NCBI RefSeq assembly: GCF_902713615.1
Contig: NC_052150.1
Span: 115,505,700 to 115,569,699 of the forward strand
Direction of reading: 5' to 3'
From: Scyliorhinus canicula
Lineage: Eukaryota
DNA: 64,000 nt
Part shown: in pieces, positions 1 through 64,000 of the stretch
How the letters are laid out: every line of letters begins with the position of its first letter
Position numbering within the stretch: position 1 is the stretch's first letter
Program-made: the position numbers and the translations under genes
Notes under the pieces: generated by a model
The model's database searches: none
What the model was told of the DNA's origin: nothing
What the model saw: only the letters and a program-made list of their open reading frames with translations

Positions 1-89
1 ATAACCCTGCAGCTAAGAGCACTTAAGGTACAGAACCAGGTACTTTTTAAAAGAGTTTAGCGTCTTAGTGTGCCTTCTTTAGCTCTGAC

Positions 90-330
90 TGTGGTAGTCA
101 CCACTGTTGTATTGTGTATACTGCATATGAGGTGTATTAAGGTAAGGCTCCTGGACTACAGGTACGGGGTAGATCCCTGCCTGTTGGCTCCGCCCAGTAG
201 GCGGAGTATAAATGTGTGGGCTCTCCAAGCTGCAGCCATTTCGGCAGCAGCTGCGGGAGGCTCCACATCTCTGCGTAATAAAGCCTCGATTAATCTCTAC
301 TCTCGTCTCCTCGCAATTGATAGTGCATCA
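90..330 (+). mobile_element. Solo LTR (241 bp)
   Basis: TG...CA termini, 5-bp TSD CTGAC (85-89 / 331-335), TATA-like GTATAAAT ~206-213, AATAAA ~277-282. Confidence 0.85.
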
Positions 331-779
331 CTGACCAAAACAAAACTAACTTGGAAAACAGTCTTACAGAGACAAGAAACATTGCAGAACAGACACCACC
401 AATCATCATAGATGAGCAGCTGAGATACCAACAAAGTAACTAGCTCATTGACCAACAGGCAAGGCCATCAAAATGTGTCATCACTGAGGCCAGACCAAAC
501 AACACATCTTCTCTGGGGAGTTCCTTTTTAAAAAAAATTAAAGGTGAAATCCAACTTAAAAGCATAGGTCTCAGTAATTGTCCAGATGCAACAAATTATA
601 AAAGACAAAAATAAGAAAATAAAGGGAACACACAGGGAGAACAAGGTTTAAACAGGAGGATCCTTGCATCGTTCAACTCGACCCCTCCCCCAATTTTCCT
701 CCTTTCCCCCAGCCCCTATTACCCTCCCCCCCCCCCCCCCAAATTCCCCCCCCCCCCCCTCAACGCACCACCCCCTCAC

Positions 780-1990
780 CAACCATCATGTAACATCACT
801 CTTGGGTGATGTCCTGTGTGGGCACTGTCCGTGGGTCAATATACAAGGCAGGAGAGTGATGATAATTCACTGTCAGGAATCCTCCGGTCCCCTCAGTTTC
901 TGCAAAAGCATGTTTCCTGTCTTTCTGCTGACAACGCACTCACACTCATCCTCTGCATCGGGGGCGTTTGGTCCTGGACCACTGCGCCCAGGAGGTGGGG
1001 GTGCTGTGAAGATTAACGTGACAGAGGCGTCACACATTACATGTTTTGGTAGTGAATAATTGACATTTCCATTCCCCCTAGCTGTGCAGACCGCCCCCCC
1101 ACCCCAACCTCTAAGCCCACTCAGTGCTCCTCAATCATCTTGATCTTACTTGGTCTACTGCTACATCTAGGAGTGTCGCAGGATGCACATCAAAGATGGC
1201 AGCAGCCTGCTGCTTTCTACACCCTGTGGCCTTTGATGCCCTGGCAGACGTCCTCTGGCGGACATCCTCTGGAGGGCCTGGACCCAGTGGGTCCTGGCCG
1301 ACTAACCAGTGTTACTGGCATCACCGTGCCACTGTTCTGCCCGCTGCCTTTGCGATGCGTCGATGTCAAGAGGGAGGGAGTTGGGAGAACTGGAGACTGT
1401 CGGCGGCGTCTTGGTGGAAAGACCCGGCTTGGCCCCTCATGCTTTCTTCTCCCTGACGGTGCACGTAGGGTCCTGGCAGTCTTCATGGGATGGACAGGCA
1501 GCTGGAGTGAGCTCCAGAGGCCTCTGAGTAATCTGACTTTTCCAGTCCTGGTGGCTCCCCATTGTCTGCACCATGGTGTCGATGCCCTCAGCGATGCTTT
1601 TCTGTTACAGGGCCATGCTCTGTTGTGCCTCGGCAATGGCCATCTGTATCTGGGACACCATCCTTCAGCAACTGTGACACCATGTCGAGGACCGTGGTCG
1701 TCACAGACTATGCCATGCTTTCGATACCACCATTCAAGACACGGACATTGTGATCCAGGTTTTTCACTGCGGTCGCCACCCTAGCAGTGTTGTCCTCTTT
1801 GTAATGCATTGTCGGCAACATCTCCTGCGACCAAAGCTTTTTTGACTCCTCCAATTGGTTATGCAGTCACTGGAATGTACCTGACAACCACTCCTGAATC
1901 TCACAGCTGTGTCCTATCATCTGCATCAACTCTGGAGGAACCTTGTCGAGAGGCTTGGATTCTGACTGGAACCTAGCCATGCAGAGCAGT
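780..1990. repeat. Unclassified GC-rich repeat remnant, possibly PIF/Harbinger-derived
   Basis: Composition differs from flanks; overlapping ORFs have no recognisable domain; no termini found. Confidence 0.25.
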
Positions 1991-2156
1991 CCATGCATGA
2001 ATTGGGTCTTTCAAAAAGAAGAAATGCAAAACTAGTTTCAAACTAAAAAATCATAACATTTGCTAAGTCCTGGCTGCAATGAGGGTGCGAGTGAAAAACT
2101 GGTGCGAGAATGGAAGCAGAAGGAATCCACCTTGAAGAAGGTGCCCACGTCTTAAA

Positions 2157-2523
2157 CATAAGAACATAAGAACTAGGAGCAGGAGTAGGCCATCTGGCCC
2201 CTCAGGCCTGCTCCGCCATTTAATAAGATCATGACTGATCTTTTGTGGACTCAGCTCCACTTTCCGGCCCGAACACCATAACCCTTAAACCCTTTATTCT
2301 TCAAAAAACTATCTATCTTTACCTTAAAAACATTTAATGAAGGAGCCTCAACTGCTTCACTGGGCAAGGAATTCCATAGATTCACAACCCTTTGGGTGAA
2401 GAAGTTCCTCCTAAACTCAGTCCTAAATCTACTTCCCCTTATTTTGAGGCTATACCCCCTAGTTCTGCTTTAACCCACCAGTGGAAACAACCTGCCCACA
2501 TCTATCCTATCTATTCCCTTCAT
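2157..2523 (-). mobile_element. 5'-truncated CR1/HER1-like LINE 3' end
   Basis: (CATAAGAA)n tail and CR1 3' UTR; flanked by a perfect 47-bp direct repeat (2110-2156 / 2528-2574). Confidence 0.85.
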
Positions 2524-2632
2524 ATGGATGGAAGCAGAAGGAATCCACCTTGAAGAAGGTGCCCACGTCTTAAAGTAACATGAGAACTGAGATTAGCCCC
2601 TGGCCTGATCTTAAGTAGCATATTAAATATTG

Positions 2633-3236
2633 ATGTGGAGATGCCGGCGTTAGACTGGGGTGAGCATAGTAAGAAGTCTTACAACACCAGGTTAAAGTCC
2701 AACAGGTTTGTTTCAAACACGAGCTTTCGGAGCGCAGCTCCTTCCTCAGGTGAATGGCGAGGTATGTTCCAGAAACATTTATATAGACAAAGTCAGAGAT
2801 GCTGGACAATGCTTGGAATGCGAGCATTTGCAGGTAATCAAATCATTACAGATCTAGGGAGAGGGATAATCACAGGTTAAAGAGGTGTGAATTGGCTCAA
2901 GCCAGAACAGTTGGTGGGATTTTGCAAGCCCAGGCCAGATGGTGGGGGGTGGATGTAATGCGACATGAATCCAAGATCCCTGTTGAGGCCGCACTCATGC
3001 GTGTGGAACTTAGCTATAAGTTTTTGCTCGGCAATTCTGCGTTGTCGCGTGTCCAGAAGCCCGCCTTGGAGAACGCTTACCCGAAGATCAGAGGCTGAAT
3101 GCCCCTGACTGCTGAAGTGTTCCCCGACTGGAAGGGAACATTCCTGCCTGGTGATTGTTGCACGATGCCCGTTCATTCGTTGTCGCAGTGTCTACATGGT
3201 CTCGGACTTTAACCTGGTGTTGTAAGACTTCTTACT
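2633..3236 (-). mobile_element. 5'-truncated Penelope-like element (GIY-YIG C-terminus plus terminal repeat)
   Basis: ORF 2877-3176 (MNGHR...PVGEHFS..GH...EQKLI..F.T...GLNRD) matches a PLE GIY-YIG C-terminus; 33-bp inverted repeat 2668-2700 / 3204-3236; 13-bp TSD ATATTAAATATTG (2620-2632 / 3237-3249). Confidence 0.88.
2718..2752 (-). ncRNA. Minimal type I hammerhead ribozyme in the Penelope terminal repeat
   Basis: Minus strand reads CAC-CUGAGGA-A-GGAGC-UGC-GCUCC-GAAA-GC-UC-GUG: CUGANGA and GAAA core, 5-bp stem II, CAC/GUG stem I, vestigial stem III. Confidence 0.75.
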
Positions 3237-3918
3237 ATATTAAATATTGGAATGGGTCCTCAAAATTTGTCAGAATGGTTACATCATCACCAGAAATGAA
3301 ATGAATATAAATATATATAGGCCAAATCAAACCCTGAGTCCAACAACGATTTTCGAGTAATAGCTAGTTGGTGTAGCTGCGTTATGGAAGGAAATGTCCA
3401 GTGTTGTGGCAGAAGACCAAGATTGCTCAAACTGCCAAAAGACCTTGATGCCAAAATTACCAGTTTCCATGGATTCATTATCAGACAGCGCAAAAGCGTT
3501 AGTAACCATTGTCATTTTCGCAACTGGATGAAGCACCCATGCATGATATGCCCACCAATTGAATTGTGAGGTGAAAAGGTTTAAAAAAAAAGTTCTCGTC
3601 AAAATCAGAGAACATGAGAATACAAGCTTCATGATGGTACCAACCTGCATGTTTGGCAGAACAAAGTTAAAGTTCATGCAATTATCAAACTTAAAACCAT
3701 GCCAAAATCAAGTTCCCTGCGGGAGTCTCTATGCATGTCCATTACAACAGTTAAATGTTTGAGGATGGTGTGAAGTTGTGAATTGATAATGCATGGAATA
3801 GGTGTCCATGTTGCTTATGCAAAGAATATAACTTATTGATGTGGGACATTTTCGGTTTCCATGTAATGGATGGGATCAAGAGATGCCAGTGAATAAATAA
3901 CATTGATATTGCAGGTAT

Positions 3919-4146
3919 GGGCAGCACGGTGGCGCAGTGGGTTAGCCCTGTTGCCTCAAGGCGCCGAGGTCCCAGGTTCGATCCTGGCTCTGGGCCACTG
4001 TCTGTGTGGAGTTTGCACATTCTCCCCGTGTTTGCGTGGGTTTCGCCCCCACAACCCAAAGATGTGCAAGCTAGGTGGATTGGCCATGCTAAATTGCCCC
4101 TTAATTGGAAAAATGAATTGAGTAATCTAAATTTATTTTTTAAAAA
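3919..4146 (+). mobile_element. HE1-like tRNA-derived V-SINE (T/A-tail type)
   Basis: Box A TGGCGCAGTGG, box B GGTTCGATCC, TGTGTGGAGTTTGCACATTCTCCCCGTG core; 14-bp TSD GATATTGCAGGTAT. Confidence 0.92.
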
Positions 4147-4653
4147 GATATTGCAGGTATACGTGGTGGTGAGAGTAGGGGGGGAGCTAACGTTAATTGT
4201 TCAATCTTTGGATGTGTGCCTCAACATGCTATTCAATATCATGTTTGTGACGAGTAGAAGAGGTGGACGGTTGATGGAGAAAGCCGTTATAATGAGTGGA
4301 AATATGCGTACTGCCTCACTTGATGTTTTGTGCGGTTTTGTCATCAAATTGTGAGATGCTATCAGTGCACAAACTATCAGATCATTCATGAAATTCAGAA
4401 TTTCTAATTCAATGGATGGAGGGAGGATGATTTGTTGCAGAGAAATTAACTTAAAACCGGAAACACCACGTAGTGGGATCATTACAATGATGTCACAGGC
4501 AAAAAGGCTCAGCGTGAATTTGATGAACTCTTTGCATCAGGTGCTGAAGACGAGAAATGTGACGGTTTATAAAATGTTATGACTGTGGTTCAAGCTAGCC
4601 TTTTAGAATAATTTCATTAATATGCTTCCTTTACATTTCAAAATGGCAACCAC

Positions 4654-6449
4654 TGTCATAATATACATCCATGTATATAATGGAGTGCAGACAGGCAGTG
4701 ATTGACACACAGGATGACCAGTAAGCACACAGAACACAACAGCCAATCACCAGACAGGACACTACCACTATAAAGCCAGAGGGCACCAGTTTTCCCGCTC
4801 TCTCGGGATCCAGTCTCTGAGACAGTCAGAGTTCGTGAGCATAGCCAGTGCACACACCATGAGGTAGTCAGTAAGTCTGGTCAGGCTAGCATCAGGTCTC
4901 CAGTCAAGTCAGCATAGTGTGAACCCACAGTTGAACATGTAAAATAGTTAGATGTTAAATAAAATCGTGTTGCATCTCATCAAGTGTTGGAAGTCTGTCT
5001 CTCGCTACACTGCATCAAGCGAAGTCCACATCGACCCAGCCTGCCCAACACATCATGTTACCAGGTAGTTATGCTGAAAATTGACGGACCTACCTTCAGT
5101 GAATCAGCGTTGACCAGCAAGCAGCCATCCGGTGATATGGAAAACGTCCGCCCTCCTCCACAGCTCTGCATCGTCGGCAACCTCGGTGCAAATTGGAAGA
5201 TCTTCAAACAAAAGTTCCAGCTCTATCTCGAAGCCACCGACCTCGAGGCCGCATCGGACGCCAGGAAGATCGCACTATTCCTCTCCACAGCCGGGGAACA
5301 CACCATCCACATCTACAATTCCCTTAAATTCACTGAAGGCGAAGACAAGACGAAATTTAAAACAGGCCTGCTGAAGTTCAACAGCCACTGCGACATCGAG
5401 GTGAACAAGAGCTTTGAATGGTACGTTTCCCAGCAGAGGCTTCAGGGTAAGGATGAACCTTTCCAATCCTTTTTGACCCATCTCCGCATCCTCGCGCAGT
5501 CATGTAACTATGACTCGACAACTGATTCCATGATCCGGGATCAGATCGTTTTCGGGGTCCACTCAGATTCCCTTCGCCAGCAGCTCCTGAAAGTCAAGCA
5601 GCTAACCCTCACAATCGCCATCGAAACGTGCGTTCTCCACGAACATGCTAACAACCGGTATTCCCACATCAGGGCGGCAGAAATGGCAAAGCTAACCCCC
5701 CATGAGGCGGAACGGGTGCATGTCATCGCACAAATGCAGGGCCTGAGTCTCGACGAGAGTGGCTATTTTGCGCGCTATTCCTGGGCTTCAGCGCATGCGC
5801 GCCACGACCGAGGGGACGGCGGGACCGACGACCAGCCTGCGCAGGTGCGTACGTCATTCGACCGCACTGCGCATGCGCTTTGGCGCACGGAACACGCTGG
5901 CGTTGGCGTCATGACGTATCCGAATTGTGGCTCCGCCCATTTAAAGCGGCAATGTCCGGCAAAATCACGACAGTGTCTACAGTGTGGCAAGCTTGGCCAC
6001 TACGCAGCCCTTTGCAGATCTTTTCCACTGCCCAGCATCCAGCGATCCCAGCCACGACGCAGGAGCGTCCGTTCAATACAGCAGGCCATGCCAGATTCCG
6101 ACCCCGACAGCCCAACAGATTCTGATGCCGAGTGCCTCAAATCCCCATTCTGGGTGGGCATCATGACAAAGCAGGCGCTGCCTTTCTCCAACATAGTGAA
6201 GCACCTCCCAATCCTAAGCGTGGATCCTGACGACGAGTGGTGTGCTGTCCTCACAGTTAACAAGGCTCGCATCCGTTTCAAGCAGGACACCGGCGCATCG
6301 ACGAACCTCATTTTGAAATCCGATCTCGACACCATCCGCGTCAGACCAAGCATTCTTCCACAGGCCTGCCAGCTCCTTGACTGGAAGTCTGTCTCTCGCT
6401 ACACAGCATCAAGCGCAGTCCACATAGACCCAGCCTGCCCAACACATCA
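4654..6449 (+). mobile_element. Gypsy LTR retrotransposon (family A), internally deleted: 5' LTR 4654-5055, PBS, gag-protease, last ~70 bp of 3' LTR
   Basis: TG..CA LTR with TATAAA and AATAAA; PBS TGTTACCAGG (tRNA-Leu-like TGGTACCAGG); 6381-6449 repeats the LTR 3' end; CCAC on both flanks. Confidence 0.9.
5137..6380 (+). CDS. gag: Gypsy Gag plus start of aspartic protease (within ORF 4984-6528)
   Basis: NWKIFKQKFQLYL, IRDQIVFG, CCHC knuckle CLQCGKLGHYAALC, protease motif FKQDTGAS. Confidence 0.85.
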
Positions 6450-6564
6450 CCACCTACACCAGCAAGAGTGCTTCACATTTTATGCTCAGTACATAGATCG
6501 ATTGCCATTTTTGGAAGGATTTTTTTGAAAATTCAAACATTGACTGAAATACAATAATCTACAG

Positions 6565-7076
6565 CAGTCATTGTCAAACTCAGGGGCACGACCCGCGGGT
6601 GGATCGCGGGCTGGTTTCGGGAGGGCTGCGGAGCCATCCGTCGCAGCGCTCCCAATCGCGCAAATCCGCGCACAACAGCTGCAGCAGTCGGCTTTTAATA
6701 ATGCCAGCTGCGAGTGGCCTTCAAAATGGCCAGGAACAGGAAAAAAAATTTGGCCGCACTGCTCATGCATGCCCAATCATTGGTGAAAATTGGGCACACA
6801 TGCACAGTGCGGCCCGCATTTTTTTAATATGGTCGCAGCATTTTTTTTCCAAGTTCGGGGGGCCAAAGGGACCATTGGGGCCAAAGGGACCCAAAATCAT
6901 TTTCTCCATTTTTGACAGCATCAAACAAGGTAAGAGAAAATGGTGGGTTACGCACGTCGTCTGGCATGGGTCGCGAAGGTCGGCTGGCGTGGGTCACGAA
7001 GGTCGGCCGGAATGGGTCCCGAAGGTTGCGTGGTTGGTAAAAATGGGTCCCCAGAAAAAAAGTTTGAAAAACACTG
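6565..7076. mobile_element. Non-autonomous hAT (Charlie-like) MITE
   Basis: TIRs CAGTCATTGTCAAACT / AGTTTGAAAAACACTG; 8-bp TSD ATCTACAG / ATTTACAG. Confidence 0.85.
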
Positions 7077-7171
7077 ATTTACAGGACCTGACGTTGAGCT
7101 CTCTTACAGTGCCATATAAAAACATAATGTTACAGTGTTATTAATTTGAAAATTATGAATTTTATTTTAAG

Positions 7172-7276
7172 CTCATAAATCCTACTTTGGGAGGAGTTGC
7201 ATTTCTACAATTTTATTGGCTGTTGGAACCACATGCTGTATAGGATGTTCAAATATGAGAGCAATATGTGGGACTG
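7172..7276 (+). CDS. Candidate host-gene exon A (105 nt, phase 1-1): HKSYFGRSCISTILLAVGTTCCIGCSNMRAICGT
   Basis: ttttattttaag acceptor, GTATGA donor; only this frame is open; unique AT-rich context. Confidence 0.5.
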
Positions 7277-7697
7277 GTATGATTTACTTGGGCTCTGAAT
7301 GCTCCAAGTGTATAAAGGGAAAGGAAAATAATTGAAAATGATTATAAATAGCACCTATTATTTTTTATTAATTTTAATTTGTTATGTTTAATTTGCATTT
7401 TTTAAATTCCTGATCTCTATTGATGCGTGATTGCATGTATTATCTAATATATACTTATACTCAGCTTAATAGCTTTTAAATTTATAAACATGTACCTAAT
7501 TTTGAAATTTGACCTTTAACAAATTAATTTTTAGACGGTCATTGCACTAAATAAGTTTAAAAGAACACAATATAGAGTTAATTTTTTAATGTTCCGACCG
7601 TGTTTAATGTGACTGCACAATGTCATTAAATTTACATATTTAAACTCTGGCAATTGTTGTAGAATTACTCATGTATACCTTTGTCATTTTACTATAG

Positions 7698-7722
7698 TCC
7701 TTTGGAAACAACAAGAGTTGAG
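7698..7722 (+). CDS. Candidate micro-exon B (25 nt, phase 1-2): VLWKQQELR
   Basis: cattttactatag acceptor, weak GTCTAA donor; restores frame between exons A and C. Confidence 0.4.
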
Positions 7723-7819
7723 GTCTAATTCATCCAAATCTTTGCAAGCCAGACAGTTACAAAATATTTGCATTAACTTAAGTTTTGGATCATTTTATTT
7801 TGATTGTTTTATTTTATAG

Positions 7820-7869
7820 ACTTATCTCATTAGAAGAAGACAAGGAGACTAAAGAGTCCAACAGTTCAG
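7820..7869 (+). CDS. Candidate exon C (50 nt, phase 2-1): LISLEEDKETKESNSS
   Basis: Long T-rich tract plus TAG acceptor, CAG|GTACGG donor, purine-rich exon body. Confidence 0.6.
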
Positions 7870-9544
7870 GTACGGTTACATAACCTTGAAAAACGTGATT
7901 TGTAAAGTCAATAACAATTTGCATGCAATACATAGCAAAGCATTCTAAAGTATTTTGCATTTCAGTGTGAGACTGAAGAGGGTGTGAATTAGAGGTGGCC
8001 AAAGAACCATTTAATTTATGGCACAGCAAGAGGGCATTTAGTCCACTGCATCAGCTCTTCATTCAGAGCTAGCCAGTTCCCATTTCTCAGTTTGTTCTCT
8101 ACTCATTCAGAGAACTGGTGCAGACACAATAGGATCTATGGTCCCCTTCTTCACTGGATGAATTCTGTGATTCCTTTATCTTCTTCCTTGTCAACTGATA
8201 TTTTCATGTTTTTCTCAATACCCATCATATTTCCATTTTCTGATTATCTTCCAATTGAAGAAAATATTTTTGTTCCCTTTTCCAACAATGTTATAATGAT
8301 GATCCTAAATATGCAACCTTATGTTGCTGACTAATCAGCCAATGGAAACAATCGTTCACTGCTTAAAAATCATTCATTCTCAGGATGTGTACATCAGTAT
8401 TGCAGCACTAGCAGTTTAGACACAACTGAGTGGTTTGTTAGGCCACTTCAGAGAGTGGTTAAGAGCACCGTTCTTCCATTCTGTTAAGAATCATAGGCTG
8501 TGAAATGTGTTGCCTTACTGCCTGCTCTATAAGATTCAGGAGTGCCATTTTGGCTCCAAAATGCACACTTCTGATGCAAGCTCTCTTGGCATCCTTTTGA
8601 GGGTGTTAGCATGGACACATGGAGCACATGCCAGAATATGCAGAACAGGCAGATTGGAACATTAAGGATAATGTCTTGTTTTGTTTGTTTATTGTCCCGC
8701 ATACTGAGGTACAGTGAAAAATATTTTTCTGCGAGCAGCTCAAACAGATCATTTAGTACATGAAAATAAAACAAAATACATAATAGGGCAACACAAGGTA
8801 CACAATATAAATACAAAGATACCGGCATTAATGTAATATTGATTTGATGCAAGTAGTACCATTTTGGACTTCCATGTATCAGCTAATACCCTCTCTTAAC
8901 CTTATGTAGCTGAAGATGAGTTTAGCAGCAGGAAGAACAGCCCCTGCCACCCTTCCCCGCATCTACTCCCATCCCCCTCCCCAACTCCCACAGATACTTT
9001 TTAATGGGAAAATCAATTATTTTCAGGTTAGATGTTAATTTATTTCTATTGCTGTAGCTGTGATGGTGGAACTGTTTGGTGGTTTCTAGAGTTATTCAAA
9101 GTTCGTAACCGGGATTGGTATGGAATGTGCTGAAGGACTTGGGCCTGACTTCAAGGATTTGCACAAACCACTTGCACCCTAGACATAGTTGCAATATTTT
9201 GCATCCCCCTTTAGACTCCAGAACACTATACAACAGTTTAGAAATGATGAATAAGCTAAATTGACAGGAAAAGCATACGGTGCATGAGCGGTAAGAACAG
9301 TTTACTAGTCCTGGAGGAAGAACAGAGAGATAGTTTATTGTTGATCGCCGTAGCTGGTAATGGCAGCCTTCTGCTCACTAACCATTGTTAGGGAACTCTT
9401 CCCAGGTCTTCCACCATCTGAGGAAGGCTGAAGCCGACATTGATCATCTTGAAAACTCGTTCCTCTCCAAAATGAGGTTTTTACCTCAACAGCCTAGTTT
9501 TAATCTTTTCTCATGCGGTTGGTTTGTATACGGGTTATGAGGTC

Positions 9545-12500
9545 CAACTTTGGTGGCCATGGAATGAGTGGTCACACACACGGTGGCTGCCCCTTGAAGG
9601 TGTTGGGGAATTTTGGTGGAAATATTGTGCAGAGAGTGGAGGGGGATTAGTTCTTCCCAGGATGGGCATGTCTGCGGGTTACCAAACTTGACAGAAGACA
9701 GTGAGATCCCTGGCTAAAGAGTTGGAGGAGACTTGTGGCGCAGCATCAATCGCAAAAATGGTGGATAGAGAATGGCCGCCGCTGACTGGAAAGCTGCCAA
9801 TGGAACTTTATTAAGGACAAAAAAGAAATGCAGAGTGACTGGTCAAAGGCGACTGAAGGGACAGTGGCACCTTTTCACGGAACTTTGGAACGGGTGGAGA
9901 AGAATCTGGAGGTGCAGGGAGCGACAATCTAGGAGGTGGAGAAGGTGGTCTCTGACCACAGTGACTGGATTGTGTCACTGGAAACGGAGGTGACGATCCT
10001 GGGGGACATGTGTAAGTCGCTGTGAGTAAAGGTGGAGGACCAGGAGAGCAGGTCCAGGCGGCAAAATCTTCAGATTGTGTGTCTACCAGAGGGAGCAAAG
10101 GGAACGAGTCCAACGGGTTATATCACGAGCATGCTGGTGAGGTTGGTGGCTGAGCAAATGCTGGACAAGGCCCCGGAGGTAGATCAGGCCCATAGGTCCC
10201 TGAGGCAGGTGCCAAGAATGGGAAAGCTACGTGGGCGGTGATTGTGCGTAGGCACAAGTTCCAGGGCAAGGAAAAGATTCTGAAGTGGGGCAGAGTACAG
10301 CGGGATTACGATTAGGAAGGAAACCAAATCTGGATTTATCAGGACATTGGCGTGGAGCTGACCAAGAGATGAGCGCCTGATGGGGTTTGGGGTGCGGTAT
10401 CCTGCCGGGTAACTTACAAGGGCCAGGAATATTAGTTTGGGATGCCAGTAGATATAAATGACTTTATTAAGGAACCTAAGCTGGGGGAGGGCGGGAGGGA
10501 GGGTGTTGGTGGAAGTTCTGTCTCTGTGATATTTTGTTACCTGTTTCTGTTTGCCTATTGCAAACGGTTGGCATGGGGGTCGTTGCATCCCCTTTTTTGT
10601 ATATTTAGTCATTTTCGTATTGAAGTTAAATTGTTGGGTTTTTTTGGAGGAGGGCCCTCTGATATTGGGGGTATAACGTTTAATACTATTGCACACTGTT
10701 GATTATGCTTTTTGTAGGGAATGAGGGGTTGTTGTGGGTCGTGGTGCAGCAGCGGAGTGGTTTGTGAATTCTCTATATGGGTTGATATTTCTCGCATTGG
10801 GTTGGGTTAGGGTTCGGGATACTGGGGGGGAAGGGAAGGGACGGGATGGAGAAAAGCAACGGGGGGTGCAGGTGGGATGGGTAGAGGGGGTGTGGATTGG
10901 TTAGGGCCTAGCAGGAAGTGCTAGTGACCAGAAGTGAAGTGGGCGGGTGGGGGGGGGGGGGGGGGGGGGGGGGAGGTAAGGGGGTGATTAGCCAGTGTGG
11001 CAGATATAGGGAGGGGTTGAGGGGGAGTGGGGATTGATGTGGCAGTTATGGAGGGTGAGTTTGGCCATGGATGGGGCGGTGGGCCCAATTCAGAGTGGGA
11101 TGGGGGGCGGAGCCGAAGGATAATGATGGCGGACTCTAGGGAGGAGAGGAGGCGGACGCCTTCGTTGAGAATCGTGAAAGGGAATGACCATGGGCTAAAT
11201 GAGCCGGTTAACCCGGGTGTTCACACGCTGGCAAACTTTAGATCAAAGGTGATTTTCCTGCTGGATATGCATCTCTGGTTGAAAGATCAGGTGAGGTTGA
11301 GGAAGGGGTGGGAGGCAGTTGAGGTTGAGGAAGGGGTGTGTAGGGCAAATGTTCTACTTCGGGTTGCCATACTGTTGAACAGGAAAAGTGGGTTTACAGG
11401 GAATAGGGAAGTGCAGGCTAGGGTGGGGAGATTTGTGATGGTGAGTGAGATGCTAGTGGGTACTCCAGTAGGTGTTTGTGAATGCGTATGTGCTTAATTA
11501 GGATGGTGCTAGATTCATGAAGAGGCTATTAGGGATGATTCCAGACTTAGATTCTCATGGGGGGGGGGATATTAATTGTATATTGGAGCCGAGGATGGAT
11601 TTGTCGAGCCCTATGTCGATGGGGAGGTCAGGAATGTTACAAGAGTTGGGAGGGTTCATGGAGAGAATGGGGATGGTGGATCCCTGGAGGTTTTGGCACC
11701 CGGGAGAGAGGAAATATTCCTTCTTTTAGCATGTGTATAGGGTATATTCCCAGATTGACTTTTTTGTGGTGAGCCTGGCGGTGCTAATGGGGGTGGAAGT
11801 GCGGAATATGTGGGAATAGTGATTTGGGACCACGCTCCTCACTATAGCAACATAGGATCAAAGGAATTAGGTGCAGATGTAGGCAATTCAGCCCTTCGAG
11901 CCTGCTCCGCCACTCAGTCAGATGGTGGATGATCTCTTCCTGGTTTCCAATCCATCTCCCCACCTGTTGATCATATCTCTTTAACCCTTTTTTAAAATCA
12001 GAACTATATCTATCTAGATGTGAGACTTCGTTCGGATCAGGTGCAGAGTCGGAGTGGAGCTTGGATTCGTGGCTTTTGGCTGACAAGGAGTTCTGTAGGA
12101 AGGTAGCAGTGGCAGTTGAGAATTATGGTGAGCTTAATCAGATTGGGGAATTATCTGCAGTCACGAGCCTTGAAAGTGGTGGCCCGGGGGAAATAATTTT
12201 GTTCAAGGCTCATAAGGATAAGATGGAGAGGGAGTGTCATGGGAGTGTCCCTTTTAAGAAATGTTTTTGTCTTATCACATTGCTTCAGTGATGTAATTAC
12301 GTGGGTGGAGCTGGGCTGTGGCTCCAAGTTTTACTTTCGCTATGAGTTTGGACTGGTTTTGAACGGCACAGGGAAAGAAGTGTCTCTCTATCTTCATTTT
12401 AAAAGCTGTTTGCAGACTTAACTTGGTAACTTAAAAGAGATAATTCAAACCTACTGTTTGGAAAGGGGAACAAGAGTATCAATAACAAGTCTTACACAGT

Positions 12501-15500
12501 AAGAATGCCCTGTACTGGGCTACACCTTTGAAAAGGGGTTTCTGATTTTACTTGGATTTTGTTGTTGAATGGGAACAGTTCTCGGGGAATTCATTAAGGG
12601 TTATACATAGATTACTCTCGCTGTGTGGGGTCTTCATGTTTGTCATTGATAAAGGTTCTTACTGTGTTTGTTTGTGCAAATGTTAACTAAATTCATAGAA
12701 CAAAGCTTGTTTTTTGATTCAAAGCACCTAAGAACTCTTTTGAATAACACCTGAAAGGCAGACTCTTGTGCTCATCGTAACTAAAATCAATAAACATTTA
12801 TAGGTCAGGTGAACTCCATGATATACTTTGGAGTTTTCTAAATGCTGGCCCATAACAGGAGGAGCATCGGCGACTGTTGGTTGAGACAGTTGAGGTGGAT
12901 AGGAAGTACTCTGTGACTCCCATGAAGGAGTTGTTGGTGGAAAGAAAGAAGTTGCTGGGGCAGACGATGGGAAGGGCGGTGGGTCAGCTACATGGGTACA
13001 GTATGAGGAGGGGAGAAGACGAGCCACATGTTTGGCCCAACAGCTGCAGCAACAGGCAGTGTTGAGGGAAATTCTTAAGGTGAAGGCAGTTGGGGGGGGG
13101 GGGGCAAAGAAGTGGTGCCAGATCGAGAGAGGATAAATGATGTGTGCAAGGCCTTTAATGAGGGACTGTATAGGGCCAGGTTTTGGGGGGAGGGGGGGGG
13201 GGGGGGGGGGGGTGCGGTTAGAGTTTGGTATGGGTCATTTTTTTAGATGGAGTTGGAGCAGGGGATGAGGTAGGCACTAGAGGGAGGAACCATTAGGGTT
13301 AAAGGAGGTGATGGAGTGCATTGGCATGATGCAGTCGGGTAAGGCGCCAGGGTCGGATGGTTTCCCATAAGCAGTTCGGGACAGAGTTGGCCGCCACCTT
13401 TTGGGCATGTTTCATGAAACAGTGGAGAGGGGGGAGTTACCAGGTGCTCTGGTGCAGGCATCGATTTTGCTGATCCCAGAAAAGGGGAAGGATCTATTGG
13501 AGTGTGAGTCTGTAGGTCCATCTTGCTGCTGAATGCAGATCCTGGCTAACGTATTGGCAAAAAGGTTGGAGAGGTGTGTACTGGAGGAGGTCGTGTCGGA
13601 TCAAACAGAGTGCCGGGCGTGATTGTGTCAATGCAGAGAAGGCCTTTCACCAGGTACAGTGGAGGTATTTGTTTGAAATCCTGCAGAGGCTTGGCTTCGG
13701 GCTGAGGTTTGTGGCATGCGTTCGGTTGCTGTATGCTTCCCCCAATGCAAATATGAATGACACAAACTCGTGGTAATTTGGGTTGCACAGAAGAACATGG
13801 CAGGGCTGCCCATTGACCCCGCTGTTGTTCGCATTGGCAATTGAGCTCTTGGCGATGGCACTTCGGGTCTTGGCTGAGCTGCAGAGGATTGAGAGGGGGA
13901 AAGGGAGCACCTGTAGTTGTTCATGCCGACCCGTTCAAAAGCATGGGCAGAATCATGGGTTTACTGGAGAGGTTTTGGGCTATAAATTGAATGTTGGGAA
14001 AAGGAAGGTATTCCCAGTGAACGCTGTGAGACGGGGTGAACTTGGGAGCTCTGCTGTTTATGGTGGCAAGGGAGCAGTTCCAGTACCTGGGGATCCAAGT
14101 AACGCATGAGGGGCCACAATGCATAGATGGAACTTGACGGGGTTGGTAGAGTAGGTCAAGGGGGTCCTTAAAAGGTGAGATATTCCGCACTTGATATTGG
14201 CAGGGAGAGTGCAGGTGGTGAAGATGAACATACTGCCAAGATTCATGTTTGTGTTTCAGTCCCTCCCAATATTCCTCCCCAAGACCTTTTTCTTTGGAGG
14301 GTAGATGTGCTAATCGCGGAATTTGTGTGGGCAAGGAAGGTGATGAGGGTGAAGAGGGCTCTGTTGCAAACACAGAGTCAGCAAGGCAGTGCCCTGCTCT
14401 CCCAACCACCCAATCCTACCATACCCCCCCCCAAACTCATCCTGGAGCAACATTTTCTCCAAAAGCGCATATTCCGGTACCTTGCAAACTCTCGAATTTG
14501 TTGCACTACTATTAGGCAGCGAATGTGGAGAAGGTTAGTGGATGGTTGGGGGGAAAGGGGGGATGGGCGCAGATTGGGTTAGATTAGAAGAGGAGTCTTG
14601 CAAGGGCTCTGCTACCTGAGGGCTCTGGTGATGGCCCGGCTGCTATTCGCTCCGTGGAACCATGAATAGTTCGGTGGTGGAGTAGTCTGTAAAAATTTGG
14701 AATCAGCTGAGGAGGTACTTTAAACTGTGTTATAGGTCGGTGATGACTCCATTGTGTGGGAATCATAGCTTTACACCGGAGGGGATGGATAGGAGATGGA
14801 GAGTGGAGTGCCATGGACATGTTTGCGGAGGGGAGGTTTGCTGGGTTACAGGAACTGCGGGAGATGTTCGAAATCCAAGGGTTTAGCTATTGGCAGGTGC
14901 GGGACTTTGCAAGGTACCGGAATATGCGCTTTTGGAGAAAATGTTGCTCCCGGATGAGGGGGGGGATGGTAGGATTGGGTGGTTGGGAGAGCAGGGCACT
15001 GCCTTAGTGAAAAGGATCAAGCAGAAGTGTGAGCAGGATTTTGGGAGGGAGATATGATGGGGACCTTGGTGCGAAATAATGCTCCGAGTGAACTTAACCT
15101 CCTCTTGCACAAGGATGAGCCTTATACTATTTAAGGGGGTGGATGGGGTCCACATAACTTGGGCCCTTATTAATGTTTTTTTTCCGGAGATAGTGAATGG
15201 GTGCAAGAGGTGTGGGAGGAGGCCAACGAACCAGGCCCATTTGTTCTGGGGATGTGAGGCGTTGGAGAGCTTTTATGAGGCTTGTTCGGGTACCTTTTGA
15301 GGATTATAGGGGTTGAGATGTAGCCGGACCCTATGCTGGTGATCTTTGGGGTATCGCAGTTGCCGGAGCTATTGGCGGGGAAGGGGGCTGATGTTGTGGC
15401 CTTCGCCTCTCTGATTACCCGGCGACAGATAGTTTTGAATTAGAGGTTGGCCATGTCGTTGGGATGGCAGCTTGGTTGGGAGACTTGTGTGAGTTTCTTA

Positions 15501-15703
15501 GGTTGGAGAAAATCAAATTTTCCTTAAGGGGGTTGGAGGAGGTCTTCGAGGTACGATGGAAGCTGGCCCTGGCTATATTTGAGCAGCTGTTCATTGGGGG
15601 AGGGAATGGGGAAAAAATGGACAAACTGTATGCTCTGTTGGATGTTAAGGCTGCATTATTATGTTGAATATGTTTGGAATAAAATATCTTATTTTTAAAA
15701 AAA
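9545..15703 (+). mobile_element. Near full-length, degenerate L1-clade LINE (ORF1, then ORF2 EN-RT-CCHC)
   Basis: ORF1 ESRSRRQNLQIVCLPEG; EN fragments MVDPWRFWHP..YSFF; RT QGCPLTPLLFALAIE; C-terminal CKRC..HLFWGC; AATAAA and T/A tail. Confidence 0.88.
12235..12857 (+). mobile_element. Solo LTR (family B) inserted in L1 ORF2
   Basis: TGTCAT...TAACA, GGAG TSD, AATAAA ~12788; homologous to LTRs at 41588 and 48294. Confidence 0.85.
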
Positions 15704-15819
15704 GGAATATCTGTGTAAAAGATATGACCTGTCCCGTGTTCTTCAGCCAACAAGCTGCTATAGAAGCTTACTTTTACAATATTCAATAAACCTTTTAAGG
15801 TTTTATAAGGTTATTATAA

Positions 15820-17800
15820 AGTAGTGCACAGTTGTCAGAGATCTTCCTGTCGGGTACTGCAGAGGTCTGGTCAGTGTGAATCACCGACTCCAGAGCAGAT
15901 TTGACCAGATAACTTTAGCTAGAATTTTATTGTCCACATTCAACAATAAAATGAGTTGCCAATTTATAATTCCTTTCCTTTCCCCCTTCTGCTTGTAGAT
16001 GAGGGTAATGATGCCTCTCCTCATGCATTCTGGCATGCTGCCATCCAGAAACATACCCTTGTACACTTCCAGCAGGTCTGGGTCAATCTTGTCTCACAAA
16101 GCAGAATATAACTCAGCCGGTAAGCCATCGCTTCCGGGGGTTTTGCTCGTTTCAAAGGACTTGACGGCCTTTGTCAGCTTATCCAGTAGTTTGTCCAGGC
16201 TCTCCTGCTCATGATCCTCTAAGACATCCGTGATGGACAACGGGAAGGACTGGGTGGTCATGCTGCCTGTTTGCTTCAAGCCATACAGTCCACCATAAAA
16301 GAATATGCTGATCCTCTGAATGTGAAACTGCGATTACTTTACTGACCTATCTTCTTCCTTCAGGCTGCTGATCACAAAAGTTTCTGTGTGCACCTTTTGG
16401 AGGAAGAAACATGGGTACTTCTCATCCTGTTCCACGGAATGCTTTCTGGACCAGAAGATGACCTTTGGAGGCCTCCGAGGTTAAGAGCAAGGCTTGCTGT
16501 CTCTTCACCTCTTGGAGGTCCTCCATGACATCAACCCCCATCAACTGCAGCCAGAGATGATTCTGCAGGCTTTTCCGGAGCCAGGACATTTTCCCGAGTC
16601 TCTCTCACCTTCTGAACACCTTTGGAGTTGAAGAACCTCTTTGTTCACCTTGATGGCTTCCCACAAGAATGATGGCGACTTAAAGAGGAGTTTCACTGTT
16701 CTCCAACCTTTGTAATCCATCTTGAATTCTTCGAGGTTTTCTGGGTTCAACAGTTTTACATTCAGCTTCCATGTTCACACTCCATTGTCTGGTTTTCCTG
16801 TAAGGTGACAGTTGGCCAGTCGGAGGCAGTGGTCAGAGATGAACTGGTACCGGCTTGACATCGATGGTCCTCACCATGAACGCATGGGACACAAACAGGA
16901 ATTCTATCTTGGGTTGGCCATGTGGTCATGACAATGTGTATCTACACTGCACTCCATCTGAGGATTGCTAAAGACATTGTGCAGTTTGGCATCTTTTAAC
17001 ATTTCGATCAGGAATCTGAATGTGGCGTCCAGTTTGCTGTCGGCCCTGACTGATTGTCCAGCCACATCGATGATGTAGTTGAAGTCGCTTCCCAGGGTGA
17101 CTGGCCTGGAAGTGGCCAGCAACAGTGGGATCTGTTGAAGGACTGATAGCCACTCACTCTTTATGGTCATGGCATACACATTAATCAGTCTGAGGGGAAC
17201 ATTTTCGTATGTGACGCCTGCTGCAAGGACGTGACTGTTCACCACCACCTTAACTTTGGTGATGGTGAAGTTGCCACCCCGCAGCAGAATACCCAGGCCG
17301 GAGGAATGACATTTGTTTCCTTCTGACTAGGTGGATGGCCTGTGGGACCACCATCTCAAACACAGTCTGTAGGTGCGAGGTGCAGTATCCCACACTCCTG
17401 TAGGAACAACAAGTCGGCTGTAATGTTGGCCAGGTAAGCAAAGTTAGCCACACGTTGCGAAGTAGCCTTAATGCATTGCACGTTAATAGATGCAATTTTT
17501 AAACCCATTTTAAAAAGTATATTAACCAGTCACAAAGTCCAGAGTCTATTCAGTTGCAGGTTGAGTTGCTGGATGCGATCCTGCATACTTGTGGTGTTCA
17601 TGAAATGTTTCCGATTTGCAGGTCTGAGAAACCAGTCCAGCTCTGCCTCGGGCCTATAACATTGACCGGGTGACATTGGGGGATTTTGTACCAGTGGTGT
17701 TCTGCGTTGCACTCAGTAGATGTTGGGAATTCCGGGTGATCTTTATCTCAAACGCTGATCTTCCCAGTTTCCTCAGCTGGTGTGTGTTTGCATTTATTTT
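15820..17800 (-). mobile_element. Degenerate Tx1-clade LINE (ORF1 end, EN, RT start), probably Keno-like
   Basis: LRLINVYA, KTPGSDGLPAELY, LLLNVDNKILAKVI; 3'-truncated within RT. Confidence 0.8.
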
Positions 17801-17819
17801 CCTGGATCTCGGATGCGTT

Positions 17820-18876
17820 CTGCCTCGTGGGGTTTAGCTTTGCCGTTTCTGCCGCCCTGATGTGGGAGTACCGGTTGTTAGCATGCTCGTGGAGAACGCG
17901 GGTTTCGATGGTGATGGTGAGGGTGAGCTGCTTGACTTTCAGGAGCTGCTGGCGAAGGGAATCGGAGTGGACCCCGAAAACGATCTGATCCCGGATCATG
18001 GAATCAGTTGTCGAGTCATAGTTACATGACTGCGCGAGGATGCGGAGATGGGTCAAAAAGGACTGAAAAGGTTCATCCTTACCCTGAAGCCTCTGCTGGA
18101 AAACGTACCGTTCAAAGTTCTCATTCACCTGAATGTCGCAATGGCTGTTGAACTTCAGCAGGACTGTTTTAAATTTCGTCTTGTCTTCGCCTTCAGCGAA
18201 TGTAAGGGAGTTGTAGATGTGGATAGCGTGGTCACTGGCTGTAGAAAGGAATAGTGCGATCTTCCTGGCATCTGATGCGGCCTCGAGGTCGGTGGCTTCA
18301 AGATAGAGTTGGAACTTCTGTTTGAAAATCTTCCAGTTTGCACGGAGGTTGCCGGCGATGCGGAGCTGCGGAGGAGTGCGGATGCTGTCCATGTTACCGG
18401 ATGGCTGATTGCTGGTCAACGCAGATTACCTCAAGGTGAGTCCGTCAATTCTCAACATCCAGACCTGGTACCATGATGTGTTGGGTGGGCTGGGTCTGTG
18501 TGGACTGCATTTGATGCAGTGTAGAGAGGGACAGGCTTCCAACATTTAATGAGATGCAACACAATTTTATTTAACATCTAACTATATTACATGCTTAACT
18601 GTGGGTTGACACTATGCTGACTTGACTGGAGACCTGAGGCTCGCCTGACCAGACTAACTGACTACCACATGGTGTTTGCCCTGGCTGCTGCTCACGAGCC
18701 CTAGCTGTCTCACAGGCTGGATCCCAAGAGAGCGAGAAAACTGGTGCCCTCTGGCTTTATAGTGGTCGTGTCCTGTCTGGTGATTGGCTGCTGTGTTCTG
18801 TGTGCTCACTGGTCATCCTGTGTGTCAATCACAGCCTGTCTGCACTCCATCATATAGATGGATGTATATTATGAAA
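17820..18876 (-). mobile_element. gag: Gypsy family A, truncated: 5' LTR 18474-18876, PBS, gag 5' half
   Basis: ORF 17748-18419 nearly identical to Gag at 5137; PBS TGGTACCAGG; LTR homologous to 4654-5055. Confidence 0.9.
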
Positions 18877-19008
18877 CTGGTGATAGGTCCAAGCCAAAGG
18901 CTTAAACCAGCATGAAGTTCTGCCAATAACAGCAGATCTTAAATGCTGTATTCCCTTCTGCTGTCTTCACCAGCTCTTTAAAAAAACTGATGAGAGCAAA
19001 TATTAGAA

Positions 19009-19059
19009 AAACTGATAAGAACAAATACTGCACTTGATCTTAGCCAAAAGGCCAAGAAG
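19009..19059 (-). pseudogene. RNU2: U2 snRNA 5' fragment (approx. nt 5-55)
   Basis: Minus strand CTTCTTGGCCTTTTGGCTAAGATCAAGTGCAGTATTTGTTCTTATCAGTTT vs U2 CTTCTCGGCCTTTTGGCTAAGATCAAGTGTAGTATCTGTTCTTATCAGTTT (3 mismatches); no Sm site or 3' half. Confidence 0.92.
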
Positions 19060-19559
19060 ACAAAACGGGCTTCATAAAACTATTTGCTAAGTTGGTACCA
19101 GACACCCTATTAAATGCACAAAACATTTAATTTAGCATATGTATCAACCTTCTTTTGAATCATTTGAGTCCTCTGCATCAGAACCATGCCCTTGCCCCCT
19201 ATCCTGGTTGCATGTCATTGTTGCCTGGTTATTGATTGCATCACCACATGCAAATACCTCCTCAAAGCTCTCCTCTCAAATATGCACTATCTGAGTTGGT
19301 GATGGTGAATGTCAGTGACTGACCGTGTAATGCAAGTTTGTATTCATCCACCTGTTGCTCATTCACCGTTGCCTGTCCAGGTTACAGTTCTTGGGTATGT
19401 GAAAGGAAAAAATAAAAAGGTAGGGTTGTTGTGAGGGCAGGCAGGGAGAAAGCAAGCGGTACATGTTTACACCATCTGCACCTTGTAAATCAGAAGAAAT
19501 TGCGTTGCACAGGAAGTGGGATGTGAGATGAAAGATTGTATAAAATACTATCTTTAATG

Positions 19560-19760
19560 GTTTCAACCATTGCAGGTGGCGCTGGCCTCAGCCAAGATCG
19601 CTCCAATAATCGCGACCACATCTCTTTGATCAGAGTATGAGCATGCAGCTTTGCTCATTCTCCACCAGTAAGCTGCTGCTGCCTTTAATTGTACACGACC
19701 TTGTCCTGCAGGAGAGAAGGAAGTGTTTTGATAAGTGTGATATAATGTGTTTAGGTGTTC
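19560..19760 (-). pseudogene. Remnant of Harbinger Myb/SANT (NAIF1/MSANTD-like) ORF exon
   Basis: Minus-strand acceptor ttccttctctcctgcag followed by KVVYN*RQQQLTGGE*AKLH.. and ..EMV.AIIG-like pieces across frameshifts. Confidence 0.35.
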
Positions 19761-20212
19761 TGGCTGTCATGATTGAACAGCTGAATTGTGCACAAACTGC
19801 GAGGCTTGTAGCAGTGTTAATTGTATGAGTGTGAACTGAAGCTATGAATGTTAGCTATGACTTGTGATTAATAGTTTTTAGTAGGTGTGTGATAGGCATT
19901 TGGTGCGTTGAATAGTGGCTGAGGCAAGTGGTGCAGTTGGTAGGATATGGTTTTTGAAATATAGATATAAAATTTTATTTTGTCATTCCAAAATGATTTA
20001 AGAGCCACGTTGTTATGCGTATGTCTACTTATATATCCTAAATTCTTCATCCCTCATGACTGCACTATAGACAGGGTAGCGAGCGACAGTGCATCAGTCA
20101 GCAGCACATGGTGTGAACTGAGGAGTACATTCAATAAAATGTCATATTTGAGTCTAAAAGTGTCATTATTTTGAATTACTGTAAACCACGAGGCATCACT
20201 GAATGTGACCAC

Positions 20213-20921
20213 AGGCGGGATTCTCCCGTACCCGGCGGGGCAGGGGGTCCCGGCGGGACGGAGTGGCGTGAACCACTCCGGTGTCGGCCCACCCCAAAGG
20301 TGTGGAATCCTCAGCACCTTCAGGGGCTAGGCCGGCGCCGGAGTGGTTTGCGCCCCGCCAGCTGGCATGGAACGCCTTTGGCACCACGCCAGCCGGGGCC
20401 GAAGGGACTCTGCCAGCTGGCGCGAGTCCGCACATGCGCGGGAGCGTCAGCGGCTGCTGATGTCATCCCCGCGCATGCGCAAGCGGGGGGGGTTCACTTA
20501 CGCATCGGCCATCGCGGAGACTGACACGGCTGACGTGTAGGAAAAGACTGCCCCCACGGTACAGGCCCGTCCACGGATCGGTGGGCACCGATCGTGGGCC
20601 AGGCCTCCGTGGGGGCAATTCCCCAGGGCCAGATCATCCCGCGCCCCCCCAGCACCCCGAAGCCCGCCCGCGCCGCCAGGTCCCGCCGGTAAGGGACCTA
20701 GTCCAATTTATGCCGGCGGGACTGGCAAAGAACCAGCGGGACTTCGGCCCATCGCGGGTCTGAGAATCAGCTGGGGGGGCCGTGGCGAGCAGCCACCGAC
20801 CGGCGCGCCCAGATTCCCGCCCCCGCCGAATCTGCGGTGCCAGAGAATTCGGCGGGGGCGGGATTCACGCCGCCCCCCGGCGATTCTCCGACCCGGCGGG
20901 GGGGGCCGTAGAATCCCGCCC
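20213..20921. mobile_element. PIF/Harbinger-type GC-rich MITE
   Basis: TIRs AGGCGGGATTCT / AGAATCCCGCCC, 3-bp TSD CAC, CpG-rich interior. Confidence 0.85.
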
Positions 20922-21194
20922 CACATGTCTGAGCTCATTGAACTTTTTGGAGCACTATATTTTGTTTATTGGGGCTAGATTCTTGCAATGACCTCCACAG
21001 CTATTGATCCCATTTCATTCACAAAATTTATCTGGAGGGTCTCATGGGCACCTGTGGGTAGATTACGTGTCTCCTTCTCTCCACTAATGTTGGTGCAGTG
21101 TTGTATATTCGTGGAGCTTGCTCTCTACCACATTGTGCTATTATTGCAAGATCCTCACATCAAAATCATTTTTAAAATGAGTCCTTTAGAAACA

Positions 21195-21868
21195 GTCAAT
21201 TACTGCTCATGCATAAACTCTACTCGCTAAACTACAACTACTACTAAAAGCCTATACTTAGCTTCGAGTGGCCCACCCAGTCAGAGGAACAATGGCCGTT
21301 TTCCGATTCTGATACTGCTGGCTTCAAACTGGTACGGAATAGTAGCTAAGAGCGTCTATCTCACAGCGTGCGTTGACCTTAGACTTACTTGGTTGATGCA
21401 GCTGTTGGCAGGTCTCTCCTCGCTGAGAGCCAAGGCCAAGAGAGCGAACTGAACTTGGGGACTCTGCTTTATACCCCAAGGGGTTTCGCGCCCTTCTGGG
21501 CGGACCCCAGACTTGGTCCCAATTAATTGGACCATGTCCCAATCGTTCGTATTGATTTTCTCCAATACCGGAGGTGTTCCCTGATCGTTGGGCAGGCCCT
21601 ATGTGACCGTTGGCCTGCCTTTGTTTTAGCTCCCACTGGCGCCGGGGAGTCTGTCCTGGTCTCGATTGTTTCAATGTTTCTTTTTGTCCCTGGAGATAGC
21701 TCATTAATGTGTTAATGGCTATTGCTTTCAGTTCTGTCTGGGTTCTGCAAATCTTAATACACAGGAAACCTTGCACCTGCTTGTTTTCTCTGGTGTTGTC
21801 CCTTTTTCCCTGCACTCCTTGCAAGTGTCCATTTTGGAATCGGGACGTGGCCACCCCAGGTGGCTACA
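21195..21868 (-). mobile_element. ERV-like LTR, 3' end truncated
   Basis: Minus strand begins TGTAGCCACC; CCAAT-like boxes and GGGTATAAAG TATA box; no TSD found. Confidence 0.55.
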
Positions 21869-22399
21869 CTGGTCTGACGCCCCATTCTCCGCCACTGCGC
21901 CTAGCGTGATTTCGGCACGGAGGATCGGAGAATCCCGCCTAGGGTAAATGGTTGCAGTCATGAACATTATTTCACCAGCGGTTCCAGCATTTCATGGGTG
22001 TTCTATTATTTAAATGGGTAGCGATCTGCCAATTTCCTGCCAAAGACTGCACAAGACTGGAATTTCAGTGTTTAAAAAGAATCTTTGGAGATATGGAAAG
22101 AACTAAATTTGTTATTTCTTTAACTGTTAAAAGGGTAACTTATAGTTCTGTTTTCCATTTACTCCCAAATCTTTTTACCAAACATTGCCTTCAGCGGGTT
22201 GGAAATTATGTAATTTTCTGCAACTTGTTAATAACCAGGTGAGGAGAGGTGAACTGACTTGTTTTTCCATCCTCTTGTTGGTTCTAATAGGGCGGGGGTT
22301 GGGCCTAAGTAGGGTGCTCTTTCAGAGGGTCAATGCAGACTCCAGGCGCCAAATGGCCTCCTTCTGCACTGCAGGGATTCTAAGTTTCTGACAAGTCCA

Positions 22400-23921
22400 T
22401 CAGGTCCTATCAGGGCAAGGGTGTGGAGCTAGCAAAGAAGTGGGCCGTGTTCAATGGAGTCAAGGCTGTCCTTTATAAGAGTAGAATCTAGTTTGGTGTG
22501 GTCTACCCAGCTCGGCTCAGTGTGACTCTTGAAGCAAATGATTATTTCTTTCTCGTGCCGGGAGAGGCGGACTTTTTCTTTAAAAAAAACAAGTTGGGTA
22601 TGGTGTAATGGGTTTTTTGGCTCTGTCGACTGGCATGTTGCATTGTTAAGTTGTTGGGGTTTCATGTTTGTTCTCTGCCTTTTCTTATTCCTGTTGGGGT
22701 TGAGTTCTTATACTTCTTGTTTAAAATTGGGGTTTTACACTCGGGGGGGGATCTGTTCGTTGTGTTAATATAAACTTCCCTTTGGCTCGCAAGGTAAATT
22801 GGGATTTAGTATTTGTTGTTCATATCTATTTTACTCTTTCTCCAGTCTGGAGCCTCCCTGCCAACTAAGGAGTTCATTTATGGGAGCTGTTTTGAGGGGT
22901 TTGCTGCAGCTCATTAAAGTAATTTTTTTTTTTAGATAATGAGCTCAGAGTTCTTGTTTTGTTTGGGTTTGTTAGATGTAGGTTTTAGGTTGTTTGCCTT
23001 CTATTTGTATCCGTGCTTCGATGTGGTTGTTTTCAATGGCGTTGGTGGGGTGGGATAGTCTGCTGAAAGTGGTCTATAGATTTTTCTTTGTCGGGTCTTT
23101 TGACTTGGTTTGTTGACCATCTTGGGCGGATCTTTTTGCTTTTCCTTTTAAATATCCTTTGGTTAATCTCTCTTGGTGGAAATGGCTGACTCCAGACTGA
23201 GGTGGGATGGGAGACCATCAATTCATTTGGTCTCCTGGAATGTTAGGGGTTTGAATGGCCCAGTGAAAAGGTTGAGGGCATTTACTCATCTTAGAATTTA
23301 AACTCCGATGTGTTTTTGCAGGAGACCCAGATATCAAACTAGGCTCCGCAAGTGGGGGTGGGTAAGGCAGGGTTTCCATTTGGGTTTCAAAGGTAGGGCC
23401 AGGGCTGTGGCAATTTTAATTCATAAAAGCGTTCTGTTTTCTGCTTCTTCAGATTTTAGCTGACCCCAATGGTCGATATGTTATTGTCTGTGGCTCCTTG
23501 GTGAGCACCAATGGTTAACATTTACATCCCAACTGGGATGATACAAATTTCATTAATTCCCTGCTGGCCCGGGCAGCACGGTGGCCTAGTGGTTAGCACA
23601 ACCACCTCACGGCGCTGAGGTCCCAGGTTCGATCCCGGCTCTGGGTCACTGTACGTGTGGAGTTTGCACATTCTCCCCGTGTCTGCGTGAGTTTCGCCCC
23701 CACAACCCAAAAATGTGCTGAGTAGGTGGATTGGCCACTCTAAATTGCTCCTTAATAGAAAAAATAATTGGGTAATCTAAATTTATTTAAAAAAAAATTT
23801 TTTAATTCCCTGCTGGCCGCCATCTCTAATTTGGCTGGTATCAGTTTATTTTAGATGGGAACCTCAATTGTGTCTTAGACCCTAGATTGGATCGTTCCAA
23901 GCCTAAATCTCCTGCTCCATC
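22400..23921 (+). mobile_element. Old L1-clade LINE, left part (ORF1 end, spacer, EN start)
   Basis: VSWNVRGLNGPVKR, DPNGRYVIV, GNLNCVLDPRLDRS; resumes at ~34990. Confidence 0.75.
23570..23801 (+). mobile_element. HE1-like V-SINE (T/A-tail type)
   Basis: A/B boxes and core; 17-bp TSD TTAATTCCCTGCTGGCC. Confidence 0.92.
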
Positions 23922-24127
23922 GGGGACGGTCTTCACCTGAATCATGCTGGGACCTGAGTCCTGGTGATTTGCATAACTAGGGCTGTAGATAGGACTTTAA
24001 ACTAAATAGCGGGTGGGAGGGTTCAGTTGTATGAAAAATTAGAAAATTGAAGTTAAAGGAGAAGGGAACTCATTAAAAGGGGGGTGGGGAGGACCTAAAC
24101 GAGTATCAGAACAGAGAATATGGAAAG
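23922..24127 (+). mobile_element. CR1 fragment (ORF1 esterase end and inter-ORF region)
   Basis: DGLHLN motif (GACGGTCTTCACCTGAAT) then TTTAAACTAA; shares GAGAATATGGAAAG with 27556. Confidence 0.6.
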
Positions 24128-25195
24128 CTCACAGTGTTCAACACTTTCTGCATCATTATCGATAACTTCAAGCAGATATTCATAATAATCGTCCTCGGAT
24201 TCAGCATCATCGTCAATCTTTTCACCTGAAAAATATAACTTTGCATACGGATGGAATTATTTGTTAATGAAATAGAGAGCCAAGTTCAAAATCAGCCTTT
24301 TCTTTGGCCACTGATGTGTTGGGTAAGCTGGGTCTATGTGAACTGCGTTTGATGCAGTGTAGAGAGAGACAGGCTTCCAACACTTGAAAAGATGCAACAC
24401 AATTTTATTGAACAACTAACTATAATACATGCTTAACTGTGGGTTGACACTATGCTGACTTGACTGGAGACCTGAGGCTAACCTGACCAGACTAACTGAC
24501 TACCACATGGTGTTTGTTTTAGCTGCTGCTCACGAGCTCTGACTGTCTCAGAGGCTGGATCCCGAGACAGCGGGAAAACTAGTGCCCTCTGTCTTTATAG
24601 TGGCCATGTCCTGTCTGGTGATTGGCTGCTGTGTTCTGTGTGCTCACTGGTCATCCTGTGTGTCAATCGCTGCCTGTCTGCACTCCATTATATACCTGGA
24701 TGTATATTATGACAGCCACCGAAGCTTGGCTTAAAATTCCACCCTGTGGAACTTCAGTGGCACCGAAGAAATTGAAGAACAATTCATTGGATATAGTTCT
24801 TGTAGCTGATCTTGGAGTGCTCTGAACCATGTATTTTGGTTTTGTTCAGGTGGTTGTGATTGTTTTCTGCCCTCCCTGCAGTCGAGTGTGCAGCCTGTGC
24901 AGCCTATGATTTGTCGTTCAGCCAAGAATGATTTCAGCGGTCATCAGTCCAGCTGATACATTTTGGTGATCACGTCATTTGTGAAATGCTCATTAGGCCC
25001 AAATGTAAACGCCAGAGTGAAGCTCCATGGCTTGTATTGTATCATCTTCTTGTATCATGCCATTGAGCCTGTGCACGTTCTTCAAGACTGTTAACCAGAA
25101 TTGCGGAATGCTCACTGGCAGTTCCGTCCCCTTGTCTGGTTTGTCGCCCTAAACTGGGATTTCTTCTAAATCCTCATACACCGTTCACACTGTAA
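24128..25195 (-). pseudogene. NAP1L: Intronless NAP1-like (nucleosome assembly protein 1) domain, decayed, abutting Gypsy protease and split by a solo LTR
   Basis: Ordered motifs IPQFWLTVLKNV..MIQEDD (25077-25109), SFTLAFTFGPNEHFTNDVITK (~24962-25024), IIGCTGC (~24890-24910), RTISNELFFNFF (24765-24800), ADFELG (24279-24296), LYFSGEKIDDDAESEDDYYE acidic tail. These are collinear with NAP1L1 IPEFWLTVFKNV / FHFEPNEYFTNEVLTK / IMGCTGC / TVSNDSFFNFF / ADFEIG / LYFTGEAIEDDD. Confidence 0.9.
24312..24714 (-). mobile_element. Solo LTR, Gypsy family A
   Basis: Full-length homolog of 4654-5055; TG..CA; 5-bp TSD GCCAC. Confidence 0.93.
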
Positions 25196-26107
25196 TGTCT
25201 TGCAGGATTCACTGGACTCAGGTGTCCAGCTATCTTCTAGGATATTTAGTCGCTTGATTCGATTCAGGGATTTGCATGATTTTATCTCAAGTACTGAGTC
25301 GACACCCATGTCTACAATGTGAAAGAGTATTGTGTGTTTCATGCCTGCCACTGAGAGCACTAGCTCGCAAGCATCGAAGATCTCTAGAGTTCTTGTTCCA
25401 GAGTCTATCATCAGCCCTTGCCGATCAGCAAAGTCCTGCTGCACGTTTAGTTTTTGCAAAGCATGTCAACTCATGAGGTTGATTGGCGCTTTAGGGTCTA
25501 AGTCACAACGAATGAAAGCATCATTCAGCATTACCTTCAACTTTAGTCCAGACATAAAGGTTTTCGGAGTGTTCTTATTATCTTCATTCTTTCTTATGAT
25601 ATTGTCCCCACCCCTGTCCCTCAGAGTCCTCTGGTTTCTCCCCGCGATGAGATTGATGGAAAACTGTTCTTCAGTGTTTATCACATCTACTGAATGCACC
25701 GTTCATCCAGGGTCCATGGAGCGCGCAAAACATTGTTTTGTAAAGTGCCCCACGTGGCCACATCTGGAATAAACTTTTCCAAAGGCTGGAAATTGCCGCG
25801 GGGCATGTCGAGTGCCACACTTTTGGCACAAGATGGCGGCGGCGGCTCCTATCGGCTGCTTAAAATGGCTGTCCACATTGAGACCACATTTCTTCATGAT
25901 GTGCGTCACAGCACTAATGGCACTGGCTTTTTATTTCATGTTTGCACCAAAGTTGTTTGAGCAGAGTATGCCTATTCTTTGTGCATCTTATCTCACTTCC
26001 CTGGCAAATAAATCTTCACTGCCTTTTCCAACACCAAATGTTCCTCCCGCAATACTATCGCCCAAAGCTTATCATCAAGTAAACCAAAGACAATTTGGTT
26101 GCGGATT

Positions 26108-26366
26108 AATAACAATAATCTTAATTGTGACAAGTCGGCTGACATTAACACTGCAATGAAGTTACTGTGAAAAACTCCTAGTCGCCACATTCCGGCGCCT
26201 GTTCGGGTACACAGAGGGAGAATTCAGAATGTCCAATTCACCTAACAGCACGTCTTTTGGGAATTGTGGAGGAAACTGGAGCACCCGGAGGAAATCCACG
26301 CAGACACGGAGAACGCGCAGACTCCGCACAGACAGTGACCCAAGCCGGGAATCAAATCTGGGACCC
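26108..26366 (-). mobile_element. HE1-like SINE, 5'-truncated, CATTGCAGTGTTAATG-tail type, inside gag
   Basis: Core and tail match the SINE at 50357. Confidence 0.8.
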
Positions 26367-27022
26367 TCAGGTCAACTGAAGTTGCATGACTGGGCCTTCA
26401 GCCTAAAGTCCATGACGAAACTGTCAAATGATTCGCCAGGTCTCTGGGTATGCATACAGAACATATGGCGCTCAAAGATTTCATTCTTCTTAGGGGATCA
26501 TTGCTTATCAAAGTGCTTCATCACTTCATCAAATTTCTTGTGATCCTCCTCATTATCAAACACACATGAGTTGCACAGTTCGAGCGAGTGCTTGTGGACC
26601 TGCCACTGTTAGCAGCAACGCAATTTACCTTTTATCAGGCTGGTCTTCAGGCCCACGGCCGCAACATAAAGTTCGAACTGCTGTTTGAACAGCTGTCAGT
26701 TCTCACCTACATTCCCGGACATCTGAAGCTGGTGGGTGGCCCTCAGACCATCTCAAGCTTCATCATTTTCTGACATGTTGGGTCGCCTCAGGCTGCAGTT
26801 CACCAGTCCGGTCTTCACTGCCGTCGCTATCTTTAAATCTTCAGCACTCGTAGTACCATGTGTTTGGTCCTTTGTACTTTACAAAGGAATCCACCAAACA
26901 CTTTAACTTGTCCAAACCAGAATCTTTTATAGAGTTGCAGTAAGATAGCAATCTGATTCAGCGTACATTATCATGGAGTCTGCTAACTACTCCTCTGGAA
27001 CGTGCACATAGAACTGACCATT

Positions 27023-27249
27023 TTATTTTTTATAAATTTAGAGTGCCCAATTCATTTGTTCCAATTAAGGGGCAATTTAGCATAGTCAATTCACCTACCC
27101 TGCACATCTTTGGGTTGTGGGAGCAAAACCCACGCAAACACAGGGAGAATGTGCAAACTCCACACGGACAGTGGCCTAGAGGCAGGATCGAACCTGGAAC
27201 CTTGGCGCCATGAGACAGCAGTGCTAACCACTGCGCCACCGTGCTTCCC
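27023..27249 (-). mobile_element. HE1-like V-SINE (T/A-tail type) inside the family C LTR
   Basis: A/B boxes and core; ACTGACCATT repeated at 27013-27022 / 27254-27263. Confidence 0.9.
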
Positions 27250-28218
27250 TCTCACTGACCATTCACATCTATGTCTTATTCCCCTCTCAATATTCTTCTC
27301 AAGATGGTGGGATGTGTCTCTTATATCGGTGTCACAGGTAACATGACCTTGGTCTAGCGACTGCGTGGTGTGTCTCTGCACTGTACAACCACCTGCTGTT
27401 TGGAGGTCGCAAACCATCTGTCTATGATATAGCCCATGGGTATGTCATCACATAAGGTAGGAGTGCAGGTTAGTGATGAGGACTTTAAACTAGTTAAAGG
27501 GGAGGGGGAGGACTCAGGAGGTGTTAGTAATGTTTCCTGAACAAGTAAAAGGAGAGAGAATATGGAAAGTGGCAGGAATCTAACTTCACGCATAGCAGAA
27601 AAGGGGACAACTATGAGAAGAAGGGTGGTCAACGCAGGACTGAGGGTGTTGTACCTAAATGTGGGCATTATACAAAAAAAGGTAAATGGGCTTGTGACCC
27701 ACATTAGAATTGGTGGGTACGATGTTGTGGGCATCTCAGAGGCATGGCTGCAAGGGGATCAGGACTGGGATCTAAGTATCCAAAGATATGTGTCCTAATA
27801 AAAAGGCAGGTGGGCAGAGGGGAGGGGTTGTCTTGTTAGCAAAAAATAAATTAAGTTGATAGCAAGAAACGATATAGGATCAGAAGACGTAGAATCTGTA
27901 TGTAGAGTTGAGGAATCACAAAGGAAAAAGTATCTTGATGGAAGTTAGATACAGTCCCCCTAGCAGTAGTCAGGATATGGGTCAGAAAATAAATCAGGAG
28001 ATAGAAAAGGCATATAAGAAAGGCAGTATTACAATAATCATGGTGGAATTCAATATACAGGTGGACTGGGAAAATCAGGTTGGCAGTGAACCCCAAGAAA
28101 AGGAATTTGTGGAATGTCTAAGAGCTGTTTATTTTTGGAGCAGCTTGTGGTAGAGGCCGTAGGGAACAGGCAATTCTGGATTTGGTGATGTGTAATGAGC
28201 CAGACTTGATTAGGGAGC

Positions 28219-29193
28219 ATAAGAACAAAGAACAAAGAAAAGTACAGCACAGGAACAGGCGCTTCGGCCCTTCAAGCCCGTGCCGACCATGCTGCCCGTC
28301 TAAACTAAAACCTTCTACACTTCCGGGGTACATATCCGTCTATTAACACCCTATTCATGTATTTGTCAAGATGCTCCTTAAACGTCACTGTCGTCCCTGC
28401 TTCCACCACCTCCTTCGGCAGCAAGTTCCAGGCACCCACTACCCTCTGTGTAAAATGCCCCCTCGGAATTGATCCCTCTATCCTGGGGAAAAGTCTCTGA
28501 CTCTGTCTCTGCCCCTCATAATTTTGTAGACCTCTATCAGGTCGCCCCTCAACCACCTTCATTCCAGTGAGAACAAACCAAGTTTATTCAACCTCTCCTC
28601 ATAGGTAATGCACTCTATTCCAGGCAACATCCTGATACATCTCTTCTGCACCCTCTCTAAAGCCTCCACATCTTCTGGTAGTGTGGTGACCAGAATTGAA
28701 CACTATACTCCAAGTGTGGCCTAACTAAGATTCTATACAGCTGCAACATGACTTCCAATTTTTATACTCAATGCCCCAGCCAATGAAGGCAAGCATGCCG
28801 TATGCCTTCTTGACTATCTTCTCCACCTATGTTGCCCCTTTCAGTGACCGGTGGACCTGTACACCTAGATCTCTCTGACTGTCAATACTCTTGAGGGTTC
28901 TACCATTCGCTGTATAATCCCTACCTGTATTAGATCTTCCAAAATGCATTCCCTCACATTTGTCCAGATTAAACTCCATCAGCCATCTCACCGCCCAAGT
29001 CTCCAAACGATCTAAATCCTGCTGTATCCTCTGACCATCCTCATCGCTATCTGCAATTCCAACAACCTTTGTGTCGTCCGCAAACTTACTAATCAGACCA
29101 GTTACATTTTCCTCCAAATCATTTATATATACTACGAACAGCAAAGGTCCAAGACTGATCCCTGTGGAACACCACTAGTCACAGCCCTCCAAT
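28219..29193 (-). mobile_element. CR1 3' portion (second subfamily), antisense, inside the long CR1
   Basis: ORF 28827-29144 YINDLEE..SKFADDTK; (AAGAACA)n tail. Confidence 0.88.
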
Positions 29194-30201
29194 CAGACAG
29201 TGGCCACCATATGATAGAATTCATCCAGTCCAGGTGATTTATCCACTTTCAGACTTTTCAACTTCCCCAGTATCCTCTCCTTAGGGATGGCCACTTCACT
29301 CACCTCTGATGGAGAAGCTGGAAACAAATGTAGCAGTATTACAATTGAATAAAGATAACTACATGACATGAGGGAGCTGCTGGTCAGAATTGATTGGAAA
29401 AGGAGCCTAGCAGGGAAGACAGTGGAACAGCAATGGCAGGAGTTTTGGGAGGTTATTCGGGAGGCACAGCAGAAATTTATCCCAAGGAGGAGGAAACTTG
29501 CTAAGGGGAGGACAAGGCATGCATGGCTGACGAGGGAAGGCAAGGACAGCATAAAAGCAAAAGAAAAGCATACAATATGGCAAGGATTAGTGGGAAACCA
29601 GAGGACTGGGAAGCCTTTAAAAGCAAGCAGAGGACAACTAAAAAAGCAATAAAGTGGGAGAAGATGAAATATGCGTGTAAGCCAGCTAGTAATATAAAAG
29701 AAGAATACAAGAGGCTTTTTTTAGATACATAAAAGGTAAGAGAGAGGCAAGAATGGACATTGGACCACTGGAAAATGAGACTGGAGAAGTAGTAATGGGG
29801 AACAAAGAAATGGCACAGGAACTGAATAGATACTTTGCACCAGTCTTCACGGTGAAAGACAGCAGTGGATTACCAGAACTTCAAGATAGTCAGGGGGCAG
29901 AGGTGAGTGAAGTGGCCATCACTAAGGAGAGGAGGGTACTGGGGAATTTGAAAGGTCTGAAAGTGGATAAATCACCTGGACTGAATGGACTACACTCCAG
30001 GGATCTGGAGGAGATAGCTGAGGAGATTGCGGAGGCATTGGGGGTGATCTTTCAGGAATCACTGGAGTCAGGGAGGATCCTGGAGGACTGCAAAATGGCT
30101 AATGTAACACCCCTAGTTAAGAAGGGAGGAAGGCAGAAGACAGGAAATTATAGGCCGGTTAGCCTGGCTTCGGTCGTTGGTAAGGTTTTAGAGTCCATTA
30201 T

Positions 30202-32107
30202 ATTTTTTTTAATAAACATTTTATTGAGGTATTTTTTGGTATTATAACAACAACACAATAAACAATGTACATGAAACGATAAACATAGTGAAAATCCCTC
30301 CCTTACAGGTCCCACCTTTATGAGCCCCCTACTCTAAGCTAAACTAACCCTCCCCCCCCCCCCCCCCCCCCCCCCTTCTGCCGACGATTAATTTTCTGCG
30401 AAGAAGTCGACAAACGGTGTTGCCACGTCCGGGCGAACCCTAACAGTGACCCTCTCAGGGCTAACTTGATTTTCTCCAAACACAGAAAGCTAGCCATGTC
30501 CAATAGCCAGGTCTCCGACTTCGGGGGCTTTCAGTCCCTCCAAGCAAATAGTATCCGTCTCCAGGCTACCAGGGAAGCAAAGGCCAGAACGTCTGCCTCT
30601 TTCTCCTCCTGGATTCCCGGGTCTTCTACACTCCGAAAATCGCCACCTCTGGACTCAGCGCCACCCTTGTTTTTAACACCGTGGACATGACATCTGCAAA
30701 CTCCTGCCAAAATTCCCTCAGCTTCGGACATGCCCAGAACATGTGGACATGGGTTCCTGGTCCTCCCGCACATTTTACACACCTGTCCTCCACCCCAAAG
30801 AATCTGCTCATCCGGGCCACTGTCATGTGAGCCCAGTGAACAACCTTAAATTGTATCAGGCTGAGCCTGGCACATGTTGCGGACGCGTTGACTCTACTCA
30901 ACGCGTCCGCCCATAGACCACCCTCTATCTCTCCTCCAGCTCCTCCTCCCACTTGCGCTTCAGCTCCTCGGTCTGCGTCTCCTCTGACCCCATAAGTTCC
31001 TTGTAAAAGACCATCCTCTATCTCTCCTCCCGCTCCCTTCTCCTACCCACCCTCTGGAAACTACCCTGTCCTGAATCCCCCTTAGCGTTAGGAGCAGGAA
31101 GGTTGACACCGGCTTACGTAGGAGGTCCCGCACCTGCAGATACCCGACTTTGTTTCCCCTCGCCAACCCAAACTTCTCCTCCAGCGCCCTCATACTCGGA
31201 AAGCTCCCCTCTATAAATATATTCCCCATCCTCTCAATCCCTGCTCTCCACCACATTCGGAACCCCTCCCCATCCATACTTCCCGGACAAACCGGTGATT
31301 ATTACAGATTGGGGACCAGACCGATGTTCCCTCTGCTCCCTCTGCTCCCACATGTCTCCTCCATTGCCTCCCGACTCTCAGGGCCACGATCACCACGGGG
31401 CTGGTGGAGTACCGTGCCAGCGGGAACGGCAGAGGCGCAATTACCAATGCCCTCAAACTGGTGCCCTTGCATGAAGCCGCCTCCATACGGTCCCATGCCG
31501 ACCCCTCCCCCACCACCCACTTCCTGATCATGGCTATATTCGCCACCCAGTAATAGTTACTAAAATTTGGCAGCGACAGCCCATCCTCTCCCCAACTCCC
31601 CAACTGTAGAATGCGCTCCTTATCCGAGTACCTGTGGAATCTCACCACCATTGCATTCGGGGGGTCTCCCGTTCGTGGCTTCCTCGCGAGTGCTCTGTGA
31701 GCCCTGTCCACCTCCAAGGGTTGGGAGAATGCCCCATTTGCCAGCAGCTTCTCAAGCATATCTGCGATGTAAGTCCCAGTGTCCGCTCCTGCGGACCCCT
31801 CCGGGAGCCCAACGATTCTCAAGTTCTGCCGGCGGGACCTATTCTCTAGGTCCTCCACCTTCTCCAGGAGCTTCGTCTGCTGGTCTCTCAGCATCCCCAC
31901 CTCCAACTCCACCACAGTTTGATGTTCCTCCTGCTCAGCCAGTGCCTTCTCCACCTTCTGGATCACCCAATCTTGGGCGTCCAATCTAAGCTCCAGCCGC
32001 TCAATCGACTCTTTTATAGGGTCCAAGCAGTCCTATTTCTGCTTAGCAAAGTCTTCCTGTATAACTTCCTGTGCAACTTACTCCTTCATAGCCGCCACCG
32101 GAAGTCC
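30202..32107 (-). mobile_element. L1 with both termini but large internal deletions (1.9 kb)
   Basis: 5' end GGACTTCCGGTGGCGGCTATG; ORF1 ENRSRRQNLRIVGLPEG; ORF2 C-terminal CCHC; 13-bp TSD TAGAGTCCATTAT. Confidence 0.9.
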
Positions 32108-32591
32108 TAGAGTCCATTATTAAGGATTAGATTGCCAAGTTCTTGGAAGTGCTTGGCAAAATAGGGCTGAGACAACATGGCTTCATCAAGGGGAGGTCAT
32201 GCCTGACAAAGCTGTTAGAATTCATTGAGGAGGTAATAAAGAAGTTAGACAAAGGTGAGCCAGTGGACGGGATCTATTTGGATTTCCAGAAGGCCTTTCA
32301 CAAGATGCCGTACAGGAGGCTGCTAAATAGGATAAGAGCCCATGGTGTTAGGGGCATAGTACTGCTAGAGATAGAGGATTGGCTGACTGGCAGAAGGCAA
32401 AGAGTGAGGATAAAGGGGTCTTCTTCAAGATGGCAGCTGGTGACCTGTTACGCAGGGCTCAGTGTTTGGACCACAACTATTCATCTATGTACATTAATGA
32501 TCTGGAAGAAGGAACTGACGGCATTGTTGCTAAGTTTGCAGATGATACAAAGATATGCACAGAGACAGGAAGTATTAAGAAAGCAGAAGGG

Positions 32592-33542
32592 TGGGCGTTT
32601 GTTAAGCGGCAGGTGGCGGAGTTCCCGCTGCTGCCGCCTAGGGGGGTGCAGGATAGGGTGCTCTCGGGGACGTGGGTCGGTGAGGGGAGGATCTCGGGGA
32701 TTTATCAGATGGTGCAGGAAGAGGAGGAGGCCTCGGTGGAGGAGCTGAAAGCGAACTGGGAGGAGGAACTAGGGGAAGAGATTGACGACGGGACATGGGC
32801 GGATGCCCTCGGGAGGATGAACTCGTCCTCTTCGTGCGCACAGCTCAGCTTAATTTAGCTGAAGGTGCTGCATAGGGCGCACATGACTGGGGCCAGGATG
32901 AGCTGGTTCTTTGGGGGGGGAGGACAGGTGCGGGAGGTGTTCGGGAGGCCCGGCAAACCACACCCACATGTTCTGGGCATGTCCGGCGTTGGAGGGGTTT
33001 TGAAGGGGGTGGCGGGGACTTGTCCAAGGTGGTCGGTTCCGGGGTGGTGCCGGGCTGGGGGCTCACGATCTTTGGGGTAGCATCGGAGCCGGGAGTGCAG
33101 GAGGCGAGAGAGGCCGGTACACTGGCCTTTGCGTCTCTAGTAGTCCGGCGTAGGATTCGCTTACAGAGGAGGGACGCGAAGCCCCCGAGCCCGGAGGCCT
33201 GGATCAATGATATGGCCGGGTTCATCAGGCTGGAAAACATTAAGTTTGCCCTGAGGGGGTCGGTACAAGGGTTCTTCCGGCGATGGCAGCCTTTTCTCGA
33301 TTTCCTGGCGGAGAGGTAGAGGGTGGTCAGCAGCAGGGGGGGGGGGGGGGGGGTTGGGATTTGTTAAGGGGGTTTTTGCGACGGTGTGTTTGCTATTTCT
33401 TTTTCTTTCTTGCATTGTTATTAGTTATTAATTTATTACTTTGTATTGGGGGGATTTCTGTTTCTGTTTAATTTTACACCTTGTTTACTTTAACTGTTGG
33501 GAGAAAATTTGTTGTTGTAAAATTTGTATAAATTTTTTTTTA
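32592..33542 (+). mobile_element. 5'-truncated L1 3' fragment
   Basis: ORF2 end ...RRWQPFLDFLAER*; 15-bp TSD AAGAAAGCAGAAGGG. Confidence 0.9.
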
Positions 33543-34205
33543 AAGAAAGCAGAAGGGCTGTTGAAGGACTTGGACAGGCTAGGAGGGTGGGCAAAGAAGC
33601 GACAGTTGGAATGTGGAAAAGTGTAAGGTTATGCACTTTGATAGGAATAATAGAGGCATAGACTATTTTCAAAATGGGAAAGGCTTCAGGAATCTGAAGC
33701 ACAAACAGACTTAGAAGTCCGAGTTCAAGATTCTCTTAAGGTTAACTTGCAGGTTCAGTTGGCAGTTAGGAAGGCAAATGCAGTGTTAGCATTCATGTCG
33801 GGAAGGCTAGAATACAAGAGCAGGGATGTACTGTTGAGGCTGTGTAAGGCCCTGGTCAGACCCCATTTGGAATATTGCGAGCGTTTTGAGCCTGTATCTA
33901 AGGAAGGATGTGCTAGCGTTGGAGGGAGTCAAGAGGAGGTCCACAAGAATGATCCAGGGAATGAAAGGCTTGTCGTATGAGGAGCAATTGAGGACTCTGG
34001 GTCTGTACTCAATGGAGTTTAGAAGGATGGGGGAGGGCTCATTGAAACTTATGGAGTACTGAGAGGCCTAGGATGTTTCCACTAGTAGGAGAGACTAGAA
34101 CTCGAGGGCACAGACTCAGACTGAAGGGACGATCCTTTAAAACTGACATGAAGGTGGTGAATCTGTGGAACTCATTGCTGCAGAAGGCTATGGAGGCCAA
34201 GTCAC

Positions 34206-34860
34206 AAACTGTCTCTGTTTTTGGGACTTTGGGACTATGTTCACACGCCGATGGGAAAACTGGCCTTTTATGGCAGGAAAACTGGCATTAAAAGGTTAAA
34301 AATCCCCCTTTGGCTGGGGGGTAGCAGGCAGCTATCGTAGAGCTCGCAGCTCTAGCTGCCGATACGGCTCCCCACATTTTCGGGTCAGAGGCCACGCATG
34401 CACACAGCGGTGGCCTCCAGCGGCCGCGCCGTGATCCATGGCGGACTCAGCCCACGAACCTGGACCGGCAAACTAGTGCCCTGCATCGGCCGCTCGCATG
34501 CCCAGGAACACCTGCACACATTGCCCCCAGTCCCGAATGAAGCCCCTGTGCCCGCCGATCAGCCCCCTCCCAACTGTGGCGGCCCCAGACTGAGTCAGCA
34601 GCCGCCACGCAAGGATCACAGATGGTGGGACCATGTTAGAACCACGCCATCGGGAATTTGGCCGGTTGGCAACGGAGCATAGCCGGGCGGGCCTCAGGCA
34701 ATGGGCTGAGGCAGTAGATATTCGGCGCGGCGTACTCCACGATTTTCGGGGGGCAGAGAATTGCAAAACCGGCGCTGATCCCAATTTCGTGCGCGGAAAA
34801 TTATTCTCCATCCCGTCGCCGAACGCGATTTTGGCATCGGGAGGCAGAGAATCCAGCCCC
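34206..34860. mobile_element. Harbinger-type MITE, left TIR lost
   Basis: Right TIR GAGAATCCAGCCC; interrupts the CR1 3' region. Confidence 0.65.
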
Positions 34861-34989
34861 TTAATAAGGGGTTCAGTGGTTCCGGGGAGAAAGCAGGGGA
34901 ATGGGGATGAGAAACATATAAGCCATGATCGAATGGTGGAACAGACCCAATGGGCTAAATAGTCTAATTCAGCACCTTACAGCCTTATG

Positions 34990-36290
34990 GATGGCCAGGG
35001 TGTTGTGTCTTTTATGACGCAGGTGGAAGGCGGAGTGCTGGGGTTAGATCCTTGGCACTGTTTGCACCCAAGCAATAAAGTCTTTTCGTTTTTGTTTATT
35101 TCACATGTCAAGGTGCCTGGATGACATTGCCAAGCCAGCAGGAGCACTGCCTGGGTGCCAGGGTAGCAGTGTAAGGGTGCCTGAGTGCCAGGGTGGCATG
35201 CCAAGGGTCGGGGGCAAGGGGGACCATGCCAATTAAATGAGGGTGCAAGGGGGGTTTGAAGGATGGAGGTGTGCAGGGCAGGTAAGTAGGGGCCTTCAGG
35301 TGGTTGGGTAGGTGATGGGTGGGGTGCTAGAAGGGAGGAGGTTCTGTAAGGGGGCTTGGGGGAACCTGAAGAGGGGTGTCCCCCAGGGACCCTATAGCGG
35401 GGTGTCCTCACGTGGGGTATGCCCATGTGTGTGGGGGTTGACTTTTCCTGTAGGTGGGATTTTGGGAGACCCACAACCTCACGTAGAGATCGGGGAACCC
35501 ATTCAAAATGGAGGCCCGATATCTGAGTTCAGCTCCCCAGTGCTAAAGAAAATTCTAATTGTGGGCGAAACCGATGAGAAACTCTCCAGGGCCCAAAAAC
35601 GTGACTCAGTGTCATTGAAGAACGGTGGGGAACTTGCCGGTTCCGAAACTCCCTGAAAAACAAAGTCCCGACAGAGGGTGGTTGGTACCGTCCTAGTTCT
35701 CTTTTGAACACAGACATCAAGCTACTCATCAAGGTTTCTGGATCTTCAGCTGGAGCCTTGCCTCCTCAATATAATCTCGAAGGATCAAACAGGCTTCATG
35801 GAGGGCTGACAATTGTCGGTCATTACACCTCTCCTGTTAAATGTTGTCCTTTCCACCTCCCGAACCTGAGGTGATAGTGTCTCTTGTTAGAATTAAAAGG
35901 CATTTGATAGAGTGAAGTGGGAGTACTGTGATTCTTGGGAGGTTTGTATATATTTCTTGGATTTGCCTGTTGTATAAGGCCCCCGCTGCCAGTCTTTGCA
36001 CAAATACCCTTAACTCTGATTATTTTCCTTTGGGCCACCGTCTCCCTTCCCGTTTTCCCTAGCAATGGAGCCGCTTGCGATAACACTGAGGTCCTCTGTT
36101 AAATGGAGGATGATTAGTCGGGAAGGTGTGGAGCATTGGGTGACCCTTTATGCGGATTACCTACCTCTTCATTATTGATCCAGCAGCCTCCGTAGATGAC
36201 ATAATGAAGTTGCTTAGCACCTTTGCCTCCTTCTCTGGGTATAATGAACTTCGGTAAGAGTGAATGTTTCCCTGTTAGCCCCCCGCGGCT
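34990..36290 (+). mobile_element. Old L1, right part (EN/RT fragments), with a GC-rich MITE piece ~35105-35660
   Basis: LDPW..LHP...FSF, SLLNTDIKLL, DQTGFM, LYADYL. Confidence 0.65.
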
Positions 36291-37230
36291 CTAAAAATGT
36301 ACAAATACGCTCTACTTCCTACTAAAGCAGGCAAATGCACAAACACACTTCCTAAGCTTCAATTAAAAACAAATGCAACTTTACAGAGTATCAGATATTA
36401 AACTTGGCCAAGTAAGATGGAGATAATAAGCTTACTAATTTACACAATAGTAAAGATTGACTGATTTTGTCCGGAGTCTGGTTCTTCAGTGAAACAGTTG
36501 TTTTTCAGTCATGGCTGCTCAGATCCCCTTGACTTGTTGCAGAAAATCCAAAGGTTTTTTTTAGTTGCGTCTCCATTTGCTGCAGGAATGTCAACACATT
36601 ACTCAGCCAAATGTGGTGCTGACCTGGATGGGTGCAGACCTGGGTGAAATGTTATAGAGAGCGAGAAGGAGATCCTTGCTCCCTGTGGCTGCCTGCATGC
36701 TCCTTGCTGAGATCCCAATTCCAGCATCCACATAAAAGGTTGTATCACATGACCTCTCTCCATATTGTAAGGGTCCTTCCTGTTTGTTCCCTGTTTATTC
36801 CCTTATTCGCCTTTTATTTTGCTGTTGTCCAATGGCAGCCCGATGAAGAGATCTAACTAACTCTCTCCACTTGTACGTTCCAAAGAATAGAGGACTAGCT
36901 CATGTCTTGCATAGCCAAGATGAGTAATATTTTAGTCTCCCAGCCATTAGCTCCTGATTGGTCCATCCTGCAGATTAATGGTCGGAGCTATGTACTGCTG
37001 CCAATCTCAGTTGGAGTCTCCACAGACTTGGCATCTCGATGGAATGAATTGCATCGTCACCAGTGAAAATTTACAGCTACTTCCAAGTCCGTGTCCTTCG
37101 TCCAGTAAAAATGTCTTTTCTTAGCTATAACTAGCTCATGATGTAACAAATTAGTATTCCTTACAGCACATCTTGGTAACAAAACTTCAATTACTTATCA
37201 GTAATGTGAATTAACACTTGGAATTTTCAG

Positions 37231-37311
37231 ATACATCATTGTCCCTTGGAATGGAAAAAGATACCTTTTCATCTTTGGAGACCACGTATCCTAGCAAGCA
37301 ATATCAATCAG
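37231..37311 (+). CDS. Candidate host-gene exon D (81 nt, phase 1-1): DTSLSLGMEKDTFSSLETTYPSKQYQS
   Basis: ttttcag acceptor, CAG|GTAATG donor, symmetric length. Confidence 0.65.
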
Positions 37312-37412
37312 GTAATGTTATCTTTACCACATTTTTCGTAATACCCGTAAGGCATTTATTTCTTATTTCTGTCCAGGAGAGCTAACAACTTTTTAAAACT
37401 TTCCCTCATTAG

Positions 37413-37472
37413 AATCTATAGATGATTTGTTAGATTTGAAAAAGGACGAAAAAGCATCTTTATCTCTGAGTG
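37413..37472 (+). CDS. Candidate host-gene exon E (60 nt, phase 1-1): ESIDDLLDLKKDEKASLSLS
   Basis: Branch point GCTAAC at 37381, ctttccctcattag acceptor, G|GTAAGT donor, 101-nt intron from exon D. Confidence 0.7.
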
Positions 37473-38069
37473 GTAAGTGCAAAATAACACGGAAAATTGA
37501 CTAAACAAATTAATTTAGTTAAATGTCAGCCAATCATTGATCAAATCAAAATTATTTTATAGATTACAAATTGCCGTAATTGATACATTTGTGGAATGCT
37601 GCCCATATATTTCTCAATTAAATGTTGATATAGTTCACATCCATTACCTCTGATTTAACAGGACCTAAATGTTATAGGCTTACCTTCAGTTAAATATTTT
37701 TTCCGATGTGTATAATATCTCACAATGCTTCAACATTCTTGTTTTAATTGCATATTGGCAGTAACTTGCACATAAATATAAACTTGCTTATGAATATTGA
37801 TTTCTGCCATGTTTTCGCAACGGAAAGCCAGAATTCCAGACAAATGGCAGGAAGGAAGGTTTAGCGCACACTATGGGACAGTTTGGCAAACAAAATGAGG
37901 TTAGATCAGCAATCAATTTTTCAAATCTCAGATACCTGCTCCATTACTACCTAGCATTTTTAAATGTCTCCCTATTATTGACGTTGCACTGTCAGACATA
38001 TGCAGCAACATGAGGATGGAGAGTGCCCTAGGATAGTGAAATTGCCAGCGGTTGCTTTGTGAACCTAAG

Positions 38070-38410
38070 AGCATAAGAAATGACAAAATTGGAGCAGTAA
38101 GAGACCTTTTAACCTTTCTATCCACTTCCACCATTCAGTAAAATCATGGCTGATCCTCTACCATGGCTATACGTTCCTGCACTTCCCCCAAAATTCCTTG
38201 ATTCCCTTAAGTGTCGTAAAATCTGTCAGTATCTAATTTGAATATACTCAACAGTTGAGCATTCATAAGCCTCTGTGCTAGAGAATTCCAAAGGTTTACA
38301 ATACTTTAAATTAAATAAATCTTTCCTCACTTCAGTCCCAACTGACTAGTTTCTTATTCTGAGAGTGTGACCCCATGTTCTAGAATCCTCATCTATGCAC
38401 CTTGACAAAC
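38070..38410 (-). mobile_element. Old CR1 3' end
   Basis: Similar to 2157-2523, more diverged. Confidence 0.65.
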
Positions 38411-38589
38411 CTTTTAATTTTGTACAGTGGCTGGGATTTCCCGTTCTGGAGTCTCAAGTATTCCTGCCAGCGTAAAATCAGGACTGGTCACCACTGGCAT
38501 TTGGAGCGGGGTCCAGGTGTGAGTCTCTCTGCTTAACTTGCATCCTCCCGCCAGCGCGGGGTGTATAGCAAGCTAAGGACGCCGGCTGG

Positions 38590-38992
38590 TTGGAGTTTAA
38601 AAGGATGAGGGGTTTCTTATTGAAACTTACAGGATACTGCGAGACCTGGATAGAGTGGACATGGAGAGGATGTTTCCACTTTTGGAAAAACTAAAACCAG
38701 AGTACACCATCTCAGACTAAAGGGACGATACTTTAAAACAGAGATGAGGAGGAATTTCTTCAGCCAGAGAGTGGTGAATCTGTGGAACTCTTGCCGCAGA
38801 AGACTGTGGAGGCCAAATCACTAAGTGTCTTTAAGAAAGAGATAGATAGGTTCTTGATTAATAAGGGGATCAGGGGTTATGGGGAGAAGGCAGGAGAATG
38901 GGGATGAGACAATATCAGCCATGATTGAATGGCAGAGCAGACTCGATGGCCCGAGTGGCCTAATTCTGCTTCTATGTCTTATGGTCTTATGG
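38590..38992 (+). mobile_element. CR1 3' end
   Basis: RNFFSQRVVNLWNS-coding region, 3' UTR, (TCTTATG)n tail. Confidence 0.85.
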
Positions 38993-39395
38993 GATCGGAG
39001 AATTGCAACTGGCGACAAACCCTTTTTTTCAGGCGATAGTTCTGATCGGGAATCCCAATCACCGAGTTGGTAGATGGAGAATCCACCCTGGTGTTTTTCA
39101 AATAGGTTACCTCTCATTCTTCTGAACAACAGGGAATATAATTCTGATCTAATCTATCTTTCCTCCTGGGACACCCCTGCCATCCTGCAAATCAGTCCAG
39201 TAAAACTTTGTTGCATTTGCTTTAAGGCATTAAAGGCATCTCTCCTTGGGTAAGGAGACCAAGGGTGGCATTTAATGGCCTCCCCCATGGTGGGTTAAGT
39301 ATTTGGGGGATGCATTTAATTAGGTGGGAGGAAGGCCTCCCCAACCTGATGCCAATTGACGCCATAAAGTAGACAATTAATGCCCATTTAAAGGC

Positions 39396-40846
39396 TAAGA
39401 CCATGAGACATAGGAGCAGAATTAGGCCACTCAGCCTATCGAGTCTGCTCGGCCATTCAATCATGGCTGATATTTTTCTTATCCCCATTCTCCTGCCTTC
39501 TCCCCATAACCCCTGATCTGATCCTTCATTAATTAAGAATGTATCTATGTCTGTCTTAAAGACACTCAGTGATTTTTTTCTCCACAGCCTTCTGCGGCAA
39601 AGAGTTCCACAGATTCACCACCCTCTGGCTGAAGAAATCCCTCCTCCTCTCTGTTTTTAAGGATCATCCCTTTAGTCTGAGATTGTGTCCTCTGCTTCTA
39701 GTTTTTCCTACAAGTGGAAACATCCTCACCGCGTCCACTTTATCCTGGCCTTGCAGTATCCTGTAAGTTTCAATAAGATCCCCCTTTCTCCTTCTAAACT
39801 ACAACGAGTACAGACTCAGAGTCCTCAACCATTCCTCATATGACAAGCTCTTCATTCCAGGGATCATTCTTGTGAACGTCTTCTGGATCCTTTCCAAGGC
39901 CAGCACATCCTTCCTTAGATAATGGGGCCCAAAACTCCTCACAATACTCCAAATGGGGTCTGATCAGAGCCTTATATAGACTCAGAAGTACATCCCTAGT
40001 CTTGTATTCTAGCCCTCTTGACATGAATGCTAACATTGCATTTGTCTTCCTAACTGCCGACTGTATCTGCATGTTAACTTTAAGACAATTGTGAAAAAGG
40101 ACTCCTTTTGTGTTTCTGATTTTATAAGCATTTTCCCATTTAGAAAATAGTCTTTGGAGGCGATTCTCCAATATGGAGCCCAAGCGTTCGCACCATCGTG
40201 AATGCCATCGCAAATTCTCCAGCGCAGGGCTCGGAGAATCGCCCCCTGTGTCTCCATTCCTCCTTCCAAAGTGCATAACCTCACACTTTCCAAATTGTAT
40301 TTCATCTGCCGATTCATTGTTCACTCTCCTCGCCTGTCCAAATCCTTCTGCAGTCCCCCTGCTTCCTCAATACTTCCTGTCCCTCTCCAGATCTTTTTAT
40401 CATCTGCAAACTTAGCAGCAACAGTGCCTTCAGATCCTTCTCCCAGATCACTAATGTATTGTGAAAAGTTGTGGTCCCAGCACAGACCCCTGAGGCACAC
40501 CACTAGTCACCTGCTGCCATCTGGAAAAAGACCACTTTATCCCCACTCTCTGCCTTCTGCCAGTCAGCCAATCTTCTATCCATGCCAGGATCTTATCATT
40601 AACACCATGGGCTCTTAACTTATTTACCAGTCTCCTATGCAGCACCTTGTCAAAGGCCTTCTGGAAATCTAAATAAATCACGCCCACTGGTGCTCCTTTG
40701 TCTAACCCCCTTGTTACCTCCTCCCTCCCTTCTTAAACAGGGTTGCTACATTAGCCACTTTCCTGTCCTCTGGGACCCTTCTGCCTCCAGTAATTAATGA
40801 AAGATCACCACCAATGCCTCCACAATCTCCTCAGCTATCTCTTTTA
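39396..40846 (-). mobile_element. CR1 RT and 3' end, antisense
   Basis: YLDFQKAFDKV, SGVPQGSVLGP, KFADD, RPHLEYC. Confidence 0.88.
40157..40245. mobile_element. 89-bp Harbinger-type mini-MITE inside CR1
   Basis: TIRs GAGGCGATTCTCC / GGAGAATCGCCCC; TTG / CTG flanks. Confidence 0.75.
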
Positions 40847-41587
40847 ACCCGTCATCGCTGCTATTAACCCAGTAACAAGCAGGAGTGTTCAGCATGTGGT
40901 GAGCATGACAAGCGACCCATGCAGGGTTGCTTGCAGGTTTTTTGGGGGAGTCTCTGGTATCGGAAAGGGCAACCTGCTGAGAACCCCCCCCCCCCCCTCG
41001 CCCCACCACTACCACTGCACCATCCTGCGACCCCCTTCCTGCCATCACTCACCTGTGGCCTGGGATCCATTAATGATACTAGGCCTCCTGTGAGTATCAT
41101 ATACTGGCAGCTGTCCCTGTTGTGGTGGTGGCAGCGCTGCTATTCAATAAAGATATTGGCCTCTGACTGCCAGGCAATTGTAAATGGGCAGGATTTTCAC
41201 CTCCCAAGTTGCTTGATCCCAGGAAAGACCTTCTGCAGTCTCTAAAACTTCTAGAGCCCAACTCCACCCACCCTCTGAGATCACTGCAGCTATTTGATAA
41301 ACACCCATTTCTTAAAGGTACATCCACGACAGCTATTTCATAAACTTCTCGAAAAGAAGCAACGTGGGGCACTCCCGCCACTCCAGGTGGCGGACAGGAC
41401 CCCCACTGCCTCGATTAAACATAACCCCAAATCTGTGCACTGTACTCCCCAAGTGTGGCCTCATACAATTGCAGTAATATTCATTTATTTTTATATTCCA
41501 ATCCATTTGTAATAATGGGTAATGTGCTATTTGGTTTCTTAATTGCTTGCTGTACCTCCATATTAACTTGGTATTTGTGTATGAGAG

Positions 41588-44500
41588 TATTACGGGCCAG
41601 GATTTATGGAACCCCAAAGTGTATCATGGAGTTCACCTGTCCCACAACTTTTAATTAATTTTGGTTATGGGGAGCACCAGGGCCCACTCTACAGGTGTGA
41701 TGCAACGGAGATCTAAAGTGCTTTTAAAACAAAACAGTGTTTATTCTATGAATCCAGTTAACAGTAAACATTTTAGCAACTATCAACTCAAATACTTCCC
41801 CCAAAAACTACAGTACTCTATAAGTAACCCGTAATCTTGCCTAGCAACATCCATAAGTCAAATACCCTCTTTAAAAAGATAGCAGATTTAAATTCTCTAC
41901 TGAGAGCAGTTATCACTTTTTAATTAGCAAGTGATCTTAAGGCATTTATTTCATACAAGAGAGATCAAAATTATACTTGTTTGGCTGGATGTAGCTCCAA
42001 CTCTGAAAATGAAACTAAATGCACACACTGTAGCTGCCAGCTCAATAACGAAAGTAAAAACAGACAGACAGCCCAGCTCCACCCACATTCTGACATCACT
42101 GCAGCTATTTGATAAACACCGATTTATGAAAAGTACTCTCACATGACACCTCCCCCTAAGAAAAATAAATAAACCATTAACTTCAAGATGGTGTCATTTT
42201 TCACCTTTTCGCTTTCCTTTCAGAAACATTGACAGTGAATATACATTTTGTTTAACAAAACAAAACATGGAAACATTTATAATAACATAGTCCATGTTAG
42301 TTCTTCTTCCTCCAACAAACCTGCTCCTTTAAATGTGCTGTCAGATAATGCTAACTGCAATATTTGTGCCAAATCTAAAAGCCTTTTCTTAGTCTCTGTT
42401 CGTATGGTACTACGTGTGACCTTCTCCACCCCAAAAAACTTCGAGGCTCTGAAAGAGCCTTTGTCCACAACACACTCCCTACTTAAATAGATATACCACA
42501 CCTGAAAAGCAACCACAAATATGCTCACCCCTCTATCTTTTTTTTAAAATCATTTTTATTAAGATTTTCACAAAATATAAACAACAAAACAATATTAACC
42601 AAACAACCATAGTAAAAACCAAAAAACAAGAACCAACCCCCCCCCCCCCCCCCCCCCCCCCGTAACTACAAAAACAAAAAAGAAAACAACAAAAAGGAAA
42701 GAGATAACACCCGCCCCATCCAACAAACCCATGTACACAATTCTCCCTCCCATCGAACCAAACCCCCCCCCCGCCCCCGGGTTGCTGCTGCTGCCGGCCT
42801 ATTTCCCTACCGTTCCGCCAGGAAGTCCAGGAAAGGCTGCCACCGCCTGAAGAACCCTTGCACCGACCCTCTCAGGGCGAATTTCACCCTCTCCAACTTA
42901 ATGAACCCCGCCATGTCATTGATCCAGGCCTCTACGCTTGGGGACCTCGCATCCTTACATTGAAGCAAAATCCTACGCCGGGCTACTAGGGACGCAAAGG
43001 CCAGAACACCGGCCTCTTTTGCCTCCTGCACTCTCGGCTCTGCTGCTACCCCAAATATCGCGAGTCCCCAGCCTGGATCAACACTGGATCCTACCACTCT
43101 CGACATCGTGCTTGCTACCCCCTTCAAAAAGTCACCCAACACTGGGCATGCCCAGAACATATGGGCATGGTTCGCTGGGCTCCCCGAGCACCTAGTACAC
43201 CTATCCTCGCCCCAAAGAACCTGCTCATCCTCGTCCCGGTCATATGAACCCTATGCAGCACTTTGAACTGTATGAGGCTAAGCCTCGCACAAGAAGAGGA
43301 GGAGTTCACACTTTCCAGGGCATCTGCCCACGTCCCCTCCTCAATCTCCTTACCCAGCTCCTCTTCCCATTTACCCTTCAGCTCCTCCACCGAGGCCACA
43401 TCCACCTCCTGCATGACGTGGTACACGTCCAAAATCCTCCCCCCTCCAACCCACACCCCCGAGAGCACCCTGTCCCGAATCCCCCGCGGGGGCAACACAG
43501 GGAACCCCACCACCTGCCGCCTGGCAAACACCCTAACCTGCATGCACCTAAACATGTTCCCCGGGGGGGAGCCCAAACTCACCCTCCAACTCACCCAGGC
43601 TCGCAAACCTCCCATCTACAAACAGGTCCCTCAACCTCCTAATACCTACCCTGTGCCAGCTAGGAAACCCCCCATCGACGCTCCCCGGGACAAACCGGTG
43701 GTTCCCCCGTATCGGGGACTCCATCGAGCCCCCCACCACCCCCCTATGCCGTCTCCATTGCCCCCCAAATTTTCAGGGTAGCCACCACCACCGGGCTCGT
43801 AGTATACCTCGTTGGAGGGAGCGCCAACGGCGCCGTTACCAGCGCCTCCAGGCTCGTATTCACACAGGACGCCATCTCCTACCTCTTCCATGCTGCCCCC
43901 TCCCCGTCCATTACCCACTTACACACCATTGCTGCGTTGGCAGCCCAGTAATACCCACACAGGTTGGGCATCGCCAGACCCCCCTATCCCCGCCCCGCTC
44001 CAAAAACACCCTTCTCATCCTCGGGGTCCCATGTGCCCATACAATCTCCGTGATGCTCCTGTTGACCCTCCTAAAAAAGGCCTTCGGGATAAGGATGGGG
44101 AGGCACTGGAACAGGAACAAAAACCTCGGGAGCACCGTCATCTTGACGGACTGCACCCTACCCGCCAGCGACAGCGGTAACATATCCCACCTTTTAAACT
44201 CCTCCTCCATTTGCTCCACCAGCCTTGTGAGGTTAAGCTTGTGCGGGGCCCCAAAGCTCCCCGCCACCTGGATTCCCAGGTACCTAAATTTCCTCCCTGC
44301 CTGCTTCAATGGGAGCCTACCAATCCCCTCCTCCTGATCCCCTGGGTGCACCACGAACATCTCGCTCTTACCCAGGTAATATCCAGAAAAGCCCCCAAAT
44401 TCGCTGAGAATCCTCACCACCTCCGGCATTCCCCCCACCGGGTCCGCCACATACAGCAACAGGTCGTCCGCATAAAGCGACACACGATGCTCCTCCCCAC

Positions 44501-47500
44501 CCCGCACCAGGCCCCTCCAGTTCCCCAACTCCCTCAGCGCCATAGCCAGGGGCTCAATTGCCAACGCAAAGAGCAAGGGGGACAGGGGACACCCCTGTCT
44601 CGTCCCCCAGTACAGCCAAAAGTACTCCGACCTCCTCCTATTCGTGGCTACACTCGCCATCGGGACCCCATAGAGCAGCCTCACCCAACGGACAAACCCC
44701 TCCCCAAACCCAAACCTTTGCAACACCTCTCACAGATCCCCCACTCAACCCTATCAAAGGCCTTCTCCGCGTCTAATGCCACCACTATCTCCGCCTCCCC
44801 TTCCACAGCCGGCATCATAATGACATTCAGAAGCCTTCGTATGTTGGTATTCAACTGCCTTCCCTTTACAAACCCCGTCTGGTCCTCGTGAATGACCCCC
44901 GGCACACAATCCTCTATCCTTGTAGCTAAGATCTTCGCCAACAGCTTGGCGTCTACATTTAGCAGCGAGATCGGCCTATATGACCCACACTGCAGGGGGT
45001 CCTTGTCCCGCTTAAGGATCAAGGAAATCAGCGCCCGCGACATAGTTGGGGGCAAGCCCCCCCTCCCTTGCCTCGTTAAAGGTCCGAACCAACAGGGGGC
45101 CCAACAGGTCCGCATACATTTTATAAAATGCGGCCGGAAACCCATCCGGCCACGGCGCCTTCCCCGACTGCATGCTGCCAATCCCAGTGACCAGCTCCTC
45201 CAGCTCAATCGGCGCCCGCAGTCCCTCCACCTGCTTCTCCTCCACCCTCAGAAATTGCAGCTTGTCCAAGAAGCGCCCCATTCCCCCACCTCCCCCTCTC
45301 CACCGGGGGTTCAGACCGGTACAATTCCCCATAAAAGTCCCTAAAGACCCCATTAACGTCTACCCCCCTCCGCAACACCTTCCCATCTCTATCCTTCACT
45401 CCCCCAATCTCCCTGGCCGTGTCTCGCTTTCGGAGCTGTTGTGCCAGCATCCTACTCGCCTTCTCCCCGTATTCATACACTGCTCCCTGTGCTTTCCTCC
45501 ACTGAGCTTCCGCCATTCTGGTGGTCAGTAGATCGAACCTGGCCTGAAGGCTACGCCGCTCCCCCAGCAATCCCTCCTCCGGAGCCTCCGCATATCTCCT
45601 GTTCACCCTCACCATCTCCCCCACCAATTTCTCCCTCTCTCTCTGCTCTCCCCTCTCCCTATGGGTTCAGATGGAAATCAACTCCCCTCTAATCACCGCC
45701 TTCAACGCCTCCCAGACTGTCCCCACTTGGACCTCCCAGTTATCGTTGGCCTCAAGGTACCTCTCGATACACCCCCGAAATTTCCCGCCCACCTCCTTGT
45801 CTGCCAGCAGCCCCATCTCCAAGCGCCAGAGCGGGCGCTGGTCCCTCTCCTCCCCCAGCCAGAGGTCCACCCAGTGCGGGGCATGATCTGAAATGGCTAT
45901 GGCAGAGTATTCGGCATCCTCCACCCTCGAGACCAGCCCCCTACTCCGGACAAAAAAAATCGATCCTGGAATAGGCCTTATGCACGTGGGAGAAAAACGA
46001 GTACTCCCTGGCCCTTGTCCTCGCAAACCTCCAGGGATCCACCCCTTCCATCTGATCTATAAACCCCCTCAACACCTTAGCCGCCGCCGGCCTCCTACCC
46101 GTCCGGGGCCTGGATCGATCCAATGGGGGATCCAGCACCGTGGTGAAGTCCCCCCCCCCCATGATCAGGCCCCCCCCACCTCCAGATCCAGAATGCGGCC
46201 CAACATGCGCCACATAAACCCCTCATCGTCCCAGTTCGGGGCGTAAACATTCACCAGCACCCACCCGCTCACCCTGCAGCTTACCACTCACCATCACATA
46301 CCTCCCGCCACTGTCAGCCACCACACTTGACGCCTCAAACGACACCCTCTTTCCCACCAGGATCGCCACCCCACGTTTCTTCGCATCCAGCCCTGAATGA
46401 AATACTTGGCCCATCCCTTCCTCAGTCGAACCTGGTCTGCCACCTTCAGGTGCGTCCCTTGGAGCATGGCCACATCCGCCTTCAGCCCCTTCAAGTGCGT
46501 AAACACCCGGGCCCGCTTGACCGGCCCATTCAGCCCCCTCACATTCCAAGTTATCAGCCGGATCAGAGGGCTCCCTGCCCTCCGCTCCCCTGCCGACTAG
46601 CCATAACCAATCCCCTGCCCGCCACTGGCCGCCCCCCGCTCGGCCTGTTCCCCATGGCGGGAACTCTCCCCCCTCCCCCAGCACCCCCTGCATACTCCAG
46701 CTCCTTCCTGGCCATTTCAGCAGCAACCCGGGGGCTAGGACCCCTCCTAGCTGCGCCTCCCCCCTCCACAGCACTCCCGTGAGCCAGCTAAATTTTGCTG
46801 ACCCCGGCGACTCCCGCCACACCTCCGACCCCTCTCCACGTCGGGCTACTCCTCCTCCTCCGTGCCCATCAGCAGGCCCCCCCCCCCCCCCCCCCCCCCC
46901 CAGCTCTTGCGCAGGAAAATAAAATCCAGCAAAGGCCCGCGCTTCTCAGCCCCGACCCCGCCCCCATCACCCCGCAGCACGGGAAACAAGAGGAAAGCCC
47001 GCGCTTTTGCCCTGCCCAACCCCGCCTCCTCTAGGGCAACTCCCATTGCCGGTCCCCACCACCAGCTCCCCGCACTCCCAGTTTACCTCCCTGCCCGAGC
47101 CCGTCCACCAGACCCATACAAAAACACATAAAGACATCGCCCCACCCACCCTAAAGCCAACACACATCCTGCATGAAACAGAGAACCCCCCCTTTCAAAA
47201 AAATAGACACAGTTCCATTTCCATACAAAACCCCATCCCTGACCCTCGGTTTGAGTCCAATTTCTCGGCCTGCACAAAGGTCCACGGCTCCTCCAGGGCT
47301 CAAAATAATGGTGACGGTCCTTGTAGGTGACCCACAGACGCGGCGGCTGCAACACGCCAAACTTCACTCTGTGGAGCACCGCCTTCGTCCGGTTGTACCC
47401 GGCCCTCCGCTTAGCCACCTCCGCACTCCAGTCCTGGTAGATCCGCACCACCGCGTTCTCCCACTTGCTACTCCGCTCCTTCTTGGCCCACCGGAGCACG

Positions 47501-48869
47501 CACTCCCGGTCAACGAACCGGTGGAACCGTACCAGCACCGCCCGTGGCGGCTCATTTGGCTTGGGCCTCCTGGCCAGTATTCTGTGGGCTCCCTCCAGCT
47601 CCAGGGGCCCCTGGAAGGAGCCAGCCCCCATCAGCGAGTTCAACAAAACGATCACATAGGCCGCCAGCCCCTCCGTGAGGCCTAGGATCCGTAAATTTTC
47701 TCACCTCGACCGGTTCTCCATCTCCTCGAACCGCTCCTGTCACTTTTTATGGAGTGCTTCGTGCATCTCCACCTTCCCCGCGAGGGCCGCGGCCTCATCC
47801 TCTCTTTCGCAGGCTTGCTGCTGCAGCTCCCGGATTGCGGCCCCCTGGGCTGTCTGTCTCCAGCAGCTTACCAGTGGTAGCCTTCAACGACTCCAGCAGC
47901 TCCACCTTAAGCTCCTGAAAGCAGCGCTAAAGAGTCTCCTGCTGCTCCCGTGCCCACTGCCTCCACTCCTCGAGGGCTCTGCCGGCCGCCATTTTGTTTT
48001 CCTTCCACCGCTTTTCCAGAGGCGCTGCCACCGCTTTTCTGTTCTCCCCACTCCTGGTCCGGACCATAGAACCCTGGGGATCTACTGCAGACCCCTTCCC
48101 ACGTCGGGAATCATCGATCAAGCACCACTGGGGGCCCTAAAAAGAGCCCAAAATTCCATTTCTAGTGGGAGCTGCCAAAAGTGCGGCTTAGCTCCGCATA
48201 GCCGCAAACGAAAGTCCCCTCACCCCTCTGTCTTTAAGTTCACCAAGCCAATCCAATCATGAAAGATAGACTTTTATCCCTCGAGCCCCCAATTTATTAC
48301 GGGCCAGGGTTTAGAGAACCCCAAAGTGTATCATGGAGTTCACCTCACCCACAACTTTTAATAGATTTTGGTCATGGGGAGCACAAGGGCCCACTCTACA
48401 GGTGTGATGCAGAGATCTAAAGTACTTTTAAAACAAAACAATGTTTATTCTATGAATCCAGTTAACGTTTTATAAACACACAGTAAACATCTTAGCAACT
48501 ATCAACTCAAATACTTCCCCCAAAGAATACAGTACTCTATAAGTAACCCTTAATCTTTCCTAGCAACATCCATAAGACAAATACCCTCTTTAACAAAGAC
48601 ATCAGATTTAAATTCTCTACTGAGAGCAGTTATCACTTTGAAATTCGCAAATGATCTTAAGACATTCTTTTCATACAGAGAAAGATCAAAATTATACCTT
48701 GTTTGGTTGGATGCAGCTCCAACTCTGAAAACGAAACTAAACACACAAGCTGTAGCTGCCTGCTAAAACCGAAAGTAAAAACAGACAGACGGCCCAGCTC
48801 CACGCACACTCTGACATCACTGCAGCTATTTGATAAACACCCATTCCTTAAAGGTACTCTCACATGACA
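41588..48869 (-). mobile_element. Non-autonomous LTR element (family B): 5' LTR ~48294-48869, tRNA-Pro PBS, ~450-bp internal region, PPT, 3' LTR 41588-42148; split by a full-length L1
   Basis: Two homologous LTRs, PBS TGGGGGCTCG, PPT AGGGGGAGG at 42149-42157, GAGAG on both flanks; flanking CR1 sequence is continuous across the element. Confidence 0.85.
42541..48218 (-). mobile_element. Full-length L1-clade LINE (~5.7 kb), frameshifted
   Basis: 5' GGGACTTTCGTTTGCGGCTATG; ORF1 (LELEGAHR..PRAVLVRFHR); EN (RGLNGPVKR, ISDHAP); RT (QGCPLSP, YADD); CCHC; 17-bp TSD CTCACCCCTCTRTCTTT at a TTT/AA site. Confidence 0.95.
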
Positions 48870-49258
48870 GAGAGCACCCAGATCCTTATGAACACCACTA
48901 TTTCAGTCTTTCACCATTTAAAACATTTTTCCATACTATGTTCCATCTCTCACATTCCTGCCCCCTCATTTAACCTTTCCAAATTTTTTTTGCAGCCTCT
49001 TTGCATTTTGTTTTTACAACTTATCAGTAAACTTGGATACTTTACACTCAACCCGCCTTCTGAGTCACTGATAATTGACAGCAAATTCTAGCCACGGCAC
49101 ATGCAAAGTTAAGGGCAAAAGCCTGAAATTGCTGTGTGTGATTCCCCACTCTCTGCAGGATCTAGTATTTAAATCCATGCAGACAGCATATTTAGAAAAT
49201 ACTGGACTTCACATTTATGCGCTGTGATATTGTTGTCAAAATTCCCCGAATAGATTAT

Positions 49259-49710
49259 GGGTGCGATTCTTCAAAAAAGGAAAATAGTCCCCTAGTGAGC
49301 TCATTTAGCCCTGAGTTTCTCGACATTCGCAGTGGCGACTTGCATTGTAGAAGGGATTTAACGGGGAATGCGCAGCCGAGGCCGCATATAGCCCGGTCTT
49401 GTACCGTGGGGAGCTTCGCTCGTGGGAACTCCAGTATGGTGAGGGAACGGGATGCCATTTCTAAATAGCGTGCCGACCTCTGAGGCCCCCGAAACGATCC
49501 CCGACCTCCCCCACACCCCCACCTCCACCCCGAGCCTGAATGTACTATGGGAGGGTCCCAGGCACCCTTCAACACTCTTGCCACCCCCCCCCCCCCCCCC
49601 CCCCCCCGCCCCCACCATGCTGACACCTCCAGACCAATCACGCACGCACAGAAATTGCCAGCTTGGCAACTTGGCAGTGCCAGGTTGGCACCCAGGTAGC
49701 TGTCTTTGAG
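49259..49710. mobile_element. Partial Harbinger-type MITE
   Basis: Left TIR-like GGGTGCGATTCT; interior similar to 35105-35660 and 61030-61830. Confidence 0.5.
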
Positions 49711-50356
49711 GTCAGTGGTGAGCACCACTGATTTGATGGTGAATGCAAAATCCAGGATAACAGCTTTCTTAGTCATGACACAAGTCAGCTGATATGGTTC
49801 CAACGATGTAAACAGAACAAATTAATCTTGTTATTTACCAATGCCTCTTACTCAATATTTAATAACAATTGTTTCTGTGGCTCTTGAACAAATGTTGTAT
49901 TAAATTTTATATGAACAACTATTGACTGTATCTTGCTGCTGTCAAATACATAAACTGGTTGCATCCAGCAAGAGGCTACAGTGGAATTAGATATATTTTT
50001 CACAGTTCACAAGTCTAATTTTAACAAAGAACTTGAAACAAAAAAGATCAAACCAGCTATCTGAGCAATTTGCTTATCTTTACAGTGTAGTCATGTCTTG
50101 TAACTTAGTACAGAGCTGAAAAACATATTTTTGCTCCCCGATCCCTCTATGAACAAGTGGTCAGGATAATGGGATACAAAGTGATATGAAGTAGAAAGCA
50201 CAAGATTCAATGCTATTGCACACAGGGGGAGTTGATCTACATTTAGCTTCCAATTTCTTCTGATTTGGCACAGAATAAAACACATTAGCTAGGGTTCCCT
50301 TTACTGCAGTTCAGAAAACCTTGTTGGAAGCATACTTACAAGATCAAGCTCAGATA

Positions 50357-50662
50357 GGGCCGCATGGTAGCACAGTGGTTAGTACTGTTGCTTCACAGCA
50401 CCAGGGTCCCAGGTTTGATTCCCGCTTGGGTCACTGTCTATGCGGAATCTGCACATTCTCCGGGTGTCTGCATAGGTTTCCTATGGTGCTCTGGTTTCCT
50501 TCCACAAGTCCCGAAAGATGTTCTTGTTAGGTGAATTGGACATTCTGAATTATCCCTCTGTGTACCCAAACTGCCACCAGAGTGTGGTGACTAGGGGATT
50601 TTCACACTAACTTCATTGCAGTATTAATGTAAGCCTACTTGTGACAATAATAAAGATTATTG
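50357..50662 (+). mobile_element. HE1-like SINE, CATTGCAGT(G/A)TTAATG-tail type
   Basis: tRNA head, V core, distinct tail ending AATAAAGATTATT. Confidence 0.85.
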
Positions 50663-51679
50663 TTATAATGCTCTCAATAATAAAGGTGCCGAAGCTCCCT
50701 GTCAGGTCCGCAACTGAAAAATGCCACTCAAACAGAACTCTCCCAGAACTACACGTTTCACCACCTTCAGGAGGAGAAAAAGGAGAAAATTCGCCACTGA
50801 GGTGGCCAATTAAAGTTTTGCATTCCTGTATAAAATGGGTGATAATGAATTGGCAGCCCATTTTACATTATTCTTGACCTTGAAATCAATGGAAATAAAT
50901 GTTGTGGGTTATGATACAGGGGGTGAGATTTTCTCTCTCGGGTGACTGCGCAAGTAGTGAAGATGAAAATCTACTCATGGAGTTCAAAGTACACGGGCAT
51001 TTCAGTGTTTTAATTCTATGCCCATTGATTTTGTAGTTGTTGGATGATACATGATTCTAAGGACAGAGAATATCTTCAAATATTTCTTGCTGCTGTGAAT
51101 CACAATAGCTCATAGTTCTTTTGAAGTTACAGTACAAATCTTATTGATGAATTTTTTTAGCTTTTACTTTTTTTAAAATGAAGAATCCTTCAGGTGACAA
51201 AAAAATATATTGAGAGCATGTAAAGAATAAGAGCACAAGAAATAGGAGCAGGAACAGATCGCACAGTTCAATTTGTCTGCTTGAATATTAACATGAGGAA
51301 TTATATTTTTGATTGAAGCTATATAGCCTGAGAATATGACAGAAATAAATGCAGGCAGGACAATACAGCTTTGATAAATTTTATAAAATCATCACATGCT
51401 TATTCCCCTTTGGATTTTTTGGTCGTATTTGAAGGAGCAGGCTTATTTGAAGTCAGCCTCCGTAAGATTACATTTAAGCAAAATACTCTTTTTTGATAAT
51501 TTGACAAATGAATAAATAACAGTCAGTGATTCCCAAGTGCTGTGACTTTTGTAATGTTTTTGCATCTGGGGATTTGTTTGAAGTGATCTAAAACTAAGCT
51601 TGAATAAGATGTGTTATAGTTAACTAGAAAGTAGTGCAATGCCTGTTTTGTTAAGTTATAATTAATGTAATACTTTCAG

Positions 51680-51742
51680 TACACGGATATATTTCTGTTG
51701 TATATGTTTCACTTACGTTCTGCTCTTGGTCCTCCTGGCCCT
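51680..51742 (+). CDS. Possible host-gene exon F (63 nt; alternative donor at 51700)
   Basis: tactttcag acceptor, GTATGT donor, symmetric and open in phase 1 (VHGYISVVYVSLTFCSWSSWP). Confidence 0.3.
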
Positions 51743-52229
51743 GTATGTAAATCTGAGGCCTCCACTGCCTGAACCTCACTGGGATTAGTGGCAGGATGGC
51801 GGGTGCAGGGGCCTGATCGTGGGGACCTCAGCGTCTGATCCCACAACTTATCTGATCTCAGTGACAAGTACAAGCTGACCACAGAAATGTTAATGAGAAG
51901 CTAAAATACCCTGAGTACTTTTTTTAAACTTCAGTGGTTGAGTTTTGGACTGACACTAAAAATAATTTGAGCTTTACCTTCCTGGTGGAAATCATTTTAC
52001 GCGCTACCCAATTTGACTTTAATTTATTCCCGCCTATTAATTGCTGAATTTATTGAATTCAATTCCACAACTTGTCATTGCAGGGTTTGAACTTGTAATC
52101 TCTGAATGCAAGTCTGGTCCGATAACTAATAGGCTGCCGTAGCTGGTGATAAATCCTATTTTGAAAATTAATTTAAACTGTCGAAAATCAATTTTCTATA
52201 TGCTATACTCTATCCCTCAAATTAGATGT

Positions 52230-52470
52230 CTGCCCCTTCCTGTGGTTTAGATGGATTTTGCACATCTATTGGCACTGCTCGAAGAATTGAAGGAATGTCT
52301 CGGGCAATATTCCTCACCAACAACACCACCAAAACAAATTAACTGTCTATTCATCTCTGTCACATTTGCTTATACAATCCTTCAAAGTAATTTATTGTAT
52401 GTAAAGCACTTTGTGATGTTGATGAGAAGCATATTAAGGTGCTATGCAACTGCTAGACTCTTTTTCTTTG
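52230..52470 (+). mobile_element. Ancient Deu-domain SINE fragment (SacSINE1/AmnSINE-like)
   Basis: GGCAATATTCCTCACCAACAACACCACCAAAACA ... TGTAAAGCACTTTG ... AAGGTGCTAT ... TCTTT resembles the Deu-SINE 3' half as I recall it. Confidence 0.55.
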
Positions 52471-53247
52471 TGTTGTTTGTGCTGTATTCTGAAATATTTG
52501 AAGGCATCAGTACTGCAAAATAATTTGACTACTGAAATGGAAAATAAAGGTAGATTATAAAACAGGCGATTGATTTGCTATTATTGCAGTTTTTCTTACT
52601 GCCCAAGGCCAATTTCAGCCGCAGACTCCATCCTAAATAACTGTAGTGTCACTAAATCTTTTCAATTTTAATCATAATAATATGCAATGATTTATTTTAT
52701 GGAGAGCCCCCTTTATGTGTCGGGGATGAGGATGAGCCTGTGTGGTGGGTGAAGTGTAATACACAGTCATGATGTTATTTCAATATGTTGCAACCAGTTC
52801 TTTCGAAATAGGATTTTGGAATCCATGTACTGGGCGTGGTGGTTTCCAAATGAGAGCTTCAGCGAAATAGCGTTTTACCAAATTTTATCCATGCTACTGC
52901 TTTGGTGGGACAGGCTACATTTCGGTCCCAGTAACATTGGGTGGTATTTAATCCTGGCGATGGGGGTTGAGTATGCCAATTGGAAAGCCAGCAAGAGCCC
53001 GCATCACCTCTGTTGGGGAAATGACAACAGAGAATGTTCCCATCAGGCCACCATTAACCTTCCTGTGAATTAAGGGCCCGAGCAATAGAAATCTTGCCCC
53101 TCTAGAGCTATCAGCCATCAGGACTTCCAATGCTATCAGGGCAGTGGGGTCCCAGCCTAGCACCCTTCCACCCAATTAAATGCAACCCCTTGCCTCGAAA
53201 TTCGGAACAAAGGGAACTTAGATTCAACCCATGTCAATTTTATATAA

Positions 53248-53547
53248 TCAATAAAATCCTTGCAGTGCAGAAGGAGGTCATTCAGCCTATTGAGTCTGCA
53301 CCGACCCTCCAAAAGAGCACTCTGCCTAGGCCCACTTCCCTGCCCTATCCCCGTAACCCTGCGCATTGATCATGGACAGTCAGCCTAACCTGCACATCTT
53401 TGGATTGTGGGAGGAAACTGGAGCACCGGGAGGAAACCCATGCAGACATGGGGAGAATGTGCAAACTCCACTCAGACAGTCACCCAAGGCCCAAATCAAA
53501 TCCAGGTTCCTGGTGCTGTGAGGCATCAGTGCTAACCACTGTGCCAT
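53248..53547 (-). mobile_element. HE1 SINE, CR1/HER1-tail type
   Basis: tRNA head, core, GACCTCCTTCTGCACTG tail. Confidence 0.85.
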
Positions 53548-54089
53548 CCTTTACACAAAGGTAGAAATGAATTCCAATTTTCTCTTGGATTTCCTGACCC
53601 TCTTGTCCCAACTCTGTTGTGACTTCTTTCCTAATTGCATGCTTGTGCAGCATACAATAAATCAATATTATTTTGGACGATTACTCCAAGTGTAATGTAA
53701 CACACTCTTGGGTTTATCCGAACTGCAGAATTACTCTTTAAGCATTCCTACTGTATGCAGTATTACAAGCATCTTTGTGCAGCATTATTAATTATATCTG
53801 CTCCATTTGTTGGATTCTGCAGTGGTATCATCAGGGACAGATGGCAAATATGTCACTGGTCACCCTCTAAGGTAGGAATGCCATACAAAGTGTTGAGAGT
53901 TTAAATCAACATATAATAAATGCATCATAATGACATGCAGGATACCTGCCATTAACCGTCATGAAACCTTGAATAATTAGTATTGCATTGATACAGGGAG
54001 CCCATGTAACTATATGGGTTTAATCAAAATGGCTCTGCACTTTTGCAAGCAATTAATCTGAAAAATTAACAAACACTTTCTGCATAGGC

Positions 54090-54950
54090 AATTCTTCTTG
54101 GGAAATTAAGTATCAAGTGATATTTTGGATCTCACAGCTGCTAAGGCACAATAGCTTTCATCAAACTCAAACATGGAGTTGTGGTTGGGCCGGTTGAAGA
54201 TCTCCAGAAAGTGTTCCACCCGCCTCACCTCCTGGTCCTTCTGTAATGTCCTGCCATCCTTACCCTTGATGGGCACTGCTTCTTGCACCAGTCAGTTTCC
54301 AAACGATACCTATCATGTCTTAGAGTCGTTCCGATTTGCTGTTTCTTGTGCCTCCCTGACTTTTAACTCTATCCGTCCTTGTTTGTCCCTGCTGAGCTTT
54401 TCTACACGGCTCTACCCGGTCTTCTGTACTTCTCATTATCATCTCATCTTTACTCAGTGATCTTCTCCTAATCTCACTTTTTCTTCCCCAACTTTCATTC
54501 ATCAAACAACTTCCATTTTGGATCATTGAATCCATCGTTCTTTGTTAGTTCCTCTCCTGCATCCGATGGTGATTTCTGCACTGACCTTGATCCCTCTAGA
54601 AGATTTTTCACAATTTCTTGATATTGCCCAACCTCCGTATCTTTTGGAGACGACCAGTCAGATACTGTCCAACATGTCGTTGTCCTTTCTGTTGCAAATG
54701 GTAATTGTGACTATGTGGTTGTCTCCTTCTTCAGTTTCAGATGGATCTTGCCTAACACAAGGTGACAGCCCAATCCTGCACCAGTACCTCGACAAGTGCC
54801 ATCATCTTGTAGGGATGTCCCCTATCTGCTGCTGATGCATTTAGAGTCAATCTCTTTCAGGCCATTACTATCTGGAAACTTCCATGTCTTTTTGAGGACG
54901 ACCTTGTGTTTGAAGAAGGTATTCCAAACGCTGAGCCCATTACTGTTGTA
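54090..54950 (-). mobile_element. Old RTE-like LINE fragment
   Basis: PIKGKDGRTL...VRRVEHFLEIFNRP, typical of the RTE EN-RT linker; heavily decayed. Confidence 0.5.
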
Positions 54951-54954
54951 GGAA

Positions 54955-55287
54955 GCCAGCAGAGTGGTTAGCACGGCTGCCTCACAGTGTCAGGGTCGCG
55001 GTTTCAATTCCAGCCTTGGGGTGACTGTGGAGTTTCCACATCTCTCCATGTCTGCGTACGTTTTCAGCGGGTGCCCCGTTTTCCTCCCGTTGCCCAAAGA
55101 TGTGCATGTTAGGTGGATTGACCATGCTAAATTTCCCCCTGACGTCCAGAGATGTGCAGGTTAGGTAGTGTTATGGGGGGTAGGATGAGAGAGTGGGCCT
55201 GGGCCTTGGCAGGTACTCTTTAGAGGGTTGTTGCAGACTGAATGGGCCGAATAGTCTCACTCTACGCTGTAGGAATTCTATGGTTCT
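54955..55287 (+). mobile_element. HE1 SINE, CR1/HER1-tail type
   Basis: Head, core and ATGGGCCGAA...ATTCTATG tail. Confidence 0.8.
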
Positions 55288-55579
55288 GAATCTTACTGTT
55301 TCTCTTGAGCATACCAGTTGACCCCAGGGGCCTGATCATGCTGTTCAGTCCTCGCTGGTTGCCTGAGCTTAACAGTTAGGAGCTTGATGTCATAGCTGGA
55401 TGCCTCATTCAGTATGTCCTACGATTGGTCGTAGAATTCACCTTTCTCCTCCACTCTGTCTATTTTGGTGCAGAAACTTGCACAACAGTGACTTTGGGGT
55501 ACCTTGTGTGCAATCTGGCAGTGATGAAACACAATGGCTTACTGGCTTCCACCCAATTAATACTTGTGCTGAGCATCTG

Positions 55580-57890
55580 ATAGAAACATCGAAAATAAGA
55601 GCAAGCGTTGGTCATTTGGCATATCGAGCCAGCTCCGCCATTTAACATGATCATGGCTGATCCTCTATCTCAAAACCATACCCCAGTGCTCTCCCCATAT
55701 CCCTTGACACCTTTTAGAGTCCAGAAATCTATCTATTTCCTTCTTAAATATATTTAGTGACTTGACCTCTACATCTTTCTGTGGTAGAAAATTCCACAGT
55801 TTCACCACTGTTTGAGTGAAGAAATTTATCTCATCTCGGTCCTAATGGCCAACCTGTATCCTAAGATTGTGACCCTCTGTTCTACCACCCCCCCCCCCCC
55901 CCCCCCCAAGCCAGAGGAAACAACATCCCTGCATCCAGTCTGTCCAGTCTTGTCAGAATTTTATATATTTCAATGAGTTCCCCTCCCATTCTTCCAAATT
56001 CTAGTGAATACAGGCCCAGTTAACCCAGCCTCTCCTCATGGGATAATCATGTCATCCCAGGAATCAGTCTGGTGAACATTTGCTGCAATCCATCTTTGGC
56101 AAATATATCCTTTCTTAGATAAGGAGACCAAAACTACACACAATATTCCTGGTGGGCCTTACCAAGGCCCCTTATAGCAGCATTAAGACATCCTTGCTCC
56201 TGTACTCAAGTCTTGCAATGAAGGCCAACATATCATTTGCATTCCTATCTGTTTTCTGCATCTGCATGCTTGCTTTCAATGACTGGGTTACAAGGACACC
56301 CAGGTACCTTTTGAATGTCAATATTTCCTAATCTATCACAATTTAAATAATACTGTGCTGTTCTGTTTCTCTGTCCGAAGTGAATTACTTCACATTTATG
56401 CATGCTATACTGCATCTGACATGTATTTGCCTCCTCACTCAACTTATCTAAATCACCTTGAAACCTCTTAACAGCCTGTCACATTCCCACCAAGTTTCAG
56501 CAAACTTTGAAATATTACTTTTGGTTCCCTTATCCAAATCACTGGTATATATTGTGAATTGCTGGGGCCCAAGCACTAATCCCTGTGAGACCTCACTCGT
56601 TACCCACCGCCTACCATTTCGAAAAAGACCCATATATTCCTACTCTCTGTTTCCTGTTTGCCAACCAATTCTCTATCCATGCCTGTATATTACCCTCAAT
56701 CCATGCACTTTAATTTTGCACAATAACTTCTTATGTGGGACTTTCGCAGAAGCTATCTGAAAATTAAAATATGCCATATCCACTGGTTCACTCTTATCCT
56801 ACGAGTTATGTTTTAAAAAAAACTCCAGTTTGCTTGTCAAACATCACTTCCTTTTCATAAATCCATACTGACTTTGTATGTTCCCATTGATATTTTCTAA
56901 GTATCCTGTTATTGCATCCTTTATAATTTTCTCTACTACTGATGTTAGGCTAACCAGTTTGTAATTCCTTGTTTTATCCATCCCTCGATTTTTAAATAGC
57001 GGGGTTACATTTGCCACCCTCCAATCTGCCGGGACTGCTCAAGAATCTACATAATTATAGAAAGTGACAACCAATACATTCACTATTCCATTGGCCATCT
57101 CCTTTAGTTACCTGGGATGTAGATTATCTGACCCTGGGGATTTACTGGCTTTCAGTCCCATTAACTTCTCCAACATGGTGGCACAGTGGTTATGACTGCT
57201 GCCTCATATCACCAGGGACCCAGGTTCAATTCCAGCCTTGTGTGCATGTCTGTGTGGAGTTTGCACTTTCTCCCCATGTTTAGCTGGTTTTCCTCCGGGT
57301 GCTCTGGTTTCCTCCCACAGTCCAAAGATGTGCGTGTTAGGTGGATTGGCCATGCTAAATTGCCGTAACAGCCAGGGATGTACAGGTTAGGTGTGGTTAC
57401 GGGGATACGGAAGGGGAGTGGGCCGAGATAGGGTGCTCTTTTGGAGGGTTGGCATGAACTCAATTGGCCAAATGGCCCCTGCATTGTAGAGATCCTAAGA
57501 TTCTTGTAATCCTAATTTCCTTACATTGCTCTTTCTCACTAAACGTTTGATTCCTTGTCATTTCTGGGATGTTATTTGTGTCAGAACTAAAGTAGTTGTA
57601 CACTTGCTCTGCCATTTCCTTGCTCTCGATTATAAATTCTGCTGCTTCTGACTGTAAGGAACCTACATTTCTCTTCACCAAGCTCCTCCTTTTTATATAC
57701 TTATAGAGGCTTTTACAGTCTGCTTTTATATTACTCGCAAATTTACTCATACTCTATTTACCCCCTCTTGGCCTATCTCTTTATCATCCCTGCTGAATAC
57801 TGAAATTCTCCAAATCCTCAGGCTTGCTACTTTTTCCAGCAACTTTATATAACTCCTTTTCGAATCTAATACTATCCTTAATTTCTTATC
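55580..57890 (-). mobile_element. Old CR1 (RT and 3' end), containing an HE1 SINE at 57175-57500 (+)
   Basis: QGLVLGPQ, ISKFA, KCEVIHFG; CR1 3' UTR at 55580-55800. Confidence 0.8.
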
Positions 57891-58415
57891 TGTTGGCTCA
57901 ACCTGAGAAAAATTGCCAGATCAGAAGTCCAGAGAGCCATCAAGAGCCTGAAGAACAACAAGGGCAAAGATGTGCAGGTTAGGTGGATTGGCCATGTTAA
58001 ATTGCCCCTTAGTGTCAAAGGTATCCCGGGTTAGGCACTGTGCGGGGATAGGCATGGATAGGTTGGGCCGAGTTTGGCAGACTCAATGGGCCGAATGACC
58101 TCCTTATAAACTGTAGGGATTCTATGGAAGGCACATGGGATCAATGAGATAACAGCAAAGCTATTGAGACATGGCGGGAACACCATCACAATAGGGCTCA
58201 CAGACCTGGTCAACAAGTTCTGAACTGCAAAATTACTATTATTGTCTAAGCACACGTTTATCCCATAACCTTCCAAGCTCTCCTTGATTAGTTGTGATTC
58301 AACTCTCATTTCACTCTCATTTAAGCAAAATAACACAAACTGTTCTTTCAAGAATCTATTTCAGACATTTGCTGCTTGGCTTAGGCTGATGATTGCTATT
58401 ATACTTTCTGCTCAG

Positions 58416-58541
58416 TTGATTTGTTGATTTCAAGATCATGTGTTATGTGTTATTAGAACTCCTGGAAGATTTCCTTATGGCTCTAGTACATACCGAAGTT
58501 ACTACCATAAATAAACGTGTTTTTGTTTAAACAATTGGATG
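58416..58541 (+). other. Exon-like segment (126 nt; alternative acceptor at 58435), coding status unresolved
   Basis: GCTGAT branch-like site, tactttctgctcag acceptor, G|GTAAGG donor; stops in all three frames. Confidence 0.4.
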
Positions 58542-58759
58542 GTAAGGAAAATCATTTCAATCTATTTTGTTTCTATTTATTTTTAAGAAAGGGGGATTGA
58601 TCTAAAACTGTCAAGGCACAAATGAATTTATTTTCCCATTGCCTGTAAGTCAACCATGATCATTGCCGAAGTCTTGTGAAGGGGAAAGAAAATATCTTGC
58701 CCTAAAAAATTATATCCTTCTGAAAAAAAGATTGAGGAAATCCCTTCCCATTCACATTA

Positions 58760-58830
58760 TAAGAAGCCTTACAACACCAGGTTAAAATCCAATGGATTTG
58801 TTTGGAATCACTAGCTTTCGGAGCGTAGCT
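58760..58830 (-). mobile_element. Penelope terminal-repeat fragment with half of the hammerhead
   Basis: Matches 2670-2739; CCGAAAGCTAGTG retained, CUGAGGA replaced by MITE sequence (58831-59094). Confidence 0.75.
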
Positions 58831-59978
58831 GTGTGGCTTCGCATGTTGCGCAGGCGCGGCACGGAAGCGGCCGCCACACTCATGCGCAGGCCCGCCGTCA
58901 GCAGCCGCGCGCATGGTGGCTGGTAGTGCAGGGCCGCGTATCGGCGCCGGAGCTGCGTGGAGCACTCTGGCGGCGTGCTGGCCCCCCGTGGGCCACGGAA
59001 TCGCTGGGCCAGGAGACTCGTTAACGCCGGTGTGAAACACTCCGGTGTTTACGCCGGCGTCAACACTTAGCCACCGTATTGCAGAATCCCGGCCTATATT
59101 TTTGTCTCTGTCTGGGAAAACACAAGTTGGGCCATTTTGCAGCTTCCAAACCCCAAGCCCACCTCCAAACTCCATTCCCATGGGAGACATGGTTAGAGCG
59201 ATTTCAGGTTTTACAAGCCATAATACAGTTCAGGGAGAAGTACAATTTCTGAGGTGGGCTGGGTAGAAGACCCACCTTGGTTCTTGGGTGTAGCAGTTCA
59301 GCTCCCAACATTATTCTTGTGTCTTCTGAACCTCAACCCTGCACCCACCCCTCCATGCACCCTCATACCCCAGAGGACCCCTCCATTGCCACATGTATCC
59401 TCCATAGCAAATCACTCATAAACAGACTTCAGGACGTCTTTGAAATGGACATTAAAAACATAAACTTCTGACAATTTACTAAAGCTGTCTTTCAAAGACA
59501 TTCCCTACTGAAAAATAAACCACTTAGTCATAAATGCCATTCAAAATTGAAAATTCCCTCAACTGGATAATCACTTATGCACCTCCCATAAAATAGATAA
59601 TCCTTCAATAGGCATTTAAAACTATTAATCAAAATGTGAACAAAGCCTCCTGCTGAGATAAGTGGGCAGTTGGAAGGGGGGGGGGGGGTGCTTGAACAGG
59701 CTGCCCCTCCGCCCCCCCAAGGTTAATCCCAGGGCCGGTGGGCACTGGGGGTGGGTGAATGCCACGGGGAGGGAGGGGTGGGGGGGAAGGGGGTTTGATG
59801 CCTGGAGAGATGAGAAAGGTCTGGGGTTCAGCCAACATTGCAGGAAAGTGACAGGGGCATCCAAGACCCTCCTAGTTCTACCATTACTTCAAGGGATCGC
59901 CCCAGGATGCACAACTGAGGCTGAGGCAGCCAGTTGCCTACCTTGCCCTGTGGCCCTCAATGCCCCTGGAGGATGTCC

Positions 59979-60168
59979 TAAGAACAAAGAACAATGAAAT
60001 GTACAGCACAGGAACAGGCCCTTTGGCCCTCCAAGCCATTACCGATCATGATGCCCTAACTAAAAAACAAACTTTCTGTCCGTATCCCTCTATTTCCTCC
60101 CTATTCATGTATCCATCCAGATGCCTCTTAAATGTTGCTAATGCGCCTGCTTCCACCACATCCTCTAG
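59979..60168 (-). mobile_element. CR1 3' tail fragment
   Basis: AAGAACAAAGAACA tail, similar to 28219-28420. Confidence 0.75.
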
Positions 60169-60169
60169 G

Positions 60170-62835
60170 TGTTTGGATGTTGTGTTTGTAACGTTGCCAC
60201 CTGCATTGTGTCCAGGTATCAGGGATGCTAGGCAGTGACTCCCACATGCTACATGGCCCGCCCATCGCCGAGAATCCACTTGGCATCTACTTAACCACGA
60301 TTGTCAATTCCCGATCAGGAATAGCCTTCAGCCGTGTAGCCAGAGGCTTCAGCAGTCGGTGGGGGTTACGGGTGGTTGTCGGGGAGGATGGGCAGGGACA
60401 AGGGTTGCCCCATGAACGGGAACACACGATCCAGGGTTGGCATAGTGGTGCCACGAGCAGTTGCTCCCCCGTCCCCCCAGTGCCTCCCCCATCCACCACC
60501 CCATGGTGATCCAGCCCTGCGAAGGGTCCCCCACCCTCAGCTGAGGGTCCACCCACCCCCAGCCAAGCATTGGGTTGGAAAGTCCAGCGCCACGGGCTCT
60601 TTACACATGACCAAAGTTGGCTACTCACCTCCTCGGCTCCCCGCAGAAACCCTTCCGCCAGGTTCACGCTTTTTCAAAAGGAGTGCTAATCGGCCCCAGC
60701 GTGACCAGTTGCTGGGGAAGCTGCTGAATGACGGGAGGTCGTTGGATATCGGGTTGCTCTCGTTAATTATATGGAAATAGGGCTTAAACGGTGATAATTG
60801 GTTTCTCGGCATGCTGCGGCGAGATCCCGATTTTGCCTATGTGAGCTGGCCGATTGCATCGCAATCTGTATGGGAGTTGGCGTGGATCTCGTTTTCAGTC
60901 TCTGCTGCTATTCACTGGCTGGCGAATCACACCCTTAGTCATGTTTTTGGCTCTGCCAGCGGGAAACTCCCTGAAAAACCTGTCAAATTAATTTAGAAAT
61001 GTTTTGAGCAAATTGCGTAAAAATGTTTTCCCACTGGGGAGCTGAGCTGAGATCGGGCCACCATTTTGAAAGGGTGTCCTGATCTCTAAGTGAGCTTGTG
61101 GGTCCCCCAGATCCCCAGACATGGACACTCCTCCACACCCCCCAAGTGAGAACACCCCACTGTGAGGTCTCTGGGGCCCCTCCTCTCCCCCCCCCCCCCA
61201 AACCCCTTTAAAGCACTCCCTCCCTTCCAGGATCCCCGCTCTTCAAATCTCCCTCCACCCTCTTTCATGGGCATGGCCCCCTTGCCCCATGGTCCTTGGC
61301 AGTGCCACCTTGGTATCCACATACTCTAGCACTGTCACCCTGGCACCCAGGCAGTGCTCTTGTCGGCTTGGCAATACTGTCCGGGCACCTTGGCAGTGCC
61401 AGGGTGGTAGTGCCAAGGTGCCAGCTGGGCAATGACAAGGTGCCCAAGTTCCAGAGGGAGGGCCGGGGAGCCACCCAGTACTCACCCTGACCGCCCAGGT
61501 GTCTCCGGTAGCCCGGGAGACTCTCTGGGTGCCGTTCTACCTGGTCCACGTTTGTGTGGACCAGTGCAGAACGGCGCCCGGCTGCAGCTTTGCTGGGGAT
61601 GTGTAGATCCCGCGTGGCTGATGGATACCGGGTACGTTCACCTTCGCCGGTTTAAAACTGGTTTCAGCGTTGTTTTTTTTTGGGGGGGGGGGCGTGTTTC
61701 AGACTTGGACTTCTCACGGAACTTTGGTGAATCCCGCGAGGTGCAAAGATGGTCAAGAAGCCTGCGAGAGAGCTCTCCTGGCATTCACAGGTTGCACCGC
61801 ACTCAAGGTAGAACATAACACGGCCAGTGGATCACGCCCTTAGAATTTTTTTCTGTAATGGAGAACTAAACCCTCTGGCAGAACTGGCTCCTCAGACGTC
61901 AGGGAGCCATATTAAAAGGGTGCCCAGGGCAGCACGGTGGCGCAGTAGGTTAGCCCTGTTGCCTCACGGCGCCGAGGTCCCAGGATCGATCCCGGCTCTG
62001 GGTCACTGTCTGTGTGGAGTTTGCACATTCTCCCCGTGTTTGCGTGGGTTTCGCCCCCACAACCCAAAAGATGTGCAGAGTAGGTGGATTGGCCACGCTA
62101 AATTGCCCCTTAATAGGAAAAAATTAATTGGGTACTCTAAATTTAAAAAAAAAAGGGTGCCCCAATCTCAAAGTGAGGTTGAGGGTCTCCCACACCTCCC
62201 CCTTCCACCCCCCCTGGATAATGCAACCCCCACCATCACTAAATGTTAACCACAACATGATGGGAAAATTGTGGCCATAGCTTCCAGTGCGATGAAACGG
62301 GGCCCGAAAGGATGAATGAAAGGGGTGAAGTAATGAAGGGAAGAAATGAAGAGTGGGGGTGTGATGGGTGCGTACGAAGGCAGGGTTCTGAAGTGTAGTG
62401 CCTGAAGCGGCACATGACGGGGGGGTGCTTAAAAAGGGGGCGCAGTTGCAGGATAGGCTGAAAGGTAGGGCGACCTTAAAGGTGGGGTTACCCTCAGCGA
62501 TCCCATAGTGGGATATGCTCATTTAGGGGTGGGCAGCAATGCCCTGATGCCTACGAGAATGGATAGGGGTGGGGCTGGTCACCTTCATGCCTGGGTGGTG
62601 TGTGTGTGGGGGGTGCGGGGGAGTAGTGTTTGCCGATGTCCTTAGTTCCCCACTCCAGAAAAATTTGAAGTGTGGGTTATTTCTGTGAGAATCTCACCAA
62701 GCTCCAGCAAAATTAAAATTGTGGATGGATTATATTCTGGATCACGCCCATGTACCTGGCAGAAATCACCCCGCGATTCCCGCCCAGAATGACACTTAAT
62801 TGACACTTAATTGTTTTTCGGGAGAATTGTGCCCT
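60170..62835. repeat. Cluster of GC-rich Harbinger-type MITE remnants
   Basis: TIR-like ends GGATCACGCCC (61829-61839) and GAGAATTGTGCCC (~62823-62835); TGGCAC/GTGCCA repeats shared with 35105-35230. Confidence 0.5.
61927..62150 (+). mobile_element. HE1-like V-SINE (T/A-tail type)
   Basis: Near-identical to 3919-4146; AAAAGGGTGCCC TSD. Confidence 0.92.
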
Positions 62836-62896
62836 TTATGTTAGAGAGACCGTTGTTAATCCTCAAACCTGTGTGGAATTGTTGAACTAAGGGAGG

Positions 62897-63880
62897 AGTA
62901 ACGGCATATTGTATCGTAATTGTTATAACCCGCACGAAACCTACAGGGACAGACCAATTAGCCTCCTAGAATATGAGCTTCCCCGCTAAGGGGCCAGTTC
63001 CATCACCGGAGTAATGGTCTCTGGCATTAAAAGCTCAGCCCGAATGGGAGACAAGCAGAGTTGTCCCGGCTGGGACATGACATGTATTGTATACATAGTT
63101 GTTTATTAGTTAAAAAGTTTCTTTACACCTCTCGTTGTGGACTCCTCTGGGGCCACTAAATTGGCGACAAGGATAAAAGTAGAGCTACAAATGGTGCAGT
63201 TAACTGTTGGAAGCAGTCACCTCCACTCGTACTACTGGAATAATGTTTGCACTTATTTGAAAATGCCGCTCTTTCAGAGACTGGATGTGCTTGATGCAAG
63301 CGTAGAATATTGGACACAAAACATAGAGAGTATGTGCTACTTTTTCAGGGCCAACTCAGCGGTGATGAGTGACAGACAGCAATACTTTTGACTGCCTGTG
63401 TAACCCCACCTTCAGCGTAATAAAAAGCCTAACATACCCCGCAGCCCTAGACTCCAAATCATTTGGTGTGCTGGTAATGCTAGTGGCAAACCATCATGAC
63501 CCCCCCAACCCATTAGTCACCGTACAATGGTACTGTTTCAATAAAGCTGAGAGGACCCCAGGAGAGTCTGTTACTGAGTTCTTAATGCATTTGAGGAAAC
63601 TGACTGAATTTTGTGATTATGGCCCCCTCAGCCCAAGATGCTGCAGGACGGATTGTTCTGTGGTGTAAACAATATGGCAACCTAACAAGTTACTGGCTGA
63701 GCTATTGTTCGACCTGAAGAAGGCCCTTTTGAGAGAGAGTGCAGTGAAAGGGAGTGCAGAAAATACAAGGGATGGAAGTCAACAGTGTGGGACATTTCCC
63801 CTCCCGGCGTATCGCCCCCCCCTAAAATGGGAAGCCTCACAGAGCGTAATGAGGCCAGAGAATCACGCCCTATATTTCAC
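62897..63880 (+). mobile_element. Gypsy element (family D): LTR, tRNA-Ser PBS, decayed gag
   Basis: PBS TGGCGACAAGGAT at 63162; MPLFQRLDVLD..WTQ..YFFRAN, SLTYPAALDSKSF, GESVTEFL..LRKL...CDYG. Confidence 0.75.
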
Positions 63881-64000
63881 CATTGATTACAGATCAAAAT
63901 CTTTACTTGAAATTACCTAGAGCTGTGTAACACAGCAACTGGATTTTTTCAAGTTAATAATTTCAGTCTGCCCATCTATCCAAGGATGTTTGGAGGCCAG

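Follow-up and report, generated by a model that had tools for sequence, protein, structure and literature searches.

Host-gene capture by LTR elements is already known, and the cases compared here concern few copies or short fragments. Crocodilian ERVs carrying KIT-ligand or nectin3 mRNA (PMC4299795) resemble the element described below in that a host mRNA lies inside an LTR element of a non-mammalian vertebrate under purifying selection, and in the nectin3 ERV the capture replaced a viral gene; they differ in being retroviruses present in few copies, with an extracellular cargo in the place of env or in an extra frame. Drosophila telomeric retrotransposons, as described in PMC13534243, are non-LTR elements that captured 140-235-base fragments of nxf2, piwi and aub, host genes linked to chromatin or silencing, and are proposed to gain an advantage against silencing by way of piRNAs, whereas the element of the catshark Scyliorhinus canicula keeps its captured stretch of about 740 bases as protein. 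The Mag lineage, known from mosquito elements, is described in PMC3286476 as having a tRNA-Leu or tRNA-Ser primer-binding site (PBS), 5-bp TSDs, short LTRs and, in many elements, a single frame for gag and pol. Set against the crocodilian ERVs, the catshark family is a Gypsy family in which a nuclear chromatin domain, NAP, was fused into Gag-protease, the pol enzymes are gone, and which has at least 144 loci and a long ladder of subfamilies. Its element traded all enzymes for a chromatin domain, kept moving while one subfamily after another arose, and continued to shape the captured protein; literature searches, with Repbase and Dfam outside their range, found no published description of a Gypsy NAP family.

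The window, the whole stretch of 64,000 bases analysed here, holds on its minus strand a truncated member of this non-autonomous Mag-like Gypsy lineage. An earlier note on the window had read LTR, PBS, gag and protease followed in the same orientation by an intronless NAP domain, and this order was found again:

26859..27452, minus strand, 5' LTR with TG...CA ends, about 350 bp without its insertion, a 77-80% match to both LTRs of complete copies
27019..27252, minus strand, SINE within the 5' LTR, a gap in the LTR alignment (repeat families D15, I8 and I9)
26845..26858, minus strand, PBS complementary to the 3' end of tRNA-Leu(TAA), with two mismatches in this copy
25700..26766, minus strand, gag with stops, frameshifts and a SINE, read from frames and alignment to complete copies
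26108..26367, minus strand, SINE within gag (repeat I12), read from alignment to complete copies
25730..25828, minus strand, two zinc knuckles, one cysteine changed in each in this copy
25247..25570, minus strand, protease-like domain without D-T-G, this copy reading D-P-K at 25498
24720..25231, minus strand, 5' part of the NAP1L1-derived segment, beginning after the dimerisation helix, its junction set by alignment with older copies
24312..24719, minus strand, solo LTR, 408 bp, from another Gypsy family, flanked by an exact 5-bp TSD
24138..24311, minus strand, 3' part of the NAP1L1-derived segment with the beginning of the acidic tail; the copy is cut short at about 24138

The solo-LTR insertion is as it had been described, and the junction, previously placed at about 25195, has to be moved, the host-derived part beginning near 25230. 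The copy ends at the very start of a tail that reaches at least about 290 residues and is mostly not NAP1L1; neither the 3' part nor the 3' LTR turned up in the window or in the 10 kb that precede it. The Pfam NAP profile, PF00956, whose use the earlier note had suggested, matched one fragment of the window (E=3.5e-6) and, among 12 natural frames taken from other copies, lay above its cut-off in 7; the zinc-knuckle profile PF00098 was found in locus L006 (E=0.0013). The gag of the family is related to fish Gypsy Gag-Pol proteins (P0001-P0004), the nearest named proteins to the element are fish 'K02A2.6-like' and 'Ty3-I Gag-Pol', and the 5' LTR of the window copy has 2,807 first-look candidates in the genome.

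A genome search with PF00956 gave at least 144 scored intronless NAP loci (2,051 candidates), which are spread over most of the large contigs without obvious clustering. A single-copy junction, or a normal pol behind protease in other copies, had been named in the earlier note as grounds for refutation. The junction is crossed by all 39 other scored loci at 74-84% identity (over more than 100 bases in 37 of them), and of 39 other best matches chosen by gag-protease alone, 35 run into NAP, while not one runs into RT. The NAP elements among the copies picked in this way gave no RT, RNase H or integrase. A NAP domain in the place of these enzymes in a Gypsy LTR element is confirmed, on a larger scale than first described. 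The layout is LTR, tRNA-Leu PBS, gag, protease, NAP, new tail, PPT and LTR, with 5-bp TSDs. Paired LTRs with TG...CA ends, 82-91% identical, were read automatically in 25 of the 99 loci of at least 6 kb (48 of the others gave no PBS, 18 no pair and 8 no 3' end), the TSD of these 25 pairs being exact in 6, with one mismatch in 6 and with three or more in 8; among 20 solo LTRs read by eye it was exact in 9. NAP lies in these copies between the LTRs with the TSDs outside, which answers, for the family, the earlier note's caveat on containment. In older copies, as in the pol-bearing sisters, the PBS matches exactly over 14 bases; it is complementary to tRNA-Leu(TAA) genes of the catshark genome, and a purine tract precedes the 3' LTR. 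Of 88 copies, 25 were unreadable and 63 readable, and 42 of the latter hold one frame through the junction, 17 without a stop. All copies seen are decayed, and the family is, as far as seen, now extinct.

Among known proteins, a search for longer proteins returned 25 matches, none pairing NAP with a gag or protease family, and among the best 150 of 1,441 matches of a phmmer search against 1.84 billion representatives, only P0036 joins gag and NAP; P0269, considered as a junction-spanning protein, was rejected as an ordinary Gag-Pol. Six RefSeq models named 'NAP1-like 1' from two Scyliorhinus species (XP_038676838.1, XP_038646186.1, XP_038669414.1, XP_072347442.1, XP_072353948.1 and XP_072357097.1) are, or resemble, pieces of the element.

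The host NAP1L1 coding sequence is colinear with the elements, which share a mid-exon start, cross eight exon junctions and carry no 3' UTR, and in a phylogeny a branch of 100/99 support sets the elements apart, next to shark NAP1L1. On this sequence evidence a single capture of spliced NAP1L1 mRNA gave rise to the NAP part. That an L1-made processed pseudogene of NAP1L1 fell by chance into one Gypsy copy would agree with an intronless segment and is refuted: the junction is multi-copy, the fusion in frame and pol lost, paired LTRs and TSDs surround the whole, and neither the poly(A) and 3' UTR nor the neutral decay expected of such an insertion was found. The domain is intronless as claimed earlier and is not whole: it starts at about profile position 66 of 266, so that the N-terminal dimerisation helix is missing, which argues against ordinary nucleosome assembly. 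A query with the N-terminal part matched two host genes only (4 matches, 13 candidates), and none of the 144 scored loci begins before profile position 31. The earmuff domain, the C-terminal three quarters of PF00956, is present and is shared with cellular NAP1L1 and NAP1L4 in sequence and in predicted fold (best match 7UN6, NAP1L1, E=1.5e-19, in a model driven by the supplied alignment). Compared with these chaperones, the NAP of the element has neither dimerisation helix nor introns, fewer acidic residues in its core (17 in the window subfamily, 30 in the host) and a different, longer tail. Down the ladder, DNA identity falls from 79-84% to host mRNA in the oldest copies to about 62% in later subfamilies, and the two shared deletions are in frame. 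The high identity of the oldest copies could suit a reading in which the piece works as RNA and steers piRNAs against host NAP1L1, with a precedent in the Drosophila telomeric elements carrying nxf2, piwi and aub, as set out in PMC13534243; we find it very improbable, since later subfamilies have drifted to 62%, the constraint sits on amino acids, and host-targeting piRNAs are reported in that same paper to be almost absent at 79-82%.

The tail changes fast and has a basic C-terminus; a usable match to it was not found in the ESM Atlas. It holds a conserved hydrophobic-Ser-acidic motif, present in 44 of 88 copies and in all seven groups with about 2 expected, for a pattern set after sight of the motif and with a core identity inflated by anchoring, and its flanks are 4-25% identical between groups. 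The motif fits the published SIM pattern (PMC8616421), an hXhh or hhXh core beside serines and acidic residues, short patterns of this kind being degenerate, and we regard it as a conserved, SUMO-interacting-like motif on its pattern. The order of chaperone domain, acidic tract and SIM-like motif recalls that of DAXX, whose silencing of ERVs requires its SIM (bioRxiv 10.64898/2026.03.21.713205). The likeness is one of design only, no sequence homology being claimed, and DAXX differs in being a host repressor that handles H3.3-H4.

The earlier proposal that the domain evolved as a protein inside the element holds, with a constraint on NAP that the pattern of changes shows to be moderate and weaker than that on gag. 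No stop was found among about 150 between-subfamily changes, against 3.8% of private changes (P of about 0.003). The ratio of second-position to fourfold-site divergence along the lineage is 0.44 for NAP [0.23-0.74], an interval that overlaps the within-group values (0.68-0.79), 0.12 for gag and 0.25 for the late protease; leaving out CpG-prone sites widened the intervals and left the direction for NAP unchanged. A test of the dN/dS type, suggested beforehand, gave constraint on NAP when single-base changes were counted (N:S contrast 0.60, P=0.011) and lost significance in the conservative count that takes every multi-hit codon as two replacements (0.87, P=0.45). In the window subfamily, 57 of 65 family-conserved NAP residues were kept against 18 of 56 variable ones (P=2e-10; a panel of 28 rows at no more than 55% identity, with the same result from an earlier panel of 46 rows including close vertebrate rows), while per-copy decay differs little between the two classes (0.14 and 0.21). 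This selective retention, with private decay near even, and a tail motif that outlasted its flanks, speak against NAP as a filler of which only the open frame mattered, for RNA stability or cis-packaging; the absence of fixed stops, the two in-frame deletions, the moderate omega and the one non-significant test would all fit such a filler, which we nevertheless judge distinctly improbable. In the protease, the glycine position of D-T-G is read in 0 of 26 members of the window subfamily and D-T-G itself in natural copies of older subfamilies and sisters (e.g., L092, PF13650, E=3e-4), and the substitution ratio shows that the domain stayed constrained after the motif was lost. A retropepsin fold is predicted for a natural frame of the window's subfamily by a model driven by the supplied alignment. 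Divergence along the lineage spans 0.18 to 0.81 changes per site with little difference in age among the copies, and this race-like run, the strongest constraint falling on gag and the lost protease motif could all be expected of a defective-interfering parasite whose Gag fusion joins helper particles for its own RNA and whose NAP-tail tunes assembly or poisons helper RNA use. Such a parasite has no reason for keeping the core residues of the NAP family, and we think the reading quite unlikely.

A sister family carries RT, RNase H and integrase in the Gypsy order PR-RT-RNase H-IN. Its LTRs are 66-80% like those of the old subfamilies, its PBS is identical and its gag interleaves with that of the oldest NAP subfamily; its LTRs match the window-subfamily LTR over just 43-58 bases, and its match to the tail is confined to the last 150 bases or so before the PPT. 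The Ty3/Gypsy pol order is lacking in the NAP elements themselves and present in the sister that shares their LTR, PBS and gag, so the NAP elements were filed as non-autonomous derivatives. The search for a pol-bearing element whose LTR is that of the window subfamily gave none: the 20 top LTR matches examined were all solo LTRs. Young intact Gypsy elements of 1,436 codons were set aside as helpers, their gag being only 32-42% identical. With their tRNA-Leu PBS, 5-bp TSDs, short LTRs and single frame, the NAP elements are Mag-like, an assignment made by PBS, TSD, LTR length and frame; unlike the Mag lineage, they carry a host domain and a new tail where RT, RNase H and integrase stood.

The earlier note had inferred a possible role in chromatin assembly or silencing evasion. 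NAP likely helped element DNA to cope with host chromatin silencing, and we give about even odds to a helper-dependent Gypsy lineage whose Gag-protease-NAP-tail protein blunted histone- and SUMO-based silencing on its own new DNA. By a template switch in the course of reverse transcription, with departure at the protease end and re-entry some 150 bases ahead of the PPT, the spliced NAP1L1 mRNA would have come to stand in frame behind gag and protease in place of RT, RNase H and integrase. The resulting fusion of about 1,000 residues would assemble with helper Gag-Pol, the source of RT and integrase, and enter the nucleus with the cDNA by means of its basic C-terminus; there, the earmuff and acidic tract may contact histones and the motif SUMO, competing with or diverting repressors of the DAXX/PML type. 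The solved NAP-histone complexes use the dimer (PMC9128123), and since the dimer helix is lost here, this counts against our main reading, as do the moderate constraint on NAP, the drop in core acidic residues, the degenerate motif pattern and the want of a pol-bearing element with the window subfamily's LTR. The dead protease domain may serve as a dimer scaffold replacing the helix. The fuller version is possible though doubtful: a DAXX-like counter-silencing protein, with a NAP1L1 domain re-dimerised by a disarmed protease and a new SUMO-binding tail, delivered with the cDNA and driving a rapid, helper-dependent spread to perhaps two thousand copies in catsharks.

Two other readings use the same domain differently. 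The chromodomain of chromoviruses acts as an integration tether, and NAP with the motif might likewise direct a helper integrase complex to nucleosomal or SUMO-rich chromatin instead of blocking silencing: NAP occupies the pol position of the sister family and would be co-packaged, and contacts with histones and SUMO would fit a tether no less than a decoy. Against it, the scored copies are spread over most large contigs and show no obvious clustering, and we hold this reading to be unlikely. Unlikely, too, in our estimation, is an acidic chaperone of the cytoplasm or particle, which would serve the solubility of basic Gag or nucleocapsid and RNA packaging with no action on chromatin. The NAP fold, predicted to be kept in the elements, would suit it, and two reports describe human Nap1 as chaperoning the basic HIV-1 Rev and improving its RNA binding (PMC13255070), and the NAP-family SET as guarding HIV cDNA against autointegration (PMC2644782); core acidity falls along the lineage, contrary to such a role, which also leaves the SUMO-motif-like site and the basic C-terminus unexplained.

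The RefSeq models named 'NAP1-like 1' in the two Scyliorhinus species would mimic the expansion of a gene family. The retrotransposon family itself documents what an element, in nature, could use of NAP1, and it makes testable both the function of an earmuff without its dimer helix and the existence of protein counters to SUMO-dependent silencing in animal retrotransposons.

The element occupies the minus strand of the window in the order 5' LTR, PBS, gag with two zinc knuckles, protease-like stretch and intronless NAP, which bears out the arrangement claimed in the earlier note:

27452-26859, minus strand, 5' LTR of the NAP element, with a SINE inside
24312-24719, minus strand, solo LTR of another Gypsy family, 408 bp, cutting the NAP segment, with an exact 5-bp TSD

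This copy, a member of the subfamily farthest from the host gene (about 62% alike), stops at about 24138, and no remainder was found in the window or in the preceding 10 kb. The second Gypsy family has three window copies (4653-6449, plus; about 17751-18881, minus; 24312-24719, minus), with LTR, a similar tRNA-Leu-type PBS, gag and partial protease before being cut short, and a 521-codon frame at 4963-6525; its LTR is also present in 12 of 204 loci checked. LINE-type fragments take up much of the window (31214-32032, 43914-44729 and 27850-29720, all minus), with what we take from their appearance to be ORF1-like and RT-like frames.

The NAP-carrying Gypsy family is real and large; its function is what we infer. 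The protease-NAP junction, for which the earlier note had proposed a genome search, is multi-copy: the 971-base query gave 846 candidates, and all 39 other scored loci span the junction at 74-84% identity. The Pfam NAP profile PF00956 gave 2,051 candidates, which are not copy numbers, and 144 scored loci, where the match starts mostly at profile position 60-70 and never before 31. Upstream of NAP on the same strand, the 122 distinct NAP-bearing loci have gag or protease (108), neither (13) or RT only (1), and RT was found within 3 kb downstream in none. That pol is missing after the protease, as had been claimed, was confirmed independently of NAP with the window's gag-protease DNA alone as query: besides 19 previously known NAP carriers among the 39 other loci, the 20 newly fetched comprised 16 with NAP, one with the tail only and three cut off, and none contained RT. 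We give practically no credence to the NAP segment being a chance pseudogene. Both LTRs were read by script in 25 of the 99 loci of at least 6 kb (failures: no PBS 48, no pair 18, no 3' end 8); these pairs are 82-91% identical, and their 5-bp TSDs carry zero (6), one (6), two (5) or three or more mismatches (8). Uninterrupted interiors measure about 3.2-3.4 kb, the PBS is complementary to this genome's tRNA-Leu(TAA) genes, and all 20 matches fetched from the 40 best LTR matches are solo LTRs. Two near-identical element pairs (G000:C18:81980314 with C18:82072461; loci L081 with L089) probably arose by segmental duplication rather than late transposition.

In its LTR features the family is consistent with the Mag lineage of PMC3286476. 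Host mRNA capture under purifying selection has been described in crocodilian ERVs (PMC4299795), and bdelloid LTR elements reportedly carry extra frames (PMC5408684). No published NAP-carrying LTR element was found among the papers listed, judged by titles and abstract openings, a scope outside which Repbase and Dfam may hold a catalogue entry, and the main text of the catshark genome paper (PMC11979771) contains neither 'nap1' nor 'nucleosome'. Among the matches listed in protein searches, the gag-NAP join was found in Scyliorhinus only. A natural frame of another NAP copy is identical to an S. canicula RefSeq protein. RefSeq models called NAP1-like 1 or uncharacterised (protein rows P0030, P0167 and P0168 of S. 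canicula; P0031, P0032 and P0036 of S. torazame) are element frames or group with them, P0030 being that of locus L104 and P0168 that of L105.

Queried with the N-terminal part of NAP1L1, the genome returned only two multi-exon host genes, on contigs C20 (NAP1L1) and C9 (NAP1L4). The spliced C20 CDS aligned with the elements in a single piece across eight exon junctions from a common mid-exon start (base 276-284 in 15 of 61 loci compared), and this comparison found no match to the NAP1L1 3' UTR inside the element. The NAP1L1 dimerisation helix was absent from the capture from the start. A midpoint-rooted protein tree (35 rows) puts all 15 rows from the elements, including three gene models of S. 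torazame, on one side of a 100/99 branch, with shark NAP1L1 as nearest rows. In S. torazame, model XP_072357097.1 spans both gag and NAP, so the capture would predate the split from S. canicula.

A pol-bearing sister family (1,715 candidates), discovered beside NAP copy L084, carries RT, RNase H and integrase. It shares with the NAP elements the PBS and the last ~150 bases before the PPT, and its LTRs match those of the old NAP subfamilies at 66-80% identity. In FastTree trees the gag sequences of this sister family mix with those of the oldest NAP subfamily, and its proteases group apart in a clade of their own, a pattern consistent with co-packaging and recombination. The origin would be explained most simply by a double switch of template onto NAP1L1 mRNA; for the tail, which separates NAP from the parental 3' end, no source was found. 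That the NAP element acts as an interfering parasite seems to us improbable. One NAP element and one sister abut at L084:6143-6562 (G000:C12:133.10 Mb), oppositely oriented and joined head to head inside gag, resembling the outcome of inversion or inverted recombination. A young Gypsy family (L175-L204, e.g. G000:C5:159641336), with many near-identical copies and open Gag-Pol frames of 1,433-1,449 codons, is distant from the NAP elements.

Of 122 copies, 12 with low identity or cover were left out; the DNA tree built from the other 110 forms a ladder whose distance to the host grows from 0.18 to 0.81 changes per site, with end branches of 0.085-0.11 throughout and mean LTR-pair identity of 84-88% in every group. 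Thus all examined copies are old, and the master lineage changed fast in a short span. A side branch of seven copies (L256, L253, L237, L099, L247, L238, L260; stem 0.09) carries a 9-base deletion of its own, almost at the position of the one in the late subfamilies, which points to two lineages in parallel.

Several copies have natural frames that pass from zinc knuckles or protease into NAP without a stop (longest 356 residues), and gag-to-protease is likewise a single frame in L006 and L095. Among 88 copies hand-assigned to groups along the ladder, out of 110, both anchors of the protease-NAP frame are readable in 63, in frame in 42 (17 without a stop) and shifted in 21. No copy examined has the whole frame open: the longest frame among scored matches has 696 codons and contains a stop. 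Judged by the length of the interior, the full product would be about 1,000 residues. Net Nei-Gojobori omega is 0.25-0.42 between groups versus 0.44-0.51 within (0.37-0.62 versus 0.61-0.69 at transition weight 2.5). Replacement and silent changes number 72:46 between groups versus 1,249:480 private (ratio 0.60, P=0.011; 0.87, P=0.45 with multi-hit codons counted as two replacements). Stops are absent from about 150 between-group changes and make up 3.8% of private ones (P about 0.003), the recurrent ones lying at CpG or Trp codons. The ratio of second-position to fourfold-site divergence comes to 0.44 [0.23-0.74] in NAP (0.68-0.79 within groups), 0.12 [0.04-0.33] in gag, 0.25 [0.10-0.53] in the late protease and 0.62 [0.36-1.11] in the late tail. 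The clearest sign of selection is the location of changes: when conservation is judged by 28 distant NAP homologues, the window's subfamily retains 57 of 65 conserved versus 18 of 56 variable core residues (P=2e-10), single-copy departure being 0.14 and 0.21, respectively. The two shared deletions in NAP are of 9 bases, and 55 of 149 private indels are divisible by three. Together, the selection tests, residue retention and deletion lengths indicate that NAP was maintained in the form of a folded protein, though less tightly constrained than gag. That the segment is filler is slightly less probable than parasitism; still less do we favour an RNA decoy, for which PMC13534243 offers a precedent.

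The D-T-G motif, present in sisters and older subfamilies, is missing from later ones; their protease domain remained constrained despite this loss, with a predicted retropepsin fold (pLDDT mostly 70-92 in the domain). A natural frame from the neighbouring subfamily is predicted to form the NAP earmuff, with NAP1L1 as best match; both models are alignment-driven. Retropepsins are dimers, and a protease dimer may have replaced the lost dimerisation helix. Core acidic residues fell from 30 to 17, and the tail is acidic (59 D/E versus 6 K/R in the first 210 residues of L007) before terminating in basic runs. A tail motif that combines three or four hydrophobic residues with serines and acidic ones, its pattern composed post hoc, occurs in 44 of 88 copies and all seven groups, about 2 being expected from shuffles. 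In 38 anchored copies its between-group identity is 49-67%, a figure raised by the anchoring, versus 4-9% upstream and 13-25% downstream. It fits the SIM (SUMO-interacting motif) pattern of DAXX and PML in PMC8616421. Tails of L092, L098 and L126 have two SIM-like motifs about 55-65 bases apart, which suggests local duplication in part of the lineage.

In solved complexes NAP is a dimer, though a single worm monomer provides the contacts to histones, and binding also involves the acidic tail (PMC9128123). Chromatin factors reportedly silence unintegrated retroviral DNA (PMC10624344). The chaperone DAXX, which has an acidic tract and a C-terminal SIM, depends on that SIM to silence ERVs (bioRxiv 10.64898/2026.03.21.713205). 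The fusion could instead be a particle chaperone, for which PMC13255070 and PMC2644782 are cited in support, or an integration tether, both of which we consider unlikely, and to the same degree. At roughly even odds, we favour a fusion protein that would co-assemble with helper Gag-Pol and reach the nucleus together with the cDNA, where NAP, acidic tract and SIM-like motif would dampen the silencing of the new element DNA that relies on histones and SUMO.
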